A DNA stretch of 64,000 bases from Escherichia phage vB_EcoM_Kelasse: sequence record MW749001.1; one strand, 5' to 3'. The position numbers and the translations under genes were made by a program. This document shows, one piece after another, positions 1 through 64,000 of the stretch. Positions within the stretch are counted from its first letter, which is position 1. Every line of letters starts with the position of its first letter. The notes under the pieces were generated by a model. It did not search any database. It worked only from the letters and a program-made list of their open reading frames with translations, and was not told the DNA's origin.

Positions 1-204
1 AAAATAAAAATCATCATCTGTTAAATGATACCGATAGTTTAATTCTACACCATTAGATTTAAAAGCGGTATCATACGGATTTTCTGGATCAATATCAATG
101 TCAAGAGCTAAAACTTCCCTGAGATACATTTTAAGTAAATAGGGAATAGCTTCAACTTCAGGTATTTCTTCCAAGAATCCGGAGAGGTTAATCGTTAGCC
201 TCAT
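1..204 (-). CDS. hypothetical protein, N-terminal fragment (gene runs off left edge of window)
   Basis: Open minus-strand frame from ATG at 204 ([24 protein letters not shown]...) with no stop before position 1; overlaps 3' end of gene 55. Confidence 0.3.
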
Positions 205-751
205 ATAAAAAATCCAAACTAGGAGAATCGTCTACAACACTTTTCTTTTCAGCCCCCGGTGTTCTATAGGTTGATTCTTCGTAATGCGTCATTTTATCGT
301 AGATGTCTTGAATAAAAGTTTCATCCACTAACGCAACCATATCGTCGTCACGACTGTCATAGACATTGTGAACGAAGTAACTATATTTCTTTGCAACTTC
401 CTTACGTTCTTTTTTAATACGCTGGACAAATGCATTAAAACAAGCTTGAGTTATATACGCATGTGGGTTTTTATATTTCGTTTCATCAAAATTATGAAGC
501 CCCTTAATAGAAGCTTCTATACCATCTGCAATCATTTCTTGTTTCCAAGACTGGGTGTATCCTGAAAAGTTGAAACGTTTAGATAAGCCTTCTGCAATAA
601 GCATAATGGCTAATCCGATAGTATCATTCTGACGAACTACTTTATTTGGGTCTTTATTATTTGCTAATTCTGTTTTCCAATCAATAATAGCTTGTAAAAG
701 CTCTTTATTGTTTACGTAATTATATTTAGGCTTAGTTTCTGACATTTTCAC
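188..751 (-). CDS. 55: gp55, sigma factor for late transcription
   Basis: 187-aa ORF; [24 protein letters not shown]... recognised as T4 gp55 (T4 protein 185 aa, so true start is probably the third codon). Confidence 0.9.
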
Positions 752-823
752 CTCTTAGCTCAATTCATAGATCTATTATATCATAATATTTGAAGATCTA
801 TCTTAAAGCATAGAGGATATCAG

Positions 824-1093
824 TTATCTAAGTAAACAGTATGCTTGGAATACTTTTTCCATCATCTTTTTAAATTCATGAATATCTATATAATGACTAG
901 TTAGATCAGCATGATATAAAAAGTCTAAAAACTTTTCATGTGTACTAACATATTCACTTTCATTTAATTCAGAAACATGGCTTTCCCAATATCCAACACC
1001 AGTCTTATTTGGGAAAAATGAAATTTTCATGTATTGGTCAACATAGAAAATGCCATAATTTTCAATAGTAATAGAAATATTAATAAATTTCAT
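824..1093 (-). CDS. hypothetical early protein (89 aa)
   Basis: ORF in tightly packed same-strand array between 55 and nrdG; ATGA overlap with next ORF. Confidence 0.45.
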   Translation of the reverse strand: MKFINISITIENYGIFYVDQYMKISFFPNKTGVGYWESHVSELNESEYVSTHEKFLDFLYHADLTSHYIDIHEFKKMMEKVFQAYCLLR

Positions 1094-1305
1094 ACATTCA
1101 TCAACTTAGCCGCTTCAAGAGCTGCATCTAGTGAATCAAATTGGTCAACGTATTCAATCAATTCGCCATAATTGGCATATAACCACCATTGGCTAAATTC
1201 ATACTCAAGGATGAATCCGTTTCCTTCAATTTGAGTTAAACCAATGCCATTTGTATTTACTTCATATCCAGCAAGACGCAAATCGTTAATAAGAGCTTCG
1301 TTCAT
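1090..1305 (-). CDS. hypothetical early protein (71 aa)
   Basis: ORF in co-directional array, start/stop coupling with neighbours. Confidence 0.45.
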   Translation of the reverse strand: MNEALINDLRLAGYEVNTNGIGLTQIEGNGFILEYEFSQWWLYANYGELIEYVDQFDSLDAALEAAKLMNV

Positions 1306-1307
1306 AA

Positions 1308-1634
1308 TTATACCTTAGTAATTTTCAGGTCTGCAAATTTTTTCTTGCGTTGATTTTTCATGCGACGAATAGTTTTATCGGAAATTTCATGCTTTTGATA
1401 AGCTTTAGATTCTACACCAAAAGCTTTAACATCAAATTCTGACAAGATATATTGAACCAACAATTCACGGACAGTATTGCGTCCAATCTTCTGATCATTC
1501 TGTTTCATCGTTTGATGAAGCTCTTTTTCCCATTTATCCAAACTTTGAGGAGTTACAATATCGCCTTTTTCTAGCAAAGAAACTACTTTATCATATGCGT
1601 AAGAATTAATGACGTTTTTAATTTGAATAGTCAT
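1308..1634 (-). CDS. hypothetical early protein (108 aa)
   Basis: ORF; followed downstream by UUCG-type hairpin plus T-run. Confidence 0.5.
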   Translation of the reverse strand: MTIQIKNVINSYAYDKVVSLLEKGDIVTPQSLDKWEKELHQTMKQNDQKIGRNTVRELLVQYILSEFDVKAFGVESKAYQKHEISDKTIRRMKNQRKKKFADLKITKV

Positions 1635-1667
1635 ACATTATCCTCAATTACGTTAAAATTTTATTAT

Positions 1668-1688
1668 CCAAAAAGGGCCGAAGCCCTT
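1668..1688 (-). terminator. intrinsic terminator / UUCG-tetraloop hairpin
   Basis: Minus-strand GGGCUUCGGCCC followed by UUUUU. Confidence 0.6.
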
Positions 1689-1887
1689 AGCTAAACTTTT
1701 TGGCACCCTTCCAGCCTTCGTACATCATTGCGGCTGATATTAATATTGCTCCTGAGCAACTTGAATATTTGTGATTCCAAAACCAGTTTAGAAAAACTTC
1801 ATCATCAATACCTTGTGCTATCATATTTTCAAAGAACTGACGACGAGCTTCGGCAATTCGTTGCGATAATTTAGATTCAGGATTCAT
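1687..1887 (-). CDS. hypothetical early protein (66 aa)
   Basis: ORF abutting next ORF (stop/start adjacent). Confidence 0.45.
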   Translation of the reverse strand: MNPESKLSQRIAEARRQFFENMIAQGIDDEVFLNWFWNHKYSSCSGAILISAAMMYEGWKGAKKFS

Positions 1888-2103
1888 TTAAATTTCCCAA
1901 TTACCATTTTCATCAATGAATTTAATCCAGTCATTTACTGACCACTTAGTTGTATCGCCTTTTGGAGTAACATTTAAAGTGTATAACCCCTGCTTAAAAA
2001 GCATTCGTTTGATATTCATATTTTCCTCAGCTGTAACGATAACACTCGTTTGATTTACGTTTAGCAACTCGTTGAGAAGTATTATAATCAAAATCATCGT
2101 CAA
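1888..2103 (-). CDS. hypothetical early protein (71 aa)
   Basis: ORF; upstream ORF overlaps its 5' end so boundaries uncertain. Confidence 0.4.
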   Translation of the reverse strand: MTMILIIILLNELLNVNQTSVIVTAEENMNIKRMLFKQGLYTLNVTPKGDTTKWSVNDWIKFIDENGNWEI

Positions 2104-2359
2104 TGTAAACTGATTTTTTCAACTTTCTTACTTCACCACGTAATTGGCGATTTAGCTCATCTTTAACTTCTGAATCAATACCTTTCATTCTACGCCATTT
2201 ATCTGAGCGAAAAATGTTTTCAACCATATCTTTATGACTTACCCCATCAGGAGCTTTACGCTTTCCGAAATAGTCATAATCACGCACTTTTAAGTCTTTA
2301 CGACGATACGTTTTACCCATGGAGTTTAATTTCCTTAGCAACTGAACTAAATGCAGCAC
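2027..2359 (-). CDS. hypothetical basic protein (110 aa, start uncertain)
   Basis: Lys/Arg-rich ORF; overlaps neighbours at both ends. Confidence 0.4.
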   Translation of the reverse strand: MLHLVQLLRKLNSMGKTYRRKDLKVRDYDYFGKRKAPDGVSHKDMVENIFRSDKWRRMKGIDSEVKDELNRQLRGEVRKLKKSVYIDDDFDYNTSQRVAKRKSNECYRYS

Positions 2360-2495
2360 GATCGCAAATCATGCGTTTATGTAACTTGAGTATAATATAG
2401 CAAACTTCAAAACTATTTACATGAGTAACACGAACAGCATTACCATTAATGAGATAATACTGTCCCTTTTTAATTTCTTTATCAACCATAACCAT
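2313..2495 (-). CDS. hypothetical early protein (60 aa)
   Basis: ORF immediately downstream of an early-promoter-like element at 2518-2556. Confidence 0.35.
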   Translation of the reverse strand: MVMVDKEIKKGQYYLINGNAVRVTHVNSFEVCYIILKLHKRMICDRAAFSSVAKEIKLHG

Positions 2496-2517
2496 ATCAA
2501 TTCCTCAAAGGTAATTC

Positions 2518-2556
2518 ATATGTTAATAATACCACAGTTTGAACTTCTTGTAAACA
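2518..2556 (-). promoter_or_regulatory. T4-type early (sigma70) promoter
   Basis: Minus-strand GTTTACA (-35), 17-bp spacer, TATTAT-like -10. Confidence 0.5.
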
Positions 2557-2575
2557 ACTTTGTGAAATTATTTTA
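2549..2575. repeat. 27-bp dispersed repeat (copy 1)
   Basis: tgtaaacaactttgtgaaattatttta, identical to 35251..35277; first 19 bp also at 15321. Confidence 0.85.
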
Positions 2576-2625
2576 GGGAACGATAAGAAGGGAACGATAG
2601 CTTAGAATGGTAATATACAGAATGC

Positions 2626-2650
2626 GAGAAAGAAAGGCCCAGAGGGCCCG
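2626..2650 (-). terminator. intrinsic terminator
   Basis: GGGCCC-UCU-GGGCC hairpin followed by UUUCUUUCU on the minus strand, right after the redoxin-like gene. Confidence 0.5.
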
Positions 2651-2652
2651 TC

Positions 2653-3105
2653 TTAGTCTTCTATGATATCTCTATCATATCCAAGTGAAATGAGAGTTTC
2701 TTTGAAGTGTTTAATGTTCTTTTGTCTAGAATCATTGATGAAAATGACTGGATAACGAATATTAAGAGATGTGAATCCAGCGCGTTTAGCAAGAGATACA
2801 ATCAGTGGACGATCATACTCAATCTTACCATTATTTGTAAGAACTTTATAAAAAGTAAAAGGAGCATTGAGCTCCTTTAGAAGTTTTGTAACTGATTGAC
2901 ATCCAGGACAACGACCTACTTCATCTGGAATTCCATAGACTTCAATCTTATTCTTTAAGTTCGAGTTTTGTTCCACGAGAAATAATTCCTTGGTAAGCCC
3001 AATAAGGAGGATTAACAGAATCCTCACCAGAGTTTTCTTCAGGAAAATAAACCTGGATAACGAAGCCGGATTCATCAAAGGTGAAATAAGTAGTAGGCAG
3101 TTCAC
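2653..3105 (-). CDS. glutaredoxin/NrdH-like redoxin (N-terminal extent uncertain)
   Basis: C-terminal ~95 aa carry a CPGC redox motif in a thioredoxin-fold-like context (EVYGIPDEVGRCPGCQSV...); the long ATG-initiated frame overlaps the upstream ORF, so the real start may be a GTG near 2966; position matches T4 nrdH next to nrdG. Confidence 0.55.
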   Translation of the reverse strand: MNCLLLISPLMNPASLSRFIFLKKTLVRILLILLIGLTKELFLVEQNSNLKNKIEVYGIPDEVGRCPGCQSVTKLLKELNAPFTFYKVLTNNGKIEYDRPLIVSLAKRAGFTSLNIRYPVIFINDSRQKNIKHFKETLISLGYDRDIIED

Positions 3106-3259
3106 CTAACAAATCGGCACGAGCGTTGATTTCTTCGAGGTCTTGTTCACGTCCAGCCCAGAAGCTTGGGTTCAGACTACATTCATAGAAATAATAGTCA
3201 TTACCGAACATATCAAAACCATTCCAACTCTCTACTACATACCGCTCAAAACTAATCAT
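2948..3259 (-). CDS. hypothetical early protein (103 aa)
   Basis: ORF; acidic/aromatic composition. Confidence 0.4.
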   Translation of the reverse strand: MISFERYVVESWNGFDMFGNDYYFYECSLNPSFWAGREQDLEEINARADLLGELPTTYFTFDESGFVIQVYFPEENSGEDSVNPPYWAYQGIISRGTKLELKE

Positions 3260-3261
3260 AA

Positions 3262-3477
3262 TTAAGCCTTTTTATCAAGAACCGCATTCAGCTTGTTAGT
3301 AATTTTATCCAGACGCTCATTGAACTCACTAGAAGATAAGCCCTTTTCTGGAGAAATTAAACTAATCACGAAAAATATAGCAATAAAAGGAATAAGAAAA
3401 ATAGCTCCAACTGCCATAAACAGAAAGAACGTTACAGTTGTAAGAAAATCAGCTAAACCTTTACGAAATTTATACAT
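3262..3477 (-). CDS. small membrane protein (71 aa)
   Basis: Long hydrophobic segment FLFMAVGAIFLIPFIAIFFVISLI predicts a transmembrane helix. Confidence 0.45.
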   Translation of the reverse strand: MYKFRKGLADFLTTVTFFLFMAVGAIFLIPFIAIFFVISLISPEKGLSSSEFNERLDKITNKLNAVLDKKA

Positions 3478-3592
3478 ATTTTACCCTTAATTGATTAACC
3501 AAGCATTGATAAGCACTAAACTATATTGCGAATAAAATTCTGGACCAAAATGAAAAATCATATCATTTATAGTATCCATAATGTAATTCAAT

Positions 3593-4063
3593 TTAATCAT
3601 GTGTCCACACCCCATCGGTATTTGACCAAAGTCGCTGATTATCTGATCCTCGCCACAGCTTTTTAGTCGGAAGATTTTTCTCATACTTCCCATCAATAAT
3701 AACATCAACATATTTAAGCATTTCTAGTTGTTTAATATCTTCAAACTTATATCCTGTCCACAACCAAATGCTTTTATTGGGATAAAGATTTTTAATAGTT
3801 TGAACCACAGAGTGAATCACGTCTCTGTTATCAGGATAAAGAGGGTCACCTCCGGTTATAGTTAATCCTTCTATATAATCATTATTCAAACATTCAATCA
3901 ATTGTTCTAGTGTTTCACCAGTGAATGGAATACCATTTCTAGCATTCCATGTTGATTTATTATAACACCCTTCGCATTTATGCAAACAACCTGTAACGAA
4001 AAGAACGACCCTGCAACCAGGGCCATTAACAAAATCGCAAGGATAAAATCTATCATAATTCAT
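3593..4063 (-). CDS. nrdG: anaerobic ribonucleotide reductase activating protein (radical SAM)
   Basis: 156-aa ORF with CxxxCxxC-type cysteine cluster (GCLHKCEGC); ATGA-coupled immediately downstream of nrdD. Confidence 0.9.
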   Translation of the reverse strand: MNYDRFYPCDFVNGPGCRVVLFVTGCLHKCEGCYNKSTWNARNGIPFTGETLEQLIECLNNDYIEGLTITGGDPLYPDNRDVIHSVVQTIKNLYPNKSIWLWTGYKFEDIKQLEMLKYVDVIIDGKYEKNLPTKKLWRGSDNQRLWSNTDGVWTHD

Positions 4064-5877
4064 TGGTGTTTAACCCTATGCATGATTTCTTTATTTTTGC
4101 CAAGATTAAATCCGCGTTCGTTCGGATTTCCCAAATAACCACATGTTCTTCTTATGGTATTCATCTTTTTAGGATCAGTTTCTCCACAAATAGAACAAAC
4201 AAATCCGTTTTCAGTAGGAGTCATTTCATGGGTACTTCCACATGTAAAACATTTATCTACTGGCATATTAACACCAAAATAATCTAAATGTTGTGCAGCA
4301 TAATCCCATACGGCCTCAAGACCTTTTAAGTTATTTTTCATATCAGGAAGTTCAACATAAGAAATGTGACCACCTGTCGCAATGAAATGATATGGCGCTT
4401 CACGAGAAATCTTTTCAAACGGAGTAATATTTTCTTCTACTGAAACATGGAAACTGTTAGTGTACCAGCCTTTATCAGTGACATCCTTTACACTTCCATA
4501 TTTTTCTGTATCAAGTTTACAGAAGCGATAACAAAGGTTTTCAGCAGGAGTCGAATATAAACTAAAAGCAAATCCAGTTCTTTCAGTCCACTGTTTAAGA
4601 TGAGCATTCATTTTAGTTAAAATTTCTCGTCCAATATCACGACCGACAAGAATATTCAATTCGTGAATACCAATGTATCCTAAAGACACTGAACTTCTAC
4701 CGTTTTTAAATAACTCAATTATGTCGTCATCAGGTTTAAGACGAACCCCGAATGCACCTTCTTGGTAAAGAATAGGAGCAACAGTTGCTTTAACTCCTTT
4801 TAAGGAACTAATTCTACACATCAAAGCTTCAAAACATAAATCCATTCGTTCATTGAACAATTCAACAAATTTCTGTTCATTGAACTGTGTTCCAATATAA
4901 GAATCTAACGCGATGCGAGGAAGATTCAATGTTACAACACCAAGATTATTACGTCCATCAAGAATTTCATTGCCAGTCGAATCTTTCCATACGCTCAAGA
5001 AACTACGGCATCCCATCGGAGAAACAGGAACAGATGAACCAGTGATAGCTTTATTGTTCTTAGCTGAAATAATATCAGGATACATCCTTTTGCTTGCACA
5101 CTCTAGAGCAAGCTGCTTAATATCATAGTTCGGATCGTCTTTATAAAGATTAACACCTTCTTCAACGAACATAACAAGCTTAGGAAAAATAGGAGTTATC
5201 CCATCACGACCGAGACCTTTAATACGATTTTTCAGAATTGCTTTCTGAATCATTCGTTCAGTCCAGTCAGTTCCCGTACCAAATGTAATTGTTACAAAAG
5301 GTGTTTGCCCGTTTGAACTAAAGAGAGTATTTACTTCATATTCATAAGCTTGGAATGCATCGTATACGTCTTTTTCTGTTTTAGATTGAGCATAATTTAA
5401 CGCATCGGCGATTTGCCATTTTTCTGCATCCTCAATATGTTTTGCATAGGTGCGTTTAACATAAGGAGAAAGTACTTTATCTACATTCGCAAAAGTCGTT
5501 CCGCCGTATTGGTGAGAAGCAACCTGTGCAGTAATTTGTGCCATAATTGCAGTAGCAACACCGATTGATTTAGGAGTTTCAATCTGCGCATTACCAAGCT
5601 TAAATCCGTTCTCAAGCATTCCTTTTAAATCTACTAAACAACAATTAGTAAATGGAAGAGCAGGGGAATAATCAATATCGTGGAAATGGATAATTCCGCT
5701 TTCATGTGCTTTCATAATAAAAGACGGGACCATATTTTTGGCAATGTGTTTAGACACAATACCAGCCATAAGGTCCCGTTGAGTTGGAAAAACACGAGAA
5801 TCTTTATTAGCATTCTCGTTTAAAAGGTCTTTATTAGTTTTATGAATCAATCCTTCAATTTCTTTTTCAATTGTCAT
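4060..5877 (-). CDS. nrdD: anaerobic ribonucleoside-triphosphate reductase (class III), intronless
   Basis: 605-aa uninterrupted ORF; C-terminal glycyl-radical motif RRTCGYLG and C-x-x-C zinc ribbon; matches T4 NrdD size. Confidence 0.95.
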   Translation of the reverse strand: MTIEKEIEGLIHKTNKDLLNENANKDSRVFPTQRDLMAGIVSKHIAKNMVPSFIMKAHESGIIHFHDIDYSPALPFTNCCLVDLKGMLENGFKLGNAQIETPKSIGVATAIMAQITAQVASHQYGGTTFANVDKVLSPYVKRTYAKHIEDAEKWQIADALNYAQSKTEKDVYDAFQAYEYEVNTLFSSNGQTPFVTITFGTGTDWTERMIQKAILKNRIKGLGRDGITPIFPKLVMFVEEGVNLYKDDPNYDIKQLALECASKRMYPDIISAKNNKAITGSSVPVSPMGCRSFLSVWKDSTGNEILDGRNNLGVVTLNLPRIALDSYIGTQFNEQKFVELFNERMDLCFEALMCRISSLKGVKATVAPILYQEGAFGVRLKPDDDIIELFKNGRSSVSLGYIGIHELNILVGRDIGREILTKMNAHLKQWTERTGFAFSLYSTPAENLCYRFCKLDTEKYGSVKDVTDKGWYTNSFHVSVEENITPFEKISREAPYHFIATGGHISYVELPDMKNNLKGLEAVWDYAAQHLDYFGVNMPVDKCFTCGSTHEMTPTENGFVCSICGETDPKKMNTIRRTCGYLGNPNERGFNLGKNKEIMHRVKHQ

Positions 5878-6347
5878 TTTAAACTCTTTCTAAGCTGCTT
5901 CTTAAATGAAGCTATTAATTGTGTTTTAGTGTCAGATTCATTATATTCAAATCCTCTTTGAAGCATCTCAGCCATCATTTCCTCTTTTCCTAAACGAGAA
6001 AATTCCTTTGATTTATCTCCAACAAAGTTAGGGTGAATATTATTTTGGGTGTAATCGGATTTTAAATAAGTAAGTAAATTTTCTAACCATTCAAGATAAT
6101 CAACACCTTGCCCCTTTAAGCCAGAACGATTAAATTTATGTTTCATTTGACCTTCTGCGGCATTGCAGAGATTACAAAGCAATCCACGTACCTTTCCTGC
6201 TTTTGGTCCATTTAATTCATGGTCATGGTCGAGGTGATTAGCTTGAACGTCAGGATTTAGTTCTCGTTGGCAAATTAAGCATTTACCATTTTGTGCATCA
6301 TAAAATTTCTGTTTTTCTTCTTTATATAATTTGCCAGTCAATAACAT
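5874..6347 (-). CDS. 49: endonuclease VII (Holliday-junction resolvase)
   Basis: 157-aa ORF MLLTGKLYKEEKQKFYDAQNGKCLICQREL...HLDHDHELNGPKAGKVRGLLCNLCN recognised as T4 endonuclease VII. Confidence 0.95.
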   Translation of the reverse strand: MLLTGKLYKEEKQKFYDAQNGKCLICQRELNPDVQANHLDHDHELNGPKAGKVRGLLCNLCNAAEGQMKHKFNRSGLKGQGVDYLEWLENLLTYLKSDYTQNNIHPNFVGDKSKEFSRLGKEEMMAEMLQRGFEYNESDTKTQLIASFKKQLRKSLK

Positions 6348-6389
6348 AATAAAACCCTTACCTTAAATAGATAAGGGTATTTATTATTT

Positions 6390-6875
6390 TCAAGTATTGT
6401 AAAACATTTGATTCAATCGCTTATATTGCCGAATCTTTTGGTCAGAAAAAGAAATTTGGGTTTCAAGCCATTCAATATATTCTGCCGCAGCTTGCATCAA
6501 ATTTCCTTCATAGCCATCGTTATTTTCTTGTGCAGCTAATTTAGCTAATGCGTATGAAATACGTTCACCTTGAAAATCGGCTTTAGGCTTCTGAACAACT
6601 TGATTAGTTCTATCTACAACTTCTTCAATTTCGCCATTTTCTACTGATTCAGTATTCCACAAGCACCAATACGTAATTGGCTTATCGTAGATGTTAATAA
6701 TCTTTCCATCAGAAAGTTCAATTTCAATAATTCCAGTATCAGGCTCTATATCATCTTCACATTCTTTTGCAAGTTCACGAACTTTAAAGACAGTACCTGC
6801 ACTAAGTTCCGGCCAGTAATTACACAGCCCTGTATCAGCACGATTAATTCTAAACCACTTATCTACTGTAATCAT
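6390..6875 (-). CDS. hypothetical protein at the position and size of T4 pin (protease inhibitor)
   Basis: 161-aa reading frame from internal Met (MITVDKW...) immediately downstream of gene 49; assignment by synteny and size only. Confidence 0.45.
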   Translation of the reverse strand: MITVDKWFRINRADTGLCNYWPELSAGTVFKVRELAKECEDDIEPDTGIIEIELSDGKIINIYDKPITYWCLWNTESVENGEIEEVVDRTNQVVQKPKADFQGERISYALAKLAAQENNDGYEGNLMQAAAEYIEWLETQISFSDQKIRQYKRLNQMFYNT

Positions 6876-7014
6876 GTCCCATCTCCATATCAATTAAGTC
6901 ATTTATCGTTGGTTCATTATATACTGTTTCTTCATCAGTGTAAACCGGTTCTTCCGGCTCTGGCTCTACAGTTTCCCATCTAGCCGCCCACCAAGGTTTT
7001 ATAGCGTAATCCAT
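6859..7014 (-). CDS. small hypothetical ORF (51 aa)
   Basis: ATG overlaps end of upstream ORF and its stop overlaps the start of the next gene; fills an otherwise uncovered 105-bp gap. Confidence 0.25.
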   Translation of the reverse strand: MDYAIKPWWAARWETVEPEPEEPVYTDEETVYNEPTINDLIDMEMGHDYSR

Positions 7015-7319
7015 TCTCGTACTGTCTGAGTTACTACACGTTCATGGGGCTCGACTAGTTCAACAGTCGGAACTGCATAATACCAGTCAGAATGATAAGA
7101 ACCTGACCGAGATTCATTTACAGCCACATGTACATTATGTTTTGGACTAAAGTAAACACACTGACGATATTGACATTTACCATCTTGCACCCAGTCTTCT
7201 ATTTCGACAGGTTTAAGATAATCGGAAAAATCGAAATCATAGTTTTCCGAAAATGCATCATGGTCTTCAATGATTTCGCTCAGAACTGCATCAACATCTA
7301 ATTTATTTTCAATAGTCAT
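6999..7319 (-). CDS. hypothetical early protein (106 aa)
   Basis: ORF, acidic. Confidence 0.5.
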   Translation of the reverse strand: MTIENKLDVDAVLSEIIEDHDAFSENYDFDFSDYLKPVEIEDWVQDGKCQYRQCVYFSPKHNVHVAVNESRSGSYHSDWYYAVPTVELVEPHERVVTQTVREWITL

Positions 7320-7329
7320 TTTTCACCAA

Positions 7330-7500
7330 TTAATTTCGCAATTTATTAAGTTCTTCATCATCAATCCAGGATTCTAGTCCTGATGGCAGGTCACATTCAA
7401 TTTCCCAAAGAAGTTCTTCAATTTTCTGAAGACGATCTAGTTCTTCGGCTGGAATAGTAACCATTGACGGAGCTCGTGATACATTAATATCGTAAATCAT
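7330..7500 (-). CDS. small hypothetical ORF (56 aa)
   Basis: Translated by hand from reverse complement (MIYDINVSRAPSMVTIPAEELDRLQKIEELLWEIE...); fills a 180-bp gap in the ORF track. Confidence 0.3.
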   Translation of the reverse strand: MIYDINVSRAPSMVTIPAEELDRLQKIEELLWEIECDLPSGLESWIDDEELNKLRN

Positions 7501-7502
7501 AT

Positions 7503-7718
7503 TTACCCCAATTTAACCATACAATCGCCGTATTTCCACTTAGAAATAGACTTTTCACCATTAGAATAATAAACTTCGAGTTTAGCACGATTATTTTTAA
7601 TTTGAATAACCTTGGCTGTCATCAAAGTTCCATACCCATAATAAACTGCAACTTCATCACCTACATATACCGCGCTTCCGCGGTAATCATGAATATAGTC
7701 ATTTCCTTCGAGCATCAT
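7503..7718 (-). CDS. hypothetical early protein (71 aa)
   Basis: ORF with ATGA coupling to nrdC. Confidence 0.45.
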   Translation of the reverse strand: MMLEGNDYIHDYRGSAVYVGDEVAVYYGYGTLMTAKVIQIKNNRAKLEVYYSNGEKSISKWKYGDCMVKLG

Positions 7719-7978
7719 TTAAAATATTCTCGCAGCTGGTCAAATCCACCAATATGACTTCCATCAGGAGCAAATACCTGGGGCATTGTCAAGCCGATTT
7801 GAGTATCACGACCTAGTTTAGTCAGAAGCTCAGCGATTTTCTCATCATCAAAAACACCTTTTTCCGGCATAATGTTGATAAATTCAAACGGCTGTTTCTT
7901 CACGGTCAAAAGACGTTTTGCATTATCGCAATACACACATTTATGAATGTTGCTATCATAACCATATACTTTAAACAT
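7715..7978 (-). CDS. nrdC: phage thioredoxin/glutaredoxin
   Basis: 87-aa ORF MFKVYGYDSNIHKCVYCDNAKRLL... with CVYC active site recognised as T4 thioredoxin. Confidence 0.95.
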   Translation of the reverse strand: MFKVYGYDSNIHKCVYCDNAKRLLTVKKQPFEFINIMPEKGVFDDEKIAELLTKLGRDTQIGLTMPQVFAPDGSHIGGFDQLREYFK

Positions 7979-7979
7979 A

Positions 7980-8222
7980 TTATTCCTTAATTCCTAATAC
8001 TTGTTTAAAAGTCTCGTCGTAATCAAGACTTTGGCCCGTTTGTTCTTTATGTTTGTATATAATATCACTTACTTCTGATAGCATATTTTTATATGAACGA
8101 GTTAAAGCAGATTTAAGCACGCTGTATCTATCAGGAAATTTACCATGTTCATTATAATAAGCTATTGCTAATTCACGGACTGCCTTTTCAGCAGCCTCCA
8201 TATATTCTTTACGCTTGGTCAT
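7980..8222 (-). CDS. hypothetical early protein (80 aa)
   Basis: ORF directly downstream of nrdC. Confidence 0.5.
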
Positions 8223-8224
8223 TT

Positions 8225-8614
8225 TTAATCCAAAATATTATTAGGCATTGGTTGAACACTCACAAGTTCTTTAAAGAACTCAGTAGAGTCAGGCAATTTA
8301 ACCATTTCCGGAGCATGCTTACTGAATTTATGTTTACATTGACGGCATTTATATTCAAGCTCTGGTTTACGCCAGTTAATCAATTGAACTTGTTCAGTAC
8401 CGCATTCAGGGCAATTAGGAACGTTTTTAGAAGCTCTTTCACGTCGTTCAACCATAGCCATAATAGCATCCCATGCTGGAGGTTTAAAATCTAAATCGTC
8501 GCAGCCGTGAATCTTTCCACGCATTTCCATATCATCTTCCTCACCAGCCATAATAATTTTAATTAAACTGGAATTACTTGAAGCTGCAATGTCTTCTAAT
8601 AAACGCTTTTTCAT
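8225..8614 (-). CDS. hypothetical zinc-ribbon protein (129 aa)
   Basis: CPECG...CRQC four-cysteine motif. Confidence 0.5.
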
Positions 8615-9540
8615 TTCAATACCTCAATAGCATTACGTAAACCATTTGCTTTTGCATTAAGAGCTTTTAACAATTTGGTGTGTTCTGCAATTTGGGCTTC
8701 AACTTCAATCAAACGGGCATTGAGATATTCACGTTCTTCACTCAGATTATCAACCTTTTCTACTTTAGGCTCTTTTACAACTGTCTTATATGTATTAGGG
8801 TTCTTCAGTTTAATTAGAATGCGTGAACTGTATAACATTGAACCATTATCTTCGGTTTCGTCATACATTTCCACTACGTCCATAATTTTTAACATCATGC
8901 GGAGTTTATAAGACAACGAACGAATAGTTTTGTTGTGCTTATTAATTTCTTTAGCTGTCATGGTGCCAAGATTACGTGAGTAATAATAAGGAACCTGGAT
9001 ATTAATTAATACTGATGAACCACCTGGCTTGTGTGTTACTTCATCAGCAATAACCCAGTCCTTAACATGAACTGTATTTGTACGGTCATCGCCCGCGGTA
9101 AATAGTTTGCGAGCATGCTTAAAAAGCATATTCACTTGGTCATTGAATTGACAAGCAAATTTATCAGCAAATTTAGTTTCAGGAATGGTAGAAAACCAAT
9201 CAGCCAAATGAGTCTTTTTAACATCATTAACAATAGTAAATTCAACCAAATCGGTTATAGATGTCTCAGATTTAATGAAGCTCGGCTTCATAAAGTTTTT
9301 AATGTTCTCATGAGCTACAGTAGAAGATAACATACGAGAACGTTTAAACCATTCAAGCAAATTGCCTAACGAATGAGAATAAGCGTTTTGAGTATCTTTA
9401 CAGATATGATTTTCCTGACCAACATATTGAAGGAAATCACGAAGAATATTATTGATTACTGCTCTGTGCCCGATCTGATAATTACGGTGTTTAGTAATAA
9501 GACTGTCAAAATAATCAATATAATGTTTACGAGTTTTCAT
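8611..9540 (-). CDS. hypothetical early protein with C-terminal coiled coil (309 aa)
   Basis: ORF; last ~45 aa form heptad-like amphipathic helix ([42 protein letters not shown]) after a Pro/Lys-rich linker. Confidence 0.55.
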   Translation of the reverse strand: MKTRKHYIDYFDSLITKHRNYQIGHRAVINNILRDFLQYVGQENHICKDTQNAYSHSLGNLLEWFKRSRMLSSTVAHENIKNFMKPSFIKSETSITDLVEFTIVNDVKKTHLADWFSTIPETKFADKFACQFNDQVNMLFKHARKLFTAGDDRTNTVHVKDWVIADEVTHKPGGSSVLINIQVPYYYSRNLGTMTAKEINKHNKTIRSLSYKLRMMLKIMDVVEMYDETEDNGSMLYSSRILIKLKNPNTYKTVVKEPKVEKVDNLSEEREYLNARLIEVEAQIAEHTKLLKALNAKANGLRNAIEVLK

Positions 9541-9592
9541 ATTCTTCTCACTTGGTTAATGGTTTATACTCCGAGCCATCCTTGGCTTTAAA

Positions 9593-10594
9593 TTACTTAA
9601 TTAACTGTAAAGCTTGTTCAAGACGATCAAGACGATTAACGGATTCTTCCCAAATCTTTTTAGCCTGCTCATATTCTTTCTGCGCTTTATTAGAAATTTC
9701 TAGAACTTCTTTATAAGCTTTTTCTAATGCAATAACTTCTGGACGAATTTCTACCGGTTCAGGTGAATCATCAAGACATTCCATTAGTTCCTCAAGGGTA
9801 GTTTCTTCTTTAGGAGTATTCACAATTTCATCACATTTTTGTTGGTAAATTTCTTTACTAGTAGGTGAATAAGCACATTTCACTTCACGAAGACTAATTA
9901 CAATTTTATATCCTTCCCATCCGCATATATTCTTAAAAGGATATGTATGAATATTTTCTACTGTTTCCATACAAAGTAATGCAGTCTCTAACTGACGAGT
10001 TATAGTGCTAGCAATTGAGAAAAATTTATTAATGTTCTTTTGGTTAGTTTCTGGTGTAAAAAATCCATAATTCACAAAAATAGCTACTTTATTTTTATCA
10101 AGCTCATATTCTTTTATGATAATCATATCAGAAGCCAAAGGATGAATTTGACGATAATCGCCATAGCATAATTTAGAAGCTGATTTTAAAATTTGCTTTT
10201 TGAAAAGTCTGAAATTACTAATCCAACGACGAGTAAAAATATTCTCAGGGTCTTCTTTATTATTAAGATGATAAGAATTAACATCACCGAACCAATTATA
10301 TCCTACTACATCTTTAGTTCGTTTAATTTCTTTCCCAAAATTACCAAGAATATCCCGATTAACCAAATATGAAAGAAGACGAGACTCTTTAAAGGTTTTC
10401 TTGATAACATCTTTATCTACACGGCTAGAAATTTTACGAATTTCATGAATAAATTTAGTAGAAGAAACAATACTTGCATCAACACTATTGAGCCATTGAT
10501 TGATAATAGAAAGAACGATATTTTGACCAAACATCGGTATAGCTTTATCATCAATAACGCTATTGAATGATTTGATATATTCGTTACGAGTCAT
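9593..10594 (-). CDS. hypothetical early protein with C-terminal coiled coil (about 333 aa)
   Basis: ORF track frame 9593..10645; first ATG lies inside the promoter-like element, so start placed at MTRNEYIKSF; C-terminal helical tail. Confidence 0.55.
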   Translation of the reverse strand: MTRNEYIKSFNSVIDDKAIPMFGQNIVLSIINQWLNSVDASIVSSTKFIHEIRKISSRVDKDVIKKTFKESRLLSYLVNRDILGNFGKEIKRTKDVVGYNWFGDVNSYHLNNKEDPENIFTRRWISNFRLFKKQILKSASKLCYGDYRQIHPLASDMIIIKEYELDKNKVAIFVNYGFFTPETNQKNINKFFSIASTITRQLETALLCMETVENIHTYPFKNICGWEGYKIVISLREVKCAYSPTSKEIYQQKCDEIVNTPKEETTLEELMECLDDSPEPVEIRPEVIALEKAYKEVLEISNKAQKEYEQAKKIWEESVNRLDRLEQALQLIK

Positions 10595-10619
10595 ATTAAT
10601 CTCCTCAGTAGAAAGTAAG

Positions 10620-10653
10620 AACATTATACCACATCCTTGTGGCAAAGTAAACT
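10620..10653 (-). promoter_or_regulatory. T4-type early promoter
   Basis: Minus-strand GTTTAC, 17-bp spacer, GTATAAT extended -10. Confidence 0.55.
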
Positions 10654-11536
10654 AGTTCAGTGCATTTAGTGCATTGTTCAGTTTAGAACGTTGCTTCGTG
10701 AGATTTTTGACTTTTTCTTGTGCTTTTTCTAGCATCTTTTCAGCTTCTAACACTTCATTGGTCGCTTTAACGAGTTCATCATCTACTGCCTTAAGGGACT
10801 TCTCAATCGCATCCGCGTGCCATTTTTCAACAGGTTTAAGACTCGGATTTTCAATAGGAAGAAAATTCACTTTATTGAATTTCCATGCATCTTTATTACC
10901 TGAACTATACATCCAAAATTTAGGATCATTTGACGAGTAATTAGATAAATTTAAGTTATCTTGCACTTCCTGCTTTTTCTCTTGCGGGACTTCGTCCTTT
11001 CTCAAAAAATCGTATTTAAATGAAACGATCATATCAAGTTCATATGTTGTCGTATCTAATTTAAATCGTTCGAAATGCTGCGAAATCTTAGATTGAACAG
11101 CAGCAACAACATCCATATACTTAAATGCTTCTGTCAGCTGTGATTTAAGACATTCACAAATTGAAAGAGAATTTTTTGTATTAGGTTTAAAGCTAATTCG
11201 TGCAGTTCTATTATTTTCTTTTAATGGTCTTACTTCCATCTGAAGAGTATAACCATCAAATTTCAGGTTCTTTAAGTTAATATCAGAACCTTTTAATCGA
11301 CTAGCCGTCGACAAAATTTGCTTTAATTGTTTACGGAATAGAGCAATAAATCTCCATTCAATACGATAATGATTTGGATTGAAAAATCCAGATGATAAAT
11401 CGACCTTACTCTGACCAACACCTTGAACAAATAGAGGATTTTTATAATCAATAGTTTTACAGAAATCGGTGAGCTGCTCACGAGCAGTCCATTTGAGTAA
11501 TATACCCTGCTTCATTAAAATGACGTAACCATTCAC
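10652..11536 (-). CDS. hypothetical early protein with C-terminal coiled coil (294 aa, start may be internal)
   Basis: ORF; KPVEKW linker followed by helical C-terminus EAEKMLEKAQEKVKNLTKQRSKLNNALNALN. Confidence 0.55.
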   Translation of the reverse strand: MNGYVILMKQGILLKWTAREQLTDFCKTIDYKNPLFVQGVGQSKVDLSSGFFNPNHYRIEWRFIALFRKQLKQILSTASRLKGSDINLKNLKFDGYTLQMEVRPLKENNRTARISFKPNTKNSLSICECLKSQLTEAFKYMDVVAAVQSKISQHFERFKLDTTTYELDMIVSFKYDFLRKDEVPQEKKQEVQDNLNLSNYSSNDPKFWMYSSGNKDAWKFNKVNFLPIENPSLKPVEKWHADAIEKSLKAVDDELVKATNEVLEAEKMLEKAQEKVKNLTKQRSKLNNALNALN

Positions 11537-11672
11537 TGCTATTCATATATTTAAAGTGAATATCACGATTAACTTTATCAGGGTCTAAATTATTTTGACA
11601 CAAAAATGTCATAACATCACGAGTATAGCTGGCATTACGAACCATATCTTCAATTTGAGAACGAGTTTTCAT
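11478..11672 (-). CDS. small hypothetical ORF (64 aa)
   Basis: ORF overlapping the start of the downstream gene. Confidence 0.35.
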   Translation of the reverse strand: MKTRSQIEDMVRNASYTRDVMTFLCQNNLDPDKVNRDIHFKYMNSSEWLRHFNEAGYITQMDCS

Positions 11673-11680
11673 GGTGTTCC

Positions 11681-12589
11681 TTAAGATTTAAGTAAATCGA
11701 CAATTTTAATTAACTTTTCACGCTCAGATTTAGCTTTACTACTCAATCCAGATAGTCTGAAAATTTCATCGTCATAATGTTGAATAGAAATATTCAGCTC
11801 TTCAATTTGCTTATTAAAATAATCAATTTGTTCAGAATGTTTTTCGTTACTACGAACTGGTACAGGTTTTGTAGGCAATTTAGTTAAACTGGATTCATCC
11901 GGGCGATAAATTAAAATGCAATTTGAACCAATCGGGCATTTAGCACCAGATGAATATTCTAACGTTCCAGCTTCTTTTAAAACTTCAAAAGCTAAACAGA
12001 GATGATGCCCCATATTAACATAATCTGTAGAGCGAGCTCTGACGTAATAATCATCGCCGCGAATACTAAATTTAAAGCATTTAAGGTCTTCTGTATTATT
12101 GGTCTTAAAAATCATTTGTTTATCTAGACCTTTAGCTAATCGAGCGCCTAATGCTAATAATCGTCGTTGATTTTCCCACAAATCTGCGATCATTTGGTCA
12201 AATGATAATTTCGGCATTAGTCGACCGTAAAGATCATAGCCTTTATTATAATTGCGAAGAATTTCACTTGCATTAATACGAGACAATGCTCCAATTTTAT
12301 TAAGGGCTTTCATAATGCGATTAGATAAACCCATTCCAGACCCGTTTGTTCGCTGTAAATGTTTTTCTAATCCAAATCCAATATCAACTTTAAACTTATC
12401 TAAAATTTCTGCATGAACATCTCTGTCAATAACATTCAAATCCAAAGTTGGGTTAAATCTATGAAAAAATTTATCTGGCTCTCCACGACGAAGTACAGTC
12501 CATTCATTCAATTTTTTATTAACTAAAGATTTAATTACTGCATTGACATTATTAATTACTACTGACATATTTTCCTCACTCAATTTCAA
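11681..12589 (-). CDS. hypothetical early protein with C-terminal coiled coil (302 aa)
   Basis: ORF; TKPVPV linker followed by helical tail. Confidence 0.55.
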   Translation of the reverse strand: MKLSEENMSVVINNVNAVIKSLVNKKLNEWTVLRRGEPDKFFHRFNPTLDLNVIDRDVHAEILDKFKVDIGFGLEKHLQRTNGSGMGLSNRIMKALNKIGALSRINASEILRNYNKGYDLYGRLMPKLSFDQMIADLWENQRRLLALGARLAKGLDKQMIFKTNNTEDLKCFKFSIRGDDYYVRARSTDYVNMGHHLCLAFEVLKEAGTLEYSSGAKCPIGSNCILIYRPDESSLTKLPTKPVPVRSNEKHSEQIDYFNKQIEELNISIQHYDDEIFRLSGLSSKAKSEREKLIKIVDLLKS

Positions 12590-12983
12590 TTTTACTAAAT
12601 ATACAGAATATGATGGAAAAGACTATATAAGCACCGCATACAGATTGAACTAATACCATTCCAAAGAACCAAACAATATTATCAAACAATGTCTGTTTTA
12701 CGTCGAAAGGACGTAAACTTACAGTAATATTATCGCCTTTTTCTATTGATGAATACATCTCTGGGGAAATATATTCGCTAAATCTATAACCGTCTTTGAG
12801 TTCATATACGGCAATAAACGATAAACTAGACCCCTTTCCTTGAGTTCCTGTAAGGGTATTAACTACAGTAACATCATAATCTTTATAATGCATATAATCA
12901 TTAATTGCGTAATAACCATATGCAATTACTATACATAAACAACATATCAATAAATTCAATCTTTTAATTATCAACTGTTTCAT
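12576..12983 (-). CDS. membrane protein (135 aa)
   Basis: Hydrophobic segments at N- and C-termini (LLICCLCIVIAYGYYAI; IVWFFGMVLVQSVCGAYIVFSIIFCIF). Confidence 0.5.
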   Translation of the reverse strand: MKQLIIKRLNLLICCLCIVIAYGYYAINDYMHYKDYDVTVVNTLTGTQGKGSSLSFIAVYELKDGYRFSEYISPEMYSSIEKGDNITVSLRPFDVKQTLFDNIVWFFGMVLVQSVCGAYIVFSIIFCIFSKIEIE

Positions 12984-13004
12984 AATAATCTCAATTAAAA
13001 GGGC

Positions 13005-13040
13005 TTAGAACCATTATACCATCCTTGGTATAAAGCGGTT
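13005..13040 (-). promoter_or_regulatory. possible middle (MotA-dependent) promoter
   Basis: Minus-strand GCTTTA (MotA-box-like) 12 bp upstream of TATAAT; upstream of the membrane-protein gene. Confidence 0.3.
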
Positions 13041-13566
13041 ATGCGAGTACCGTCTTTAACCGTTCTTCAAACTTCCGAAGAGTATTCTGGCGTTCAGCTC
13101 TTTGCTTTTTGTAAGTTTCAATACGCTCTGAAATGAGAGTGTATCGTTCATTTACTGATTCTTTCATAAAATCAGGAATTTCACGAGAAGCTTTAATCTC
13201 GTCAAATTTATCAATAACAGCTTGCTCTTCAGCAATTAAGTTATCATACATCAAAATATCTTTCTTGATGAACTCAATATCTTCTTGAGTTACACGAGAT
13301 AATTTAGATGCTTTATCCTTTTTGTACTGTTCGTTAGTATCACGAGACCAGTGTAATGTACGATTTTTATTCGTATTTTTGTAAATTTCTACAATACCAA
13401 TCTCATCGATAATAACGATCCAATTCCAACGAGATTTGTAAATTTGTCCTCCATCAACCGTGATTTCACCTCCAATTGAGATGTCATTAAAGAACTTGCT
13501 TTGAGCTTCAGATTTAAATTTACCATCATTGTAGTTTACCAAGTTGAAAATATCTTTAGCATTCAT
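13039..13566 (-). CDS. hypothetical helical/charged protein (about 175 aa)
   Basis: ORF track frame 13039..13626; start placed at internal Met preceded by GGAGG, because the 5' extension coincides with a promoter-like element. Confidence 0.5.
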   Translation of the reverse strand: MNAKDIFNLVNYNDGKFKSEAQSKFFNDISIGGEITVDGGQIYKSRWNWIVIIDEIGIVEIYKNTNKNRTLHWSRDTNEQYKKDKASKLSRVTQEDIEFIKKDILMYDNLIAEEQAVIDKFDEIKASREIPDFMKESVNERYTLISERIETYKKQRAERQNTLRKFEERLKTVLA

Positions 13567-13579
13567 TTTCTGTTCCTCC

Positions 13580-13603
13580 GTAGTTGATAGTTGTATAGTA
13601 CCA
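13580..13603. repeat. 24-bp dispersed promoter-core repeat (copy 1)
   Basis: gtagttgatagttgtatagtacca, identical to 30809..30832. Confidence 0.85.
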
Positions 13604-13625
13604 CAGAGGAACGGTCTTGTAAACA
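13585..13625 (-). promoter_or_regulatory. T4-type early promoter
   Basis: Minus-strand GTTTACA ... TACTATAC followed by conserved leader AACTATCAACTACGGAGG. Confidence 0.55.
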
Positions 13626-13626
13626 A

Positions 13627-13941
13627 CTAAAAGAAACTTCTTTCACAATTTTTTCCACTGAACCACGCGCTCACTGCTTTCTTAGTCTCAGGAGCAGTGT
13701 TATCCATAAACCATTCAAAGGCAGCCTTTTTATGATTCTGGAGGGCTTCTCGGGCTTTAATCTGCTCACGGTCTATTAACACTAACATATGAGCCTTTCT
13801 TGTCACCAAGGGCTTCTTATGATTTTTTGAATACTCCCAATCATTTGTCCATCGCATCGTTGTTGCGAACTGAAATACTGCTTCTTTAATTTTAGTTTCA
13901 TAAATTTCACGAGCCTTTGAGTATAACATCATTACCTCCAT
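13627..13941 (-). CDS. hypothetical early protein (104 aa)
   Basis: ORF. Confidence 0.45.
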   Translation of the reverse strand: MEVMMLYSKAREIYETKIKEAVFQFATTMRWTNDWEYSKNHKKPLVTRKAHMLVLIDREQIKAREALQNHKKAAFEWFMDNTAPETKKAVSAWFSGKNCERSFF

Positions 13942-14030
13942 TTACCAGTTTAATTCTAGTCATCTTTTTGATGGCAGTCCATATAATCTATTTCTGAACT
14001 GCCTTTTTGTCATAGAAGGCCTCTTATGAA

Positions 14031-14999
14031 TTATTTCAGAAGAGTAACCTCAGCGATTTCTTCCCAACCGTTTTTGTCGGTCATAATAAAGTCAGCAAGA
14101 TAAAGCGCAGTACGCAGTGAAACATTGCGTAAACGATTAACATTGACTTTCATCCATGATAATGCTTTATAAGTTTCTTCATCAGAAAGACCGCGCTTTT
14201 GCATCATGTCAGTTGAAAGAATAACATCTTCAACCCTAACCATAATTTCTTCATTAGTGTGAACACCCAAATCCAAATAAACTGAGCGGGACACTAATGC
14301 TTGTAAATGTGGAGCAAGTTTAGTACCACGATCTAATTCGCGGTCAATGTCAACGTTTGTGATAAAAACAATCGTTCCTTTAAATTCAAACTCACGCTCA
14401 ATGCCTTTTTCTTCTAAGTAAGAAGATGCGGTGCTCCAGCAGACTTTACGGGTCTCTCCGGTGTCCAGAGCAGCTTTCAGAAGATTAAGAATGTCCATAT
14501 CAGAGAAAACATCCACATCATCAATCAAAAGGACAGAATTCTCTTCACGATTATTCCAAAGCTGCTCATAAAGACCAATACCAGAGATTTTACCATTAAT
14601 GCTTTTATACTCAATGTATCCAATATCATTTGCTTTATTTAAAGCTTTATCTAAAGAATACGTTTTACCAATACCTGCTGCTCCCGAGATAATTAATGAA
14701 CGAATGTTTCCGTTAATAATACCATTCGTCATCATTCCCATAACATTAAATCTTTTATTAATGCGGGTTTTCATATCTTCATACGATTCTTTAACTTCTT
14801 CAACTTTTACACCATCATATGAAATGTCTGATTTGTAAACCCAAACACCGCGACGCTTACCGTCAATTTCAACAAAAACTTTACCATCTCCTTGTGCATC
14901 TACCGGAGCATTATCTGGGAACCATTCACCTAAGAGCTCAAAAGTTCCAGAGATTTCTTTGCCAAAGTAGATACCCTTATTGATAGTTACAGTTTTCAT
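14031..14999 (-). CDS. P-loop ATPase (AAA-like)
   Basis: Walker A GAAGIGKT and Walker B-like VLLIDDVD in a 322-aa ORF. Confidence 0.7.
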   Translation of the reverse strand: MKTVTINKGIYFGKEISGTFELLGEWFPDNAPVDAQGDGKVFVEIDGKRRGVWVYKSDISYDGVKVEEVKESYEDMKTRINKRFNVMGMMTNGIINGNIRSLIISGAAGIGKTYSLDKALNKANDIGYIEYKSINGKISGIGLYEQLWNNREENSVLLIDDVDVFSDMDILNLLKAALDTGETRKVCWSTASSYLEEKGIEREFEFKGTIVFITNVDIDRELDRGTKLAPHLQALVSRSVYLDLGVHTNEEIMVRVEDVILSTDMMQKRGLSDEETYKALSWMKVNVNRLRNVSLRTALYLADFIMTDKNGWEEIAEVTLLK

Positions 15000-15056
15000 T
15001 TTATTCTCCTTTGATTTGATAGGACTACTATAACATAATCCTATCAGTTTGTATAC

Positions 15057-15257
15057 TTATTTTGACATTTCTTCGATGTCACGACGATACCCGTCACGAA
15101 CTTCACGAAGAGCTTCAAGGCCACACATAGGCTCGATACCAGTAATGTGAACTTGATTAATCTGATACTCTACATCTTCTAACTGAGCGAAAACATAACG
15201 ACGTTCAGCTGCACAACCAGATTTAGCTTTACCGAAACGTTTATTCAAAGTAGTCAT
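15057..15257 (-). CDS. hypothetical early protein (66 aa)
   Basis: ORF downstream of promoter-like element. Confidence 0.4.
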   Translation of the reverse strand: MTTLNKRFGKAKSGCAAERRYVFAQLEDVEYQINQVHITGIEPMCGLEALREVRDGYRRDIEEMSK

Positions 15258-15289
15258 TTTGTATCTCCAATTTACTCATTTGTTTTGAT

Positions 15290-15328
15290 AGTTGTATAGT
15301 ATACCATAAAGCTTTATGCTTGTAAACA
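15290..15328 (-). promoter_or_regulatory. T4-type early promoter (cassette with upstream stem-loop)
   Basis: Minus-strand GTTTACA ... TATACTATAC; immediately downstream of the terminator hairpin at 15350..15376. Confidence 0.55.
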
Positions 15329-15349
15329 ACTTTGTGAAAAATTTTTGAA

Positions 15350-15376
15350 ATAAAAAAGGGAGCCCGAAGGCCCCCT
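15350..15376 (-). terminator. intrinsic terminator (UUCG tetraloop)
   Basis: Minus-strand GGGGGCCUUCGGGCUCCC followed by UUUUUU. Confidence 0.65.
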
Positions 15377-15377
15377 A

Positions 15378-16391
15378 TCATTTATAATAACTTCGGTGGT
15401 TTTCAAGATAAACCTGTTCGAGGAAATTATTCCAAAAGCTCATATCTACTGTTTTAGGCATACCATTCTTAGAAGCGTCAGTAGATGCTGCTTCTACTTG
15501 ATCGACCACATCTTCCAAAAACTCTTGAACTGTTTTAAATGGATGTTTACCCAACTTCACGTCGAGAATAAATGGAGCATCTTGGAGTGGATAAACCAAG
15601 TCACCAGTTTTGTAAATTTCCAATAGTTGAAGTCCACCACGACAAGCATGACTCAGAGCTTTCCAGTCAATACCTTCATTGGCTTCGGCCTTACGAGCAC
15701 GTTCACCATATTCAGCATCTAATTTGTTCAGTGACTGCTTAAGCTCAATAAGAGAAAGCGTTGTCTGATATTTACGACCCAATACAGTATAGAACGTTTG
15801 TGGACCTGTTTTCTCATGATTATGGAACACCCATTCACAGAATTCGTTTTCTGGAAGACGATGCTTAATATCTTCAACTTTAGTGCGACGCTGCTTAATA
15901 GAACCATCTTCTTGGTAATCAACCCATTGCTCGGGGATTTGATTAACTACTTTTAATACATCGCGTAATGCAGCCAAACGAGAACCCTTGACACCGTATT
16001 TAGAAGCTTGCTTGCGGACATATCCTAAATAGGATTTCATGTTAGTCGTATAAAAACGAGAACGGTTGTCTTGAATAAACTTCCACACGTCAGGCAAATC
16101 AGATTTAACCACTAGTTCAGGTGGAGTGTGAAGCATATCCAATGCTACAGTTTCACCATCTGCTGCTAATTTAAAGAAATATTTAAGACTGTATAGTTCA
16201 TGGTCAATATCATCTTTAGTGTTTTTAGATGATGTGTTGTTAGTGTTTTTACTCATGTGCTCTTTGACATTTCCGATAAGAATATCACGAGCAGGAGGAA
16301 CAAAAATTTCTTTAAAATCTACATCAGATTCTGGGGTAGAAGTTCCATAAAGATGACTACCAAAATAGCTTTTCATTACTGTTTTCATCAT
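15378..16391 (-). CDS. Pol-beta-superfamily nucleotidyltransferase-fold protein
   Basis: N-terminal GS-x10-DVD motif (FGSHLYGTSTPESDVDF) plus downstream DIDHE acidic residue; 337 aa. Confidence 0.65.
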   Translation of the reverse strand: MMKTVMKSYFGSHLYGTSTPESDVDFKEIFVPPARDILIGNVKEHMSKNTNNTSSKNTKDDIDHELYSLKYFFKLAADGETVALDMLHTPPELVVKSDLPDVWKFIQDNRSRFYTTNMKSYLGYVRKQASKYGVKGSRLAALRDVLKVVNQIPEQWVDYQEDGSIKQRRTKVEDIKHRLPENEFCEWVFHNHEKTGPQTFYTVLGRKYQTTLSLIELKQSLNKLDAEYGERARKAEANEGIDWKALSHACRGGLQLLEIYKTGDLVYPLQDAPFILDVKLGKHPFKTVQEFLEDVVDQVEAASTDASKNGMPKTVDMSFWNNFLEQVYLENHRSYYK

Positions 16392-16849
16392 TCAGCCTTA
16401 TATTCAATAACAGGACATACTTTAGCTTTACGAGCTTTTAAAAATTCAACGATAACCGATTTCTTGGGTTGAATAGGAGGTAAACCTTTATACGCCCTAT
16501 CAATATTTTCTACGTGTAAAGCATAATCCTTTTTCCATTTATAATCTTTATATTTTTCACGCAAATGTGCAGGAATAACAAATGAACCGATAATAAGTAA
16601 AACAACCAAAAGTGCAAGTATAAATGCCGATGGAAGAAGAGTCCATAAACTACCGAAAATAAGCCAACGTTGTAGGCTTTCTGCACAAATAATTGTTAGC
16701 CCTACGAGTATAGCACATCCAAAAATAGAAACGAAAAATGTAGGAATGGCAATAGACCAAAAATATGCGCATAGTGTCTTAGGTCGTTGCCATTCATCGT
16801 TAAACAATTTGAATAATTTATAGTGCCAAGAGTTTTCATTAATAATCAT
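16388..16849 (-). CDS. integral membrane protein (153 aa)
   Basis: Three predicted TM segments; ATGA-coupled to the nucleotidyltransferase ORF. Confidence 0.5.
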   Translation of the reverse strand: MIINENSWHYKLFKLFNDEWQRPKTLCAYFWSIAIPTFFVSIFGCAILVGLTIICAESLQRWLIFGSLWTLLPSAFILALLVVLLIIGSFVIPAHLREKYKDYKWKKDYALHVENIDRAYKGLPPIQPKKSVIVEFLKARKAKVCPVIEYKAE

Positions 16850-16851
16850 AA

Positions 16852-17373
16852 TTATCCTTTCATTGAAGGCGTAACAGTTGTTAAATACTTAATCATAGCT
16901 TCAGCTTCTGATTTTGATAATGAAATTTCTCCATTGTTTTGACGAATAGAAATAAAATCCGGATGACGGTCACCACCAGCTTTTAAAACACACATATAAG
17001 TATCAACTTCGCCTTCAATATTTGAAATGATTGAAGCAGTTCCACATGAATGCGGTTTTTGATAAATCAATACAGCTTTTCTTCCGCCATTTGACTGTTC
17101 ATAAACTTTTAATACATCAAACAAATCAGTTCTTTTATCAATAGCTAAAATGTTATTTTCATCTTCAATGTTAAATCCTTCGGATACTTCATAAAGTGTC
17201 ACCCATAAATCGCCAATATCAATAACAGCGTTCACTTTTCCATGACTTTCAAGAGCATGACAAATTTTCTTGATTTCGTCATAACTCATTTTAATAATAT
17301 CATCTCCTTGAATAAGAAAGATGTCATTTTTAAATTCAACACGAATTAAACCACTTCCACTTGAAATAAACAT
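16852..17373 (-). CDS. hypothetical protein, paralog of adjacent ORF
   Basis: C-terminus SKSEAEAMIKYLTTVTPSM resembles TKDEAIALKTYLDSVIPTM of the neighbouring ORF. Confidence 0.5.
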   Translation of the reverse strand: MFISSGSGLIRVEFKNDIFLIQGDDIIKMSYDEIKKICHALESHGKVNAVIDIGDLWVTLYEVSEGFNIEDENNILAIDKRTDLFDVLKVYEQSNGGRKAVLIYQKPHSCGTASIISNIEGEVDTYMCVLKAGGDRHPDFISIRQNNGEISLSKSEAEAMIKYLTTVTPSMKG

Positions 17374-17379
17374 ATTTCC

Positions 17380-17934
17380 TCACTTTGAAATCATAGTTGG
17401 AATGACAGAATCAAGATAAGTCTTTAGTGCAATAGCTTCGTCTTTGGTAAATGTGACAATATGTGCTCGAGAATCATCAATTTGGCGAACAAGTACGACA
17501 TCGCCATCTTCATAAGAAGTCTTGACATCCAAAGTCGTAGTATAATTTGCAGCTACTGGATTAATAATGCTAGCACCGCGATCTTTAGCCCATTGAAGTT
17601 TAGCCTTTTCGGGTGTTTCGACTGTTTCAGATTCCAAGAATTCTTTCACCTTGGCAACGAATGTTGCCCAATTGTTGATAGAAAGACACATAAATTCAGT
17701 TTCAATATTACCGCCGTAAAGGCCACGATAAAAACGAACTTGGAGGTCGCCTGTAATATTAGTTACACCGGTAACTCCTGAGGGAGCATAAGATAAAATC
17801 GCAGCCAGTTCCATAGGAAGAATAGTAATACTATCGTCTTCCTGCGTCAGAACGTATACATTACCGCGTTTTTCGATAACTAGGTCACCGAACAAATCAG
17901 TTGTTTCAATTACAGCTTTCATATTATTTACCAA
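17380..17934 (-). CDS. hypothetical protein, paralog of adjacent ORF
   Basis: See 16852..17373; tandem duplicate. Confidence 0.5.
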   Translation of the reverse strand: MVNNMKAVIETTDLFGDLVIEKRGNVYVLTQEDDSITILPMELAAILSYAPSGVTGVTNITGDLQVRFYRGLYGGNIETEFMCLSINNWATFVAKVKEFLESETVETPEKAKLQWAKDRGASIINPVAANYTTTLDVKTSYEDGDVVLVRQIDDSRAHIVTFTKDEAIALKTYLDSVIPTMISK

Positions 17935-18109
17935 TTAAAGTTTCAATATAAGAATCAAGATTTACTTTAGCTTCTTCCATAAGAGTTTTGTATTTAATCT
18001 TGTTAGCATGTCCGGAGAAAGCTGATTCATCAATAATTGTTGATGTATGAACAGCTTTACTATACGTCTCAATTAATTCTCTTAATTTAAAAGCCTGCTC
18101 ACTTGTCAT
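17924..18109 (-). CDS. hypothetical early protein (61 aa)
   Basis: ORF. Confidence 0.4.
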   Translation of the reverse strand: MTSEQAFKLRELIETYSKAVHTSTIIDESAFSGHANKIKYKTLMEEAKVNLDSYIETLIGK

Positions 18110-18237
18110 TACATACTCCTCTGAATCATATCAATAATGTTGTTTACCAAATTATAAGTAAACATTGGGTAATTATATTGAATCATCACATACACAACAA
18201 ACAAAACTTTCATTCTCTTCTCCTTGGCAGTTGACAA

Positions 18238-18272
18238 GATTACTATACCATAACCTTGCCAACTTGTAAACC
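18238..18272 (-). promoter_or_regulatory. T4-type early promoter
   Basis: Minus-strand GTTTACA, spacer, TATAGT. Confidence 0.5.
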
Positions 18273-18436
18273 ATTAAATGACGTTTTCAATAAAATTCTG
18301 AAGCTTTGTGTGAGCATCAACCATGATTTTCATTTCTTCTTTTGCGAAAGCTGTACCTCTTTCCCGAGCAGAATACTCATAGTCAGAAACTGCATTAGCA
18401 TATTCTTCAATTAGCTTCATTAAAAACATCTGCTTT

Positions 18437-18631
18437 TCAGTTTTCATTATTCCACCTAATCATTTCAAGATATTGAACTAACTTAGCTTTGGATTTATCC
18501 AAATCTCTTTTAGCTGCTTCTATACCGTCGTATGAATATCCTTCACAATGCTCAACTGCTAATTGATATGAATCTATTTCAATATCACGTGCTAATTTAA
18601 TGATTTTTTCAAACTGTTCGCGTGTTAGCAT
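18437..18631 (-). CDS. hypothetical early protein (64 aa)
   Basis: ORF. Confidence 0.4.
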   Translation of the reverse strand: MLTREQFEKIIKLARDIEIDSYQLAVEHCEGYSYDGIEAAKRDLDKSKAKLVQYLEMIRWNNEN

Positions 18632-18633
18632 AC

Positions 18634-18873
18634 TTAAACTCTCGTATTATGATCGATAATTTCATCAAGAAACATATCTAACGCTTCTAAAGCATTATCC
18701 ACTTTAGTTTCAAAGTCTTTAATGCCTTTATTCGAAATACCCGATGAATACCAAGCAAAGTTAATGCGTTCCTCATCTGCTTTACGAATTAAAGCTACCA
18801 ATTCCTTAATTTTATCAGCTTGTTCGATACTAATCATTATTCCACCACATATGAAAGAGAGAATATTGCACAC
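18634..18873 (-). CDS. hypothetical early protein (79 aa)
   Basis: ORF. Confidence 0.4.
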
Positions 18874-19025
18874 GCCATGTGAGTTGCAACTTCATCACAC
18901 ATATTATAACGTTTCTTAAGAAATTCTACAAGTTCTTCACTAGTAACTTCATCCATGTCGACGAAAAAATCACCATTAATGATGACGTAGATATTTCCTT
19001 CTTGATTGAGTGCTTCAATTTTCAT
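18837..19025 (-). CDS. hypothetical early protein (62 aa)
   Basis: ORF downstream of promoter-like element. Confidence 0.35.
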
Positions 19026-19047
19026 GATGTTCTCCTCTTTATCCGAT

Positions 19048-19084
19048 AGTTATATAGTACCACAGCTCAAACGGAAAGTAAACC
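19048..19084 (-). promoter_or_regulatory. T4-type early promoter
   Basis: Minus-strand GTTTACT, spacer, TACTATAT, then GAGGAG and ATG. Confidence 0.5.
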
Positions 19085-19092
19085 GGTAAAAT

Positions 19093-19116
19093 GAAAAAAG
19101 TCTCCCGAAGGAGACT
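19093..19116 (-). terminator. intrinsic terminator (UUCG tetraloop)
   Basis: Minus-strand GUCUCCUUCGGGAGAC followed by UUUUUU. Confidence 0.65.
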
Positions 19117-19120
19117 AATG

Positions 19121-19507
19121 TTATTCGAGGGAAAGAAGATACTTACTCTGGTAAAACATCCCAGTAATATCATCTATCGTGCTTTGAATGGCTGGAGGCA
19201 TTTCTTTATAAATGCTGTTAGATTGGTCTAGTATGCGATCAATCATTTTAATTGTGTCGGTAGGAAGTTTACTAGCATCTGGAATTGAAGGTGTGTATTT
19301 TCTACCAGAATACCCCAAATATTGCTCACCAAATTTATCAATCAAATCTGGCAACTCGGAGAAAATAAAATCGTATGCTTTGTGTCTAGCATAACTTTTA
19401 GTTTCAAAATGTGCAGAATGAAAATAAGCTTGTGCAGCCATTAATAAACCTAAGTATTCATCTGCCTTTGAAGGTTTTCCACTTTGTGAAAAGTCGCTGA
19501 ATTTCAT
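19121..19507 (-). CDS. hypothetical protein adjacent to rI (128 aa)
   Basis: ORF ATGA-coupled downstream of rI. Confidence 0.5.
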   Translation of the reverse strand: MKFSDFSQSGKPSKADEYLGLLMAAQAYFHSAHFETKSYARHKAYDFIFSELPDLIDKFGEQYLGYSGRKYTPSIPDASKLPTDTIKMIDRILDQSNSIYKEMPPAIQSTIDDITGMFYQSKYLLSLE

Positions 19508-19797
19508 TCAGTCTCCAATTTAATGTTCATAATTCTAGCGTATGATTGTGCCATCTCCGCGCCTCGTTCTATACATTCAAAATCAGAAGAGCACGGGTCA
19601 TTTTTATAGGTCGTTCTCATAAAACTATAGAATTGTTCAGACGATTCTACGCTTTTATTTTCAAAAAGCATATAAACGTGCCTAATACCAGATTCCATAA
19701 ATTTATCAAAATGAGGATCGACATTCGCTTCAATCGATGGAGATAAAACAAATGACAATCCTAGCATGGCAAATAGTGCCGTTGCTTTTAAGGCCAT
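19504..19797 (-). CDS. rI: lysis-inhibition regulator rI
   Basis: 97-aa ORF with N-terminal signal-anchor (MALKATALFAMLGLSFVLSPSIEA) recognised as T4 rI. Confidence 0.85.
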   Translation of the reverse strand: MALKATALFAMLGLSFVLSPSIEANVDPHFDKFMESGIRHVYMLFENKSVESSEQFYSFMRTTYKNDPCSSDFECIERGAEMAQSYARIMNIKLETE

Positions 19798-19809
19798 AAA
19801 GGCCTCCTA

Positions 19810-20022
19810 TCATTTTTGTCCTGTATTTACTTTATGCCGATGTACGGCCTTAACTTTATCAAGGTATTTTTCAAAATTTCGCAATCTAGTATAGTCTGCC
19901 GGAGATTGGTTGAGTGATACTTCTCGACGCAAAGCTGAAATAACATTTCCAACTTCCCTACGAATTTCATCTAATTGAAGAACAGTAAGATTGCGAAGTT
20001 GCTTTTCAGTTAATTGTAGCAT
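19810..20022 (-). CDS. hypothetical protein (70 aa)
   Basis: ORF between tk and rI; TATAAATA late-promoter box just upstream. Confidence 0.45.
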
Positions 20023-20047
20023 ATATACCCCTTTAGTTAGATAAACC

Positions 20048-20055
20048 TATTTATA
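20048..20055 (-). promoter_or_regulatory. late promoter TATAAATA upstream of rI.1/rI
   Basis: Minus-strand TATAAATA about 26 nt upstream of the ATG at 20022. Confidence 0.5.
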
Positions 20056-20064
20056 ACTTTTGCA

Positions 20065-20646
20065 CTAACCGAGCTTTTTAGTTAATTCATTCCAATGTTT
20101 TCTACACAAAGAAACATAAATTTCATCACCAATACAGATTTGATTACCTTCTTTAACTGGTGTTCCATCTTCCATTAATCGAGCTGTCATAATCGCTTTT
20201 TTGCCACAATGACAAACTGCTTTTAGTTCAATAAGTTTATCAGCAATCGCTAAAAGTTCTTTAGAACCTTCAAATAATTTTCCGGCGAAATCAGTCCTTA
20301 ATCCATAAGCCATAACAGGAACATTATATGTATCAACAATTCGACTCAATTGATGCACTTGTTCAGTTTTTAAAAACTGAGCTTCATCTACAAATACACA
20401 ATGAATATCTTTTTGTGCTTCAGCCCATTTATAGAACTCGAAAATATCCATATCATCTGTAATAATATTCGCTTCCTGTTTAATTCCAATGCGAGAAACG
20501 ACTTCACAGACAGAATCGCGAGTATCAATAGCAGGCTTAAGAACTAATACACCCATTCCGCGTTCTTTATAATTATGCGCAGCAGTCAAAAGAGAAGCAG
20601 ATTTTCCAGCATTCATTGCTGCATAAGTAAAAATTAAACTCGCCAT
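20065..20646 (-). CDS. tk: thymidine kinase
   Basis: 193-aa ORF with P-loop AMNAGKS and C-terminal CHCG...C zinc motif typical of type II thymidine kinases; matches T4 Tk. Confidence 0.95.
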   Translation of the reverse strand: MASLIFTYAAMNAGKSASLLTAAHNYKERGMGVLVLKPAIDTRDSVCEVVSRIGIKQEANIITDDMDIFEFYKWAEAQKDIHCVFVDEAQFLKTEQVHQLSRIVDTYNVPVMAYGLRTDFAGKLFEGSKELLAIADKLIELKAVCHCGKKAIMTARLMEDGTPVKEGNQICIGDEIYVSLCRKHWNELTKKLG

Positions 20647-20655
20647 ATCACCTTC

Positions 20656-20841
20656 TTAAAGCGTATTCACATAAGCTATTAATTCATTTTCTTTCTTATC
20701 AAACCGATCAGCAAATTCTTCCTGCTGTTCAGGAGATAGCGGGCCGTATTCATCATAAAAGGTGTTTGCTTCTGTATGCTCATCTAGAAGTTCATGGATA
20801 AGCTCAAACAATTTATCTTTTTGTTCTTTGCTTAGGCTCAC
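20656..20841 (-). CDS. hypothetical acidic protein (61 aa)
   Basis: ORF. Confidence 0.4.
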   Translation of the reverse strand: MSLSKEQKDKLFELIHELLDEHTEANTFYDEYGPLSPEQQEEFADRFDKKENELIAYVNTL

Positions 20842-21010
20842 AGTATGTCAATCCCCAAAAGTTTTAAAATGACTCGTTTCTGATTCATAACCGCTACGAT
20901 TGAATGACCGTTGGGGTCTTTTTGACCTGATCCAATTATAAATCCTTTTTGCGTAGAAAGTTTAATCAAAACATCAAGTTCACGTAATAATTGATATTTT
21001 AAATCATCAT

Positions 21011-21238
21011 TCATTTTGGTTTACCTTCTTTAACGAAATCAGGATAAGGATAAAATCCTGAATAAAATCCTTCACCTTTATGATTGATGCATCCTTTATT
21101 AGAACAATAGCACCAATAATCGAAATCACAAGCCATTTCATCGTTGCATAAAGCAAAAACAACCGGCCACTTACACTTTTCACAGTGGGCATTTTTAAGA
21201 ATACTAGTTTGGCTCATAACCATGTAACCTTTAAGCAA
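21011..21238 (-). CDS. cysteine-rich small protein (75 aa)
   Basis: 12 Cys/His in 75 aa (CEKCKW...CNDEMACDFDYWCYCSNKGCINH); preferred over the overlapping 21007..21192 frame. Confidence 0.4.
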   Translation of the reverse strand: MLKGYMVMSQTSILKNAHCEKCKWPVVFALCNDEMACDFDYWCYCSNKGCINHKGEGFYSGFYPYPDFVKEGKPK

Positions 21239-21426
21239 TATTCTTCTACATGTTGTTTACGACCTTTCTTATCAATAAAGGTATATTCAACGAATGTCCC
21301 AATGTAGTCTTTATCTACATCATGTGGACTATTAATTGGACATTTAGTACGGCAAATGCGTTCCCATTGACGAATAATTACTGCTTTGTTTTTAGGATCA
21401 AACGGATGTGGGTAATGCACTTTCAT
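21214..21426 (-). CDS. hypothetical protein (70 aa)
   Basis: ORF. Confidence 0.4.
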   Translation of the reverse strand: MKVHYPHPFDPKNKAVIIRQWERICRTKCPINSPHDVDKDYIGTFVEYTFIDKKGRKQHVEEYCLKVTWL

Positions 21427-21877
21427 AATCCACCACTATTAAATCAATATCAGGAGTAAACATGTCGATTAATTTAGAAACCTTATCCCAATCGCCGCCA
21501 GCAATACCACAACCTATGCGTGGAATGTAAATTACCGGTTTAAACAAAAGGGTTTCTGCCTGTAGATTTAATTCTATCATGCAGTTTACTAAAGCACCAT
21601 AATCAAGATTAGGACCTGGTTCGTATTGCGTATACAGGTTATAGCATATACCAAATCCCGTAGGACTATGTTTAAAAACAATAGACATATCGCCTAATTT
21701 ATCGCGAGAACCGTACTCAGTAGTGGTTTTATCTATTTCTAAAATTTTGGGATAGGCTCTGGCTAATTGACCCGCTACACCTGAACCCATAGTATGAAAA
21801 CAATTGCACCCGTGCGCAATAATATTACCTTGAAGAAATAGGGCGACAATATCGCCCTTGATATATTTTACAATCAT
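21398..21877 (-). CDS. macro-domain-like protein (ADP-ribose binding/processing fold)
   Basis: N-terminal GDIV...IAHGCNC...GSGVAGQLA and later RIGCGIAGGDW resemble macro-domain nucleotide-binding motifs. Confidence 0.55.
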   Translation of the reverse strand: MIVKYIKGDIVALFLQGNIIAHGCNCFHTMGSGVAGQLARAYPKILEIDKTTTEYGSRDKLGDMSIVFKHSPTGFGICYNLYTQYEPGPNLDYGALVNCMIELNLQAETLLFKPVIYIPRIGCGIAGGDWDKVSKLIDMFTPDIDLIVVDYESALPTSV

Positions 21878-22215
21878 CTAGTACTCAATCCTCGATTATA
21901 AGAATCTACCAAACGGTCAACCATTGAATGACAAGCGGCTTTATCTTTTTCCTCCGCAACTGAACATTCTAAGGTATTCCACTTTTTAGCATATCGTTTT
22001 AACAATGTATCATTTTTGTATCTGCTTGATTTATCTCTTTCTCCGTCTTTATATGCATATATTAATTTCTGTGCAAATTCAGCTTGGCATGCTTTATTTT
22101 TCCCGCAATAATCCGCTGCAGTACGGTTTACATACTCTCTAATTTCAGTATATGATGTATCTGCTAACGCAGAAAATGAAATTAATCCTATACATAAAAC
22201 CAAAATTTTAGTCAT
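21874..22215 (-). CDS. secreted small protein (113 aa)
   Basis: Cleavable signal peptide MTKILVLCIGLISFSALA; at the position of T4 vs. Confidence 0.5.
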   Translation of the reverse strand: MTKILVLCIGLISFSALADTSYTEIREYVNRTAADYCGKNKACQAEFAQKLIYAYKDGERDKSSRYKNDTLLKRYAKKWNTLECSVAEEKDKAACHSMVDRLVDSYNRGLSTR

Positions 22216-22753
22216 TTACTATTTCCAAAAGTTTATTATTTTTAAGGTAATTAGCCTTTTCTAGGACTTCAGAAGCATATTTAGAACCTGCTTTAACATT
22301 CCATCCCGAATTATAAGAGGATATTGCTTTTCTTATATCGCCCTTATGTATATTTAACCAATAAGAAAGTTCAATGTACGCCCAGGAAGCTGAATTGGAC
22401 CGTTTATTCAACATTCTTTTTATTTCAGCATCGGTCATATTATAACCAAGTTCCTTAACTCTTGCTCGCATAGTAGGCAAATAATTTTGGAACATTCCGT
22501 AGGCGTGATGCTTTGGTTTAGATTTTAAATTAACTCCGCCAGAGCTTTCTTGCCATAAAATAGCAGCCATTATATGACCTAATCCGCTCTTGTGGATATT
22601 TTTGTGTGTTTTATATTTTCCATCCTTAGAAAATTGTTCCCCGAATTGATACGCGTAACGCATGTTATCGAGTTGGACATTACTGAAAGTATGCTCGGAG
22701 CTATGCGCCATCATTGAAATGGCCAATAGACCAGCGAGTAGTGCTTTTCTCAT
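22208..22753 (-). CDS. secreted lytic-transglycosylase (SLT)-like protein
   Basis: Signal peptide plus SLT-like ES...GMFQ motif (ILWQESSGG...AYGMFQ). Confidence 0.6.
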   Translation of the reverse strand: MRKALLAGLLAISMMAHSSEHTFSNVQLDNMRYAYQFGEQFSKDGKYKTHKNIHKSGLGHIMAAILWQESSGGVNLKSKPKHHAYGMFQNYLPTMRARVKELGYNMTDAEIKRMLNKRSNSASWAYIELSYWLNIHKGDIRKAISSYNSGWNVKAGSKYASEVLEKANYLKNNKLLEIVND

Positions 22754-22760
22754 GCTTACC

Positions 22761-23222
22761 TCATTGAGTTTTAATTACTGCTTTAGAAGCCTTTCCTGGT
22801 AAACGACGACTGTTAATAATTGCCATCCTACATTGAAGTGACGGGTCTTTGAACTTCGCATTAGGTTTACAAACTGTAAATCCAAGCCAAAGATTTCCAT
22901 CTGTGATTTCTAAACGTCCAGGACGGTATTCAACCCCATCAATAAAATCCTCGTCAATGTCAGGACGCGGAGGCATACTCAGGAATTCATTAACTTCTAA
23001 AACATGGTCTTTTATTTTGTGGAATAATTCAAAAACATATGTCTCATCAATCTCCCGTTGAATTGCACGATCAAGAAGATGCTGAGAATATTTTAGATGA
23101 AACGATGAGACCCCTGCTGCTTTTGATGCCTCACGAATCTCATTGTTAATTTGACGAAACTCCGACTCAAAGTGACGACGAAGCTTATTTCGACGGATAA
23201 AAACTTCTGTGTTGATAGTCAT
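22761..23222 (-). CDS. regB: RegB site-specific endoribonuclease
   Basis: 153-aa ORF at the T4 regB position; size and sequence consistent with T4 RegB. Confidence 0.85.
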   Translation of the reverse strand: MTINTEVFIRRNKLRRHFESEFRQINNEIREASKAAGVSSFHLKYSQHLLDRAIQREIDETYVFELFHKIKDHVLEVNEFLSMPPRPDIDEDFIDGVEYRPGRLEITDGNLWLGFTVCKPNAKFKDPSLQCRMAIINSRRLPGKASKAVIKTQ

Positions 23223-23247
23223 GTTATTCTCCTCTTAACTGATAGAA

Positions 23248-23280
23248 AAATTATACCACAGTCAAGAGGAAAAGTAAACA
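23248..23280 (-). promoter_or_regulatory. T4-type early promoter upstream of regB
   Basis: Minus-strand GTTTAC, 17-bp spacer, GGTATAAT. Confidence 0.6.
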
Positions 23281-23281
23281 G

Positions 23282-23560
23282 TTATTCTTTAAATCTAATC
23301 AATTTATTCATAGACTTTGAAACTTCTGCACGAACCTCATGTAGGTTTTTAAGCTGTTCAAGACGCTGCTCATAGTAAGCAATTTCATCTTCTTCGAGAC
23401 AGTCCTGCGAATCTTCTTTAAGATAACGTGCATAGTCCTGGAAAGCTTTACGGACTACTTCCTGGAAGTCATCAAGACTTTGAATTTTCTTAGGAGCAAC
23501 AGATACACGACGAGGGGCAGTATAATACTCATAACCAAACCCTGCGCTTAATTGAGCCAT
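23282..23560 (-). CDS. hypothetical protein (about 92 aa)
   Basis: ORF track frame 23282..23602; start placed at internal Met giving TAATG coupling with upstream gene. Confidence 0.45.
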
Positions 23561-23862
23561 TAATATTTTTCCTCTGGTTGGAACACAGCACGACAAGCCC
23601 ACATACTGGCTTCTTTGAGTTTCGTTTTAGCAATAGTTAACTGATCGAGGCTTTCAGCATAATTCTTCGCGAATTCACAGTCTTCACAATTATCTAGTGC
23701 TTCCCAGAATTCATCGTATAAAGCGTCAAAGATAAGTCCTAAACGAACTTCAGCGTCTTTAATAGCATTCACTTTACCTATTTTCTCTTCAGTATGTGGT
23801 TTATAACCCTTAATATCTTCAATCATATTTGACTTCCTCACCAGTACATAAATCATATTCAA
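23560..23862 (-). CDS. hypothetical small helical protein (89-100 aa)
   Basis: ORF; second/third gene downstream of denV-side array, region where T4 encodes vs.4 (Acb2); not verified. Confidence 0.45.
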
Positions 23863-24040
23863 CTAAACGAATAGGTTCATGAATGCCATATCCCTGAACA
23901 GAAATTTCTGTCGTAGGATAAATTCCACTAATATCACCCATGTTCCACGCTTCATTAAATTGCTGTTCGCCTGAATTACTAAACCATTTGGCGAAAGCAT
24001 TTAGCACATCTTTAGAACCTTCAATAATTATCTTTGCCAT
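23819..24040 (-). CDS. hypothetical protein (73 aa)
   Basis: ORF. Confidence 0.4.
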   Translation of the reverse strand: MAKIIIEGSKDVLNAFAKWFSNSGEQQFNEAWNMGDISGIYPTTEISVQGYGIHEPIRLVEYDLCTGEEVKYD

Positions 24041-24402
24041 TACAAACTCTCAGTAAAGGTACGAGCGATAACGTCGCGCTGCTGTTCCGGAGTCAGAGAG
24101 TTAAAGCGAACTGCATAACCGGATACACGGATGGTCAGCTGCGGATATTTTTCCGGATGCTTAACTGCATCTTCCAGAGTTTCACGACGCAGAACGTTAA
24201 CGTTCAGGTGCTGACCACCTTCAATTTTAACTGTAGGCTGTGGTTCAATTTCAATTTCACGGGCATGCAAACCGTAGAAAATTTCTGGGTCTACAAAAGA
24301 GTCCTCTTTAAAGGTTTTAGAGACAATAATTCGTGCTTGAATACCATCTTCAAAATAAATAGTACCTTTATGTGTGCCTTCAAGAATTTGATATGCTTTC
24401 AT
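24040..24402 (-). CDS. GrcA/YfiD-like autonomous glycyl-radical cofactor
   Basis: C-terminal 60 aa ([59 protein letters not shown]) identical to E. coli GrcA as I recall it, including the RVSGY glycyl-radical motif; this DNA stretch is visibly GC-richer than its surroundings. Confidence 0.85.
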
Positions 24403-24408
24403 ATAACC

Positions 24409-24789
24409 TCAATTAGAAAATAAATTTATCCAAGATTGTTCTTTAATTAAAAATGGCTCAGAATCATATGCCATTAAACTTTGGGTAATTAGTCCTTTAA
24501 AAGGCCCATCAATAAATTCCATGGTAAAATATGGAATTTTATTCATTAATCTTGCATTAGGAGCAGTACACAAAACTCTGCATCCTTTGAATACGCCTTT
24601 TTGTAATTTGTATTGCTTAGGATAAAATTCGCTCAAGACGTTGTTATTTGCCAAAATTTCAAAATGATTCACCAATTTATTTTTAATAGTTTTTGGCGAA
24701 AAATAAAGATATTCGAAAAGTTGCGTGTCTGTCATCATTGCATTCCGATTATGAAAAACTGTGGACGAGTAATACCACCAATGCAACAC
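24409..24789 (-). CDS. hypothetical protein (126 aa, start may be internal)
   Basis: ORF. Confidence 0.4.
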   Translation of the reverse strand: MLHWWYYSSTVFHNRNAMMTDTQLFEYLYFSPKTIKNKLVNHFEILANNNVLSEFYPKQYKLQKGVFKGCRVLCTAPNARLMNKIPYFTMEFIDGPFKGLITQSLMAYDSEPFLIKEQSWINLFSN

Positions 24790-25322
24790 TTGCTATTACA
24801 ACAGTAATGTACAGTTTCAATATGAATATTGTAAATTTTATCCATATCAGGAGATTTAACAGGCTCATCAATTATATACAAAATCCGCGAAAGCGATAAA
24901 CCTCTGAACTTGCTTCCTTTATTACCGATAAAACTACGGACAGAATCGGTAAATAAGCGGAATCGAATATCATCGCTAGAATAACGAGAAAATTCTTTTT
25001 TAATGTGGCCCGCAGAAATTTTAGCGTAAGCTGAAGTATTAGAAAGAACAATAACTGTTCCACCATCATACAGCCAATTAGCAGCAAAGTTAGTCACAGC
25101 AGTTGATTTACCGGATTGTCTGCCACCATCTAATCGAAGTGTGCAATACTGCTTGAGTAAGTCTTCAAATGGTGGGATATAATCGTTTTTACAAATTTCT
25201 TCTACTCTAGCATCAGAATGGTGTGTAAAAGCATTCATCAGGGATAGATAAGGACCAGTTAAAAATGTTCTCATTTTATTCTCTCTAAATTTGGGCCATT
25301 CCATGGCGCATGAATTGTCCAT
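24735..25322 (-). CDS. small P-loop NTPase
   Basis: Walker A GGRQSGKST and Walker B-like ILYIIDEP. Confidence 0.5.
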   Translation of the reverse strand: MDNSCAMEWPKFRENKMRTFLTGPYLSLMNAFTHHSDARVEEICKNDYIPPFEDLLKQYCTLRLDGGRQSGKSTAVTNFAANWLYDGGTVIVLSNTSAYAKISAGHIKKEFSRYSSDDIRFRLFTDSVRSFIGNKGSKFRGLSLSRILYIIDEPVKSPDMDKIYNIHIETVHYCCNSKCCIGGITRPQFFIIGMQ

Positions 25323-25427
25323 TTCTGTATTTACCCATTACCGCACTTGGGCTCGACCTTATTACAGGTTGGCGGGAATCCCTCATAGAATCATGAGGTC
25401 CAGCTTGTTCCCATATTTCTTATTTGC

Positions 25428-25901
25428 TTATTTGAATGATTTGACGTACTGAATAGAACCTTTACTATTCACGAAAGCGATTTTACCATTTTTATTATAC
25501 ATGGTAGCAGTACGCTGATAGCCATAAGTTTGTTTACCAGATTGATAACCAACTAATGCGAAATTATCTTCACCCATTTTATTCTGTTTAGCGCGAATAC
25601 GTTCATGACCGTGTGCCATAAGAACCTTAGCATCACCAGTTGAAATTGATCTACGAGTTTTTTCATCTTCAACTGTATTAACAAAGTCGTCAAATGAATC
25701 AAATTTAGCATGGGATTTATTATACAGTTTTCCATCTACTGCATAATTATATCCCTGTACATCCATCTCAACTTCTGTACCATCATCCAATACAGCAGTG
25801 ATTTTTTGACCTTTTTTAAATTTCAAAAGATCAGTAAAAGATTCAGCAATAATTTGAGAATTAATAGCTGCTTCAGTGATAAATTCTTGATATGTTTTCA
25901 T
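25428..25901 (-). CDS. internal-protein candidate with capsid targeting sequence
   Basis: N-terminus MKTYQEFITEA matches the T4 internal-protein CTS (MKTYQEFIAE, gp21 protease site after the Glu); 157 aa. Confidence 0.6.
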   Translation of the reverse strand: MKTYQEFITEAAINSQIIAESFTDLLKFKKGQKITAVLDDGTEVEMDVQGYNYAVDGKLYNKSHAKFDSFDDFVNTVEDEKTRRSISTGDAKVLMAHGHERIRAKQNKMGEDNFALVGYQSGKQTYGYQRTATMYNKNGKIAFVNSKGSIQYVKSFK

Positions 25902-25910
25902 ATGTTTCCT

Positions 25911-26327
25911 TTAAATGTAAATATTTTTGCCGTAATACTTGTACCAGTGTGGCTTCATTAAAATTTTTTCATCGAGTCGTTGTTGACTCAATTTAATAGC
26001 TGATTTGCATGGATTATAATCATTTTTCCATTCTGCTGGAATATCGCTGATGTCAGGAACTTCAGTATCTTTTATACTAAACCCACGTTTTAAGCATTCC
26101 GTTATAATGTCTGATTGACGCTTTCGCAAAAATTCTAACTTATCGTAAAAGAACGTAACATGACCAGAGCCTAAAATAAACTCGGAAGATATTTTAAAAT
26201 CTTTAACCCGCTTACCATTTGCCACATGTTTACGAACTATACCAAAAACACGCGGCAATTCACGATACTCAGCCATAAGATGTTGGTCGGTCAGTTCAGA
26301 AACAAGTGTTAAATTGATACGAGTCAT
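25911..26327 (-). CDS. denV: endonuclease V (pyrimidine-dimer DNA glycosylase)
   Basis: [12 protein letters not shown]...[14 protein letters not shown]...WYKYYGK recognised as T4 endonuclease V; start at internal Met of the 142-aa frame gives 138 aa. Confidence 0.9.
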
Positions 26328-26344
26328 AATTTCCTCCAAGTAGT

Positions 26345-26385
26345 TGATGAATGTATAGTATCAAAGTCCTTGGAGGAAGTAAACA

Positions 26386-26386
<1 letters not shown>
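26345..26386 (-). promoter_or_regulatory. T4-type early promoter upstream of denV
   Basis: Minus-strand GTTTAC ... TACTATAC. Confidence 0.5.
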
Positions 26387-27188
<802 letters not shown>

Positions 27189-27644
27189 TTAAAAGAGGCT
27201 GTTCATTATTCGGTAAAGTGAAGGACCCATCACATATTGCCACTGAGTACGAGGAATAAGAGCAAAAGCATCCATCTCTGGAATCATAACACCATCTTTA
27301 TTTTCAAAATAAGACTCGCAATGGCAATTTCTAAACATCTCATGCTCTACTGGAATCGTATAATAAAACAGCTGTAAGTCTTTATTACTAGAATATTTAA
27401 ATACACCTAGGTCTTCTAGAAGGTCTGGATTATAATTGCTAAAACCGGTCTCTTCTAAGCATTCTCTTCGTGCTGCATCTAGTGCGCTCAAATCAGAATT
27501 TTCTACACGGCCTTTTGGAATATCCCAGCGATGTGCCATCATTCCAGGCTTACGAGAACCAGTAACCCGTCCCATGAATAAATCTTTATCTTCTGTCATA
27601 AAGATAATACCAGCTGATAATGTTTTCATTTTAATTTCCTGCAT
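27189..27644 (-). CDS. nudE: Nudix hydrolase
   Basis: Nudix box RRECLEETGF in a 151-aa ORF immediately upstream of e. Confidence 0.8.
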   Translation of the reverse strand: MQEIKMKTLSAGIIFMTEDKDLFMGRVTGSRKPGMMAHRWDIPKGRVENSDLSALDAARRECLEETGFSNYNPDLLEDLGVFKYSSNKDLQLFYYTIPVEHEMFRNCHCESYFENKDGVMIPEMDAFALIPRTQWQYVMGPSLYRIMNSLF

Positions 27645-28114
27645 TCGGTGATAAAATTATTTAAATTTTGAGTATATTTCTTTTCATCAAAAATCTTTTG
27701 CTGCCTACGTAAACGCCATGGCATTTCAATGAACGTGTACCATATCCCAGATAATATTGCTGCTGTAAAAATATTAACAAGTATGGTTAAAATAATCCAA
27801 TCTCCCGTTCTGTCTACTGGACTTTCTCCAAAGAAGCAAAATACAAATGATGTCACAGGAAAACTAATAATATACCACAGAATCATAATCTTATCTGTGA
27901 ACCAATCAGTGTTCGTTAATTTAGCGCGACCATTATGAATACACACGAATTTATCATCTGTTGCAGTAGATGGCTTAACTGGTTGATATCCCATTCTAAA
28001 CTCCCTAATCAGCAAATTTTTCATATCTTCGGAACAGCCATTCCAGTCAACTCTATCAACTGAAATGCCATCATCCCCATCATCTAAATCATACCAGCGA
28101 GTTTTTAAAATCAT
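27626..28114 (-). CDS. membrane protein (162 aa)
   Basis: Two predicted TM helices in C-terminal half. Confidence 0.5.
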   Translation of the reverse strand: MILKTRWYDLDDGDDGISVDRVDWNGCSEDMKNLLIREFRMGYQPVKPSTATDDKFVCIHNGRAKLTNTDWFTDKIMILWYIISFPVTSFVFCFFGESPVDRTGDWIILTILVNIFTAAILSGIWYTFIEMPWRLRRQQKIFDEKKYTQNLNNFITECRKLK

Positions 28115-28485
28115 TTGATTTTCCTACAATCATTCACGAATTCTTTCATTGATTCATTTTCAATATAAGACATGTAGTTATTATATTCTTTTAATTGTAT
28201 TTTGTAATCCTTTTTTCTTTGCCAATTTATTTTAAAATTATCATAATGAAAATATAAAATAATACCAAAGAATGAAAATAATGAAATCGCTATAGTATAA
28301 TGAAGTTCACTCCAAACTTCTATTATATCTACTATACCGCTGACATTACTGCGGATGTTTAAAATAATACAGTCAATCATTAATCCAATAAGACTACCAG
28401 CAAGAGCTGCAGCCAACGCCACAGCAAAAATTAAAAATGACTCAGAAAAAGAATATTTGACTTTATTTAGTTTTGGCTTTTGCAT
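28111..28485 (-). CDS. membrane protein (124 aa)
   Basis: Two predicted TM helices. Confidence 0.5.
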   Translation of the reverse strand: MQKPKLNKVKYSFSESFLIFAVALAAALAGSLIGLMIDCIILNIRSNVSGIVDIIEVWSELHYTIAISLFSFFGIILYFHYDNFKINWQRKKDYKIQLKEYNNYMSYIENESMKEFVNDCRKIK

Positions 28486-28880
28486 CGTGATTCCTTAACA
28501 AATTTCATAATTTCGTTAAATTCATGCATATCTAATTTAAGCTGGTGTTCCTTTTTAATCTTTTTACACTGAGCTTTCCATTCACGTACACGTTTACGAT
28601 AATGCCTTCCTTGATACCAATATCCTACCCAATTTACAGGTACCAATAAAAATGGAACTACTAATGGAAGAATTAATACTAACAAAAATATTACGCCAGA
28701 TTCAATATCAGTCATAAAGTCTATAACCATTCCAACAACCAATAGAATTACAAATGATATAGCTGTCACAGGACCTATTAATACATCAGTAGGAATTAGC
28801 TGACGCTTTAGTTCATACTTCACAGGTTTACTTGGAAGGTATAGTGATGGCTTTGACATATTCTCTACATTCCTTAACAA
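28467..28880 (-). CDS. membrane protein (137 aa)
   Basis: Two predicted TM helices followed by basic tail. Confidence 0.5.
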   Translation of the reverse strand: MLRNVENMSKPSLYLPSKPVKYELKRQLIPTDVLIGPVTAISFVILLVVGMVIDFMTDIESGVIFLLVLILPLVVPFLLVPVNWVGYWYQGRHYRKRVREWKAQCKKIKKEHQLKLDMHEFNEIMKFVKESRCKSQN

Positions 28881-29433
28881 ATTTTTCTAATAATAAATCG
28901 CTTTCAAAATTAGGATTTTCCACGAATTTATCAAAAAGATCATCAACGATAGTTAAGATATTCTTTTTATTAAGAATACGCTTATTTTCATATTTTGTTT
29001 CAGAGTCAACTATAAGAGTAAAGAAATATTTCTTTCCCTGAAATTTTACCGTAGTATCAATATATAACAAATTTGACTTTTGTAAATTACGTTTAAACCA
29101 TGCGTCACTTAAACTGTAAACGCCAAGATAATCATAATCGTCATTTAAATAACAAACTGTCCATTCAGGAGAAATGAAATCAGTAAATTCAACATCAAAA
29201 TCACACGTCAATGAATGAATTGATTCAATACTTTTAATGAGTATTCCAGGACGTATTAAAGACTTTTTACCTTTATAAAATCCAGAAAGACTTTCATCAG
29301 TTTCGTATGAAGACCCCCAATAGTAATTACGTCCTTCTGCCATACGTTTAAGAGCATTTAGTAATTGATCTGGAACATCAACCTGTCTTTGGAACTCTTC
29401 AAACATTGAATTGAAATCACTTTGCATTTTCAT
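28828..29433 (-). CDS. hypothetical protein (201 aa)
   Basis: ORF. Confidence 0.45.
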   Translation of the reverse strand: MKMQSDFNSMFEEFQRQVDVPDQLLNALKRMAEGRNYYWGSSYETDESLSGFYKGKKSLIRPGILIKSIESIHSLTCDFDVEFTDFISPEWTVCYLNDDYDYLGVYSLSDAWFKRNLQKSNLLYIDTTVKFQGKKYFFTLIVDSETKYENKRILNKKNILTIVDDLFDKFVENPNFESDLLLEKFVKECREYVKAITIPSK

Positions 29434-29451
29434 TCCTATTTACTCCAAGTA

Positions 29452-29468
29452 ATAGGGGCCGAAGCCCC
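29452..29468 (-). terminator. intercistronic UUCG stem-loop (weak terminator or mRNA-stabilising hairpin)
   Basis: GGGGCUUCGGCCCC between two co-directional genes; no clear U-run. Confidence 0.4.
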
Positions 29469-29474
29469 TTATCA

Positions 29475-30068
29475 TTATTTCAGAGAATTAATATATTCCT
29501 GGACATCGGCAGAGGTAGTTTCAACCCCAGAAATATTGCCGTTAAAAGTTTCAACTCGAGCAAGGGTATCTTCAATATCAACCTTAGTCAGTGCTGCAAT
29601 TTCAACTACATCATCGGCAGTACTAATTCCAAGGGCATTTGCCGCACGAGTTTCACGAATATATTCCAATTTAACTGCAAGTTCTTGGCGAGCATCATCT
29701 AACTCAACTACTTTCTTGGCGATTTCAATTCGCATTTCAGCATAACCGTCAGCTTTAGTAGTCAACTGCTCAGCTGTTCGGCGATATAGTAAACCGAGTT
29801 TAGCATGCATTGTTACATCTTGACCTTCGGAAAGAAGTTTTCGAATTTCACGCTCTTTTGATTCGGCCTGTCGATTCTTTTCGATAACAAGTTCACGAAT
29901 ACGTTTTTCTTCATTAATAGATTTAATAGAAGCAGTTTTTAGATCTTTAATTTTATCAAGTAGTTTTGCTGCTGCAGCAGTATACTGTTCTTCAACAGAT
30001 AGATTTTTAGCCATAGCAGAACCAAGTTTAGTGCGAATAAACTCAACAATTTTCTTCAGTGTGTTCAT
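29475..30068 (-). CDS. coiled-coil protein (197 aa)
   Basis: Almost entirely helical/charged sequence; loose resemblance to PspA/IM30-type proteins (unverified). Confidence 0.5.
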
Positions 30069-30125
30069 AGTATTTCCTTAGATTGATACAATTAGATAAT
30101 ATCACGTTTTTAATAGATTGTAAAC

Positions 30126-30461
30126 TTATTCTTCGTCTATCTCATCGATAAAGACGTCAATGGCCTCGATAACGGCATCATTGATAGCCAATAAAGTAAA
30201 ATCATCGTCAGTACCTTTATAAGATTCTGAAGCATTGATATATGCTTGATTGACGAGTTCCCAAGCCTTTTTAAAATAAGGAGTTTCATCATCAGGACAA
30301 ATATCCCGCACACCTTCAAAGATACGATTGGCATAATCTAACACCCATTGTACAGGCATGTTTTGAGAACGTTCGTTAAACTCTTTAAATTCCTTAGATT
30401 CAAAAAGCTCTTCAGGATAATAATTTCGATTACAAAAAGCTTTACTAAAGTTACGTTTCAT
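30126..30461 (-). CDS. hypothetical acidic protein (111 aa)
   Basis: ORF. Confidence 0.45.
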   Translation of the reverse strand: MKRNFSKAFCNRNYYPEELFESKEFKEFNERSQNMPVQWVLDYANRIFEGVRDICPDDETPYFKKAWELVNQAYINASESYKGTDDDFTLLAINDAVIEAIDVFIDEIDEE

Positions 30462-30516
30462 AATGTTCTCCTCAAGCTACAGGCTCATAATATCTCAATC
30501 ATGAGCCTGTGTAAAC

Positions 30517-30792
30517 TTATTTCATATTATTGAAATATTCTTCTGCGATTTCGTCGTTATCATGGTAAACTTTAGAAGACAGTTTAACATAACCTTCAGC
30601 AGTGAACATGTTAATCACAACTTTTACAGTATACCACTGACCGTCTTCATTACCCATTACTGCGTAAGTTTCAAACATCGGATGGTCAGGACCGATAACT
30701 TTAATATCATTCACTGTACGACCGAAATCTTCTGAAACGCATTTCATAAAGAAGTTGAACAGTTCGCCGTAATTATCCATTTCATTCTCCAA
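30517..30792 (-). CDS. hypothetical protein (91 aa)
   Basis: ORF immediately downstream of promoter-like element. Confidence 0.45.
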   Translation of the reverse strand: MENEMDNYGELFNFFMKCVSEDFGRTVNDIKVIGPDHPMFETYAVMGNEDGQWYTVKVVINMFTAEGYVKLSSKVYHDNDEIAEEYFNNMK

Positions 30793-30808
30793 GTTGTTTT
30801 CTGTATCA

Positions 30809-30832
30809 GTAGTTGATAGTTGTATAGTACCA
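30809..30832. repeat. 24-bp dispersed promoter-core repeat (copy 2)
   Basis: gtagttgatagttgtatagtacca, identical to 13580..13603. Confidence 0.85.
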
Positions 30833-30854
30833 TGGAAGAACAGGGATGTAAACC
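30812..30854 (-). promoter_or_regulatory. T4-type early promoter
   Basis: Minus-strand GTTTACA ... TACTATAC ... AACTATCAACTAC leader; near-identical to the element at 13585. Confidence 0.55.
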
Positions 30855-30986
30855 GTTTTGTGAAAAATTTTTTAAAAAGTTTTAGAGAATTCTAGGGAGG
30901 GAAGGGGCAATTAAAGGATAGGATAATATATTATAAAGGGTAGAAACTAAATGATGCCTAGAGAGGTCCAGAAAGGCCTAGATGCC

Positions 30987-31012
30987 AAAAAGCCCTATCA
31001 TTTAGATAGGGA
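30987..31012 (-). terminator. intrinsic terminator
   Basis: Minus-strand CCCUAUC-loop-GAUAGGG followed by CUUUUUGG. Confidence 0.5.
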
Positions 31013-31019
31013 TTTAAAA

Positions 31020-31583
31020 TTATTTATCTAGTTTAGTTATTATAGCTTCTGCGGCAGCTTTTAGCTTAGATGCGGTGTTAATACGATTTTTAATTTCAGT
31101 ATACGCATCGCCAAGAACATCAAGGCTATCAGAATAAACACTTACACTATTGCGTTCGCTATTTGAAATAGAACCTTTAGTTTTACGTTCAAAATCGGTG
31201 TACACGTCTTGAAGATCACGGGCTGCCTTCTTTGCATCATCCAATGCATCAAGAGCTTTATTCAAAGCATTAACATATTTTTTAGTGTCGAACATATTCT
31301 TAGAAATTTTAACAGGTGCACGTTCAGGAGTAGCTAAGGCAGATTTAGGAACCTGAGCGCCAGATGCCAATTTCTTAGAAATTTTGAAAAATGCTTTATT
31401 GAAACTATTTTCTTGACTCATCGTAAAAGAACTATTATCAATGTTATACATTTCAATAGCTTTAGCTTTCCACTTAAGAAAATCGCCACGGTCTTTTGGG
31501 TCCAAGTGGAAGAATACTTTAGTAAGATCTGCTTCAGATGGTAATTTTGCTGCTTCGGTTAAAAATTCGGCGTAGGTTTTCAT
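31020..31583 (-). CDS. internal-protein candidate with capsid targeting sequence (187 aa)
   Basis: N-terminus MKTYAEFLTEA (CTS-like); Lys/Ala-rich helical body. Confidence 0.6.
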   Translation of the reverse strand: MKTYAEFLTEAAKLPSEADLTKVFFHLDPKDRGDFLKWKAKAIEMYNIDNSSFTMSQENSFNKAFFKISKKLASGAQVPKSALATPERAPVKISKNMFDTKKYVNALNKALDALDDAKKAARDLQDVYTDFERKTKGSISNSERNSVSVYSDSLDVLGDAYTEIKNRINTASKLKAAAEAIITKLDK

Positions 31584-31666
31584 TTAAAATCCTTGAAATA
31601 ATTTATTGGTTATTAATTATTTATCACGTTGTTATATGTAACAGCATTCTCCGAGCGATTCAAACT

Positions 31667-31697
31667 AAAAAGCCCCAACCTTTCTGTCGGGGCTAAG
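31667..31697 (-). terminator. intrinsic terminator, repeat copy 1
   Basis: Minus-strand GCCCCGACAGAAAGGUUGGGGC + UUUUU; 30/31 identical to 32223..32253. Confidence 0.6.
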
Positions 31698-31701
31698 AAT
31701 G

Positions 31702-32175
31702 TTATTTAATTTGCTTAGCAGACCAAATGCGGTCTTTGATAATTTTTTGGATGTCTTCAACATACTCAAGAGAGTGAACATGTGGGTTATCTTTGAAACT
31801 ATAAGCACGAGCTAGCTTTTGGCCTTCAGTTTTGATTACTAAAAGCTCTTTAAGGATAGCTTCATATTTGGAGATAATTCCTTTAACAATATTTTTCTCT
31901 TGTGCGACTTTAGGATCTGCTTTAGGAGCAGGTTTACCAGAAGCCTTTGCAAAAGCAGCGCCAGTAGCAACTAAACTTTTCCAGGCCATACTAACTGCAT
32001 TTCCCGTAAATCCTTCCGCTTTCATGTCGCGTGCGAACTGGAATCGCGATTCATCAGAAGCATCTTTATAAGAATATTTACCCGCTGCAATGGCTGCTTT
32101 TGCGACAGCTTGAATTTCGGTGCTAGATGCTTCATTTAACACCGCTTCATTTAAAAATTGAGTATATGATTTCAT
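31702..32175 (-). CDS. internal-protein candidate with CTS-like N-terminus (157 aa)
   Basis: N-terminus MKSYTQFLNEA; gene flanked by two near-identical terminator copies. Confidence 0.55.
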   Translation of the reverse strand: MKSYTQFLNEAVLNEASSTEIQAVAKAAIAAGKYSYKDASDESRFQFARDMKAEGFTGNAVSMAWKSLVATGAAFAKASGKPAPKADPKVAQEKNIVKGIISKYEAILKELLVIKTEGQKLARAYSFKDNPHVHSLEYVEDIQKIIKDRIWSAKQIK

Positions 32176-32222
32176 CTTATTTCCTGTTTTAATTTGTAGA
32201 TTTAATATACTTATTTATACCA

Positions 32223-32253
32223 AAAAGCCCCAACCTTTCGGTCGGGGCTAAGC
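32223..32253 (-). terminator. intrinsic terminator, repeat copy 2
   Basis: Minus-strand GCCCCGACCGAAAGGUUGGGGC + UUUUU. Confidence 0.6.
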
Positions 32254-32255
32254 CT

Positions 32256-32460
32256 TGCGGCAACCTTGTCGGGGTTCCACCTGCTAAGGCAAGTGTTTGT
32301 ACGAAACGCCGGGATTCGAACCCGGTTATCAAGCAGTTGACGCTACTCAATATTTTTAAAAGGCCATATCTCGACCATATCCGAACGTTCCGTCAAAAAC
32401 GCTACTCGGCTTACGGCAAAGATATTTCCTCGAATCGATAATTCGGTGCGCCGTTTCTGC
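32256..32460 (-). ncRNA. candidate tRNA-like stable RNA(s) (T4 rnaC/rnaD-like)
   Basis: ORF-free 345-bp block next to the tRNA array; contains a canonical T-arm (CCGGGTTCGAATCCCGG on the minus strand) with a 6-bp acceptor-like pairing about 150 nt apart; ends in a terminator. Confidence 0.25.
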
Positions 32461-32560
32461 TGTGATATAAGGGGACATTAACAAAACATAAAGATTTATT
32501 AATGCCAGTCCTTAAACAGGGAACATCAGTCCGACGACTTACCGGTAGCGACCCGGTTTC

Positions 32561-32911
32561 TTAATATTCTTTTAAAGCATCAATCTGTTCACGGCGTTTA
32601 CGCCATAAATCAATTGCTTCATACGCAGATTCAGCATTTCGAATTTGACGGCATTTATATAAAGACTTGTGATTTTGATATTGCGTAGATAACGGAATTT
32701 TATCTAAAAGGTCTTTACGTTCAAAGTATTCGTAACCATCTAAGCCAAATGAACGATTTTTGAGAAATTGCCAATGACCATATTCGTTTTCAACATAAAC
32801 ATAATCCGCGTGTTGATAAAGCAAATTAATTACACGTTCAGAAATAACAGTGTCATTGTGATTAAAATAAAATGTTAAATCATGAACTACTAAATAAACA
32901 TTACCTTTCAT
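32561..32911 (-). CDS. hypothetical protein (116 aa)
   Basis: ORF immediately downstream of tRNA-Arg. Confidence 0.45.
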   Translation of the reverse strand: MKGNVYLVVHDLTFYFNHNDTVISERVINLLYQHADYVYVENEYGHWQFLKNRSFGLDGYEYFERKDLLDKIPLSTQYQNHKSLYKCRQIRNAESAYEAIDLWRKRREQIDALKEY

Positions 32912-32929
32912 ATTTTCCTCACTTATAAT

Positions 32930-33005
32930 TGGTCGAGGCAGTAGGGATCGAACCTACGACCTAGGACTTAGAAGGTCCTTGCTCTTCCTTCTGAGCTATG
33001 CCCCG
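32930..33005 (-). tRNA. tRNA-Arg (anticodon UCU)
   Basis: Hand-folded cloverleaf: 7-bp acceptor stem, T-arm GGTTCGATCC, anticodon loop CUUCUAA, CCA encoded. Confidence 0.8.
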
Positions 33006-33009
33006 TAAT

Positions 33010-33085
33010 TGGGGTGACCGATGGGAGTCGAACCCATGACTACGAGAATCACAATCTCGAGTTCTACCAACTGAACTACGGCCAC
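33010..33085 (-). tRNA. tRNA-His (anticodon GUG)
   Basis: Cloverleaf with anticodon loop UUGUGAU, T-loop TTCGACT, discriminator C as expected for tRNA-His. Confidence 0.7.
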
Positions 33086-33199
33086 ATTAATACCTACTCC
33101 AACAATCAAGATGTCTTCACACGAAATTAAGAGAAGAGTGATCAGTTCAACCCTTATAATCGCGTCAAGTAGATATTAATGTGACAGTTGTCACAAATT

Positions 33200-33274
33200 T
33201 GGCGGACGTGATAGGATTCGAACCTATAACCAATCGCTTAACAGGCGATCGCTCTGCCATTGAGCTACACATCC
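33200..33274 (-). tRNA. tRNA-Asn (anticodon GUU)
   Basis: Perfect anticodon stem ATCGC/GCGAT with loop CUGUUAA; T-arm ATAGGTTCGAATCCTAT. Confidence 0.75.
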
Positions 33275-33278
33275 AAAT

Positions 33279-33365
33279 TGGTGGGGAGTGATGGAGTCGA
33301 ACCACCCGAGTCGCAATGACAATGAATTTACAGTCCACACCGCTACCTCTACGGGATAACTCCCC
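33279..33365 (-). tRNA. tRNA-Tyr (anticodon GUA), long variable arm
   Basis: 87-nt cloverleaf; loop CUGUAAA; variable arm GTCATTGCGAC resembles E. coli tRNA-Tyr; anticodon stem has two G-U pairs. Confidence 0.6.
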
Positions 33366-33371
33366 TTAATT

Positions 33372-33446
33372 TGGTGGCCCTGGGTGGAATTGAACCACCA
33401 TCTGGCGATTATGAGTCGCTTGCTTGAACCTTCCAGCTACAGGGCC
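33372..33446 (-). tRNA. tRNA with anticodon CAU (Ile2-type or Met)
   Basis: Cloverleaf with loop CUCAUAA; 7-bp acceptor GGCCCTG/CAGGGCC. Confidence 0.7.
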
Positions 33447-33447
33447 T

Positions 33448-33523
33448 TGGTGCTGATTGACGGAATCGAACCGCCGACATCCTCATTACAAGTGAGGTGC
33501 TCTACCTACTGAGCTAAATCAGC
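33448..33523 (-). tRNA. tRNA-Thr (anticodon UGU)
   Basis: Cloverleaf with loop CUUGUAA; T-arm GGCGGTTCGATTCCGTC. Confidence 0.8.
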
Positions 33524-33528
33524 AAAAC

Positions 33529-33618
33529 TGGCGGAGGCGATAGGATTTGAACCTATGAGTCGCCGGAGCGACTGCCGGTTTTCAAGACCGGTGCATTAAA
33601 CCACTCTGCCACGCCTCC
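33529..33618 (-). tRNA. tRNA-Ser (anticodon UGA), long variable arm
   Basis: 90-nt type II cloverleaf; anticodon stem CCGGT/ACCGG, loop CUUGAAA. Confidence 0.8.
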
Positions 33619-33620
33619 AG

Positions 33621-33694
33621 TCTCCATACAAGGATTTGAACCTTGGACCTCCTGATCCCAAATCAGGCGCTCTACCAAACTGAGCTACACGGAG
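33621..33694 (-). tRNA. tRNA-Pro (anticodon UGG), CCA not encoded
   Basis: Loop UUUGGGA; only 2 nt separate its 3' end from tRNA-Ser, as in the T4 Pro-Ser dimeric precursor. Confidence 0.8.
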
Positions 33695-33704
33695 TAAATT
33701 AAAT

Positions 33705-33778
<74 letters not shown>

Positions 33779-33783
33779 AAATT

Positions 33784-33870
33784 TGGTGCGAGAAGTGGGA
33801 CTCGAACCCACAAGGAAATCATTCCGCAGCATTTTAAGTGCTGTGCCTTTACCAATTTGACCATTCTCGC
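33784..33870 (-). tRNA. tRNA-Leu (anticodon UAA), long variable arm
   Basis: 87 nt; loop CUUAAAA; GCGAGAAUGGUCAAAUUGGUAAAGG... matches T4 tRNA-Leu as I recall it. Confidence 0.85.
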
Positions 33871-33871
33871 G

Positions 33872-33944
33872 CTGGGAATAAAGGACTCGAACCTTTGCAT
33901 CTAGCAGTCAAAGTGCTATGCCTTACCAACTTGGCTAATTCCCA
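33872..33944 (-). tRNA. tRNA-Gln (anticodon UUG), CCA not encoded
   Basis: Perfect 7-bp acceptor stem TGGGAAT/ATTCCCA; loop CUUUGAC; abuts tRNA-Leu as in the T4 Gln-Leu precursor. Confidence 0.8.
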
Positions 33945-34041
33945 ATTATTAACAAAGGCTCTCAAACAAGAACCCTTGATGATAGAGGGTATTAATCAGT
34001 GCGGTATGAGTTAATAATAACAAATAATTCTTAAAGCATAT

Positions 34042-34329
34042 TTACCATTTATGATAATACATATTTACGATGCATTCAAGACCCAAAGGATTCTTGAAAA
34101 TATCATATTCAAGAGGACCTTTTTCTGTTTCAATAAAGAAATCAAAATTTACTGTATTAAATTTACGGTCTTCCTTCACTAATTTAACTTGAGAAGATGA
34201 ACGGTCAACATAAACCTTTTCAACTTCAAAACATGTTAAAACGCCATAATCATCAATCAAGGCTTTAGCCGCGTCTTGATCATATTTATATCCATTTTCA
34301 ATGGATGATACTTTAGCATAAAGAATCAT
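34042..34329 (-). CDS. hypothetical protein (95 aa)
   Basis: ORF. Confidence 0.45.
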   Translation of the reverse strand: MILYAKVSSIENGYKYDQDAAKALIDDYGVLTCFEVEKVYVDRSSSQVKLVKEDRKFNTVNFDFFIETEKGPLEYDIFKNPLGLECIVNMYYHKW

Positions 34330-34331
34330 TA

Positions 34332-34751
34332 TCAGCCTTCATCAACAATAGTATGAGTGTGGGCATTTACAATTTGCCACCAATCAAAGCGATTAGAACC
34401 ATACATCGGTTTGTTTTCATTTTCTTTGATAATATCACGGAGTTCATCTTCGGTAGCGGCTTTCGCGATTAAATCAGCATATCCACCACGAGGATAATAA
34501 TTATCACCTGCAAAAAGTAAAAAGTTTGGTTTAATATTATTAAACTCTTCAAGAGTAATAACTGTTCCACCAGGTTGAGCAATATCTACATAACTATATC
34601 CTAATTTTTGAGCAGCATCTACTGCTTCAAGCAGGGTATCATGAGCCCATCCAATTTGGCAATCTGGCTTTTCAGATGGATTAGCCTGATAATCCGCGTA
34701 CACTTTATACATTCTATTCACCTTTAGAAATTTTATCCATAACGATAGCAA
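34332..34751 (-). CDS. hypothetical protein (139 aa, start may be internal)
   Basis: ORF. Confidence 0.45.
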   Translation of the reverse strand: MLSLWIKFLKVNRMYKVYADYQANPSEKPDCQIGWAHDTLLEAVDAAQKLGYSYVDIAQPGGTVITLEEFNNIKPNFLLFAGDNYYPRGGYADLIAKAATEDELRDIIKENENKPMYGSNRFDWWQIVNAHTHTIVDEG

Positions 34752-34899
34752 TTAAACCAATTAAAAATGCTACTACAAGTGAAAAAACATTTTCTGCTGT
34801 AGTCAATAATCCGCATATAAATCCAACAAACATTGAAAAACTAAAAGCGGAAGCAGAAATTGCAATAGCAACATTTCGAATTAATTCACAACGTTTCAT
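34714..34899 (-). CDS. small membrane protein (61 aa)
   Basis: Hydrophobic over most of its length; downstream of promoter-like element. Confidence 0.35.
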   Translation of the reverse strand: MKRCELIRNVAIAISASAFSFSMFVGFICGLLTTAENVFSLVVAFLIGLIAIVMDKISKGE

Positions 34900-34906
34900 T
34901 TTATTC

Positions 34907-34930
34907 TCCTCGGTAGTTGATAGGGTAATA
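34907..34930. repeat. 24-bp direct repeat flanking ipI (copy 1)
   Basis: ttgatagggtaatagtatcactac, identical to 35217..35240. Confidence 0.85.
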
Positions 34931-34948
34931 GTATCACTACCCTATCTA
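34912..34948 (-). promoter_or_regulatory. T4-type early promoter downstream of ipI
   Basis: Minus-strand GTTTACT ... TACTAT. Confidence 0.5.
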
Positions 34949-34957
34949 AAAGTAAAC

Positions 34958-35191
34958 TTATTTTTTACGAAAAATTGATTTATATTTATCAGCCCATTTC
35001 TCAATGACTTTTGCCGGGCCATAGATAACAAAGTAATCGCCAAACTCTTCACCACCGAGTTGACCGAAATCATCTAATGCATCACGAAGAACTCCATGAG
35101 GCATTTCACCCATTTTATCTTTCTTGCCAGTGTAAATAAACTCAACTTTTACATCAGCAGTTTCAGCAATAAATTCTTGATACGTTTTCAT
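34958..35191 (-). CDS. ipI: internal protein I
   Basis: MKTYQEFIAE CTS followed by VKVEFIYTGKKDKMGEMPHGVLRDALDDFGQLGGEEFGDYFVIYGPAKV..., recognised as T4 IPI; start placed at internal Met of the ORF-track frame. Confidence 0.85.
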   Translation of the reverse strand: MKTYQEFIAETADVKVEFIYTGKKDKMGEMPHGVLRDALDDFGQLGGEEFGDYFVIYGPAKVIEKWADKYKSIFRKK

Positions 35192-35216
35192 TTTGTTCTC
35201 CAATTTCACATTTGTT

Positions 35217-35240
35217 TTGATAGGGTAATAGTATCACTAC
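35217..35240. repeat. 24-bp direct repeat flanking ipI (copy 2)
   Basis: ttgatagggtaatagtatcactac, identical to 34907..34930. Confidence 0.85.
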
Positions 35241-35250
35241 TAAAACCCCA

Positions 35251-35258
<8 letters not shown>
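35222..35258 (-). promoter_or_regulatory. T4-type early promoter upstream of ipI
   Basis: Minus-strand GTTTACA ... TACTAT, then GGAGAA and the ipI ATG. Confidence 0.6.
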
Positions 35259-35966
<708 letters not shown>

Positions 35967-35967
<1 letters not shown>

Positions 35968-36680
35968 TATAGTACCTTTAGTGTATTTTTAATTTTAGAA
36001 AAAAGTTCTTCAAGAGAACCATCGTTTGTAATTACTAAATCGCCATCACGAATTGGCAATCCAGCTTCTGTAATATGAGTATCATTGGATTTTTGACCAG
36101 GACGAACTACATGAATTACTGTAGCACCCATCGCCCTAGCCGCATCCATTTCATGATCTTGACGAGTATCAGGAACGATATAATAATCATAACCTGAGTT
36201 AAATTTATCAAGATAATCTAAAGCAAATAATTTTACCCAATACATGCGGTCGAAGTTATTAACAATCAAATCCGTACCTAGGGCTTGCATCAGACGACGG
36301 ACTGACCATTGATCTTCAATATTATTTATAACGTCAGCAATCTTGTTAAATGCTACGAAATTAACTGCGTCATCAAAAACAAACACACCTTTAATTGGGC
36401 TTTTACTATTAAGATAGCAAAATGCTTGTTCCATAATCGTAATTACTTCTAATTTAGTCAGATTTAAATTAGTTTCACGATCATAGTCAATTCCTTCAAA
36501 CTCTTTACGAGTTAAACAAGGATAGTCAGTGTTTGCTGCAAATACACCCCATGCATAAGCCAATGCATCCTTAATAGGACCAGCAAGTTGATATTTAACT
36601 GCAGAATAATTATTCATAATAAAATCTGCAGTAGTATCTTTTCCACTACGCTTTACACCACTTAAAAAGATTAGTTTCAT
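35967..36680 (-). CDS. 1: deoxynucleoside monophosphate kinase
   Basis: MKLIFLSGVKRSGKDTTADF... P-loop; recognised as T4 gp1. Confidence 0.95.
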
Positions 36681-36729
36681 ATGTTTCTCCTCAAATTTAG
36701 TTAAGATTATAACACATGAAACTGAAGCA

Positions 36730-37260
36730 TTAAACTTCTGCTATAATTTTTCCATCTTTTTCTACTTGAAAATACGTATAAGGAATCGTTGCTGTGCATA
36801 CTAAGGCTGGGTCTGAATCTTCTGTGTAGCTAAATTCTACTTCAGACAGGTCAGAAACCCAGGGCTTATAAAAATTTATTGACATCACGATTTCAGTTTT
36901 ACTATTATCTAAAATGTAAAGCGTAATGTATTCAGGACCTGTTTTTTGGGCAGTATTTTCGCCTGTAAGATAGTTACTAGTTCCTAGCATCCATTCATAC
37001 ATTCCTATCCATGACTTAAGCTCTTCATCAACTATAAATCTCACGATGAGTGGGTCGTACTCAAATGTAACACCTGGACGTTGTGCTCGGCCTAGTCCAA
37101 ACGGCCCAGTCACGGTATCAGTAACAGGTATCCTAATTCCCGGAATAGGAACTGACTGAGCATTTAAAGTAAAAGCAGATGTAGTATTACTATGCGGTAT
37201 TGATACTACAAAGTTAGTTGTATTTGCTTGGTTAAAAATTTGTTGTAGTGCTTGCGACAT
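36730..37260 (-). CDS. 3: gp3 tail-tube terminator / sheath stabiliser
   Basis: Frame 36730..37341; internal Met start MSQALQQIFNQ gives 176 aa as in T4 gp3; synteny 1-3-2-4. Confidence 0.75.
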   Translation of the reverse strand: MSQALQQIFNQANTTNFVVSIPHSNTTSAFTLNAQSVPIPGIRIPVTDTVTGPFGLGRAQRPGVTFEYDPLIVRFIVDEELKSWIGMYEWMLGTSNYLTGENTAQKTGPEYITLYILDNSKTEIVMSINFYKPWVSDLSEVEFSYTEDSDPALVCTATIPYTYFQVEKDGKIIAEV

Positions 37261-37366
37261 ATATTCCTCATAATGCTTCATAAATGTTGGTGGTATAATG
37301 GGTCTAAGTCCCTTCCATTCAATTCCAATTAGAACAAACAATAGAAAAGAATGGAAGATAATAGAA

Positions 37367-38191
37367 TTAGATATTTGACCAGACTTTGTTTGCAGAGAAA
37401 CGTTTTCCTTTTGAAACGAACTGCTGAAGTGGCATTAACACAACGTTCGCCCAGTCTTTCGGGGCGATTTCAACGAGGCTACCCATAATATTACCAGGTA
37501 TATATGCCTTAATCATTTGGTCTGCACCCCTAAATCCTTTCACTTGACTCCAATCAATTTTTAATTTCGTTTTATTAGTAATAGTAGGTGTATTTGAATA
37601 TTGCTTTAAAAGCTCTTCTAGAAATTGCTGACGAGCTTTAGGTGGAATATAGTGCAAGTTCAATCCGTACATTAAATTATGTTTACCTAAACCAAGGTAA
37701 ATTATCAAAGGAAATTTATCCCAATAAGGAAGAGTTTCCTTGTGTTTAGCATCATAAGCAAAAGCATATATTCGTCCCGGCTGCGGGCGAACAACTTTAT
37801 GTCCTTTTACTTGCTTAATAGTTTCAGCAAACCACTTTCTGGTTTTATTATTAATTGCTGCACCTTCATTACGAATTTTATCACGCAATGTTTGCCTGAA
37901 TGAATTTATCATAAGCAGTTGTCTTTCTTGCTTATTGAGTTTATTCATTGGTTTTGATTCAAGCTTTTGAATCTTTTCAGCCGTTTTAATTCCTGAAGCA
38001 TATTTTGACATTGCCGAAGTAAACGTAGAGTATTTGATTCCTCTTTCTTCAGCAAATTGCTTTCCTGTCATTCCTTTTGCTTTGGCCTTTCTGTATTCAA
38101 GACCTATCTGAATCCATTTCTTTTCGTTTAATGATTGCTTAACCTTTGGAACTTGGGGAGTGCTTTCATTAATTATTTGAAAAATAGCCAT
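37367..38191 (-). CDS. 2: gp2 DNA end-protector protein
   Basis: 274-aa basic ORF at the T4 gene 2 position and size. Confidence 0.8.
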
Positions 38192-38643
38192 TATGCCCCC
38201 TTAAAGCCAAGAGCTCTTAATCCATCTTCTGTTAGAATTCTAAATTTTATTCCACGCTTTTCAGCTAAAGCTTGCGCTGCTTTCCATTTGTCAGTATTAA
38301 CGGAATATGTATAAATTTCATTCATAAATCTTTTCTTCGCTGCAGTTGTTAGATGTGCCGGTTTAACTGGTGGTTGTGTTTCTTTTTTAGGTTTTATTTC
38401 AATAAAAAATTCTTGTCCAGAAGAATCTTTCATCCAAATATCCATGAAGTATCTACGTTTTTTCCCTTCTGCATTACAAAAATAAGGAATTACTGCTGTT
38501 TCACTACCCCATGCAATAATTTCTGGATTTTTATCTAACCATTCAAAAAAGAATTTTTCCCAATTTGATCTATACGTAATTTTTTTAGGGTCACCTCTAT
38601 ATTTTGATATATTTTTAGGAACCCATTTTCCAGAATATGCCAT
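38191..38643 (-). CDS. 4: gp4 head completion protein
   Basis: 150-aa ORF at the T4 gene 4 position and size; TATAAATA late promoter upstream on the minus strand. Confidence 0.8.
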
Positions 38644-38654
38644 TGGATTCTCCT

Positions 38655-38662
38655 TATAAATA
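38655..38662 (+). promoter_or_regulatory. late promoter TATAAATA for gene 53
   Basis: Exact TATAAATA about 29 nt upstream of the gene 53 ATG, followed by AGGAGG. Confidence 0.7.
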
Positions 38663-38669
38663 GATAATA

Positions 38670-38677
38670 TATTTATA
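38670..38677 (-). promoter_or_regulatory. late promoter TATAAATA (minus strand) for genes 4-2-3
   Basis: Plus-strand TATTTATA = minus-strand TATAAATA about 27 nt upstream of the gene 4 ATG; divergent from the gene 53 promoter. Confidence 0.65.
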
Positions 38678-38690
38678 AACAGGAGGGCCC

Positions 38691-39281
38691 ATGCTCTTTA
38701 CATTTTTTGATCCGATTGAATATGCGGCCAAAACGGTGAATAAAAACGCGCCGACTATTCCTATGACAGATATTTTTAGAAACTATAAAGACTATTTCAA
38801 ACGCGCTCTTGCGGGATATCGCTTACGCACTTACTATATCAAAGGTTCACCACGCCCGGAAGAATTAGCAAATGCTATATATGGAAATCCGCAGTTGTAT
38901 TGGGTTTTATTGATGTGTAATGATAATTATGACCCGTATTATGGATGGATTACTTCGCAAGAAGCTGCTTATCAAGCATCTATACAAAAATACAAAAACG
39001 TAGGTGGAGACCAAATAGTATATCATGTGAATGAGAACGGTGAAAAATTTTATAATTTAATATCATACGATGATAATCCATATGTTTGGTATGACAAAGG
39101 CGATAAAGCTAGAAAATATCCTCAATATGAAGGAGCACTTGCTGCGGTCGATACGTATGAAGCTGCTGTTCTTGAAAATGAAAAACTTCGTCAAATAAAA
39201 ATAATAGCAAAATCAGACATCAATTCATTTATGAACGACCTTATACGTATAATGGAGAAATCTTATGGAAATGATAAGTAA
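38691..39281 (+). CDS. 53: gp53 baseplate wedge protein
   Basis: 196-aa ORF preceded by TATAAATA late promoter and AGGAGG; T4 order 53-5. Confidence 0.9.
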   Translation: MLFTFFDPIEYAAKTVNKNAPTIPMTDIFRNYKDYFKRALAGYRLRTYYIKGSPRPEELANAIYGNPQLYWVLLMCNDNYDPYYGWITSQEAAYQASIQKYKNVGGDQIVYHVNENGEKFYNLISYDDNPYVWYDKGDKARKYPQYEGALAAVDTYEAAVLENEKLRQIKIIAKSDINSFMNDLIRIMEKSYGNDK

Positions 39282-40992
39282 TAACCTTAATTGGTTTGTT
39301 GGTGTTGTTGAAGATAGAATGGACCCATTAAAATTAGGTCGTGTTCGTGTTCGTGTGGTTGGTCTGCATCCACCTCAAAGAGCGCAAGGCGATGTAATGG
39401 GTATTCCAACTGATAAATTACCATGGATGTCAGTTATTCAACCTATAACTTCTGCAGCAATGTCTGGAATTGGAGGCTCCGTTACTGGTCCGGTAGAAGG
39501 AACTAGAGTTTATGGTCATTTTTTAGACAAATGGAAAACTAACGGAATTGTCCTTGGCACATATGGCGGAATAGTTCGCGAAAAGCCTAATAGACTTGAA
39601 GGATTTTCTGACCCAACTGGACAGTATCCTAGACGTCTAGGAAATGATACTAACGTATTAAACCAAGGCGGAGAAGTAGGATATGATTCGTCTTCTAATA
39701 TTATCCAAGATAGCAATCTAGACACTGCGATAAATCCTGATGATAGACCATTATCAGAAATTCCAACTGATGATAATCCAAATATGTCAATGGCTGAAAT
39801 GCTTCGCCGCGATGAAGGATTAAGACTAAAAGTTTATTGGGATACTGAAGGATATCCGACAATTGGCATTGGTCATCTTATCATGAAGCAGCCAGTTCGT
39901 GATATGACTCAAATTAATAAAGTTTTATCAAAACAAGTTGGTCGTGAAATTACCGGAAATCCAGGTTCTATTACAATGGAAGAAGCGGTAACTTTATTTG
40001 AACGTGATTTGGCTGATATGCAACGCGACATTAAATCACATTCTAAAGTTGGCCCAGTTTGGCAAGCAGTTAATCGTTCTCGTCAAATGGCATTAGAAAA
40101 TATGGCATTTCAGATGGGTGTTGGCGGTGTAGCTAAATTTAACACAATGTTAACTGCTATGTTAGCCGGAGATTGGGAAAAAGCATATAAAGCTGGTCGT
40201 GATTCATTGTGGTATCAACAAACAAAAGGCCGTGCATCCCGTGTTACCATGATTATTCTTACGGGTAATTTGGAATCATACGGTATTGAAGTGAAAACAC
40301 CGGCTAGGTCTTTGTCAGCAATGGCTGCGACTGTAGCTAAATCTTCTGACCCTGCTGACCCTCCTATTCCAAATGACTCGAGAATTTTATTCAAAGAACC
40401 AGTTTCTTCATATAAAGGCGAATATCCTTATGTGCATACAATGGAAACTGAAAGTGGACATATTCAGGAATTTGATGATACCCCTGGGCAAGAACGATAT
40501 AGATTAGTTCATCCAACTGGAACTTATGAAGAAGTATCACCGTCAGGGAGAAGAACAAGAAAAACTGTTGATAATTTGTATGATATAACCAACGCTGATG
40601 GTAATTTTTTGGTAGCCGGCGATAAAAAGACTAACGTCGGTGGATCAGAAATTTATTACAACATGGATAATCGTCTTCACCAAATAGATGGAAGCAATAC
40701 AATATTTGTACGTGGCGATGAAACTAAGACAGTTGAAGGTAATGGAACTATCCTAGTTAAAGGTAATGTTACTATTGTAGTTGAAGGTAATGCTGACATT
40801 ACAGTTAAAGGAGATGCTACCACTTTAGTTGAAGGAAATCAGACTAATACAGTAAATGGAAATCTTTCTTGGAAAGTTGCTGGGACAGTTGATTGGGACG
40901 TTGGCGGTGATTGGACAGAAAAAATGGCATCTATGAGTTCTATTTCATCTGGTCAATACACAATTGATGGATCGAGGATTGACATTGGCTAA
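39265..40992 (+). CDS. 5: gp5 baseplate hub / tail lysozyme
   Basis: 575 aa; central lysozyme domain (EMLRRDEGLRLKVYWDTEGYPTIGIGHL) and C-terminal VEGN/VKG beta-helix repeats. Confidence 0.95.
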   Translation: MEMISNNLNWFVGVVEDRMDPLKLGRVRVRVVGLHPPQRAQGDVMGIPTDKLPWMSVIQPITSAAMSGIGGSVTGPVEGTRVYGHFLDKWKTNGIVLGTYGGIVREKPNRLEGFSDPTGQYPRRLGNDTNVLNQGGEVGYDSSSNIIQDSNLDTAINPDDRPLSEIPTDDNPNMSMAEMLRRDEGLRLKVYWDTEGYPTIGIGHLIMKQPVRDMTQINKVLSKQVGREITGNPGSITMEEAVTLFERDLADMQRDIKSHSKVGPVWQAVNRSRQMALENMAFQMGVGGVAKFNTMLTAMLAGDWEKAYKAGRDSLWYQQTKGRASRVTMIILTGNLESYGIEVKTPARSLSAMAATVAKSSDPADPPIPNDSRILFKEPVSSYKGEYPYVHTMETESGHIQEFDDTPGQERYRLVHPTGTYEEVSPSGRRTRKTVDNLYDITNADGNFLVAGDKKTNVGGSEIYYNMDNRLHQIDGSNTIFVRGDETKTVEGNGTILVKGNVTIVVEGNADITVKGDATTLVEGNQTNTVNGNLSWKVAGTVDWDVGGDWTEKMASMSSISSGQYTIDGSRIDIG

Positions 40993-41521
40993 TATACTTC
41001 CAATGAGCGCTGATTTAGGAGAATCCATGGAAGGTTCTTCTATCGACGTCACCTTTACCGCTCAATTAGAAACAGGTGAAACGTTAGTATCTATAAATAT
41101 AACTAGTTACGAAGAAACTCCTGGGGTTTTAGTAGAAGAAAATCTCTTATATGGAACATATGAATCTGTATTTGGTTTCGGAAATGACGCGTTGAAATAT
41201 CGTTTAGGCGATGAATTTAAAACTGCTGCTTCATGGGAAGACCTTCCAACTGATTCTAATACTCAGTTATATTTATGGAAAGCTCCTCAAAACCTCCAGA
41301 AGACATTCACTTACGAAGTAACATTAATATATGACTACCAAGAACAAAGTGAATCTGGAGGTTCTGGCAGTAATTCTAGGTCATCTTCTGATACTACTGA
41401 ACCAACGGATCCTCCTGCTCCAATAAGAAAAACTCTCGTTAAAAATTATACAAAAACTATAGTTGGAAATTGGAGTCGTTGGGCTAATAAATTGAGAAGC
41501 TACGTGTATGAGAGGCCATAA
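40964..41521 (+). CDS. 5.1: gp5.1-like protein (start uncertain)
   Basis: ORF between gene 5 and the PAAR gene; overlaps gene 5 3' end. Confidence 0.6.
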
Positions 41522-41815
41522 ATGTCAGGATTGAGTTATGATAAGTGTGTTACTGCCGGCCATGAAGCATGGCCTCCAACAGTTGTGAATGCTACACAAA
41601 GTAAAGTATTCACTGGAGGAATTGCTGTTCTCGTAGCAGGTGATCCAATTACAGAACACACAGAAATTAAAAAGCCATATGAAACACATGGCGGAGTGAC
41701 ACAACCTAGAACTTCTAAGGTATATGTCACTGGAAAGAAAGCTGTTCAAATGGCTGATCCAATATCATGTGGTGATACTGTGGCTCAGGCATCATCTAAA
41801 GTATTCATTAAATAG
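41522..41815 (+). CDS. 5.4: gp5.4 PAAR-repeat spike tip protein
   Basis: 97-aa ORF with PAAR-like repeats ([11 protein letters not shown]...CGDTVAQAS) directly after gene 5.1. Confidence 0.7.
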
Positions 41816-41823
41816 GATTTAAA

Positions 41824-43806
41824 ATGGCAAATACCCCTGTAAATTATCAATTAACAAGAACAGCAAATGCTATTCCCGAGATATTCGTCGGGGGTACATT
41901 TGCTGAAATAAAACAAAACCTCATTGAATGGCTTAATGGTCAAAATGAATTTTTGGATTATGATTTTGAAGGCTCAAGATTAAACGTTCTGTGCGACCTT
42001 TTGGCTTATAATACATTGTACATTCAGCAGTTTGGTAATGCTGCCTTGTATGAAAGCTTTATGCGTACTGCTAATTTGCGTAGTTCAGTAGTTCAAGCTG
42101 CACAAGATAATGGATATTTACCTACTTCAAAATCAGCTGCTCAAACTGAAATTATGCTAACTTGTACAGATGCATTGAATAGAAATTACATTACTATTCC
42201 TCGTGGTACTCGCTTTTTAGCATACGCAAAAGATACTTCCGTTAATCCTTACAACTTTGTATCTACCGAAGATGTTATTGCTATTCGTGATAAAAATAAC
42301 CAATATTTTCCACGTTTGAAATTAGCCCAGGGGCGTATAGTAAGAACTGAAATCATTTATGATAAATTAACACCTATTATCATTTATGACAAAAATATAG
42401 ATAGAAACCAAGTTAAACTATACGTTGATGGAGCAGAATGGATTAACTGGACAAGAAAGTCAATGGTTCACGCTGGTTCTACATCGACAATTTACTACAT
42501 GCGTGAAACTATTGATGGAAATACTGAGTTTTATTTTGGTGAAGGTGAGATTTCTGTTAATGCGGCAGAAGGAGCATTGACTGCTAATTATATTGGAGGT
42601 CTTAAACCTACCCAGAACTCTACGGTTGTTATTGAGTACATCAGTACTAACGGTGCAGATGCGAATGGCGCAGTCGGATTTTCATATGCAGATACATTAA
42701 CAAATATAACTGTCATCAACATTAATGAAAATCCAAACGATGACCCAGATTTTGTTGGGGCAGATGGCGGCGGCGATCCAGAAGATATTGAACGTATTCG
42801 CGAATTGGGTACTATTAAACGCGAAACCCAGCAACGCTGCGTAACTGCGACTGACTATGATACATTCGTTTCAGAGAGATTTGGTTCTATTATTCAAGCA
42901 GTTCAGACTTTCACTGATTCTACTAAACCTGGGTATGCATTTATTGCTGCTAAACCTAAATCAGGATTGTATTTAACTACTGTGCAACGTGAAGATATTA
43001 AAAATTATCTCAAAGACTATAATTTAGCTCCTATTACGCCATCAATTATTTCTCCTAATTATCTTTTTATTAAGACTAATTTAAAAGTCACATATGCTTT
43101 AAATAAGCTGCAAGAATCCGAACAGTGGCTCGAAGGTCAAATAATTGATAAAATTGATCGTTATTATACCGAAGATGTAGAAATTTTCAACTCGTCTTTT
43201 GCCAAGTCTAAGATGTTGACATATGTAGATGATGCAGATCATTCTATCATTGGTTCATCAGCGACAATTCAAATTGTTCGTGAAGTACAAAACTTCTATA
43301 AAACGCCTGAAGCAGGTATTAAATACAATAATCAAATAAAAGATCGTTCTATGGAATCTAATACGTTTTCATTTAATTCTGGACGAAAGGTTGTAAATCC
43401 TGATACTGGTTTAGAAGAAGATGTATTATATGACGTTCGCATAGTATCAACAGACCGAGATTCTAAAGGAATTGGTAAAGTTATTATTGGTCCATTTGCT
43501 TCTGGCGATGTTACAGAAAATGAAAACATTCAGCCGTATACAGGCAACGATTTTAACAAATTAGCAAATTCTGATGGACGCGACAAATACTATGTTATCG
43601 GTGAAATAAATTACCCAGCTGATGTGATTTATTGGAATATCGCTAAAATTAATTTAACATCTGAAAAATTTGAAGTTCAGACTATTGAATTATATTCTGA
43701 CCCAACCGATGATGTTATCTTTACTCGCGATGGTTCACTGATTGTATTTGAAAATGACTTACGCCCACAATACTTAACTATCGATTTGGAGCCTATATCA
43801 CAATGA
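41824..43806 (+). CDS. 6: gp6 baseplate wedge protein
   Basis: 660-aa ORF, T4 size and order. Confidence 0.9.
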   Translation: MANTPVNYQLTRTANAIPEIFVGGTFAEIKQNLIEWLNGQNEFLDYDFEGSRLNVLCDLLAYNTLYIQQFGNAALYESFMRTANLRSSVVQAAQDNGYLPTSKSAAQTEIMLTCTDALNRNYITIPRGTRFLAYAKDTSVNPYNFVSTEDVIAIRDKNNQYFPRLKLAQGRIVRTEIIYDKLTPIIIYDKNIDRNQVKLYVDGAEWINWTRKSMVHAGSTSTIYYMRETIDGNTEFYFGEGEISVNAAEGALTANYIGGLKPTQNSTVVIEYISTNGADANGAVGFSYADTLTNITVININENPNDDPDFVGADGGGDPEDIERIRELGTIKRETQQRCVTATDYDTFVSERFGSIIQAVQTFTDSTKPGYAFIAAKPKSGLYLTTVQREDIKNYLKDYNLAPITPSIISPNYLFIKTNLKVTYALNKLQESEQWLEGQIIDKIDRYYTEDVEIFNSSFAKSKMLTYVDDADHSIIGSSATIQIVREVQNFYKTPEAGIKYNNQIKDRSMESNTFSFNSGRKVVNPDTGLEEDVLYDVRIVSTDRDSKGIGKVIIGPFASGDVTENENIQPYTGNDFNKLANSDGRDKYYVIGEINYPADVIYWNIAKINLTSEKFEVQTIELYSDPTDDVIFTRDGSLIVFENDLRPQYLTIDLEPISQ

Positions 43807-46800
43807 CAGTAAAAGCACCTTCAGTCACTAGTCTCAGAATTTCCAAGTTATCCGCAAATCAGGTGCAAGTACGCTGGGATGACGTTGGTGCTAATTTCTA
43901 CTATTTTGTAGAAATCGCTGAGACAAAAACAAACTCGGGGGAAAATCTCCCGAGTAATCAATACAGATGGATTAACTTAGGATATACTGCAAATAACAGC
44001 TTCTTTTTTGATGATGCTGATCCATTGACATCATACATTATCAGAGTAGCCACAGCTGCGCAAGATTTTGAGCAGTCTGATTGGATTTATACCGAAGAGT
44101 TTGAAACTTTTGCTACAAATGCTTATACATTTCAAAACATGATTGAAATGCAATTAGCCAATAAATTCATTCAGGAAAAATTTACTCTTAATAATTCTGA
44201 TTATGTTAATTTTAATAATGACACTATAATGGCTGCATTGATGAATGAATCGTTTCAATTCAGCCCATCATATGTTGATGTTTCATCAATAAGTAATTTT
44301 ATTATTGGTGAAAATGAGTATCATGAAATACAAGGTTCTATTCAGCAGGTATGTAAGGATATTAACCGAGTTTATTTGATGGAATCAGAAGGGATTCTAT
44401 ATCTTTTTGAGCGTTATCAACCTGTAGTTAAAGTATCTAATGATAAAGGACAAACCTGGAAAGCTGTGAAGCTCTTCAATGACCGCGTAGGATATCCTTT
44501 ATCTAAGACAGTATATTACCAATCTGCGAACACAACATACGTTCTAGGATACGACAAGATTTTCTATGGCCGCAAATCGACTGATGTTAGATGGTCAGCT
44601 GACGATGTCAGATTTAGTTCTCAGGATATAACATTCGCTAAACTTGGCGACCAATTACATTTAGGATTTGATGTAGAAATTTTTGCCACTTACGCGACTT
44701 TGCCAGCGAATGTATACCGCATTGCAGAAGCTATTACTTGCACCGATGATTACATTTACGTTGTCGCCAGAGACAAAGTTAGATACATAAAAACGAGTAA
44801 TGCACCTATAGATTCTGATCCATTATCTCCAACATATTCGGAAAGGCTTTTTGAACCTGATACAATGACTATAACCGGAAATCCTAAAGCAGTATGCTAT
44901 AAAATGGATTCTATCGGTGATAAAGTTTTTGCTCTTATTATTGGTGAAGTTGAAACACTAAATGCTAATCCTAGAACATCAAAAATAATTGATTCTGCTG
45001 ATAAAGGAATATATGTTTTAAATCATGACACAAAAACATGGAAAAGAGTTTTTGGCAACACTGAAGAAGAAAGAAGACGTATTCAACCCGGATATGCGAA
45101 TATGTCAACTGATGGTAAATTAGTTTCTCTGTCTTCGAGTAATTTTAAATTTTTAAGTGATAACGTTGTTAATGACCCTGAAACTGCTGTAAAATACCAG
45201 TTAATCGGTGCTGTTAAATATGAATTTCCTCGCGAATGGTTAGCTGATAAACATTATCATATGATGGCGTTTATAGCGGATGAAAAATCTGATTGGGAAA
45301 CTTTTACTCCTCAGCCGATGAAATACTACGCAGAACCGTTCTTTAACTGGTCTAAAAAATCTAACACACGTTGTTGGATAAACAACTCCGATAGGGTTGT
45401 AGTAGTTTATGCTGATTTAAAATACACTAAAGTTATAGAAAATATTCCGGAAACATCACCAGATAGATTAGTTCATGAATACTGGGATGATGGCGATTGT
45501 ACTATAGTAATGCCAAATGTTAAATTCACTGGATTTAAAAAATATGCATCTGGGATGCTTTTCTATAAAGCCTCTGGTGAAATAATTTCTTACTATGATT
45601 TTAACTATCGTGTTAGAGACACTGTCGAAATTATTTGGAAGCCAACTGAAGTATTTTTAAAAGCATTTTTACAAAACCAAGAGCATGAAACTCCTTGGTC
45701 GCCCGAAGAAGAGCGTGGATTAGCTGACCCTGATTTAAGACCATTGATTGGCACAATGATGCCTGATTCTTATTTGTTGCAGGATTCGAATTTTGAGGCA
45801 TTTTGCGAAGCATATATTCAGTATCTTTCTGATGGATATGGAACTCAGTATAACAATTTACGAAATTTAATTCGTAACAAATATCCACGAGAAGAGCATG
45901 CATGGGAATATTTGTGGTCAGAGATATATAAAAGAAACATTTATTTAAATGCTGACAAACGTGATGCTGTTACAAGATTTTTCGAATCACGTAGCTATGA
46001 TTTTTATTCTACTAAAGGAATTGAAGCATCATACAAATTTCTTTTTAAAGTTCTTTATAATGAAGAGGTTGAAATTGAAATTGAATCTGGAGCTGGTACT
46101 GAATATGATATAATCGTTCAATCCGATTCTTTGACTGAAGATTTAGTAGGACAAACGATTTATACAGCTACAGGAAGATGTAATGTTACTTATATAGAAA
46201 GAAGCTATTCTAACGGTAAATTACAATGGACCGTAACTATTCATAATCTTTTGGGAAGATTAATTGCCGGTCAAGAAGTTAAAGCAGAAAGACTCCCTAG
46301 TTTTGAAGGCGAAATTATTCGCGGGGTTAAAGGGAAGGATTTGCTTCAAAATAATATAGACTATATTAATAGAAGTCGATCATATTATGTAATGAAAATT
46401 AAATCCAATTTACCTTCTTCCCGCTGGAAATCTGACGTTATTCGTTTTGTTCATCCAGTAGGATTTGGATTTATAGCAATTACCCTTTTAACAATGTTTA
46501 TTAATGTTGGTTTAACTCTTAAACATACAGAGACTATAATTAATAAATACAAAAACTACAAATGGGATTCTGGATTGCCTACTGAATATGCTGATAGAGT
46601 AGCTAAATTAACTCCAACCGGTGAAATTGAGCATGATTCGGTAACAGGCGAAGCAATTTATGAGCCTGGCCCAATGGCTGGCGTAGAATATCCTCTTCCT
46701 GATGACTATAATGCTGAAAATAACAATTCAATATTTCAAGGTCAATTGCCGTCTGAACGACGTAAATTAATGAGTCCTTTATTCGATGCATCTGGAACAA

Positions 46801-46901
46801 CATTTGCACAATTTAGGGATTTAGTTAATAAACGTCTAAAAGATAATATAGGAAATCCAAGAGACCCTGAAAATCCAACACAGGTTAAAATAGATGAATG
46901 A
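43803..46901 (+). CDS. 7: gp7 baseplate wedge protein
   Basis: 1032-aa ORF, T4 size and order. Confidence 0.9.
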   Translation: MTVKAPSVTSLRISKLSANQVQVRWDDVGANFYYFVEIAETKTNSGENLPSNQYRWINLGYTANNSFFFDDADPLTSYIIRVATAAQDFEQSDWIYTEEFETFATNAYTFQNMIEMQLANKFIQEKFTLNNSDYVNFNNDTIMAALMNESFQFSPSYVDVSSISNFIIGENEYHEIQGSIQQVCKDINRVYLMESEGILYLFERYQPVVKVSNDKGQTWKAVKLFNDRVGYPLSKTVYYQSANTTYVLGYDKIFYGRKSTDVRWSADDVRFSSQDITFAKLGDQLHLGFDVEIFATYATLPANVYRIAEAITCTDDYIYVVARDKVRYIKTSNAPIDSDPLSPTYSERLFEPDTMTITGNPKAVCYKMDSIGDKVFALIIGEVETLNANPRTSKIIDSADKGIYVLNHDTKTWKRVFGNTEEERRRIQPGYANMSTDGKLVSLSSSNFKFLSDNVVNDPETAVKYQLIGAVKYEFPREWLADKHYHMMAFIADEKSDWETFTPQPMKYYAEPFFNWSKKSNTRCWINNSDRVVVVYADLKYTKVIENIPETSPDRLVHEYWDDGDCTIVMPNVKFTGFKKYASGMLFYKASGEIISYYDFNYRVRDTVEIIWKPTEVFLKAFLQNQEHETPWSPEEERGLADPDLRPLIGTMMPDSYLLQDSNFEAFCEAYIQYLSDGYGTQYNNLRNLIRNKYPREEHAWEYLWSEIYKRNIYLNADKRDAVTRFFESRSYDFYSTKGIEASYKFLFKVLYNEEVEIEIESGAGTEYDIIVQSDSLTEDLVGQTIYTATGRCNVTYIERSYSNGKLQWTVTIHNLLGRLIAGQEVKAERLPSFEGEIIRGVKGKDLLQNNIDYINRSRSYYVMKIKSNLPSSRWKSDVIRFVHPVGFGFIAITLLTMFINVGLTLKHTETIINKYKNYKWDSGLPTEYADRVAKLTPTGEIEHDSVTGEAIYEPGPMAGVEYPLPDDYNAENNNSIFQGQLPSERRKLMSPLFDASGTTFAQFRDLVNKRLKDNIGNPRDPENPTQVKIDE

Positions 46902-47898
46902 TTCAAGTGTTATCTATCGTGCGATAGTTACTTCAAAATTTAGAACAGAAAAAATGTTGAATTTTTATAATTCAATTGGAAGTGGTCCGGATAAAAACAC
47001 TATCTTTATCACATTTGGAAGATCAGAACCGTGGTCATCAAATGAAAATGAGGTGGGCTTTGCTCCACCTTATCCAACCGATTCTGTATTAGGTGTAACT
47101 GACATGTGGACTCATATGATGGGAACCGTAAAGGTTCTTCCATCTATGCTTGATGCAGTTATTCCTCGTAGAGATTGGGGAGATACTAGATATCCGGATC
47201 CATACACATTTAGAATTAACGATATTGTAGTGTGTAACTCAGCTCCTTACAATGCTACTGAATCAGGCGCAGGCTGGTTAGTATATCGTTGTTTAGATGT
47301 TCCTGATACCGGAATGTGTTCAATAGCATCTTTAACTGATAAAGATGAATGCCTTAAGTTAGGTGGAAAATGGACTCCTTCTGTTAGGTCAATGACTCCT
47401 CCTGAAGGTCGAGGAGACGCGGAAGGAACAATCGAACCCGGCGACGGATATGTTTGGGAATATCTTTTTGAGATTCCGCCTGATGTATCTATAAATAGAT
47501 GCACGAATGAATATATCGTGGTTCCTTGGCCTGAGGAATTAAAAGAAGACCCAGCTAGATGGGGGTATGAAGATAATCTCACTTGGCAACAAGATGATTT
47601 TGGATTAATTTACCGTGTTAAGGCAAATACTATCCGTTTTAAAGCATATTTAGATTCAGTTTATTTTCCTGAGGCTGCATTGCCGGGAAATAAAGGATTT
47701 AGACAAATATCAATAATCACGAATCCTCTTGAAGCTAAAGCTCATCCAAATGACCCAAACGTTAAAGCTGAAAAGGATTATTATGATCCGGAAGATTTAA
47801 TGAGGCATTCGGGCGAAATGATTTATATGGAAAATAGGCCACCTATTATCATGGCAATGGATCAAACAGAAGAAATCAATATTCTGTTTACATTTTAA
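46894..47898 (+). CDS. 8: gp8 baseplate wedge protein
   Basis: 334-aa ORF, T4 size and order; followed by hairpin plus T-run. Confidence 0.9.
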   Translation: MNDSSVIYRAIVTSKFRTEKMLNFYNSIGSGPDKNTIFITFGRSEPWSSNENEVGFAPPYPTDSVLGVTDMWTHMMGTVKVLPSMLDAVIPRRDWGDTRYPDPYTFRINDIVVCNSAPYNATESGAGWLVYRCLDVPDTGMCSIASLTDKDECLKLGGKWTPSVRSMTPPEGRGDAEGTIEPGDGYVWEYLFEIPPDVSINRCTNEYIVVPWPEELKEDPARWGYEDNLTWQQDDFGLIYRVKANTIRFKAYLDSVYFPEAALPGNKGFRQISIITNPLEAKAHPNDPNVKAEKDYYDPEDLMRHSGEMIYMENRPPIIMAMDQTEEINILFTF

Positions 47899-47903
47899 CT
47901 TAA

Positions 47904-47930
47904 GGGAGCCCATGGGCTCCCTTTTTCTTT
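47904..47930 (+). terminator. intrinsic terminator after gene 8
   Basis: GGGAGCCC-AUG-GGCUCCC hairpin followed by UUUUUCUUU. Confidence 0.65.
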
Positions 47931-47937
47931 ATAAATA
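47930..47937 (+). promoter_or_regulatory. late promoter TATAAATA for gene 9
   Basis: Octamer immediately after the gene 8 terminator, 25 nt before the gene 9 ATG. Confidence 0.65.
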
Positions 47938-47961
47938 CTATAAACTCATAAGGAAACCGCT

Positions 47962-48828
47962 ATGTTCATTCAAGAACCAAAGAAATTGATTGATACCGGC
48001 GAAATTGGTAACGCTTCTACTGGTGATATCTTATTCGACGGTGGTAATAAAATTAATAGTGATTTTAACGCAATTTATAATGCGTTTGGCGATCAACGTA
48101 AAATGGCAGTAGCAAATGGAACTGGAGCAGATGGTCAAATTATCCATGCTACTGGATATTATCAAAAACACTCTATTGCAGAGTACGCAACTCCAGTAAA
48201 AGTTGGCACTAGGCATGATATTGATACCTCTACTGTAGGTGTTAAAGTTATCATTGAAAGAGGCGAACTTGGCGACTGCGTTGAATTTATTAACTCAAAT
48301 GGATCTATATCAGTTACTAATCCTTTAACAATTCAAGCCATTGATTCAATTAAAGGTGTTTCGGGTAATTTAGTAGTAACTAGCCCATATAGTAAAGTAA
48401 CTTTACGCTGTATTTCATCTGATAATTCTACATCGGTTTGGAATTATTCTATTGAAAGCATGTTTGGACAAAAGGAATCACCAGCTGAAGGTACATGGAA
48501 TATTTCTACATCCGGATCAGTTGATATTCCATTATTTCATCGCACTGAATACAATATGGCTAAATTGCTAGTTACATGCCAATCAGTAGATGGAAGAAAA
48601 ATTAAAACAGCAGAAATAAATATTCTTGTGGATACTGTTAATTCAGAGGTCATTTCTTCTGAATATGCTGTCATGCGAGTTGGGAATGAAACCGAAGAAG
48701 ACGAAATCGCTAATATTGCATTTAGTATTAAAGAAAATTATGTAACGGCGACTATAAGTTCTCCAACTGTCGGTATGAGAGCAGCAGTTAAAGTTATCGC
48801 TACGCAGAAAATCGGGGTGGCTCAATAA
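47962..48828 (+). CDS. 9: gp9 baseplate wedge / long-tail-fibre socket
   Basis: 288-aa ORF preceded by TATAAATA. Confidence 0.9.
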   Translation: MFIQEPKKLIDTGEIGNASTGDILFDGGNKINSDFNAIYNAFGDQRKMAVANGTGADGQIIHATGYYQKHSIAEYATPVKVGTRHDIDTSTVGVKVIIERGELGDCVEFINSNGSISVTNPLTIQAIDSIKGVSGNLVVTSPYSKVTLRCISSDNSTSVWNYSIESMFGQKESPAEGTWNISTSGSVDIPLFHRTEYNMAKLLVTCQSVDGRKIKTAEINILVDTVNSEVISSEYAVMRVGNETEEDEIANIAFSIKENYVTATISSPTVGMRAAVKVIATQKIGVAQ

Positions 48829-50636
48829 TGAAACAAAATATTAATATCGGTAATGTTGTTGATGATGGTACCGGTGACTACCTGCGTAAAGGTGGTATAA
48901 AAATAAATGAAAACTTTGATGAGCTTTATTATGAGCTTGGTGATGGAGATGTTCCATATTCAGCCGGTGCCTGGAAAACTTATGATGCTTCATCTGGCCA
49001 AACACTAAAAGCTGAGTGGGGGAAATCATACGCTATTAATACCTCTTCTGGAAGAGTAACTATAAATCTTCCAAAAGGAACTGTCAATGATTACAACAAG
49101 GTAATTAGAGCCAGAGACGTATTTGCTACATGGAACGTTAATCCAGTTACACTGGTAGCTGCTTCCGGTGATACGATTAAAGGGTCTGCAGTACCAGTTG
49201 AAATTAATGTTCAATTCAGCGATTTAGAATTAGTGTATTGTGCCCCAGGACGTTGGGAATATGTCAAAAATAAACAAATTGACAAAATTACCAGTTCAGA
49301 CATTAGTAATGTAGCTCGTAAAGAATTTTTAGTCGAAGTCCAAGGACAAACAGACTTTTTAGATGTTTTCCGTGGAACCAGTTATAATGTAAATAACATC
49401 AGAGTAAAACATCGTGGTAACGAATTATATTATGGCGATGTATTTAGCGAAAACAGCGATTTTGGCTCTCCGGGCGAAAATGAAGGAGAACTGGTTCCTC
49501 TTGATGGATTTAATATTCGATTAAGACAGCCTTGTAATATTGGTGACACTGTTCAAATTGAAACATTTATGGATGGTGTATCGCAGTGGAGAAGTTCATA
49601 TACAAGACGTCAAATTAGATTGTTAGATTCAAAATTAACGTCAAAAACTTCTTTAGAAGGAAGCATTTACGTTACTGATTTATCAACAATGAAATCAATT
49701 CCGTTTTCAGCTTTTGGATTAATTCCAGGTGAACCTATTAATCCTAATTCTCTCGAGGTCCGTTTTAATGGAATTTTACAAGAATTGGCTGGAACAGTTG
49801 GAATGCCATTATTTCATTGCGTTGGTGCCGATTCAGACGATGAAGTAGAATGCTCTGTTTTAGGTGGAACTTGGGAACAGTCTCATACTGACTATTCAGT
49901 TGAAACTGATGAAAACGGCATACCAGAAACATTGCACTTCGATAGAGTATTTGAGCATGGCGACATTATCAATATCACCTGGTTTAATAATGATTTAGGT
50001 ACATTATTAACAAAAGATGAGATTATTGATGAAACTGATAATCTCTATGTATCACAAGGACCGGGAGTAGATATTTCTGGCGATGTAAATTTAACAGACT
50101 TCGATAAAATTGGTTGGCCAAATGTAGAAGCAGTTCAATCTTATCAACGTGAATTTAATGCTGTTTCAAATATCTTTGATACGATTTATCCTATTGGAAC
50201 TATATATGAAAACGCTGTTAATCCAAATAACCCTGTTACATATATGGGATTCGGCTCATGGAAATTATTTGGGCAAGGAAAAGTTTTAGTTGGATGGAAT
50301 GAAGATATTTCGGACCCTAACTTTGCTCTAAATAACAACGATTTAGATTCTGGCGGAAATCCTTCGCATACTGCAGGTGGAACAGGTGGTTCTACTTCTG
50401 TTACATTGGAAAATGCTAATCTTCCTGCAACTGAAACAGATGAAGAAGTTCTAATAGTTGATGAAAATGGATCAGTCATTGTTGGTGGGTGTCAATACGA
50501 TCCAGATGAATCCGGTCCAATTTACACTAAATACCGTGAAGCTAAAGCATCTACTAACTCTACTCACACTCCGCCAACATCAATAACTAACATTCAACCA
50601 TATATTACAGTTTATCGTTGGATAAGGATTGCATAA
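48828..50636 (+). CDS. 10: gp10 baseplate wedge / short-tail-fibre attachment
   Basis: 602-aa ORF, T4 size and order. Confidence 0.9.
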
Positions 50637-51295
50637 TGAGTTTACTTAATAATAAAGCGGGAGTTATTTCCCGCTTAGCCGATTTTCTTGGTTTTAGACC
50701 TAAAGCTGGTAATATAGATGTAATGAATCGTCAATCAGTTGGGTCAGTGACAATTTCTCAATTAGCGAAAGGATTCTATGAACCAAACGTAGAATCAGCT
50801 ATTAATGATGTTCATAATTTTTCTATAAAAGACATTGGTACAATTATTACTAATAAAACTGGTGTTTCTCCTGAGGGTGTTTCTCAAACTGATTATTGGG
50901 CATTTTCTGGAACTGTAACAGACGATTCTCTTCCTCCGGGTTCTCCTGTCACAGTATTAGTATTTGGTCTTCCAGTTTCAGCAACAACTGGAATGACGGC
51001 AATTGAGTTTGTTGCAAAAGTTCGTGTTGCCCTTCAAGAAGCTATTGCGTCATTTACTGCTATCAACTCATATAAAGACCATCCGACAGATGGTAGTAAA
51101 TTAGAAGTTACTTATTTAGATAATCAAAAACATGTATTAAGCACATATTCTACATATGGAATAACTATTTCACAGGAAATTATTTCTGAGTCTAAACCTG
51201 GCTACGGTACATGGAATTTATTAGGCGCACAAACTGTAACTTTAGATAATCAGCAGACTCCTACAGTACTTTATCATTTTGAGAGAACAGCATGA
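50636..51295 (+). CDS. 11: gp11 baseplate wedge protein
   Basis: Frame 50618..51295; start at [10 protein letters not shown] gives 219 aa as in T4. Confidence 0.85.
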
Positions 51296-52875
51296 GTAAT
51301 AATACATATCAACACGTTTCTAATGAATCTCGTTATGTAAAATTTGATCCAACTGGTACAAATTTTCCGGAAGAGATTACTGATGTTCAGGCTGCTATAG
51401 CAGCCATTTCTCCTGCTGGCGTAAATGGAGTTCCTGATGCATCGTCAACAACAAAGGGAATTTTATTTCTTGCCACTGAACAGGAAGTTATAGATGGAAC
51501 TAATAATACCAAAGCAGTTACACCGGCAACGTTGGCAACAAGATTATCATATCCAAATGCTACCGAAGAAGTTTATGGACTTACACGTTATTCAACAGAC
51601 GATGAAGCTGTAGCTGGTGTTAATAATGAATCATCTATAACTCCGGCTAAATTTACTACAGCAATTAATCACATTTTTGATACACGAATTTCTTCTGAAA
51701 GTTCACTTGGCGTTATTAAGTTATCATCTCTACCGCAAGCATTAGCTGGTGCAGATGATACTACTGCAATGACTCCATTAAAAACGCAGCAGTTAGCTAT
51801 TAAATTAATTGCGCAAATTGCTCCTTCTGAAACCACAGCTACCGAATCGGACCAAGGTGTTGTTCAATTAGCAACAGTAGCGCAGGTTCGTCAGGGAACT
51901 TTAAGAGAAGGCTATGCAATTTCTCCTTATACGTTTATGAATTCATCTGCTACTGAAGAATATAAAGGCGTAATTAAATTAGGAACACAGTCAGAAGTTA
52001 ACTCGAATAATGCTTCTGTTGCTGTTACTGGTGCAACTCTTAATGGTCGTGGTTCTACAACGTCAATGAGAGGCGTAGTTAAATTAACTACAACTGCCGG
52101 CTCACAGAGTGGAGGTGATGCTTCATCAGCACTAGCTTGGAATGCTGACGTTATCCATCAAAGAGGCGGTCAAACTATTAATGGAACACTCCGCATTAAT
52201 AACACGCTTACAATAGCTTCAGGTGGAGCAAATATTACCGGAACAGTTAACATGACCGGTGGTTATATTCAAGGTAAGCGTGTCGTAACACAAAATGAAA
52301 TTGATAGAACTATTCCTGTCGGAGCTATTATGATGTGGGCCGCTGATAGTCTTCCTAGTGATGCTTGGCGTTTTTGCCACGGTGGAACTGTTTCAGCGTC
52401 AGATTGTCCATTATATGCTTCTAGAATTGGAACAAGATATGGCGGAAGTTCATCAAATCCTGGATTACCTGATATGCGTGGTCTTTTTGTTCGCGGCTCT
52501 GGTCGTGGCTCTCACTTAACAAATCCAAATGTTAATGGTAATGACCAGTTTGGTAAGCCTAGATTAGGTGTAGGTTGTACTGGTGGATATGTTGGTGAAG
52601 TACAGAAACAACAGATGTCTTATCATAAACATGCTGGCGGATTTGGTGAGCATGATGATTCTGGAGCATTCGGTAATACCCGTAGATCAAATTTTGTTGG
52701 TACACGTAAAGGACTTGACTGGGATAACCGTTCATACTTCACCAATGACGGATACGAAATTGACCCGGCATCACAACGAAATTCCAAATATACATTAAAT
52801 CGTCCTGAATTAATTGGAAATGAAACACGTCCATGGAACATTTCTTTAAACTACATAATTAAGGTAAAAGAATGA
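51292..52875 (+). CDS. 12: gp12 short tail fibre
   Basis: 527-aa ORF, T4 size and order. Confidence 0.9.
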
Positions 52876-54335
52876 CAGATATTGTACTGAATGACTTACC
52901 ATTCGTTGACGGCCCTCCTGCGGAGGGCCAGAGCCGCATTTCCTGGATTAAAAACGGCGAAGAAATATTAGGAGCTGACACGCAGTATGGAAGCGAAGGT
53001 TCAATGAATAGACCTACAGTTTCTGTACTAAGAAATGTTGAAGTTCTTGATAAAAACATTGGAATACTTAAAACATCTTTAGAAACCGCAAATAGTGATA
53101 TTAAAACCATCCAGGGCATCTTAGATGTATCTGGTGATATAGAAGCTTTAGCACAAATAAGTATCAATAAAAAGGATATTTCTGACCTCAAAACGCTAAC
53201 CAGTGAACATACAGAAATATTAAATGGAACTAATAGTACAGTTGACAACATTCTTGCTGATATTGGTCCATTTAACTCCGAGGCCAACTCTGTATACAGA
53301 ACGATCAGAAATGATTTACTGTGGATAAAGCGTGAACTTGGACAATACACTGGTCAAGATATTAATGGTCTTCCTGTTGTAGGAAATCCTAGTAGTGGAA
53401 TGAAGCATCGCATTATTAATAATACTGATGTCATTACTTCACAGGGAATACGTTTAAGTGAATTAGAAACAAAATTTATTGAATCTGATGTAGGTTCTTT
53501 GACCATTGAAGTTGGTAATCTTCGCGAAGAGCTTGGACCGAAACCACCGTCTTTTTCACAAAACATTTACAGCCGCTTAAATGAAATTGACACTAAACAG
53601 ACAACAGTTGAGTCTGACATTAGTGCTATTAAGACCTCAATAGGATATCCAGGAAATAATTCGATTATTACGAGTGTTAATACAAACACTGATAATATTG
53701 CATCTATTAATTTAGAGCTAAATCAAAGTGGAGGTATTAAACAGCGTTTAACCGTTATTGAAACTTCTATTGGTTCAGATGATATTCCTTCGAGTATTAA
53801 AGGCCAAATCAAAGATAATACAACTTCAATCGAATCTTTAAATGGAATCGTCGGTGAAAACACTTCATCTGGTTTAAGAGCGAATGTTTCGTGGTTAAAC
53901 CAAATTGTTGGAACTGATTCTAGCGGTGGACAACCTTCTCCTCCTGGGTCTCTTTTAAACCGAGTTTCTACAATTGAAACTTCTGTTTCAGGCTTGAATA
54001 ACGATGTTCAAAACCTACAAGTAGAGATTGGTAATAACAGCACAGGAATTAAAGGGCAAGTTGTAGCGTTAAATACTTTAGTAAATGGAACTAATCCAAA
54101 CGGTTCAACTGTTGAAGAACGCGGATTAACCAATTCAATAAAAGCTAACGAAACTAACATTGCATCAGTTACACAAGAAGTGAATACAGCTAAAGGCAAT
54201 ATATCTTCTTTACAAGACGATGTTCAAGCTCTCCAAGAAGCCGGTTATATTCCTGAAGCTCCAAAAGATGGCCAAGCTTACGTTCGTAAAGACGGCGAAT
54301 GGGTATTACTTTCTACCTTTTTATCACCAGCATAA
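52872..54335 (+). CDS. wac: fibritin (whisker)
   Basis: 487-aa coiled-coil ORF ending in foldon-like [27 protein letters not shown]. Confidence 0.9.
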
Positions 54336-54338
54336 CAT

Positions 54339-54354
54339 GGGGCCGCAAGGCCCC
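54339..54354 (+). terminator. GNRA-tetraloop stem-loop after wac
   Basis: GGGGCCGCAAGGCCCC; U-run weak. Confidence 0.4.
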
Positions 54355-54366
54355 AAAGGATTTTAA

Positions 54367-56068
<1,702 letters not shown>

Positions 56069-56109
56069 TAAATATTATAAACTAATTAAAGCCCAGATTA
56101 GGAGAAATC

Positions 56110-59250
<3,141 letters not shown>

Positions 59251-59278
59251 TATTAAAGCATATTAAAGAGGATTAAAA

Positions 59279-61258
59279 ATGACTTTATTATCTCCGGGCA
59301 TTGAGCTCAAAGAAACTACGGTTCAAAGCACCGTGGTTAATAACTCTACTGGTACAGCAGCTTTGGCCGGTAAATTCCAGTGGGGTCCTGCTTTTCAGAT
59401 TAAACAGGTTACAAATGAAGTAGATTTAGTTAATACTTTTGGTCAACCAACCGCTGAAACTGCTGACTATTTTATGTCTGCGATGAATTTCTTGCAGTAC
59501 GGAAATGACTTACGAGTAGTTCGTGCTGTTGATAGAGATACCGCTAAAAACTCATCTCCGATTGCTGGTAATATTGAATACACAATTTCTACCCCAGGTA
59601 GTAACTATGCGGTTGGAGATAAAATCACGGTCAAATATGTTTCAGATGATATTGAAACTGAAGGTAAAATTACTGAAGTAGACGCAGATGGAAAAATTAA
59701 GAAAATTAATATTCCTACTGCAAAAATTATCGCTAAAGCGAAAGAAGTCGGTGAATATCCGGAATTAGGTTCTAACTGGACTGCGGAAATTTCTTCGTCT
59801 TCCTCTGGTTTAGCTGCAGTAATAACTCTTGGAAAAATTATTACTGATTCTGGTATTTTATTAGCTGAAATTGAAAATGCTGAAGCTGCTATGACAGCGG
59901 TTGACTTTCAAGCAAATCTCGAAAAATACGGAATTCCAGGAGTAGTAGCTCTTTATCCAGGCGAATTAGGCGATAAAATTGAAATTGAAATCGTATCTAA
60001 AGCTGACTATGCAAAAGGAGCTTCTGCATTACTCCCAATTTATCCAGGTGGTGGTACTCGTGCATCTACTGCCAAAGCAGTGTTTGGATATGGACCGCAA
60101 ACTGATTCACAGTACGCTATTATAGTTCGTCGTAATGATGCTATTGTTCAAAGCGTTGTTCTTTCAACTAAGCGTGGTGAAAAAGATATTTACGATAGTA
60201 ACATCTATATCGATGACTTTTTCGCAAAAGGTGGTTCAGAATATATTTTTGCAACTGCACAAAACTGGCCAGAAGGCTTCTCTGGAATTTTAACTCTGTC
60301 TGGTGGATTATCATCAAATGCTGAAGTAACAGCAGGAGATTTGATGGAAGCTTGGGACTTCTTTGCTGACCGTGAATCTGTAGATGTTCAATTGTTTATT
60401 GCTGGTTCTTGTGCCGGTGAATCTCTTGAAACAGCATCTACTGTACAAAAACATGTTGTTTCAATTGGTGATGCTCGCCAAGATTGCTTAGTACTGTGCT
60501 CACCACCGCGTGAAACTGTAGTTGGAATTCCTGTAACTCGTGCTGTTGATAACTTAGTCAACTGGAGAACGGCAGCAGGTTCATACACTGATAATAACTT
60601 TAATATCAGTTCAACCTACGCAGCAATTGATGGTAACTACAAGTATCAGTATGACAAATATAATGATGTAAATCGTTGGGTTCCATTAGCAGCTGATATT
60701 GCTGGTTTATGCGCGAGAACCGATAACGTTTCTCAGACTTGGATGTCTCCAGCTGGTTATAATCGCGGCCAGATTCTTAACGTTATTAAACTTGCTATTG
60801 AAACTCGCCAGGCGCAGCGCGATCGTTTATACCAAGAAGCTATCAACCCGGTAACTGGTACAGGTGGTGATGGTTACGTATTGTATGGTGATAAAACAGC
60901 TACTTCTGTTCCTTCTCCGTTTGATCGTATTAACGTTCGTCGTCTGTTTAATATGTTGAAAACGAATATCGGACGTAGTTCAAAATATCGTTTGTTCGAA
61001 TTAAACAATGCGTTTACTCGTTCATCATTCCGCACAGAAACTGCCCAGTACTTACAGGGAATTAAAGCTCTCGGTGGAATTTATGAATATCGTGTAGTTT
61101 GCGATACAACAAATAACACTCCGTCAGTAATTGATAGAAATGAGTTTGTTGCAACATTCTACATCCAACCGGCTCGTAGTATAAATTATATCCAACTTAA
61201 TTTCGTCGCAACTGCTACCGGTGCAGATTTTGATGAGTTAACTGGTCTTGCAGGTTAA
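59279..61258 (+). CDS. 18: gp18 contractile tail sheath protein
   Basis: 659-aa ORF preceded by TATAAATA at 59243; T4 size and order. Confidence 0.95.
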   Translation: MTLLSPGIELKETTVQSTVVNNSTGTAALAGKFQWGPAFQIKQVTNEVDLVNTFGQPTAETADYFMSAMNFLQYGNDLRVVRAVDRDTAKNSSPIAGNIEYTISTPGSNYAVGDKITVKYVSDDIETEGKITEVDADGKIKKINIPTAKIIAKAKEVGEYPELGSNWTAEISSSSSGLAAVITLGKIITDSGILLAEIENAEAAMTAVDFQANLEKYGIPGVVALYPGELGDKIEIEIVSKADYAKGASALLPIYPGGGTRASTAKAVFGYGPQTDSQYAIIVRRNDAIVQSVVLSTKRGEKDIYDSNIYIDDFFAKGGSEYIFATAQNWPEGFSGILTLSGGLSSNAEVTAGDLMEAWDFFADRESVDVQLFIAGSCAGESLETASTVQKHVVSIGDARQDCLVLCSPPRETVVGIPVTRAVDNLVNWRTAAGSYTDNNFNISSTYAAIDGNYKYQYDKYNDVNRWVPLAADIAGLCARTDNVSQTWMSPAGYNRGQILNVIKLAIETRQAQRDRLYQEAINPVTGTGGDGYVLYGDKTATSVPSPFDRINVRRLFNMLKTNIGRSSKYRLFELNNAFTRSSFRTETAQYLQGIKALGGIYEYRVVCDTTNNTPSVIDRNEFVATFYIQPARSINYIQLNFVATATGADFDELTGLAG

Positions 61259-61903
61259 TTGATTATGGGGCTTCGGCCCCTATTCTCGAGGAAACAAGTG
61301 ATTATTTCTAAGTTTGTTACAATAAAACCAAGAAATCATTCAAAAATGTGGTCGACAATTCTGGGATATAAAGTATCATATCATGATACAGTATCTGTTC
61401 CAATAGAATTAATGCCAAAGAATAGTAATAAAATAGTTGACGCTAAATGTGATTTGTGTGGTACTAAATTTAGTAGAAGCATTCAACTTTTAAATAGAAC
61501 ACCCACACATGCATGTAGAAAATGTAGCATTAAACAAGTTGCTATTAAAAATTCGGAAGTTCAATCTGGAATAAGCAGACCATGGCAAAGAGGTGATAAA
61601 CATCCTCGATGGACTGGCAAAAGAAAAGAGTTTGCATTATATGCTAGTAGAGTTCATTCTATAACTAAGTCAGCTAAAATAAGAAAAATCTGGTCAAAAT
61701 GGCCGAATGCTGATAAAATAGGAATGTGCGGCGTAGAAGGTGCTTATCAACTCGATCATAAAGTATCTATCAAATATGGATTTGATAATTTAATTCCGCC
61801 GGAAATTATAGCAAGTGTAAAAAATTTAGAAATAATCACTTGGGAATCTAACCGAGAAAAGTCAAAAAGAAATAGCGTAGATCTTTGGGATTTACTAGAA
61901 TGA
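61259..61903 (+). CDS. putative free-standing HNH-family endonuclease (start uncertain)
   Basis: Zinc ribbon CDLCG...CRKC and D-H...N...N core (YQLDHKVSIKYGF...NLEIITWESN) in a basic ORF lying between genes 18 and 19; the first codons overlap a GGGGCTTCGGCCCC hairpin, so the start may be the Met at 61346. Confidence 0.55.
   Translation: MIMGLRPLFSRKQVIISKFVTIKPRNHSKMWSTILGYKVSYHDTVSVPIELMPKNSNKIVDAKCDLCGTKFSRSIQLLNRTPTHACRKCSIKQVAIKNSEVQSGISRPWQRGDKHPRWTGKRKEFALYASRVHSITKSAKIRKIWSKWPNADKIGMCGVEGAYQLDHKVSIKYGFDNLIPPEIIASVKNLEIITWESNREKSKRNSVDLWDLLE
61267..61280 (+). terminator. UUCG-tetraloop stem-loop after gene 18
   Basis: GGGGCUUCGGCCCC 9 nt after the gene 18 stop. Confidence 0.5.
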
Positions 61904-61910
61904 TTCTAAA

Positions 61911-61928
61911 GGCCTGTTTCGGCAGGCC
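61911..61928 (+). terminator. stem-loop after the HNH ORF
   Basis: GGCCUG-UUUCGG-CAGGCC inverted repeat directly after the stop. Confidence 0.4.
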
Positions 61929-61929
61929 A

Positions 61930-61937
61930 TATAAATA
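61930..61937 (+). promoter_or_regulatory. late promoter TATAAATA (distal, after the HNH ORF)
   Basis: Octamer directly after the hairpin that follows the HNH ORF. Confidence 0.55.
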
Positions 61938-61988
61938 CACTATATCCTTAATTCTTTAATTCTATATGCCCTAGGTTAAACATAGGGA

Positions 61989-61996
61989 TATAAATA
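61989..61996 (+). promoter_or_regulatory. late promoter TATAAATA for gene 19 (proximal)
   Basis: Octamer 15 nt upstream of the gene 19 ATG. Confidence 0.65.
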
Positions 61997-62010
61997 CTAC
62001 AGAGGCTAAT

Positions 62011-62502
62011 ATGTTTGTAGATGATGTAACACGAGCGTTTGAATCTGGTGATTTTGCTCGACCTAACTTATTCCAAGTAGAAATTTCTTATCTTGGACAA
62101 AATTTTACGTTTCAATGTAAAGCCACTGCTTTACCAGCTGGTATTGTAGAAAAAATTCCAGTCGGATTTATGAACCGTAAAATTAACGTAGCAGGCGATC
62201 GTACATTCGATGACTGGACTGTTACAGTAATGAACGATGAGGCACATGATGCTCGCCAGAAGTTTGTTGATTGGCAAAGCATTGCCGCAGGACAAGGGAA
62301 CGAAATTACTGGTGGAAAACCAGCAGAGTATAAAAAGAGCGCTGTTGTTCGCCAATATGCTCGTGATGCTAAAACTGTAACAAAAGAAGTCGAAATTAAA
62401 GGCCTGTGGCCTACTAACGTGGGTGAACTTCAATTAGATTGGGATTCAAACAATGAAATCCAAACCTTTGAAGTAACTCTTGCTCTCGATTATTGGGAAT
62501 AA
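62011..62502 (+). CDS. 19: gp19 tail tube protein
   Basis: 163-aa ORF MFVDDVTRAFESGDFARPNLFQVEISYLGQNFTFQ... recognised as T4 gp19. Confidence 0.95.
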   Translation: MFVDDVTRAFESGDFARPNLFQVEISYLGQNFTFQCKATALPAGIVEKIPVGFMNRKINVAGDRTFDDWTVTVMNDEAHDARQKFVDWQSIAAGQGNEITGGKPAEYKKSAVVRQYARDAKTVTKEVEIKGLWPTNVGELQLDWDSNNEIQTFEVTLALDYWE

Positions 62503-62509
62503 AATGAAT

Positions 62510-62523
62510 GGGGAGAAATCCCC
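62510..62523 (+). terminator. GNRA-tetraloop stem-loop after gene 19
   Basis: GGGGAGAAAUCCCC 8 nt after the gene 19 stop. Confidence 0.45.
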
Positions 62524-62534
62524 ATCCTGCTTAA

Positions 62535-64000
<1,466 letters not shown>

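Follow-up and report, generated by a model that had tools for sequence, protein, structure and literature searches.

Tandem paralogues with coiled-coil tails in the nrdC region of a T4-like phage as a candidate anti-defence arsenal

Among the ways in which T4-like phages overcome bacterial defences, the closest described case to the locus presented here is the T4 gene nrdC.5. When T4 nrdC.5 is expressed, a deletion mutant regains plating on cells with the dsr1 gene (defence-associated sirtuin 1) of E. coli ECOR17 (Srikant et al., 2022, eLife, PMC9391042). The gene nrdC.5 is an early accessory gene, and the genes deleted in the evolved T4 clones, nrdC.5 included, were classed as non-essential, while no family relationship, coiled-coil tail or mechanism is given for NrdC.5 (PMC9391042). 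The defence protein Dsr1 senses the major capsid protein via an Avs7-like sensor (PMC13581612), in contrast to the tail-tube sensor of DSR2. A functional analogue of NrdC.5 is DSAD1 from an SPbeta-type phage, which counteracts or inhibits DSR2 (PMC10973363, PMC11087589, PMC11290490); in each case a small phage protein opposes a SIR2-type NADase defence, with no homology implied.

The window, the whole 64,000-nt stretch of DNA analysed, is from a Tequatrovirus (T4-like) genome, that of phage Kelasse. Identity to T4-like phages is 98% in this region, with a gene order syntenic with T4 nrdC.1 to nrdC.11, and the five ORFs of the array are T4 nrdC.3, nrdC.4, nrdC.5, nrdC.6 and nrdC.8, with all features of the array lying on the minus strand. 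The orthologue of the T4 anti-Dsr1 gene is at 10652-11672, with fragments that are 86% and 91% identical to T4 (alignment A1) and DNA that is 94% identical, but the Kelasse gene is frameshifted. Its neighbours nrdC.3, nrdC.4 and nrdC.6 are paralogues with the same head-linker-tail build, yet share only ~15-25% identity with NrdC.5. The best overall explanation, to which we give a probability of roughly 0.6, is that nrdC.3 to nrdC.6 are four tandem paralogues forming an anti-defence or host-range arsenal.

Gene boundaries and the interrupted nrdC.5 gene

The build shared by nrdC.3 to nrdC.6 consists of a head of 230-280 aa with N-terminal helices and an alpha/beta core, a short, predicted-flexible Pro linker and a heptad helix of 45-50 aa that terminates in L-x-x-A-[IL]-x-x-L-K. 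In nrdC.3 (8611..9540; 309 aa; PHROG 1435), the closest paralogue of nrdC.4, the C-terminal heptad helix lies at 8614..8751 (approximately residues 264-309), with the Pro-containing linker (P248, P258) directly upstream. The nrdC.4 protein (9593..10594; 333 aa) begins with MTRNEYI, a start kept in all homologues, and its head (residues 1-235) passes from helices at the N-terminal end into the alpha/beta core; the linker (9743-9769; residues 276-284) is of low confidence in AlphaFold2, and the tail (9596..9742) is a single predicted helix spanning residues 285-332 and ending in RLEQALQLIK. In nrdC.5, the linker NPSLKPVEKWH (about 10811-10858) directly precedes a tail made up of the last 52 aa (10655..10810; AIEKS...KLNNALNALN). 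The most diverged family member is nrdC.6 (11681..12568; 295 aa; PHROG 2257), where a low-confidence linker containing TKPVPV (11846-11890; residues 227-241) leads into a tail (11684..11845) that is predicted to be helical over residues 242-271 and 277-294 and ends in KLIKIVDLLKS. Directly upstream of nrdC.4, at 10623..10651, is a sigma-70-like promoter sequence (TTTACT-17-TATAAT with an upstream TG), a consensus match only, with such matches across the region numbering 40 against 33.8 +/- 5.9 in shuffles and thus showing no excess.

The alpha/beta core resembles tail terminator and tail completion proteins (lambda gpU-like alpha/beta; 3fz2, 8bcp, 6tba), a likeness at the level of fold only, with identities of 4-15% and no sequence-profile matches between these proteins and the nrdC proteins. 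In the nrdC proteins, helices at the N-terminal end and a coiled-coil tail are added to this core, nrdC.5 is early and non-essential, and the whole array sits within the T4 early region.

The first-pass annotation had correctly delimited the ORFs at 8611-9540, 9593-10594 and 13039-13566, while two others need revision. For nrdC.6, it had given 11681..12589; the start is most likely the ATG at 12568 rather than the TTG at 12589, because all homologues begin with MS..IN. Its third ORF, 10652-11536, is only the downstream (3') fragment of nrdC.5. Alignment to nrdC.5 of T4 and of a close relative shows that ORFs 11478-11672 and 10652-11536 are two pieces of one gene with a +1 frameshift, in which an extra G at 11489..11490 turns the CAA ATG ACT of relatives into CAA ATG G ACT, and the reading frame then meets a stop at 11480-11478. 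When the frameshift is repaired, the protein matches DUF7235 at E 5e-122. The extra G is found in none of 488 related phage records, the best of which is 99.2% identical around this site (120 record versus 121 query bases), with none at 100%. The sequence thus indicates that nrdC.5, the sole characterised member of the array, is inactivated in Kelasse by a private frameshift, unless the extra base is a sequencing error.

Linkers and heptad tails

A Pro linker followed by an amphipathic C-terminal helix had been proposed for the array, with nrdC.8 as a possible member. The sequence does contain each of the four linker strings, KEPKVEKV, PEPVEIRPEV, LKPVEKW and TKPVPV, and heptad statistics, together with AlphaFold2 models of nrdC.4 and nrdC.6, bear out this arrangement for nrdC.3 to nrdC.6. 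Enrichment of the heptad a/d positions over the last 42 aa, as compared with shuffles, gives p <0.0005 for nrdC.5 (a/d enrichment 0.75), 0.0005 for nrdC.6, 0.005 for nrdC.8, 0.017 for nrdC.4 and 0.027 for nrdC.3, with a 3.5-residue periodicity at z 8.3 in nrdC.4 and z 6.5 in nrdC.5. Ranking all 75 of the window's non-overlapping ORFs with 90 aa or more by heptad core enrichment puts the five tails at 1, 3, 4, 5 and 6, and the hypergeometric probability of all five falling in the top six is ~3.5e-7 by our own calculation. Heptad a/d enrichment in these tails therefore exceeds that of shuffles (p <= 0.027 for every tail), in keeping with the coiled-coil tail that the first-pass annotation had proposed.

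Could these C-termini be alike simply through the composition of generic Lys/Glu-rich helices, in merely adjacent hypothetical early genes? Pairwise tail identity is low, several pairs do not rise above shuffles, and both nrdC.8 and the unrelated ORF 31020-31583 are also heptad-like. However, of the six C-termini that score highest for heptads among the 75 ORFs, five belong to array genes, and the strict C-terminal motif L-x-x-[AIV]-[ILV]-x-[VLAI]-[LIV]-[KN] is exclusive to nrdC.3 to nrdC.6 (4 of 158 ORFs) and recurs in 7 of 10 relatives not used for its derivation, other phage genera included, with two of the three misses being the most distant relatives. Furthermore, the tail register counted from the C-terminus is identical in nrdC.3, nrdC.5 and nrdC.6, and the full-length homology described below makes the tails orthologous positions. 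A purely compositional origin is thus very improbable.

The ORF nrdC.8 (13039..13566; 175 aa) adjoins the array on the same strand, has a heptad-like stretch in its last 42 aa (p 0.005, fourth among the 75 ORFs) and fits a loosened C-terminal pattern, so that it might be viewed as a fifth, truncated family member with a short head and the same tail. We regard this as unlikely. The Pro-rich linker before the tail is missing (a single Pro is found, at residue 131), as is the strict C-terminal motif, and the tail register differs. In hhalign comparisons with the nrdC.3 to nrdC.6 families and the superfamily profile, E is >= 0.03 throughout; structure searches with the nrdC.4 or nrdC.6 models do not recover it significantly, and it occupies a PHROG of its own (2274). 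What nrdC.8 has in common with the array is a generic heptad tail only, leaving its suggested membership unsupported.

The strict motif is common to nrdC.3 to nrdC.6, but tail-only hhalign between paralogues reaches E 3e-4 at best (0.04 for nrdC.3/nrdC.4, with reversed-tail controls all at E >= 0.06), and identity over the last 21 residues is limited to 2-6 positions. By sequence comparison, similarity between paralogues is less demonstrable for the tails than for the heads. This low tail similarity argues for paralogue-specific tails, as opposed to one shared docking sequence.

Head homology and the origin of the array

The N-terminal domains had been described as unrelated, which is wrong for nrdC.3 to nrdC.6 by hhalign, profile, BLASTP, PHROG, Foldseek and co-linear motifs. 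The closest pair, nrdC.3 and nrdC.4, is held together in PHROG 1435 and is matched by BLASTP at E 4e-5 (24% identity over 226 aa of the head), by full-length hhalign at E 2.7e-11, and by hhalign of the heads alone at E 6.6e-12. The link between nrdC.4 and nrdC.5 is at E 2.6e-5 (residues 65-333 versus 49-339), or E 2.7e-4 for the heads alone. An enriched superfamily profile matches the nrdC.6 family at E 6e-4 over 110 head columns, with a weak hhalign probability of 28%. For this member, the AlphaFold2 models carry more of the evidence: the nrdC.4 model (pLDDT 82) matches nrdC.6 of phage JS10 over its full length (Foldseek E 6.4e-6), the nrdC.4 and nrdC.6 models match each other's families in BFVD and have six BFVD matches in common from Enterobacter, Pectobacterium, Acinetobacter and Erwinia phages, and their secondary-structure elements follow the same order, with TM-scores that are low (0.39/0.45) owing to the flexible tail. 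Membership of nrdC.6 is therefore proposed mainly on predicted structures, the sequence link being weak. Across a 23-sequence alignment (A5), the heads contain co-linear motifs, F-x-[KR]-S-R-[LM]-L-S, then F....IL..A.[KR]L..G[D], then the helix ..QL..AL..M..V; the family alignments are shallow and made up mostly of close relatives.

Together, the profile comparisons and predicted structures indicate that nrdC.3, nrdC.4, nrdC.5 and nrdC.6 are homologous along their entire length, and that the array arose when one head-linker-tail gene, of a family found in T4-like phages, was duplicated in tandem and its copies diverged deeply, not by domain shuffling. Since the heads are homologous over their full length, the tail was already present in the gene that was duplicated and is not a grafted module. 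Pfam PF23882 (DUF7235), PF26897 and PF26899, along with PHROGs 1435, 2351 and 2257, already cover nrdC.5, nrdC.4 (with nrdC.3 in PHROG 1435) and nrdC.6, respectively, over their full length, with no mention of these entries found in the searchable literature. In the databases they are three separate families with no function assigned, which the present evidence unites as one superfamily.

The opposite origin, in which unrelated N-terminal domains each gained a portable linker and coiled-coil by domain shuffling, with a common partner or co-assembly via the tail, is quite unlikely. All four proteins do share one type of tail and its terminal motif, and among nrdC.4 orthologues across genera conservation is higher in the tail than in the head (mean pairwise identity 0.74 versus 0.51, and 0.89 in the last block of the tail). 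In addition, the metagenomic protein P0237 carries the exact nrdC.5 tail behind a head without detectable family relation, but it comes from a single 803-bp contig whose head DNA matches no phage record, and may be an assembly chimera. Against shuffling, the heads are homologous and co-linear across all four paralogues, distant members from other phage genera already combine head, linker and tail, and the tails themselves differ strongly between paralogues. The initial picture of variable heads on a shared module survives in part: there is a common linker and coiled-coil tail family whose heads evolve faster within orthologues, but these heads are homologous and the tail was not grafted onto them.

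Distribution and putative function

The family is narrow, with 19 clusters at E <= 1e-3 among 1.84 billion representatives. The members traced to annotated phage records all come from T4-like phages, with Klebsiella, Raoultella and Citrobacter as hosts for P0240, and Klebsiella, Enterobacter and relatives for P0234; two of these traced members are at the syntenic position near nrdC. The nrdC.3 gene is found in Tequatrovirus and is absent from the array in loci L008-L016 of the more distant genera examined. Together, nrdC.2 and nrdC.3 form a mosaic patch with 25-80% DNA identity to T4, compared with 94-99% in the flanks. Phage LYE-01 is without nrdC.4, Ec_YwIITB1 has nrdC.5 in two pieces, nrdC.4 is split in locus L007, and P0120 is a deletion chimera. 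The mosaic patch and the lost or broken members read as accessory, arms-race behaviour.

A role in nucleotide or redox metabolism might be suggested by the adjoining nrdC gene and by the "thioredoxin" label on many GenBank records, and one as virion or assembly components by the fold-level likeness of the alpha/beta core to tail terminator and completion proteins. The "thioredoxin" label is inherited from the locus name, however, and the array proteins show neither a CxxC motif nor a Pfam match to thioredoxin or glutaredoxin. With nrdC.5 early and classed non-essential (PMC9391042), and with members lost or broken in natural isolates, such housekeeping or structural roles are very unlikely as compared with anti-defence.

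No enzyme family is detected for the array proteins in Pfam or NCBIfam. Hydrophobic residues fill nearly every invariant or near-invariant column in the alignment of nrdC.3, nrdC.4 and nrdC.5; the polar exceptions are T2, R3, E291 and E316, which all lie outside the globular head, and alignment A5 has no invariant columns. Because invariant catalytic-type residues are lacking, we read the heads as binders and not enzymes. Heptad periodicity and the monomer AlphaFold2 model suggest that the tail would turn each paralogue into a coiled-coil oligomer, probably a homo-oligomer given that the tails are paralogue-specific; alternatively, the tail helix may lie against a partner protein or against its own head. 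The heads would then be putative binding surfaces that have diverged toward different host proteins. For comparison, DSAD1 reportedly binds DSR2 directly.

As the paralogue nrdC.5 lets T4 overcome Dsr1, an arsenal for host range or anti-defence is the most likely role of the array, with this role carried from nrdC.5 to its paralogues by homology at 15-25% identity. On this reading of the array as an arsenal, nrdC.3, nrdC.4 and nrdC.6 probably bind other host defence proteins as oligomers, and each paralogue may have its own target among the defence sensors or effectors, neutralised through stoichiometric binding that is enhanced by avidity.

The nrdC.3 to nrdC.8 block and the nrdC.5 reading frame

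The interval 8200-14000, in a window of approximately 35% G+C, matches many Tequatrovirus (T4-like) genomes at 97-98% identity, with 468 related T4-like phage genomes spanning the greater part of it; its ORFs were named from the annotated T4 record and one close relative. All genes of the block lie on the minus strand, namely nrdC.3 (8611-9540), nrdC.4 (9593-10594), the frameshifted nrdC.5 (10652-11672), nrdC.6 (11681-12568), nrdC.7 (12576-12983, a small membrane protein), and nrdC.8 (13039-13566), flanked by the glutaredoxin gene nrdC on one side and the AAA-type nrdC.10 on the other. Three of the five ORFs delineated in the first-pass annotation stand as drawn, while 10652-11536 and 11681-12589 need correction. 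In the latter, all homologues point to the ATG at 12568, which is most likely the true start of nrdC.6. Beyond the block, nrdC.2 (8225-8614) carries a zinc-ribbon motif (Zn_ribbon_8, E 7e-6, under the cut-off) and nrdC.10 (14031-14999) gives P-loop matches to AAA_14, AAA_22, and nSTAND3, all weak and sub-threshold; both are uncharacterised neighbours of the array. A promoter reading within the array was discarded, the number of consensus matches being not above that in shuffles.

The ORF at 10652-11536 is only part of a gene. Compared with T4 and the close relative, nrdC.5 here has a single additional G behind CAAATG (11489/11490), which divides it into ORFs 11478-11672 and 10652-11536. When a 121-base stretch was compared with 488 matching phage records, the best match was 99.2% (120 record bases against 121 query bases), with no record 100% identical and none carrying the extra G. 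Found in this genome alone, the insertion is either a recent mutation or a sequencing or assembly error. Programmed frameshifting was rejected because the extra base is found in none of the 488 related records. With the extra G removed, the repaired nrdC.5 protein matches DUF7235 (PF23882) over its full length with 407.6 bits (E 5e-122), where the gathering score is 30 bits. On their own, nrdC.3, nrdC.4, and nrdC.6 do not match DUF7235, which recovers six of the 23 superfamily members.

Common descent of heads and tails

The array, comprising nrdC.3, nrdC.4, nrdC.5, and nrdC.6, is best read as the tandem duplication of a single ancestral gene with head, linker, and tail, and not as a set of unrelated heads on a shared module. 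The N-terminal domains had initially been read as unrelated, a claim overturned by the homology of the heads. In family alignments built from 14 related IMG/VR loci and the annotated T4 and 310Ecol104PP records, nrdC.3 and nrdC.4 align over their full length (hhalign E 2.7e-11, probability 97%), and residues 65-333 of nrdC.4 align with residues 49-339 of nrdC.5 (E 2.6e-5). The heads carry this signal themselves, with E-values of 6.6e-12 for nrdC.3 against nrdC.4 (last 60 residues removed) and 2.7e-4 for nrdC.4 against nrdC.5, and the nrdC.6 head is joined to them through profile and Foldseek comparisons. BLASTP against a small database likewise aligns nrdC.3 and nrdC.4 with 24% identity over 226 N-terminal residues (E 4e-5) and picks out a common motif between nrdC.4 and nrdC.5, while PHROG 1435 takes in both nrdC.3 and nrdC.4 at full length and phrog_26858 is touched by nrdC.4 and nrdC.5. 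Across the 23-sequence superfamily alignment, three co-linear head motifs and the tail are present in all groups; such motifs, together with significant profile or structure similarity, are found in nrdC.3 through nrdC.6.

The tails of these proteins are real and specific. All four of the linker strings listed in the first-pass annotation are found in the proteins, and each of nrdC.3 to nrdC.6 has a proline linker predicted to be flexible, followed by a heptad helix and a terminal motif. Against shuffles, the last 42 residues were scored for two properties, hydrophobic enrichment at the a/d positions of the heptad and a periodicity of 3.5 residues. The score is significant in all five proteins, being strong in nrdC.4 and nrdC.5 and moderate in nrdC.6, nrdC.8, and nrdC.3, and these genes take ranks 1, 3, 4, 5, and 6 among the 75 non-overlapping ORFs of at least 90 amino acids in the window. 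The sole non-array ORF among the top six heptad-like C-termini lies at 31020-31583 on the minus strand (PHROG 2280, function unknown). A strict C-terminal pattern, [LIVMF]xx[AIV][ILV]x[VLAI][LIV][KN] followed by at most one residue, matches exactly nrdC.3, nrdC.4, nrdC.5, and nrdC.6 among 158 six-frame ORFs of at least 50 amino acids. Ten relatives that had no part in its design were also checked; seven carry the pattern, and the three without it include the two most distant. AlphaFold2 models, computed as monomers for nrdC.4 and nrdC.6, place a low-confidence linker before the tail helices. In nrdC.4 (pLDDT 82) the linker spans residues 276-284, with pLDDT below 50 at 276-282, and precedes a long helix at 285-332; in nrdC.6 (pLDDT 77) it spans residues 227-241, where pLDDT falls below 50, and precedes helices at 242-271 and 277-294. 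The tails thus show the heptad-periodic hydrophobic core and long uninterrupted helix of a coiled coil, and because heptad scores, ORF ranking, the exclusive terminal pattern, and the models agree, their periodicity exceeds that of generic composition and is not an artefact of it.

As evidence of common descent, the heads are better than the tails, given their respective hhalign E-values. Tails alone give E 3e-4 for nrdC.3 against nrdC.5, 1.7e-3 for nrdC.4 against nrdC.5, and 0.04 for nrdC.3 against nrdC.4, and significance is limited to the first two pairs; reversed-tail controls against coiled-coil artefacts gave E >= 0.06 for any family. Between paralogues, 2-6 of the last 21 tail residues are identical. 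Among orthologues, the tail is more conserved than the head; the contrast is sharpest in nrdC.4, with mean pairwise identities of 0.74 and 0.51, respectively.

Small family profiles gave no link between nrdC.6 and nrdC.3, nrdC.4, or nrdC.5. Once distant members had been added, a superfamily profile did align with the nrdC.6 family over 110 head columns (E 6e-4), pairing SR[LM]LS with LSR.NA and the IL..A.[KR]L..G helix with RRLLALGARLA.G. The predicted structures point the same way. After the N-terminal helices, the nrdC.4 and nrdC.6 models run through a like order of elements, with a helix pair, a beta-hairpin, a long helix, a beta-hairpin, the linker, and the tail. Foldseek searches of BFVD with the nrdC.4 model retrieve nrdC.3 of phage fPS-65 (E 7e-9) and, over the full length, nrdC.6 of phage JS10 (E 6.4e-6, probability 1.0), and the nrdC.6 model matches six proteins of 300-370 amino acids also matched by the nrdC.4 model, from Enterobacter, Pectobacterium, Acinetobacter (three), and Erwinia phages. 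By profile and modelled fold, nrdC.6 joins nrdC.3, nrdC.4, and nrdC.5. The ORF at 13039-13566, first put forward as a possible further member, does not join them. Against the families and the superfamily profile, every hhalign comparison of nrdC.8 gave E >= 0.03; it does not contain the strict C-terminal motif, has a single proline in place of the linker and a different register when counted from the C-terminus, and gave no significant match in the structure-search lists. It should be left out of the family.

Distribution and turnover of the family

When 1.84 billion representative proteins were searched exhaustively with an HMM of nrdC.3/4/5, no more than 19 clusters reached E <= 1e-3. The distant members of full length (P0234, P0235, P0240, and P0241) keep the M(K)TR start, the head motifs, the proline linker, and the tail ending. 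Two of these, P0234 and P0240, come from Klebsiella phages of the genera Marfavirus and Jiaodavirus, where they are single-copy and syntenic, lying between an nrdC.11-type nucleotidyltransferase and nrdC. Other E. coli T4-like phages sampled (L008-L016) have nrdC.4, nrdC.5, and nrdC.6 and lack nrdC.3, with NrdC.4 only 38-50% identical, and all four genes occur in Tequatrovirus. With a single copy in the Klebsiella phages, three in L008-L016, and four in Tequatrovirus, the array seems to have expanded through tandem duplication. Near the single family member in Klebsiella phages F48 (5272-5706 of L020) and 17-11 (3053-3478 of L021) are proteins of 141-144 amino acids with helical C-termini (...RFALK and ...YEVLK) reminiscent of the family terminal motif; none of three local profiles (superfamily, nrdC.6, and nrdC.8) matched them.

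Across the block, the window is 94-99% identical to T4 except for a mosaic patch at 8200-9450. This patch covers nrdC.2 and most of nrdC.3, has 25-80% DNA identity to T4, and ends sharply at flanks of 98-99%. At least two allelic types of nrdC.3 exist, in which the N-terminus and tail are conserved and the mid-head is replaced. Loss and breakage recur among relatives. Otherwise close Tequatroviruses differ in array content: LYE-01 (L017) has no nrdC.4, Ec_YwIITB1 (L018) has nrdC.5 in two fragments, and in L007 nrdC.4 is split into two ORFs. The protein P0120, on contigs of up to 167 kb, is an nrdC.5::nrdC.3 fusion in which nrdC.4 was deleted at a short FN..VN microhomology, and P0122 of Shigella phage Sf25 is an nrdC.6 with an 83-aa internal tandem duplication. 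The pattern of loss and breakage is that of dispensable, host-dependent accessory genes.

One protein, P0237 (173 aa, gene 120-641), carries the exact nrdC.5 tail behind a 120-aa non-family head. Its sole source is the 803-bp metagenome contig k141_89665 from ENA (L019), and a search of 50,697 phage records with its head DNA gave no match; P0237 represents either a genuine replacement of the head or an assembly chimera. It was set aside as evidence for module shuffling, as a single 803-bp contig with head DNA unmatched among phage records. The partial tblastn matches H38 and H39 proved to be normal nrdC.5 genes.

Function of the nrdC.5 family

Pfam, NCBIfam, and PHROG scans of the five proteins returned only DUFs or unknown-function families, weak matches far below cut-offs, such as Cas6b_C (nrdC.5) and generic coiled-coil families, being rejected. 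In the N-terminal helical part of nrdC.3, residues 30-86 weakly recall the SAM-like domain at the N-terminus of tyrosine recombinases, below threshold in both Pfam (E 0.12) and NCBIfam (E 0.003). PDB searches with single sequences and profiles gave nothing below E 0.1, and no enzyme family or solved structure related by sequence was found. Many phage records in GenBank call nrdC.1 to nrdC.10, the array included, 'thioredoxin'. A thioredoxin or glutaredoxin was rejected, as none of the five proteins has a CxxC, there is no Pfam or NCBIfam match, and the predicted fold differs. The label comes from the locus name and, judged from sequence, is unfounded. The (near-)invariant columns of nrdC.3, nrdC.4, and nrdC.5 are nearly all hydrophobic; the polar exceptions are T2, R3, E291, and E316, all outside the globular head, and the wider 23-sequence alignment has zero invariant columns. 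Such conservation is more in keeping with a scaffold for binding than with an enzyme.

The only experimental anchor for function is the finding that T4 nrdC.5 counteracts Dsr1, the defence-associated sirtuin 1 of E. coli ECOR17 (Srikant et al., 2022; PMC9391042). Searches of the accessible literature found no description of a mechanism for NrdC.5 or its paralogues, and nothing further on the family under the Pfam accessions or other Dsr1 inhibitors. The gene in vB_EcoM_Kelasse is orthologous to T4 nrdC.5, but its frame is not intact; the phage probably has no working anti-Dsr1 activity and may be Dsr1-sensitive, unless the extra base is an assembly error. On the favoured reading, the tail would make each paralogue a coiled-coil oligomer, and the diverged heads would bind different host defence proteins.

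Dsr1 has since been found to recognise the major capsid proteins of phages by means of an Avs7-type sensor (PMC13581612). The alpha/beta core of the family may resemble a gpU-like tail terminator at the fold level, a lead that sequence does not support. Resting on this fold-level lead is an improbable reading, at perhaps one chance in ten, in which nrdC.3 to nrdC.6 are early coiled-coil decoys whose core mimics a tail-terminator-like virion fold, each occupying the sensor domain of a different pattern-recognition defence protein of Dsr1/Avs type before late structural proteins arrive and blocking it without triggering. If true, the paralogue array would be a 'sensor sponge' against structure-guided bacterial immunity.

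T4 is the reference phage, and the nrdC-mobD accessory block is mostly still 'hypothetical', with the anti-Dsr1 gene nrdC.5 its only characterised gene. The genes themselves have long been known; that three distinct Pfam/PHROG families can be united around the anti-Dsr1 protein seems not to have been reported before. As paralogues of nrdC.5, nrdC.3, nrdC.4, and nrdC.6 turn four anonymous ORFs into one family, and the widespread 'thioredoxin' mislabelling is corrected. The prediction is that each paralogue would neutralise a different host defence, with the conserved tail as an oligomerisation handle, making these genes candidates for host-range screens and for the engineering of therapeutic T4-like phages.

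Follow-up and report, generated by a model that had tools for sequence, protein, structure and literature searches.

Probably independent accessory genes at the nrdC.10-nrdC.11 locus of a T4-like phage: an RlaP-family nucleotidyltransferase, an orphan AAA+ ATPase and a membrane protein

The DNA analysed here is a stretch of 64,000 nucleotides from Escherichia phage vB_EcoM_Kelasse (sequence record MW749001.1), which we call the window. It belongs to a Tequatrovirus and shares 98% DNA identity with Tequatrovirus genomes. Three neighbouring ORFs on its minus strand encode an ATPase, a nucleotidyltransferase (NTase) and a membrane protein, and are listed together with the features that lie between them in Table 1. 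Homologues of the three proteins are found in 1312, 1564 and 918 phage records, respectively, so the ORFs and their motifs are not the product of chance. An earlier note, made from the letters of the sequence alone, had described the three genes as a cluster and had pointed to the T4 nrdC.10 and nrdC.11 positions for comparison. These are indeed the corresponding T4 genes. The locus is an ordinary one and largely known already, both main genes being catalogued T4 ORFs. The note had also allowed that they might be T4 ORFs with an established, unrelated function; T4 ORFs they are, but the function is not established. The literature on nrdC.10 and nrdC.11 that we found compares genomes or reduces them, and none of it is a functional study.

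Table 1. Features of the nrdC.10-nrdC.11 locus, in positions of the window
Feature	Position	Strand	Evidence
nrdC.10 ortholog, AAA+ ATPase, 322 aa	14031..14999	-	99% identity to T4 NrdC.10
Conserved small ORF, 66 aa	15057..15257	-	phrog_6200 match, E 1e-35
Sigma-70/T4-early-type promoter-like site	15298..15326	-	10/12 matches, extended -10
Intrinsic terminator	15347..15376	-	directly after nrdC.11 stop codon
nrdC.11 ortholog, RlaP-family Pol-beta NTase (by sequence), 337 aa	15378..16391	-	PF10127; 97% identity to T4 NrdC.11
Membrane protein, 153 aa	16388..16849	-	hydropathy; phrog_944 and phrog_22816

Contrary to what had been claimed, the ATPase and NTase genes are not directly adjacent; a terminator, a promoter-like site and the 66-aa ORF intervene. 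The terminator has an 8-bp GC-rich stem, a 4-nt loop and a T run, is annotated as such in phage KAW1E185 and is conserved in T4. The promoter-like site (TTTACA, a 17 nt spacer, TATACT and a TG extension) lies upstream of the 66-aa ORF and nrdC.10. It is the top-scoring site within positions 13500-18200, and this element is also conserved in T4, where nrdC.10 directly follows the same promoter and the 66-aa ORF is absent. Of 80 NTase loci, just one showed the small ORF. We infer early expression from the type of promoter, together with what is known of T4.

The Pol-beta signature of the NTase, GS-x10-DVD, occupies residues 11-25 (GSHLYGTSTPESDVD). The earlier note had read this protein as a Pol-beta-fold enzyme whose subfamily could not be assigned from sequence. 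The fold is borne out and the subfamily can be named: the protein matches PF10127 (RlaP) with 43.9 bits against a gathering cut-off of 23 (E 3.2e-11), RlaP is the sole Pfam family that it matches, and 72 of 73 diverse relatives (33-54% identity) match it as well. The key residues are G11-S12, D23, D25 and D63. Across the 73 sequences G11, D23 and D25 are invariant while conservation of S12 and D63 is 90% or higher; the catalytic carboxylates, which the note had considered might be missing, are in place. This set aligns with G38-S, D50, D52 and D83 of canonical RlaP. When the NTase profile is compared with canonical RlaP using hhalign, the N-terminal 140 amino acids (residues 2-140) align with 94% probability and an E-value of 1e-7, and the GS, the DxD and the third Asp fall on their counterparts. 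Judged by these matches, the NTase is an RlaP-family Pol-beta nucleotidyltransferase, an assignment that is already present in Pfam and the literature.

The rest of the protein is more distinctive. The PF10127 match spans only profile positions 23-142 of 249. Compared alone with canonical RlaP, the C-terminus gives a non-significant alignment (E 0.25) in which the K-x3-[H/Y]-x2-R motifs are in register, and the significant RlaP alignment grew no longer when residues 141-224, a putative insertion, were taken out of the NTase alignment. The C-terminal region is clade-specific, with DWKAxSHAxR as its motif (residues 242-251); the invariant residues that the NrdC.11 clade has of its own are Y132, H248, R251 and P268. 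An AlphaFold2 model, for which the alignment held 19 sequences of 77-97% identity, reached a pLDDT of 58 and left the N-terminal domain unmodelled. In a PDB copy from which the PfRlaP crystal structure and any other RlaP structure are absent, searches by sequence and by profile, using the NTase, alignments A2 and A3 and canonical RlaP (A4) as queries, returned nothing relevant.

A sample of 80 bacterial or archaeal loci encoding an NrdC.11-like protein (33-53% identity) shows where the cellular relatives of the NTase reside. Canonical RlaP is encoded near the NrdC.11-like gene in 13 of these loci, mostly immediately downstream with a median gap of 4 bp, and RtcB, Hen1 or Ro60/TROVE within 4 kb of it in 14. 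For example, the gene order in locus L193 is Ro60-RtcB-RtcA-NrdC.11-like-RlaP-Hen1. The 13 tandems suggest that NrdC.11-like proteins and RlaP have non-redundant roles. In the window the NTase gene has as neighbours the membrane ORF, y05I-like paralogs, the 66-aa ORF and the AAA+ gene, with no RNA ligase or RNA-repair gene among them; the T4 ligases and Pnkp are encoded elsewhere in the phage genome. Divergent phage NTase loci carry rI, NadR, NAMPT, SPFH and methyltransferase genes, and no ligase genes were found in them. The block from nrdC.11 to mobD.3 can be deleted from T4 (PMC9825161), and the reduced T4 genome lacks nrdC.11.

By analogy with two characterised RlaPs from Pseudomonas, NrdC.11 would be an NMP-adding enzyme, with the Pol-beta carboxylate triad (D23, D25 and D63) and divalent metal ions placing one or two NMPs onto an RNA 3'-OH. 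Nucleotide-excising anticodon nucleases of the RloC type have been proposed to defeat the classical RNA repair of T4 (Pnkp/Rnl1). NrdC.11 may restore the tRNA nucleotides that RloC and similar anticodon nucleases of the host trim away, after which Pnkp and the RNA ligases of the phage itself would reseal the tRNA into a usable molecule. We infer a counter-defence role on this basis. It is unlikely that the RlaP fold serves a substrate other than that of the Pseudomonas enzymes, with the C-terminal region setting the specificity: tailing or marking of host or phage RNA for decay, repair of the tRNA 3'-CCA, or nucleotidylation of proteins or small molecules. The 200 C-terminal residues that do not align with canonical RlaP, the clade's own invariant residues and the apparent non-redundancy of the bacterial tandem pairs all speak for such a difference. 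However, the tandem pairs are still found within RNA-repair cassettes, which makes an RNA 3' end the simplest reading of the substrate, and K-x3-[H/Y]-x2-R lines up with canonical RlaP, albeit in a non-significant alignment.

The first protein had been described as a P-loop ATPase, and this is confirmed: GAAGIGKT starts at residue 106 and LLIDDVD follows at 157. The protein opens with a beta domain (residues 1-61) and continues into the AAA+ core and lid. The AAA+ motifs occur in the canonical order, namely Walker A (K112), Walker B (D160/D161), sensor-1 (N215), the Arg finger (R238, in the motif SRS) and sensor-2 (R291/R296), and all the catalytic motifs are invariant. The predicted structure is a good model of an AAA+ fold, an alpha/beta core with a helical lid, in which residues 179-208 form an insert and there is no collar domain. 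As an AAA+ ATPase NrdC.10 is complete; it belongs to an orphan phage family and is probably an oligomeric motor.

The genomic position of NrdC.10 homologues may offer a clue to function. UvsW is encoded within 3.5 kb downstream in 42 of 60 informative ATPase loci, as part of a colinear UvsX-UvsY-ATPase-UvsW block, and in distant, uncultured T4-like contigs an NrdC.10-like gene sits between uvsY and uvsW without an NTase. A search of the window for homologues of these environmental neighbours (UvsX, UvsY, UvsW, a 371-aa ORF and others) found none. The conserved position faintly suggests a remodelling role for NrdC.10 in recombination or replication.

That NrdC.10 is not a general remodeller but a divergent clamp loader or RarA-like accessory of replication strikes us as distinctly unlikely. 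Among PDB entries, RFC4 is the best match by sequence (profile E 0.003), and box VII, which reads SRS in Kelasse and SRC in the environmental consensus, is aligned to the SRC motif of RFC. Some database entries name relatives as clamp loader or RarA, and the uvsY and uvsW neighbours in distant phages would also fit this reading. The insert at residues 179-208 and the lack of a collar domain, on the other hand, depart from the clamp-loader pattern. More of a long shot is the idea that NrdC.10 founds a new phage-specific AAA+ family working with UvsX, UvsY and UvsW, or else is a ribonucleoprotein remodeller cooperating with NrdC.11, the pair giving T4-like phages a further layer of RNA repair, in which restored nucleotides are combined with remodelling, against nucleases such as RloC that defeat the Pnkp/Rnl1 pathway.

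A link between NrdC.10 and MoxR was also considered and rejected at the sequence level: hhalign against the MoxR of locus L193 aligns 25 residues round Walker A. The AAA_5 (MoxR) profile was matched by only 4 of 35 ATPase family members, below the cut-off, and no vWA partner gene lies near the ATPase in the window.

The third gene had been presented as a translationally coupled membrane protein with three transmembrane (TM) helices. The membrane assignment stands, as does the overlap of its stop codon with the NTase start codon (ATGA), but the hydropathy favours two helices. There are two long hydrophobic stretches, at about residues 26-56 and 62-94, and the N- and C-termini are basic; two TM helices appear to fit better than three, although three are possible. 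Neither a Pfam family nor a name in the source record was found for this protein. The gene is absent from T4, where the mobD homing endonuclease takes its position, is missing from 38 of 80 NTase loci, and has several truncated alleles on record. Its product is only 30-33% identical where the NTase is 82% identical, and by this measure it evolves much faster than its neighbours.

Do these genes form a system? The NTase gene lies within 10 kb of the ATPase gene in only 4 of 80 ATPase loci. Conversely, the ATPase is present in 36 of 80 NTase loci and missing from 44, which include close relatives (e.g. loci L089 and L091). On some contigs the two genes are 40-150 kb apart (L135/L006, L157/L019; Vibrio phage D480), and outside Tevenvirinae-like phages their adjacency is lost. 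The rates of evolution of the three proteins are very different. Taken together, the terminator and promoter between the genes, the patchy co-occurrence and the unequal evolution do not support a three-gene system such as the cluster implied by the earlier note.

A single functional module, made of all three genes or of the ATPase and NTase, is therefore very unlikely. Such a module might work, for example, by the AAA+ protein remodelling a damaged tRNA or ribosome RNP so that the RlaP could reach the RNA end. The analogy behind it is that MoxR-vWA accessories occur in bacterial RNA-repair cassettes. Against it, terminator and promoter part the genes in T4 as well as here, 76 of the 80 ATPase loci have no NTase within 10 kb, close relatives of the NTase do without the ATPase, and the two genes can be far apart on one contig. 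The NrdC.10 profile, moreover, aligns with the L193 MoxR in the Walker A region only, and a MoxR gene was found in just 2 of 80 cellular and 1 of 80 viral loci.

The note's suggestion that the NTase could be a cGAS/DncV-like (CD-NTase), Cid1-like or minimal signalling enzyme, which would make second messengers or decoys, is scarcely credible. In its favour are a size of about 340 aa, similar to that of CD-NTases, and the GS...DxD pattern, which is generic to Pol-beta enzymes. Against it, RlaP is the only family matched, no CD-NTase or SMODS Pfam match appears at E up to 0.01 or among the 73 relatives, a search of the PADLOC defence models gave no match, the cellular relatives adjoin RtcB, RtcA, Hen1 and Ro60 and not CBASS effectors, and the substrates of characterised RlaPs are RNA 3' ends, not free NTP pairs (PMC12776372). 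The cGAS/CBASS or defence reading of the NTase was rejected on these grounds.

We consider that the three accessory genes of this T4-like phage, for an RlaP NTase, an orphan AAA+ ATPase and a syntenic membrane protein, function independently of one another and make up neither a module nor a nucleotide-signalling or defence system; we put the probability of this reading at roughly 0.6. NrdC.11 would act on RNA ends as outlined above, NrdC.10 would be an AAA+ motor with an N-terminal beta domain that might have a remodelling role in recombination or replication, and the membrane protein is a fast-evolving, often truncated accessory, merely syntenic with nrdC.11. The closeness of the three genes would then result from lineage-specific synteny.

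The picture of phage biology is little changed by these results, both main genes being known T4 ORFs. Two matters lend themselves to testing: a possible use of NrdC.11 by T4 to undo the action of nucleotide-excising anticodon nucleases such as RloC, and the role of NrdC.10, an orphan AAA+ protein that is widely conserved. Good starting points are the tandems of NrdC.11-like and canonical RlaP genes in RtcB/RtcA/Hen1/Ro60 cassettes, and the NrdC.10-like genes between uvsY and uvsW.

The closest known relatives are the T4 proteins themselves. T4 NrdC.11 (NP_049709) is listed as an RlaP, in SSN cluster 5, in a 2025 preprint (PMC12776372). The Kelasse protein is 97% identical to it over 336 aa, occupies the same genomic position and has the same downstream terminator; the differences are point substitutions only, e.g. 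D61 in Kelasse against N in T4. T4 NrdC.10 (NP_049708) is noted as an uncharacterised AAA ATPase (PMC1524935). Here the identity is 99% over 316 aa and the promoter is the same, while the last 6 residues differ and Kelasse has the 66-aa ORF inserted upstream.

The characterised enzymes of the NTase family, PfRlaP and PaRlaP from Pseudomonas (PF10127), add 1-2 NMP to an RNA 3'-OH, prefer Mn2+, and are encoded in rtcB-rlaP-rtcA operons (PMC12776372). NrdC.11 shares with them the Pfam family, the GS/DxD/third-Asp set and an N-terminal NTase domain with the helices that follow it, and cellular members of its clade are also found beside RtcB and RtcA. That said, NrdC.11 exceeds them in length by about 80 aa, the 200 aa at its C-terminus have no significant alignment to canonical RlaP, its clade is a separate one that is found in tandem with canonical RlaP, and the phage gene adjoins no ligase gene.

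For NrdC.10 the comparisons are more distant. Two MoxR-type AAA+ proteins, NorQ (9qh4) and CbbQ (6l1q), are only 9-15% identical to it; it has neither an AAA_5 match above threshold nor a vWA partner nearby, and a real MoxR profile aligns at Walker A only. With the RFC small subunits and the clamp-loader clade, NrdC.10 has in common an S-R-[SC] box VII after helix 4 and a similar Walker A context.

The earlier note had grouped three adjacent genes, for an ATPase, a nucleotidyltransferase (NTase) and a three-helix membrane protein, as a cluster, with the NTase compatible with enzymes implicated in nucleotide signalling or immunity. The ORF listing bears out the three minus-strand ORFs, and a script check returned the same motifs, in the ATPase GAAGIGKT (residue 106) and LLIDDVD (residue 157), and in the NTase GSHLYGTSTPESDVD (GS-x10-DVD, residues 11-25). 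In the T4 reference record the genes corresponding to the ATPase and NTase are indeed named nrdC.10 and nrdC.11. The stop of the membrane gene and the start of the NTase gene overlap as ATGA; since such overlaps are common in T4-like genomes, this is no sign of a functional link. The interpretation was half right: the fold classes stand, but the idea of a signalling or immunity cluster does not. The ORFs are neighbours, but the 378 bp between the ATPase and NTase genes hold a terminator, a promoter and a 66-aa ORF that is present in just one of 80 NTase loci.

Genes and signals in and around the three-gene region, positions in the window
Feature	Position	Strand	Remarks
ATPase gene (nrdC.10)	14031-14999	-	322 aa; ORF listing
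NTase gene (nrdC.11)	15378-16391	-	337 aa; ORF listing
Membrane gene	16388-16849	-	153 aa; ORF listing
Intrinsic terminator	15376-15357	-	directly 3' of NTase stop codon
Sigma-70-like promoter	15326-15298	-	region's best; TTTACA-17-TATACT with TG
Conserved 66-aa ORF	15057-15257	-	phrog_6200, E 1e-35; between early-type promoter and nrdC.10
Two tandem T4 y05I/MobD.1 family paralogs	16852-17373, 17380-17934	-	upstream of membrane gene; Pfam T4_y05I_N plus T4_y05I_C, 'putative transcription factor'
nrdC.9 ortholog	13627-13941	-	Pfam DUF7203; downstream of nrdC.10
Small membrane ORF	12576-12983	-	nrdC.7 position; downstream of nrdC.10
tRNA cluster	32930-33944	-	11 genes (Arg, His, Asn, Tyr, Met/Ile-CAU, Thr, Ser, Pro, Gly, Leu, Gln); explains the local GC peak (0.43)

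A three-gene functional module is countered by this terminator and promoter, and by sparse co-occurrence, separate positions and unequal evolutionary rates. Only 4 of 80 ATPase-bearing viral contigs have the NTase within 10 kb. Among 80 NTase-bearing viral contigs the ATPase is found in 36 and the membrane gene in 42, all of them Tevenvirinae-like phages whose NTase is 52% identical or more; both genes are absent from every more distant NTase locus in this set, and some close relatives (L089, L091, L102-104) also have no ATPase. On two contigs that have both, the genes lie 40 kb (L135/L006) and 150 kb (L157/L019) apart, and in Vibrio phage D480 68 kb. Counts by host genus are also unequal for the two genes (Klebsiella 286 versus 149, Vibrio 59 versus 121), and an NTase identity of 82% goes with 77-79% for the ATPase and 30-33% for the membrane protein. 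Taken together, these results therefore indicate that the proximity of the three genes is lineage-specific synteny.

The NTase subfamily, which the earlier note left unassigned, is RlaP. This is the sole Pfam match (PF10127, 'RNA repair pathway DNA polymerase beta family'; 43.9 bits where the gathering cut-off is 23), spanning residues 7-135 and profile positions 23-142 of 249. The PHROGs assignment is nothing more specific than 'nucleotidyltransferase', and NCBIfam and PADLOC searches with the NTase gave no match. Searched exhaustively with a profile, 1.84 billion cluster representatives gave 1047 proteins with E no higher than 1e-30; the best 150 of these are mostly full-length (about 310-350 aa). 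Conservation was scored on 73 of these relatives, 33-54% identical to the window protein, 72 of which match PF10127: G11, Y15, G16, S22, D23, D25, Y132, H248, R251 and P268 are invariant, and conservation is 90% or more for S12, D61, D63, D85 and a DWKAxSHAxR block. In profile-profile comparison with the canonical RlaPs from the cellular loci described below, residues 2-140 of the NrdC.11 clade align (94% probability, E 1e-7), with G11-S12, D23, D25 and D63 opposite G38-S, D50, D52 and D83, and the C-terminal 200 residues give no significant alignment. On the Pfam match and this N-terminal alignment without a significant C-terminal one, we classify the NTase as an RlaP-family enzyme of a distinct clade. 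The best C-terminal alignment, itself non-significant (E 0.25), sets K244-x3-H248-x2-R251 opposite K161-x3-Y165-x2-R168 and hints at an insertion of some 85 residues in the NTase.

A December 2025 preprint (PMC12776372) places T4 NrdC.11 in 'cluster 5' of a PF10127 similarity network. In the same preprint, two Pseudomonas RlaPs with a preference for Mn2+ extend RNA 3'-OH ends, but neither DNA nor protein, by one or two NMPs and can regain chargeable tRNA from a substrate minus one anticodon-loop nucleotide; the same prediction is made for phage RlaPs in a jumbo-phage survey (PMC7824862). By analogy, NrdC.11 would most likely put nucleotides back on RNA 3' ends, upstream of the phage Pnkp and RNA ligases. 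We found no experiments on the T4 NrdC.11 protein in the literature. T4 tolerates deletion of the nrdC.11-mobD.3 block (PMC9825161); of nrdC.11, just the last 39 codons are left in a reduced T4 genome deposited in GenBank.

Some relatives in cells sit among RNA-repair genes. Our scan of 185,579 species genomes gave 80 bacterial or archaeal loci with a full-length NrdC.11-like protein (33-53% identity). A second, canonical RlaP is nearby in 13, mostly immediately downstream (median gap 4 bp), and a representative matches PF10127 end to end (E 4e-75); RtcB, Hen1 or Ro60/TROVE lies within 4 kb in 14. In a Nitrosospira sp. (L193; contig CAADGK010000054.1, 3558-14060) a nine-kb cassette, all on one strand, reads Ro60-RtcB-RtcA-NrdC.11-like-RlaP-Hen1-MoxR-DUF2201, with Ro60 as TROVE-vWA, MoxR as AAA+ (AAA_5) and DUF2201 as a vWA-like metallopeptidase. 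MoxR AAA+ genes lie beside NrdC.11-like genes here and in L174 and L158; in L158, a viral contig, the MoxR-like ORF (8554-9660; E 6e-22 to that of L193) is directly upstream of the NTase. This MoxR is a different AAA+ protein from NrdC.10, of which only Walker A aligns with it, and its presence there is a low-probability lead.

The ATPase has only sub-threshold, generic Pfam matches (AAA_14, AAA_22, nSTAND3, AAA_16), and its PHROGs family, phrog_1250, is listed without function. The family is well preserved: identity is 55-79% across T4-like phages of Enterobacteria, Acinetobacter, Aeromonas and Vibrio, and 30-44% in 80 IMG/VR contigs. Homologues as low as 32% in identity still have Walker A (G106, G109, G111, K112), Walker B (D160, D161), sensor-1 N215, the S-R-S/C box VII (R238) and the lid arginines R291 and R296. 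A confident AlphaFold2 model (pLDDT 89.9) shows an N-terminal beta domain of five strands (residues 1-61), then a linker helix, an AAA+ alpha/beta core and a helical lid; ahead of the sensor-1 strand the core has an insert of 30 residues. In uncultured T4-like phages the gene belongs to a colinear block, UvsX-UvsY-(x)-ATPase-(371-aa ORF)-UvsW-p173-p162 (L017, L019, L023, L035, L040, L052, L058, L063, L069, L077 and others in IMG/VR). Of 60 loci of sufficient extent, 42 have UvsW on the same strand within 3.5 kb downstream; upstream, UvsY is present in 19 and UvsX in 21 of 58. The last genes of the block are phrog_11279 and phrog_11758, and the 371-aa ORF has no family. Among cultured phages, Pseudomonas phage vB_Pa-PAC2 has the ATPase closest to these (50% identity).

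The third protein is a membrane protein, but its two long hydrophobic stretches, at about residues 26-56 and 62-94 with a basic terminus on either side, fit two helices with both termini inside better than the three proposed. Its PHROGs matches are phrog_944 ('membrane protein', moron/auxiliary category) and phrog_22816, with no Pfam family or informative name among its database matches. We counted the gene in 918 phage records; its usual place is immediately upstream of nrdC.11, and truncated alleles encode 135, 116, 112 and 99 aa, T2's copy among them. From its rapid divergence we would guess at a role in host interaction or exclusion.

Little here is new, since the T4 catalogue of ORFs already contains nrdC.10 and nrdC.11 and the assignment to RlaP is in print. 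What interest remains lies in the in vivo roles of NrdC.11, possibly as a counter to RloC-type nucleases, and of the conserved orphan AAA+ NrdC.10. In many GenBank phage records orthologs of both are mis-annotated as 'thioredoxin', a label apparently spread from the name of the neighbouring gene nrdC, and those of mobD.1/mobD.4 as 'molybdopterin-guanine dinucleotide biosynthesis protein MobD'.

A 3.8-kb stretch of the window is 97-98% identical to many Tequatrovirus genomes, and its ATPase and NTase are 99% (314/316 residues) and 97% (325/336) identical to T4 NrdC.10 and NrdC.11. With eight tRNA genes in T4, His, Asn and Tyr would be extra in the window's cluster. T4 is without the membrane gene: where this phage has that gene and two y05I paralogs, T4 has a single copy (mobD.1) and, at the site of the membrane gene and second y05I-like gene, the HNH homing endonuclease mobD. 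Both phages have the terminator-promoter pair between nrdC.11 and nrdC.10, but in T4 nrdC.10 stands directly behind the promoter, which makes the 66-aa ORF an insertion in the lineage of the window's phage.

Follow-up and report, generated by a model that had tools for sequence, protein, structure and literature searches.

A divergent tk.4 (adfM) allele in a T4-like phage encodes a stand-alone macrodomain protein with glutamine at the position of the DarG/TARG1 catalytic lysine

The window, by which we mean the whole 64,000-nt stretch of DNA that was analysed, comes from a Tequatrovirus. The ORF described here lies on its minus strand in a run of genes with the order regB, vs.1, vs, the tk.4 ORF, tk.3, three small ORFs, tk, rI.1 and rI. 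The gene order is the same as in T4, where the slot between vs and tk.3 is occupied by tk.4 (NP_049723), annotated as 'phosphatase; contains A1pp phosphatase motif'; other GenBank labels for relatives of this gene are 'Macro domain protein' and 'Poa1p-like family protein'. A sequence-only reading of the locus had pointed to a macro-domain-like ORF at 21398-21877, recognized by the motifs GDIV, HGCNC, GSGVAGQLA and GCGIAGG and placed downstream of tk. We confirmed the ORF, found all four motifs in it and identified it as the orthologue of T4 tk.4. The phrase 'downstream of tk' holds in window coordinates only, since tk.4 and tk share the minus strand and tk.4 is therefore transcribed before tk. 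The boundaries of the gene in the window are:

21398-21877, minus strand: tk.4/adfM orthologue, an ATG-to-stop ORF encoding a stand-alone macrodomain protein of 159 aa
21874-21877, minus strand: ATGA, in which the stop codon of vs overlaps the start codon of tk.4 (read from the sequence)
21398-21426, minus strand: 3' end of tk.4 overlapping the start of tk.3 by 29 nt, compared with 4 nt in T4 (from the ORF coordinates)

The ATGA overlap suggests translational coupling between vs and tk.4, and inspection of the sequence placed a GAGGA approximately 10 nt 5' of the tk.4 start. Plus-strand ORFs overlapping tk.4 (21250-21459 and others) were set aside, since they are short and the conservation of the region is explained by the minus-strand protein. 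A promoter and terminator scan of positions 19900-23700 returned 11 promoter-like sites, compared with 14.4 expected from shuffled sequence, and so showed no excess. The best sigma-70-like site (23250-23278, minus strand) combines TTTACT and TATAAT at a spacing of 17 nt with an extended -10 TG; located immediately upstream of regB, it could, judging from its sequence, drive the regB-to-tk gene run. Within codons 7-13 of tk.4 we noted an 8-bp GC-rich hairpin, AGGGCGATATTGTCGCCCT, followed by a T-rich run (21840-21858, minus strand). The hairpin is the same in T4 and falls in the 5' part of tk.4 that stayed conserved while the remainder of the gene diverged; some GenBank records (fPS-90, ECML-123-2) carry a 'terminator' feature under the tk.4 match. 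The vs.1 homologue (22208-22753, minus strand), 100% identical to T4 Vs.1, which is a hypothetical protein in the T4 annotation, showed a match to the SLT lytic transglycosylase domain that was barely over the Pfam cut-off, and its N-terminus contains a hydrophobic stretch that by eye resembles a signal peptide.

At the DNA level the tk.4 ORF matched Shigella phage Sf24 with 100% identity and the other records among the top 25 listed, all of them T4-like, with 98-99.8%, and the 5.5 kb around tk.4 showed 98-99% identity to the best-matching Tequatrovirus genomes. In comparison with T4, DNA identity was 97-100% up to the tk.4 start and 78-88% over the first ~130 nt of the gene; it then dropped further in the gene body and was back to 97-98% within tk.3. 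The dip corresponds to the following feature:

21400-21750, no strand: divergent allele cassette, the tk.4 body with 40-72% DNA identity to T4 (pairwise DNA alignment, sliding window)

The same pattern was seen in the proteins. Window Tk.4 and T4 Tk.4 are 58% identical over 155/155 residues with no gaps, and the identities of the neighbouring proteins to their T4 counterparts are 96% for tk.3, 97% for vs, 100% for vs.1, 99% for regB and 99% for tk. So sharp a divergence of tk.4 between conserved flanks indicates that the gene body was exchanged by recombination. The window allele is common, about as frequent as the T4 type, and no oddity: a window-type Tk.4 (at least 95% protein identity) was found in 272 phage records and a T4-type Tk.4 (at least 95% protein identity to T4 Tk.4) in 221; for 159 records the identity to T4 Tk.4 was 80-90%. 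Among the matches listed, the nearest protein outside the window allele class was that of phage IME08 (75%). A second swapped cassette relative to T4 was observed at 20650-21210, in the tk.1/tk.2 interval, with 10-45% DNA identity and flanks of at least 97%. This interval contains three small minus-strand ORFs (20656-20841, 20838-21014 and 21011-21238), compared with two in T4. One encodes a DUF7438 protein (52% identical to T4 Tk.2). Another, of 58 aa, gave no Pfam match, and the third codes for a Cys-rich 'Phage zinc binding domain' protein of 75 aa (PF23895), for which T4 has no counterpart in this position.

The tk.4 protein belongs to the TARG1/ALC1-like macrodomains. The family proposed by the sequence-only reading was recovered both by sequence and by fold. 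Pfam Macro (PF01661) matched the protein with E=1.3e-7 and 32 bits (gathering cut-off 22) over profile positions 2-117 of 118, and PHROG 335 ('phosphatase') matched it with E=1e-71. Sequence searches against the PDB gave BT1257 (3e-10), Poa1p (1.6e-9), SCO6735 (1.1e-7) and M. tuberculosis DarG (4.8e-5), and also human TARG1. When a profile built from 40 homologues was used, the matches to solved macrodomains were strengthened to E-values of 1e-19 to 3e-9, with the TARG1 profile at 1.5e-17. The AlphaFold2 model, built on the alignment of the same 40 homologues (pLDDT 93.8, pTM 0.89), has the three-layer alpha/beta macro fold, and its best Foldseek matches were TARG1, BT1257, Poa1p and DarG, with TM scores of 0.7-0.8. 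Both structure and profile placed the protein closer to TARG1, DarG, SCO6735, BT1257 and Poa1p than to MacroD, PARG or the viral X-domain. Using tblastn we detected relatives of the tk.4 protein in 2,789 of 50,697 phage records, which agrees with a published survey where a macro domain was encoded by 41% of myoviruses (PMC9503650).

The alignment of the 40 homologues, which consists of phage and metagenome sequences, contains 16 invariant positions: G8, H22, G23, N25, C26, G33, A35, D49, G62, N80, Y82, Q84, P119, G122, G124 and W130. Besides GDIV (residues 8-11, 21845-21856, minus strand), the motifs that carry them are:

21800-21814, minus strand: HGCNC, residues 22-26; H22, G23, N25 and C26 invariant in the 40 homologues
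21761-21787, minus strand: GSGVAGQLA, residues 31-39, first glycine-rich loop and start of helix 1; G33 and A35 invariant
21626-21640, minus strand: NLYTQ, residues 80-84; N80, Y82 and Q84 invariant in the 40 homologues
21488-21523, minus strand: second glycine-rich loop, PRIGCGIAGGDW, residues 119-130; P119, G122, G124 and W130 invariant

N25 is the conserved macrodomain Asn and aligns with N22 of DarG, N23 of PhiKZ AdfM and N27 of SCO6735, and H22 aligns with H23 of Poa1p and H24 of SCO6735. G31 was invariant in all eight families of our multiple alignment, helix 1 spans residues 33-41 in the AlphaFold2 model, and the GSGVAGQLA loop is one that we take to be diphosphate-binding, by macrodomain precedent. 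GCGIAGG corresponds to residues 122-128, inside the second glycine-rich loop, and this loop is near-identical to PRIGCGLAGGTW of SCO6735 and PRIGCGLAGGKW of BT1257; the TARG1 loop is PRIGCGLDRLQW. An ADP-ribose-binding or -hydrolysing domain had been proposed from the motifs, and the residues of the ADP-ribose site are in place: N25 and the two glycine-rich loops are conserved without exception in the family, and the whole ADP-ribose-cleft set (N25, G31/G33, G122/G124/G127/G128) is invariant or nearly so.

The difference lies at the catalytic position, where the Lys of DarG (K80) and TARG1 (K84) is replaced in the tk.4 protein by Q84, the equivalent of Gln85 in SCO6735. The placement of Q84 came from an HMM alignment to TARG1 and BT1257, from an hhalign comparison with the DarG profile and from the multiple alignment. 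Its equivalence with SCO6735 Q85 was set via BT1257, whose NMIGQ aligns with N81-Q85 of SCO6735; a half-protein PDB query aligned SCO6735 over the C-terminal loop only. Window N80 aligns with SCO6735 N81, and A126 stands at the site of the TARG1 catalytic D125 in the HMM alignment. Both the SCO6735/BT1257-type Gln at the Lys80/Lys84 position and the positioning Asn are therefore present in the window protein. Judged from these alignments, the Tk.4 family combines a Gln-type active site with a loop of DarG/TARG1 length.

Relatives of Tk.4 are also encoded by bacteria. A scan of one genome per species gave at least 442 loci that encode relatives, in Rhodobacterales, Desulfobacterales, Planctomycetota and other groups, with 34-44% identity among the 80 loci kept, and the TQ motif was retained in 71 of the 74 bacterial homologues recovered. 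When the two ORFs closest to the gene on either side were clustered over the 80 loci, no neighbour proved to be widely conserved and no toxin or DarT-like partner emerged. The largest neighbour cluster, with 6 loci, was explained by lineage-specific synteny, with RpoC-like and IleRS-like ORFs (by eye) among the neighbours. The one relevant-looking neighbour was a NADAR gene (Pfam 1.5e-37): in three loci, from a Victivallales MAG and two Ruegeria, the Tk.4-like gene comes directly after it, either overlapping it or within 8 bp. NADAR is a family of erasers of guanine-linked ADP-ribose, and these loci pair both known DNA-base ADP-ribose eraser families with no toxin nearby. Five other loci, all from Rhodobacterales, contain, directly downstream of the macro gene, an ORF of ~400 aa whose start is no more than 25 bp away from the end of that gene; in 3 of the 5 the two overlap by a few bases. 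Given the NADAR pairing and the lack of a toxin-like partner, the Tk.4 family looks like a stand-alone eraser and not a captured antitoxin; since no DarT linkage was seen in the 80 loci, the ancestral role of the family need not be DarT reversal.

The macrodomain annotation of tk.4 and the anti-DarTG2 role of the T4 gene are already known. T4 without adfA and adfN remains DarTG2-resistant, and a further factor was predicted (PMC11825919). In a transposon-sequencing screen on a DarTG2-expressing host T4 tk.4 was the sole significant hit, and a clean tk.4 knockout was DarTG2-sensitive; the gene was renamed adfM (anti-DarT factor macrodomain), and the authors inferred that its product removes ADP-ribose from DNA (bioRxiv 10.1101/2025.11.20.689424). 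The suggestion of the sequence-only reading that a phage macro domain could erase defence marks thus agrees with the screen and the knockout of the T4 orthologue. The other possibility it had raised, reversal by the tk.4 protein of the marks made by the phage's own Alt, ModA and ModB, has no support.

We consider it likely, with a probability of roughly 0.65, that the window protein is an AdfM orthologue that hydrolyses DarT2-made thymidine-ADP-ribose on phage ssDNA by a Gln/Asn water route. The protein would bind the ADP-ribose put by the host toxin DarT2 on thymidine in single-stranded phage DNA and would then hydrolyse the N-glycosidic bond, with release of free ADP-ribose; a replicable template would be restored and the DarTG2 defence cancelled. 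Catalysis would resemble that of SCO6735, in which case Q84, held by N25, would position the distal ribose while water does the chemistry. By analogy with that enzyme, Tk.4 probably uses this route and not the lysine route of DarG and TARG1. The DarTG2 phenotype belongs to the T4 allele only, and the thymidine-ADP-ribose chemistry of a Gln-type enzyme to SCO6735 only; from these we infer catalysis by Tk.4 proteins and, by orthology, that the window allele, at 58% identity, does the job of T4 Tk.4.

The allele exchange leads to a more speculative reading, which we put forward tentatively and regard as rather doubtful. According to it, tk.4 would be a recombining anti-defence cassette, and the swapped alleles would differ in the DarT2 variants or base-linked adducts that they neutralise, all by a Gln-based mechanism. 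Three or more allele classes, with protein divergence from ~15% to 42%, may be swapped, within sharply conserved flanks, between near-identical T4-type genomes, and the adducts separated by the alleles might be thymine in DNA and uracil in RNA. The lysine-free, Gln-based mechanism assumed here would be new among viruses.

We regard it as improbable that the main substrates are ADP-ribosylated RNA or protein, whether uracil-linked RNA, Glu/Asp-linked defence or toxin marks, or the Alt/ModA/ModB marks. The idea draws on the closest characterised enzymes, SCO6735 and TARG1, which are multi-substrate, and on the three ADP-ribosyltransferases encoded by T4. However, Alt, ModA and ModB modify arginine, and to our knowledge arginine-linked ADP-ribose is not cleaved by TARG1-class macrodomains. 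No phenotype ties tk.4 to the Alt/ModA/ModB marks, whereas the DarTG2 phenotype is direct, and activities on RNA or protein could exist alongside DNA reversal without taking its place.

Neutralisation of DarT2 without hydrolysis of the adduct, either by binding and inhibition of the toxin or by shielding of ADP-ribosylated DNA as a reader, would be a different way to the same phenotype. SCO6735 Q85A, although catalytically dead, remains an inhibitor of DarT in vitro, and a stronger one than DarG K80A or TARG1 K84A (PMC9411070). The catalytic Lys of DarG is absent from the window protein, and the exchange of divergent tk.4 bodies among phages that are otherwise identical might fit a surface that tracks a variable toxin. 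Nevertheless, N25, N80, Y82, Q84 and both glycine-rich loops are invariant in the 40 phage and metagenome homologues, and bacterial homologues without a DarT partner conserve the same active-site residues, a pattern that speaks for selection on catalysis or on ligand binding and not on a toxin interface. Since, in addition, the protein of only 159 aa lacks a counterpart to the domain with which DarG binds DarT at its C-terminus, we judge this explanation very unlikely. Equally hard to credit is the processing of small ADP-ribose metabolites, by an ADP-ribose-1''-phosphate phosphatase or O-acetyl-ADP-ribose deacetylase like yeast Poa1p, as the GenBank label 'phosphatase' would imply, or the degradation of ADP-ribose-derived immune signals, since DarTG2 sensitivity is the only phenotype known for the T4 orthologue, that label was carried over from the name of a motif, no evidence ties Tk.4 to Appr-1''-p, and we know of no ADP-ribose-1''-phosphate source tied to T4 biology.

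The additions to the known picture are the divergent allele and the Gln in place of the catalytic lysine of DarG and TARG1. The discovery value is small: hundreds of phage genomes already carry a macro-domain or phosphatase annotation for tk.4, and a lysine-free active site and allele-cassette behaviour would not surprise a specialist. If the T-even AdfM, which is without the catalytic lysine and matches the Gln-type SCO6735, works as its residues suggest, the name AdfM spans two mechanistically different lineages. The swapped tk.4 alleles constitute natural variants for the specificity of DNA de-ADP-ribosylation, and their exchange bears on the prediction of DarTG2 escape by therapeutic T4-like phages.

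Of the known systems, DarG is the one from which the window protein can be separated most directly. DarG activity requires K80, and the catalytic dyad of TARG1 is K84/D125 (PMC8120803). The FPTK lysine K80 of DarG (T. aquaticus, PDB 5M31/5M3E; M. tuberculosis, PDB 5M3I) is Gln in the window protein. With the PADLOC DarG model the window protein scored 27 bits, T4 Tk.4 36 bits and PhiKZ gp104 133 bits, and with the NCBIfam DarG model NF048014 the window protein scored 27.6 bits, compared with a cut-off of 250, over profile positions 2-138 of 338. The Gln at K80 and these low DarG scores place the window protein outside the DarG family. DarG has a C-terminal DarT-binding domain that is absent from the 159-aa window protein, and it is encoded beside darT, whereas the neighbours of tk.4 in the window are vs and tk.3. 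A DarG-derived orphan antitoxin, as in PhiKZ gp104, was considered as an identity for the window protein and ruled out by the Gln at Lys80, the low DarG scores and the lack of a second domain.

PhiKZ gp104, also called AdfM, strips DarT2-made ADP-ribose from an oligonucleotide in vitro, and its N23A variant has lower activity (PMC13309987). It carries a lysine, K78, where the window protein has Gln, and shows ~22% identity to the family of the window protein. The name AdfM was given independently twice, to gp104, with Lys and a biochemical assay, and to T4 Tk.4, with Gln and genetic evidence. By their sequences the two proteins belong to different lineages.

SCO6735 (S. coelicolor; PDB 5E3B) and BT1257 (PDB 2AFC/2FG1) are Gln-type ALC1/TARG1-like proteins with 26-27% identity to the window protein. 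SCO6735 cleaves thymidine-linked ADP-ribose on ssDNA and rescues E. coli from DarT; its Q85A variant is inactive, N27S has reduced activity, and in the proposed mechanism water does the chemistry and the Gln positions the distal ribose (PMC9411070). A missing Lys as an argument against DNA hydrolase activity is overturned by this Gln-type enzyme (PMC9411070). SCO6735 is also active on protein ADP-ribosylation (PMC9411070), and both it and TARG1 are active on uracil-ADPr RNA (PMC13036486). The residues that position DNA in SCO6735 are not kept in the window protein, in which S32 takes the place of K34 and G23 that of Val25. SCO6735 has an extended mobile loop after the Gln, with K89 and K94 for DNA clamping. 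The corresponding loop of the window protein, Q84 to Y93, is shorter by 5 residues, as in DarG and TARG1, and contains no Lys. Its NLYTQ has the Thr found in DarG and TARG1, whereas the SCO6735/BT1257 type is NMIGQ.

TARG1/OARD1 (PDB 4J5S) resembles the window protein in size, in fold (TM 0.73-0.84), in the PRIGCG loop and in the Thr before the catalytic position, and differs in the catalytic dyad, K84/D125 being replaced by Q84/A126. Yeast Poa1p (PDB 6LFQ), an ADP-ribose-1''-phosphate phosphatase, shares the H-x-C-N-C motif and the overall fold, and it is from Poa1p that GenBank records have their labels 'phosphatase' and 'Poa1p-like'; the C-terminal half matches weakly. When the residues of the deposited Poa1p mutants were followed, H23 was conserved as H22, S30 was conservatively replaced by T29, and F152 aligned with A126.

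T4 Tk.4 itself lies in the same slot between vs and tk.3, with 155 aa compared with 159 in the window protein, and the first 14 residues are identical, as are all the family-invariant residues. The two proteins differ in 42% of residues, the second glycine-rich loop reads GAGIGKG in T4 and GCGIAGG in the window, and the window protein extends 4 residues further at its C-terminus. With 42% of its residues different from those of T4 Tk.4, the window allele could also differ from it in specificity.

Follow-up and report, generated by a model that had tools for sequence, protein, structure and literature searches.

The stretch of phage DNA analysed here, 64,000 nucleotides long and hereafter called the window, carries a short open reading frame whose product resembles GrcA (YfiD), the autonomous glycyl-radical cofactor of E. 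coli, most closely in its C-terminal half. This locus raises the questions of whether the gene was taken from the bacterial host, and of which glycyl-radical enzyme its product serves during infection.

The vs.6 gene and its product

The window is a segment of a T4-like phage genome (Tequatrovirus), and the open reading frame is vs.6, whose product is the orthologue of T4 Y06I. The gene and its predicted radical site are located as follows:

24040..24402, minus strand: vs.6 (T4 Y06I orthologue), 120 aa, stop codon included; a GrcA-like autonomous glycyl-radical cofactor, from the list of open reading frames
24118..24120, minus strand: codon of Gly95, predicted to be the radical glycine of the IRVSGYAV loop, from its sequence position

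The 363-nt gene matched 756 phage records by megablast, 744 of them with at least 80% coverage, and the best matches were found in Tequatrovirus (Kha5h, RB51, wV7, and others) at 99.2-99.4% nucleotide identity. By tblastn, homologues were detected in 1,588 phage records. The matched records name the gene either vs.6 or "autonomous glycyl radical cofactor GrcA", and GrcA is also the name used in RefSeq. Neither the gene nor its annotation or biochemistry is new, and the sequence-only reading that preceded this analysis erred in treating it as a fresh discovery.

The open reading frame starts with ATG, is preceded by a GAGG Shine-Dalgarno sequence 6 nt upstream, and ends in a stop codon that overlaps the start codon of vs.5 as TAATG. 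A promoter and terminator scan around vs.6 revealed no enrichment over shuffled sequences (13 sites against 12.1 expected). The neighbourhood follows the order of RB51 (denV, Ip4, vs.8, vs.7, vs.6, vs.5, vs.4, vs.3, regB, vs.1), and in T4, too, vs.6 lies between vs.7 and vs.5. As in RB51, an Ip4-like internal-protein gene (25428..25901, minus strand; Pfam DUF7412, 1.3e-95) is located between vs.8 and denV, unlike the T4 reference, in which denV directly follows vs.8.

Vs.6 is equal in length to its T4 counterpart (Vs.6/Y06I, NP_049730.1) and identical to it at 119 of the 120 residues, the exception being position 73 (R in the window, H in T4); at the nucleotide level, five differences separate the two genes. 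The only domain recognised in Vs.6 is Pfam Gly_radical (residues 61-101, E = 2.8e-18), giving a stand-alone protein of about 14 kDa that consists of an N-terminal region and a PFL-type (pyruvate formate-lyase) glycyl-radical domain, with no catalytic barrel. It aligns with bacterial GrcAs over its full length. The profile phrog_1209 matches residues 1-120 (E = 1.2e-62), which together with the position in the vs cluster places the protein in the Vs.6 family (PHROG 1209). In PHROGs this family is labelled "unknown function", despite biochemistry published in 2001.

The NCBIfam model for the GrcA equivalog (TIGR04365) scored Vs.6 at 153.3 bits (E = 3.7e-45), aligning residues 20-120 with model positions 25-126, compared with 234 for E. 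coli GrcA. Vs.6 falls short of the curated cut-off of 170 because its N-terminal half is divergent, so that by this measure it is classed as a divergent relative of GrcA rather than a strict equivalog. The RefSeq name and the GrcA activity of the T4 orthologue stand despite this score.

Comparison with E. coli GrcA by BLASTP gave 73 identities in 100 positions overall (E = 9e-52), and residues 61-120 of Vs.6 are identical to GrcA residues 68-127 at all 60 positions. The sequence-only reading had named just such an identity of the last 60 residues, motif RVSGYAVRF included, and was accurate; the radical glycine is likewise present, G95 aligning with GrcA G102 and PFL G734. The surrounding loop is the PFL-type RVSGYAV, which is the one recognised by the PFL activase. 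The E. coli YfiD structure (PDB 6OWR) was also recovered (E = 8.6e-42), homology to GrcA extending over residues 20-120, and the C-terminal half aligns with residues 697-759 of PFL (E = 5e-26). In an AlphaFold model of Vs.6, built from a 40-sequence alignment, this half superposes on PFL with an rmsd of 0.8 A (43 columns, 79% identity). The C-terminal domain of PflB (PDB 1CM5/2PFL, residues 697-759) thus supplies the fold and loop of the part that Vs.6 would replace; PflB differs from the 14-kDa, stand-alone Vs.6 in possessing the catalytic barrel.

In the same model, residues 1-50 of the N-terminal half (24225..24402, minus strand) are predicted with confidence (pLDDT about 90) to form a four-stranded beta unit. 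A fold search with the model returned only KOW/SH3-like matches for this half, all insignificant (E > 0.1). The N-terminus of E. coli YfiD has been described as disordered and functionally enigmatic. The phage N-terminal half is seven residues shorter than that of E. coli GrcA, with which it shares 17 of 59 residues, and Vs.6 differs further in being expressed from the phage genome.

Mosaic structure and origin of the 3' tract

At the nucleotide level, the gene is divided into three parts, as indicated by alignment with E. coli grcA:

24225..24402, minus strand: phage-type 5' half, residues 1-59, GC 0.34, with 17/59 residues identical to the GrcA N-terminal region
24050..24224, minus strand: host-derived tract of probable gene conversion, residues 60-118, which make up almost the whole glycyl-radical domain and contain G95; 175 nt identical to E. 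coli grcA without exception
24040..24049, minus strand: final 10 nt of vs.6 (around GAG AGT TTG TAA), with synonymous codons of phage type; the 3' breakpoint lies inside the gene

By nucleotide BLAST, nt 179-363 of the gene matched grcA at 98.4% identity in every one of the 5,426 complete E. coli genomes. Only three differences occur in this region, all of them within the last 10 nt (GAG AGT TTG in the phage, GAA AGC CTG in E. coli), and 57 of the 60 codons capable of synonymous change are identical to those of E. coli grcA. Upstream of the tract (175/175 nt), identity to grcA falls abruptly: only a few bases away it is down to roughly 45-50%. When 4 mismatches were placed at random in 186 nt, a run of 175 nt arose in 0 of 20,000 simulations. 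The T4 gene carries the E. coli-like tract as well (98.4%, with two changes), and the tract in the window is an unmutated copy.

The tract also differs in base composition, as the sequence-only reading had noticed: its GC content is 0.497, whereas the 5' part of vs.6 has 0.343 and the window as a whole 0.356. Only 0.65% of the 175-nt intervals in the window are as GC-rich, and all of the others are located at 32216-33736. Two of these equally GC-rich stretches overlap a tRNA cluster (32930..33944, minus strand; 11 genes, for Arg, His, Asn, Tyr, Met, Thr, Ser, Pro, Gly, Leu, and Gln), and the stretch at 32216-32421 is situated just upstream of the first tRNA. No match to the E. coli chromosome was obtained by megablast for the other 63.6 kb of the window, flanking genes included; the sole E. 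coli matches beyond vs.6 were between the tRNA genes and the tRNA arrays of plasmids of about 110 kb, at about 82%.

Among 82 bacterial grcA genes, that of E. coli is the closest to the tract. The final 186 nt of vs.6, comprising the tract and the divergent terminal codons, matched E. coli at 97.8% identity, another Escherichia species at 96.2%, Citrobacter at 91%, Klebsiella at 85%, and Salmonella at 83%. In a neighbour-joining analysis of the tract, E. coli, the second Escherichia species and the phages of Tequatrovirus and Mosigvirus grouped together with 98.5% bootstrap support, while monophyly of the phages received 0%.

The 5' half has a different history. It is also present in T4-like genera that are devoid of the E. 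coli tract (Karamvirus CC31, Slopekvirus, and Jiaodavirus), and its nucleotide identity to the window is 91% in Mosigvirus and 74-76% in Jiaodavirus and Karamvirus, with flanks at 48-72%. Eight residues (Q5, R24, K29, D34, R48, E49, P56, and V58) are conserved between the phage and bacterial proteins in the alignment. By these comparisons, the 5' half is an old, divergent but genuine phage-lineage version of the GrcA N-terminal region. Between the window and Mosigvirus NicPhage, identity is 97% in the tract, 91% in the 5' half, and 71-72% in the flanks. Since the tract is so much more similar than its flanks, it is much younger than the split between Tequatrovirus and Mosigvirus, and perhaps the whole gene is too.

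Taken together, the alignments indicate that vs.6 is a mosaic of an AT-rich phage 5' half and a 3' patch received from the host, most readily by gene conversion. Both breakpoints fall inside the gene, which points to conversion of a pre-existing phage sequence and not to capture of a whole gene. In such an event, homologous recombination would have put 175 nt of E. coli grcA in place of the radical-domain DNA of an old phage-lineage grcA homologue. The acquisition from the host proposed by the sequence-only reading accordingly held for the internal patch of 175 nt, with its 98.5% bootstrap support, and failed for the rest of the gene, which belongs to that old phage homologue.

Two other origins of the host-like sequence were weighed against gene conversion. 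The homology of Vs.6 to GrcA over residues 20-120 is what would be expected if the whole gene had recently been captured from E. coli and its 5' part had then diverged rapidly; however, such a history sits poorly with the step in identity within a few bases at the upstream breakpoint, with the occurrence of the 5' half in distant T4-like genera lacking the tract, and with the return to phage-type sequence in the last 10 nt. The nucleotide identity might instead have arisen convergently, under selection on the protein or the mRNA. Against this stand other phages, whose C-terminal half is identical or nearly identical in protein and only about 80% identical in DNA. In Slopekvirus 05F, for example, this half is the Klebsiella/Salmonella-type GrcA C-terminal half of 11 sampled species and is one residue away from the protein of the K. 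variicola cluster, with DNA only 80-84% identical; because the same protein is encoded there by such different DNA, protein-level selection cannot explain the nucleotide identity of the tract. Recent whole-gene capture or convergence is thus very improbable. A host-like tract produced by a chimeric assembly or host-DNA contamination of one sequence is hardly credible at all, as the tract was found, at 95-99% identity to E. coli grcA, in 629 independent phage records, T4 among them, and always confined to grcA nt ~200-384, never upstream of ~199. No description of the nucleotide-level mosaic, or of the parallel event in Klebsiella phages reported below, was found in the literature searched; key older papers lay outside that search and priority is not claimed.

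Homologues and host-like patches in other phages

The mosaic arrangement is not restricted to phages of E. coli. In the Jiaodavirus Klebsiella phage Shinkou (L003:301-663), the homologue is likewise divided, with GC 0.35 in the 5' half and 0.55 in the 3' half. Its 3' half is 93% identical to the grcA of the K. variicola cluster (L095:301-684), including an exact run of 68 nt, and its identity to the E. coli gene is just 85%; the grouping of Shinkou with Klebsiella received 72.5% bootstrap support. The Klebsiella donor gene lay outside the best 80 of the contig scan and was found by a protein search followed by contig look-up. The 3' half of the Jiaodavirus gene appears to have been converted by host DNA independently, at the position corresponding to that in the window.

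A third set of patches was encountered in T4-like IMG/VR contigs of about 30-150 kb (L114-L119 and L126), in which the 3' half of the grcA homologue bears stretches identical to Haemophilus parainfluenzae grcA (L086). Some of these contigs may, to judge by their sample ids, be of human-microbiome (oral) origin. One of them (L116:401-790) shares an exact run of 53 nt with H. parainfluenzae grcA, to which its background identity is 83%; with mismatches placed at random, P for such a run is about 0.0003, and related contigs differ at positions of this run. Considering the three cases by their nucleotide patterns, at least two independent host-to-phage conversions are supported and the third, from Haemophilus, is suggestive.

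Elsewhere, the homologues behave differently. A search of phages with Salmonella grcA retrieved no tract above 90% identity, so that tracking of the host is not universal. The T5-like, Karamvirus, Krischvirus, Aeromonas phage and jumbo-phage homologues contain no long exact runs to any of the sampled bacterial grcA genes, and these copies appear from their sequences to be old. The T5-like Demerecviridae (L009:301-669, L010, L011), which infect Escherichia, Salmonella and Klebsiella, encode a GrcA homologue of 122 aa that is 52-54% identical, and in phage HildyBeyeler the homologue is located directly after tRNA genes. IMG/VR loci labelled as viral (L164-L174 and L124) were left out of the phage comparison, since they carry bacterial pflB/grcA: either the terminal 3' part of a pflB from bacteria or a bacterial-type, Yersinia-like grcA, probably representing host DNA or prophage flanks. 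A full-length grcA was also noticed on a plasmid, unnamed4 of Klebsiella sp. WOUb02 (L036, 275 kb).

Because Klebsiella-like and Haemophilus-like patches occur in other phages, conversion by the host looks recurrent. The radical-domain half of phage grcA may then be overwritten repeatedly by the grcA of the current host, in an ongoing conversion that matches the phage protein to the PFL and PFL activase it meets; we put this forward tentatively, at somewhat under even chances. The donor-recipient pairs would be E. coli with Tequatrovirus and Mosigvirus, the Klebsiella pneumoniae complex with Jiaodavirus, and possibly Haemophilus with oral T4-like phages.

Target enzyme and role in infection

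The sequence-only reading had also proposed that the phage copy protects or repairs oxygen-damaged glycyl-radical enzymes, and had pointed to the enzyme and activase that the phage itself encodes. Both are indeed present, as Pfam searches confirmed:

4060..5877, minus strand: nrdD, anaerobic ribonucleotide reductase (Pfam NRDD 2.1e-171, Gly_radical 1.2e-25)
3593..4063, minus strand: nrdG, NrdD activase (Pfam Fer4_12 7.2e-49, Radical_SAM 1.2e-07)

A review (PMC8683613) names T4 Y06I and E. coli YfiD/GrcA as the two PFL spare parts validated by experiment, and credits the repair of oxygen-cleaved PFL by Y06I to Wagner et al. 2001 (pmid 11444864). In these proteins the PFL-activating enzyme (PFL-AE) installs the glycyl radical, and the protein then binds PFL that has been cleaved at G734, by which activity is restored (PMC8683613 and PMC13450708). 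E. coli PFL-AE activates the heptapeptide RVSGYAV and not the class III ribonucleotide reductase loop RVCGYLG, and removal of the YfiD N-terminus lowers radical installation (PMC13450708). Since Vs.6 is 119/120 identical to the protein that was tested, the mechanism can be carried over from T4 Y06I with high confidence, and Vs.6 is predicted with the same confidence to be a PFL-type spare part, R73H being the one change between them. The description of the product as a GrcA-like glycyl-radical spare part was well founded, and the proposed repair function probably applies to PFL, by analogy with the T4 orthologue, and not to NrdD, given the PFL-type loop and the comparison described below.

A course of events consistent with these data would begin in an oxygen-exposed fermenting host, in which the host activase PflA would place the radical on Gly95 of Vs.6 during infection. 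The radical-bearing protein would dock on host PFL that oxygen has cleaved at Gly734 and take the place of the lost C-terminal radical domain, whereupon the production of acetyl-CoA and formate could go on, which is probably the payoff to the phage. T4 shuts off the expression of its host, and the phage therefore probably needs a GrcA copy of its own. The formate may in addition supply reducing power to an anaerobic ribonucleotide reductase of the formate-dependent kind; formate from PFL is described as usable by formate-dependent class III enzymes (PMC13450708).

Besides repair of PFL, two other roles can be imagined for Vs.6. The protein might be a spare part for the phage NrdD, activated by NrdG and replacing an oxygen-cleaved NrdD C-terminus. 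The presence of nrdD and nrdG in the window agrees with this, as does the position of the homologue in Aeromonas phage PX29, directly between nrdG and nrdC/nrdH, which would fit a metabolic link too; reviews leave room for spare parts of glycyl-radical enzymes besides PFL (PMC8683613). However, the glycine loop of the window NrdD is RRTCGYLG (residues 577-584, glycine at 580), whereas that of Vs.6 is IRVSGYAV. Vs.6 possesses neither the NrdD-type loop (RxCGYLG) nor similarity to the NrdD C-terminus, and BLASTP between the two proteins found no significant similarity (E = 2.7). PFL-AE distinguishes the RVSGYAV from the RVCGYLG loop (PMC13450708), the radical domain of Vs.6 is a verbatim copy of a host protein that serves PFL, and vs.6 and nrdD lie 18 kb apart in the window, all of which makes repair of NrdD quite unlikely. 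Because the radical loop is PFL-type, any tie to NrdD would more plausibly be metabolic, through the supply of formate. Vs.6 could also be conceived as a decoy that titrates host PflA or occupies PFL and so redirects or shuts down host fermentation, in that its divergent N-terminal half could change the interaction with PflA, loss of the YfiD N-terminus being known to reduce radical installation. This is no more than conceivable and very unlikely, given that Y06I restores PFL activity in the published biochemistry (PMC8683613) and that the catalytic-domain sequence of Vs.6 stays identical to that of a functional host protein. We therefore consider it very probable that vs.6 encodes a PFL spare part and is a mosaic with a host-derived radical domain.

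In contrast to the arrangement in the window, the PX29 homologue of vs.6 (L012:301-678) is embedded in a cluster of genes for anaerobic and redox nucleotide reduction: it overlaps nrdG at the end of that gene, and nrdC and nrdH come after it.

Intragenic recombination between host and phage has been reported for cyanophage psbA. Like such host-derived auxiliary metabolic genes, vs.6 is a phage copy of a damage-prone host part that exchanges patches with the host gene; it differs in belonging to another pathway and in the very short, sharply bounded nature of the patch.

For a gene already known, what is added here is only the mosaic and the possibly recurrent gene conversion. With both breakpoints visible, vs.6 is an uncommonly clear case in nature of gene conversion from host to phage over a short patch; together with the parallel patches, it would be convenient for estimating the frequency at which virulent phages recombine with host DNA and for testing if such recombination is selected. 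The sequence argues against a role of Vs.6 in servicing the phage NrdD. The edge of the converted stretch falls where the structured radical domain of GrcA meets its poorly understood N-terminal region, and the phage N-terminal half, divergent yet conserved among phages, could help to explain the role of that region. If recurrent conversion is true, a phage auxiliary protein would be kept exactly matched to the PFL and PFL activase of its host.

Follow-up and report, generated by a model that had tools for sequence, protein, structure and literature searches.

The interval between rnaC and e.8 of Escherichia phage vB_EcoM_Kelasse (MW749001.1) most probably represents a cassette array, in which transcription terminators serve as module boundaries and a directly repeated pair of them, termed copies A and B, lets the open reading frame in between, ORF1, be lost or gained. 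The window, i.e., the whole stretch of 64,000 nucleotides that was analysed, is at this locus a Tequatrovirus (T4-like) genome, with Escherichia phage JLBYU22 as best match (99.6 % identity over 30900-33000). All genes here are located on the minus strand. In the order of transcription, the tRNA cluster is followed by a 116-aa ORF, rnaD, rnaC, copy A, ORF1, copy B, ORF2, terminator C, e.8, e.7 and e.6 (Table 1). None of the genome records examined annotates the slot between rnaC and e.8. Sequenced phages with ORF1 number about 510, those with ORF2 about 160. The locus offers a natural case in which the limit of a module is visible at single-base resolution, with a terminator as the apparent recombination joint.

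Table 1. Features of the rnaC-e.8 slot and its surroundings in the window, in the order of transcription; terminators and promoter-like elements are predictions
Feature	Position	Strand	Remarks
11-tRNA cluster	33944-32930	minus	
116-aa ORF	32911-32561	minus	
rnaD	32445-32564	minus	located by alignment to annotated T4 rnaD
rnaC	32300-32438	minus	located by alignment to annotated T4 rnaC
rnaC 3' trailer	32253..32299	minus	partial terminator core CAACCTTGTCGGGG at 32259-32275; same trailer in T4
Terminator copy A	32222-32252	minus	AAAAAGCCCCAACCTTTCGGTCGGGGCTAAG; native rnaC terminator; upstream limit of all slot variation
Match to late-promoter consensus, TATAAATA	32212..32219	minus	2 nt past the U-run of copy A; distance to the ORF1 ATG 36 nt
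Shine-Dalgarno-like AGGAAA upstream of ORF1	32180..32185	minus	conserved in the alignment
ORF1	31702..32175	minus	157 aa; N-terminus MKSYTQFLNE/AVLNE/A (capsid-targeting-like)
Terminator copy B	31667-31697	minus	AAAAAGCCCCAACCTTTCTGTCGGGGCTAAG; 30/31 identical to copy A; closes the ORF1 unit
Late-promoter-like GATAAATA upstream of ORF2	31618..31625	minus	(G/A)ATAAATA; core conserved
ORF2	31020..31583	minus	187 aa; N-terminus MKTYAEFLTE/AAKL... (capsid-targeting-like)
Terminator C	30987..31011	minus	CCCUAUC-UAAAU-GAUAGGG then CUUUUU; closes the ORF2 unit
e.8 upstream region and e.8	30517..30986	minus	conserved downstream anchor of the slot

A pattern search with up to three mismatches retrieved the 31-nt repeat exactly twice in the 64-kb window, and 0 of 100 dinucleotide-preserving shuffles of the window contained a match. 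The pair of 31-bp repeats that the initial annotation had described around the ORF at 31702..32175 is thus real. Both copies have the same orientation and their starts are 555 bp apart, not 556 bp as first given; copy A ends at 32252 instead of 32253. The copies differ in a lone mismatch, T/G at position 19. One mismatch had been correctly reported, but the accompanying notation with two variable positions, (c/g)(t/g), overstates the difference. Leftwards of the 31 nt a weaker likeness continues, resulting in 40 nt with 90 % identity (31658-31697 versus 32213-32252). The distance from the ORF1 stop codon to copy B is 4 nt, and copy A begins 46 nt upstream of the ATG. The repeat is not a companion of every terminator in the genome, a possibility that had been raised against the cassette reading: two copies are present in the window, and two places per genome in relatives of the window type.

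On the minus (coding) strand, both copies encode a GC-rich hairpin of 9-10 bp with UUUUU directly 3' of it, and both lie where a unit of the same strand ends, copy A 47 nt past rnaC. They have in this respect the constitution of intrinsic terminators, and a consensus terminator scan called both. The centroid hairpins had energies of -20.1 kcal/mol (copy A) and -16.3 kcal/mol (copy B) with z about -3.2; the 31-nt cores folded alone yielded -20.3 and -16.3 kcal/mol, respectively. The RNA of copy A reads AGCCCCGACC-GAAA-GGUUGGGGCU followed by UUUUU, hence a GAAA loop and one G-U pair. Terminator C is a dissimilar hairpin that has only AAAAAGCCC in common with copies A and B, and CCAAAAAGCCC with copy A. 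T4 carries the same sequence as copy A once, at the same distance past rnaC and with the e.8 upstream region directly next to it, and copy A is therefore considered the native terminator of the tRNA-rnaD-rnaC unit. The small stable RNAs rnaC and rnaD close the tRNA transcription unit, in a region that is 93-100 % conserved across genera. The SNP in rnaD described for an evolved T4-like phage (PMC12685909) has no bearing here. At the gathering thresholds of Rfam, the region 30000-35000 yielded tRNAs only and no family over the terminator, rnaC or rnaD.

Past copy A follows TATAAATA, the consensus of T4 late promoters. Its ATAAATA core upstream of ORF1 is invariant in 15 aligned genomes, distant relatives among them, and the corresponding core upstream of ORF2, ATAAATAATTAATAAC, is invariant in 9 genomes of two genera. 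Over the whole window TATAAATA was not significantly enriched (15 found versus 10.4 expected), so that the promoter call rests on position and conservation. In 31584-31666 and 32176-32221, a promoter scan of the minus strand detected no sigma-70-like pair of -35 and -10 boxes. From these features, the terminators would be expected to end transcription and ATAAATA to be part of a working late promoter.

The state of the slot was determined across relatives with 30780-32330 as query. The search matched 686 records, from which 60 were sampled evenly along the ranking. Both ORFs were present in 11 of the 60 (100 % query coverage), ORF2 only in 3 (66-67 %), ORF1 only in about 22 (about 57 %) and neither ORF in 7 (21 %). 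In the complete set, 127 records covered at least 80 % of the query and belong to the class with both ORFs. Junction probes of 121 nt were confounded, because the search joins pieces up to about 560 bp apart; hence only one-piece matches and the spread sample were kept. One-piece ORF2-only junctions were obtained in 15 of the records listed, corresponding to about a dozen distinct phages. A scan of IMG/VR contributed 8 loci only.

Representative loci were then read, and every terminator was taken out together with its flanks, that is e.8, the ORF2 upstream or the ORF1 upstream region on the left, and the ORF2 end, the ORF1 end or rnaC on the right. T4 and PST have no ORF and a single terminator copy between e.8 and rnaC. 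Genomes with ORF1 only (NBG2, RB68, ES12, 235Ecol030PP and locus L015) present one copy between e.8 and the ORF1 end and a second between the ORF1 upstream region and rnaC. With ORF2 only (Killian and G4498, and as one-piece matches Shfl2, IME340, WL-3 and others), terminator C lies between e.8 and the ORF2 end and a single copy of the repeat between the ORF2 upstream region and rnaC. Where both ORFs are present (the window, G50, F26 and loci L014 and L016), the series is e.8, terminator C, ORF2, repeat copy, ORF1, repeat copy and rnaC. The four states recur in the sister genus Mosigvirus; examples are RB69 (ORF2 only), KMB38 (ORF1 only) and PhAPEC2 and locus L019 (both). Two presence/absence characters in all four combinations require at least one recombination or else repeated gain or loss.

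Every junction in the loci read sits at a terminator. The ORF2-only junction is an exact hybrid of copies A and B, composed of the ORF2-upstream flank, the terminator and the rnaC trailer. Likewise, the two copies of an ORF1-only genome, when combined into one, yield exactly the T4 junction. Towards e.8, the homology between T4 and the window stops within CCAAAAAGCCC, the only stretch common to terminator C and copy A. A replacement was seen in the Mosigvirus LF82-1, where a different ORF of 208 aa with a capsid-targeting-like N-terminus occupies the slot and the rnaC terminator is the exact point from which the sequence is again homologous to KMB38. The comparison of T-even genomes for presence or absence of the cassette, which the initial annotation had proposed, came out as predicted and retrieved the single copy without an ORF (T4, PST), ORF1 between two copies (NBG2, RB68, ES12) and the product of A and B (Killian, G4498). 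The four states and the location of the joints at terminators support its view of a cassette inserted or exchanged by recombination between regulatory repeats.

A more passive role of the repeat has to be considered. The two copies may be alike only because each is a good terminator, with insertions and deletions arising by illegitimate joining or by exchange within the conserved flanks in co-infection, and the terminators only carried along at the ends of the units. Selection for termination predicts a retained stem, and indeed all natural variants keep 9-10 bp by G-U/A-U alternatives on one arm, with energies of -16 to -20.6 kcal/mol; this points to selection for termination rather than to a strong homogenisation. 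The flanks rnaC and e.8, 93-100 % conserved, would suffice to move any slot allele. Distant relatives have a different terminator past ORF1: loci L017, L018 and L020, with an ORF1 of 75-81 % identity, carry AAAGCCCCGUCUGGGGCUUUUU at this place. The duplicated rnaC terminator is therefore restricted to a lineage and not obligatory for the gene. Carriage of the gene without flanking repeats had been named as an observation against the cassette reading; close relatives do keep the two copies, but these three loci depart from the pattern. Termination, however, needs neither an identical loop nor the same position of the G-U pair nor the CTAAG flank. The exact hybrids of the ORF2-only genomes and of T4 also speak against a passive repeat, as does the fact that the homology between alternative cassettes starts or stops a few bases from the hairpin in every comparison. 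Overall, we regard this explanation as unlikely and favour terminators that act as the joints.

The variation between the copies was followed in 12 Tequatrovirus genomes with ORF1. Copy A had the standard sequence in 11 of them. The distal copy was standard in 4, contained one to three changes in 7 (G50 and F26 without one base) and was flipped in ES12. With the distal copy more variable than copy A, the homogenisation of the copies appears to be weak. PhAPEC2 and KMB38 have the genus-specific arm GGAAGGGGC in both copies, which would fit a conversion as well as an independent duplication. Hairpins flipped in place were observed in ES12 and in locus L019.

The sequence conservation across the locus is a mosaic. 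Between Tequatrovirus and Mosigvirus, ORF2 shows 96-97 % nucleotide identity, compared to about 75 % for ORF1, 66-79 % for the 116-aa ORF and 88-95 % for e.8. In a sliding-window comparison to PhAPEC2, the identity rises to at least 95 % at terminator C and drops in the stretch from the ORF2 start to terminator B. The high identity of ORF2 together with the steps at these limits indicates a recent lateral transfer, in which the ORF2 cassette crossed genera as a terminator-bounded block. Within Tequatrovirus, ORF1 of the window is 98.3 % and rnaC/D 99.7 % identical to the ORF1-only phage RB68; the values for other two-ORF genomes are 94-96 %. The window genome looks recombinant, its slot state being at odds with the local phylogeny.

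Internal proteins are injected with the DNA and counteract host defences in the cases studied: IPI is directed against GmrSD, and infection of strain ECOR17 requires IPIII. As internal proteins counter host defences, the set that a phage carries helps to fix its host range. ORF1 is probably an internal-protein gene, the basis for this assignment being its N-terminal capsid-targeting-like motif. Both proteins begin with a sequence of the internal-protein type that ends in L/I-x-E, MKSYTQFLNE in ORF1 and MKTYAEFLTE in ORF2, which as a sequence match corresponds to MKTYQEFIAE of T4 IPIII; T4 IPI was included in the comparison of the N-termini. Five ORFs of the window possess such a motif, ORF1, ORF2 and three that occupy the classical internal-protein positions (adjacent to denV and e, and in the 57B-trna.4 interval). 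In T4, the capsid targeting sequence, about 10 residues long and with a prohead-protease site at its end, directs internal proteins into the prohead (PMC3012670; PMC9391042). By analogy, the products of ORF1 and ORF2 would be packaged in the head, cut by the prohead protease after L-x-E and injected as host-specific counter-defence proteins. Thus two candidate counter-defence genes are at hand, both of which therapeutic T4-like phages could gain or lose by a simple repeat-mediated event.

Database comparisons placed both proteins in a family without assigned function. ORF1 was found in 511 phage records and ORF2 in 164, each with one copy per record; the ORF2 proteins have 95-99 % amino-acid identity and include those of the Mosigvirus phages RB69 and PhAPEC2. 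Among the records listed, both are hypothetical, named 'Phage' protein or unannotated. Both match phrog_2280, labelled 'unknown function' in PHROGs. Pfam returned nothing above threshold for the two proteins, and sequence searches of the PDB gave no match. A search of a large protein database returned 13 relatives, all without name or termed hypothetical. The AlphaFold model of ORF1 is all-helical (pLDDT 73, pTM 0.40), and a Foldseek search of this model against the PDB produced no match with E below 1. The similarity of ORF2 to longer relatives in Klebsiella phages was not significant.

The common family raises the question of a tandem duplication, in which a unit of terminator and internal-protein gene was copied in place, the genes diverged and the repeat is a relic. 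ORF1 and ORF2 match phrog_2280 over their full length, and over 42 nt their 5' ends and ribosome-binding regions agree to about 70 %, at a similar spacing. In a direct comparison by BLASTP and hhalign, only the first 11-12 residues of the two proteins align. Paralogy by tandem duplication was rejected on this result, since the common part is nothing but the motif present in all five such ORFs of the window. Moreover, the terminator that belongs to ORF2 is the dissimilar terminator C, and it is ORF1 that lies between the identical pair; there are genomes with either ORF alone and genomes with an empty slot; and an old copying in place cannot explain why ORF2 is so much more similar across genera than ORF1. 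A tandem duplication is accordingly extremely improbable, and beyond the motif ORF1 and ORF2 are regarded as unrelated.

Each cassette would be a self-contained expression unit in which an ATAAATA core, a ribosome-binding site and an ORF with a targeting-like N-terminus follow each other between two terminators; the window would hold two such units, those of ORF1 and ORF2. Loss of ORF1 may proceed by a crossover between copies A and B or by template switching, in an intramolecular or an unequal exchange, leaving one terminator behind. A gain of ORF1 would require recombination with a co-infecting donor or with an excised circle that bears one copy. The ORF2 cassette may have been joined via the shorter AAAAAGCCC, or CCAAAAAGCCC with copy A, common to terminator C. 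The general homologous or microhomology recombination of the phage would provide the pathway. In laboratory cultures of T4, deletions and amplifications occurred between microhomologies of 6-10 bp, including a loss of ipIII accompanied by a loss of host (Srikant et al. 2022, PMC9391042). Given that T4 recombines between repeats of this size, a direct repeat of 31-40 bp around a dispensable gene of 0.5 kb is an obvious substrate. The mechanism is plausible and well precedented, and the comparisons locate its joints. Against a continuous role of the repeats stands that the states could spread via the conserved flanks rnaC and e.8; the repeats would then be needed only at founding events.

Nucleases may participate as well. 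In an endonuclease-driven conversion, the homing endonuclease SegB of the adjacent tRNA region, or another nuclease acting on the hairpin or cruciform, would introduce a double-strand break whose repair co-converts the slot to the state of the donor. A passage in Comeau et al. (PMC4122927) cites a SegB-promoted preferential inheritance of the T4 tRNA region. T4, PST and Killian have segB or a nuclease gene next to tRNA-Arg, where the window has no room for one, and from the hairpins flipped in place in ES12 and L019, recombinational or replicative activity of the palindromes themselves is evident. A conversion of this kind accounts for the spread of a state, but not for joints within the terminator, and in the few loci read the ORF1-only and ORF2-only states each occur with and without a nuclease gene nearby. 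As the main driver of the distribution of slot states it is highly unlikely; within the mechanism favoured here, recombination at the terminators, SegB may bias which slot allele is inherited in a mixed infection and would in this way influence how a state spreads but not where a joint lies. In a more far-reaching version, the rnaC terminator would be a preferred landing site, its hairpin or cruciform being nicked or stalling replication and so recruiting injected anti-defence cassettes downstream of the tRNA/rnaC operon. The slot would then constitute a third, integron-like platform for internal proteins in T-even phages, and the flips in ES12 and L019 would be its footprints. We mention this as a speculation that is rather improbable.

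Integrons invite a comparison, as their attC arrays likewise combine a fixed platform with single-gene modules downstream of it, delimited by imperfect palindromes. The likeness does not go beyond an analogy. Integrons possess an integrase and promoterless cassettes, whereas the units described here have promoter-like cores of their own, the hairpins are terminators and homology offers the simplest route; no ORF in the list for 29000-35000 was recognisable as an integrase, and a scan of four of these ORFs gave no match to an integrase family. The T4 deletions of Srikant et al. (PMC9391042), and those in earlier studies of rII and of genes 16-18 that these authors cite, are alike in that the DNA between short direct repeats is lost and one copy is left. 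Those repeats were fortuitous, 6-10 bp long and observed in the laboratory, in contrast to a functional element of 31-40 bp in hundreds of natural genomes.

Closer relatives of the arrangement are known from the internal-protein loci themselves. As summarised in PMC2839356, Repoila et al. (1994, EMBO J 13:4181) described two T-even loci with internal-protein genes flanked by a conserved motif of early promoter and stem-loop, and proposed recombinational shuffling. In those loci, as here, small non-essential leader-bearing ORFs are located between repeated regulatory motifs, and their number, order and identity vary in close relatives. The repeats differ: there, a stem-loop that is AT-rich and weak accompanies a T4 early promoter (PMC2839356); here, a late-promoter core follows a strong GC-rich terminator. 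A bracket of the classical type is present in the window around the gene at the ipI position (34958-35191), formed by 34917-34957 and 35217-35257 with 80 % identity over 41 nt. ORF1 lies between rnaC and e.8, not next to ipI or ipII/ipIII, and the slot would be a third site of the internal-protein type.

Composite elements of a stem-loop and an early (PeSL) or middle promoter (PmSL) are associated with the shuffling of ORFs in T4-type phages; recombination between tandem copies was proposed as the mechanism, and excised mini-circles have been found by inverse PCR (Arbiol et al. 2010, PMC2839356; Comeau et al. 2014, PMC4122927). As with those elements, motifs of terminator and promoter lie here at the boundaries of ORFs within a hyperplastic region, where sister phages differ by insertions, deletions and replacements; copies A and B are stem-loop terminators at an ORF boundary and flank variable ORFs, in four states and one replacement. 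A PeSL comprises a sigma-70-like early promoter and a PmSL a Mot box by the stem-loop, neither of which was found beside copies A and B. In place of the PeSL early promoter just past the stem-loop (TTGACA/TTTACW, a spacer of 17 nt, TATAAT/TAYWAT) the late-type cores TATAAATA and GATAAATA are present, and the elements are for this reason not PeSLs in the strict sense. Also unlike the PeSL definition, the sequence in common is that of the hairpin, and copies A and B have different promoter parts. The T-even phages compared in 2014 were PST and T4 (PMC4122927); the slot is empty in both, so that the present case could not be seen there. The principle is thus already known in T4-type phages; new are the locus, the type of repeat and the two unannotated candidates for injected proteins.

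ORF2 of the rnaC-e.8 slot (window 31020-31583) is 96-97 % identical to its counterparts in the Mosigvirus phages PhAPEC2 (L012) and RB69 (L013), whereas the genes neighbouring ORF2 reach 66-88 % in the same comparison between Tequatrovirus and Mosigvirus. In RB69 the gene is present in two pieces, ORFs 148c and 149c, a split probably due to a frameshift. The phage vB_Eco_F26 (L006) carries a perfect tandem duplication with a period of 350 bp (1358-1657 and 1708-2007; 300 nt at 100 % identity), which is either a very recent event or an assembly artefact. The duplicated segment takes in the 3' end of ORF2 together with terminator C and the region upstream of e.8.

In F26, 235Ecol030PP and SfPhi01 (L006 2796-3131; L009 780-1115; protein record P0006), ORF1 is truncated, with a length of 111 aa; decay of this gene is thus under way in some lineages. 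LF82-1 (L005 3338-3964) has the slot after the rnaC terminator filled by a different ORF of 208 aa (MYTFNEFLAETEV...) with a terminator of its own. The C-terminal motif of this ORF, DTPDLY, occurs also in the longer ORF1 relatives P0009 and P0010 of Yersinia and Klebsiella phages, a hint at domain shuffling among the LF82-1 ORF and ORF1-type proteins.

The rnaC trailer contains CAACCTTGTCGGGG (window 32259-32275), which repeats part of the terminator core CAACCTTTCGGTCGGGG and lies 10 nt from terminator copy A. This element could have been left behind by an earlier duplication, or it could offer an alternative partner for pairing. Two hairpins were seen flipped in place. The distal terminator stem-loop of ES12 (L004 3453-3483) is present as its reverse complement between unaltered flanks (GCCCCGACC-AAAA-GGTTGGGGC), and in terminator C of the Mosigvirus L019 (window-oriented 1076-1106) the loop is inverted from ATTTA to TAAAT. 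Such flips suggest template switching, or else an inversion that took place between the two arms of a hairpin.

Additional ORFs of the window
Feature	Window position	Location	Description
116-aa ORF	32561-32911	between tRNA-Arg and rnaD	phrog_3355, unknown function
ipI-position gene	34958-35191		MKTYQEFIAE...; phrog_8111 internal virion protein
ORF with capsid-targeting-like N-terminus	25428-25901	flanking denV, adjoining gene e (ipII/ipIII locus)	
ORF with capsid-targeting-like N-terminus	26386-26667	flanking denV, adjoining gene e (ipII/ipIII locus)	

In comparison with T4, the window encodes 11 instead of 8 tRNAs, the additions being His, Asn, Tyr and Met/Ile2; segB is absent from the window, and the tRNA-Arg-rnaD position of the 116-aa ORF holds nothing in T4. 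The five window ORFs with a capsid-targeting-like N-terminus, a motif resembling that of the T4 internal proteins, all share one DNA repeat family (D2) at the 5' ends of their coding sequences, possibly another recombination substrate. The ipI-position gene has a bracket of the classical Repoila type, a 41-nt repeat of 80 % identity (window 34917-34957 and 35217-35257) that combines a stem-loop with a T4 early promoter (GTTTAC ... TGATACTAT).
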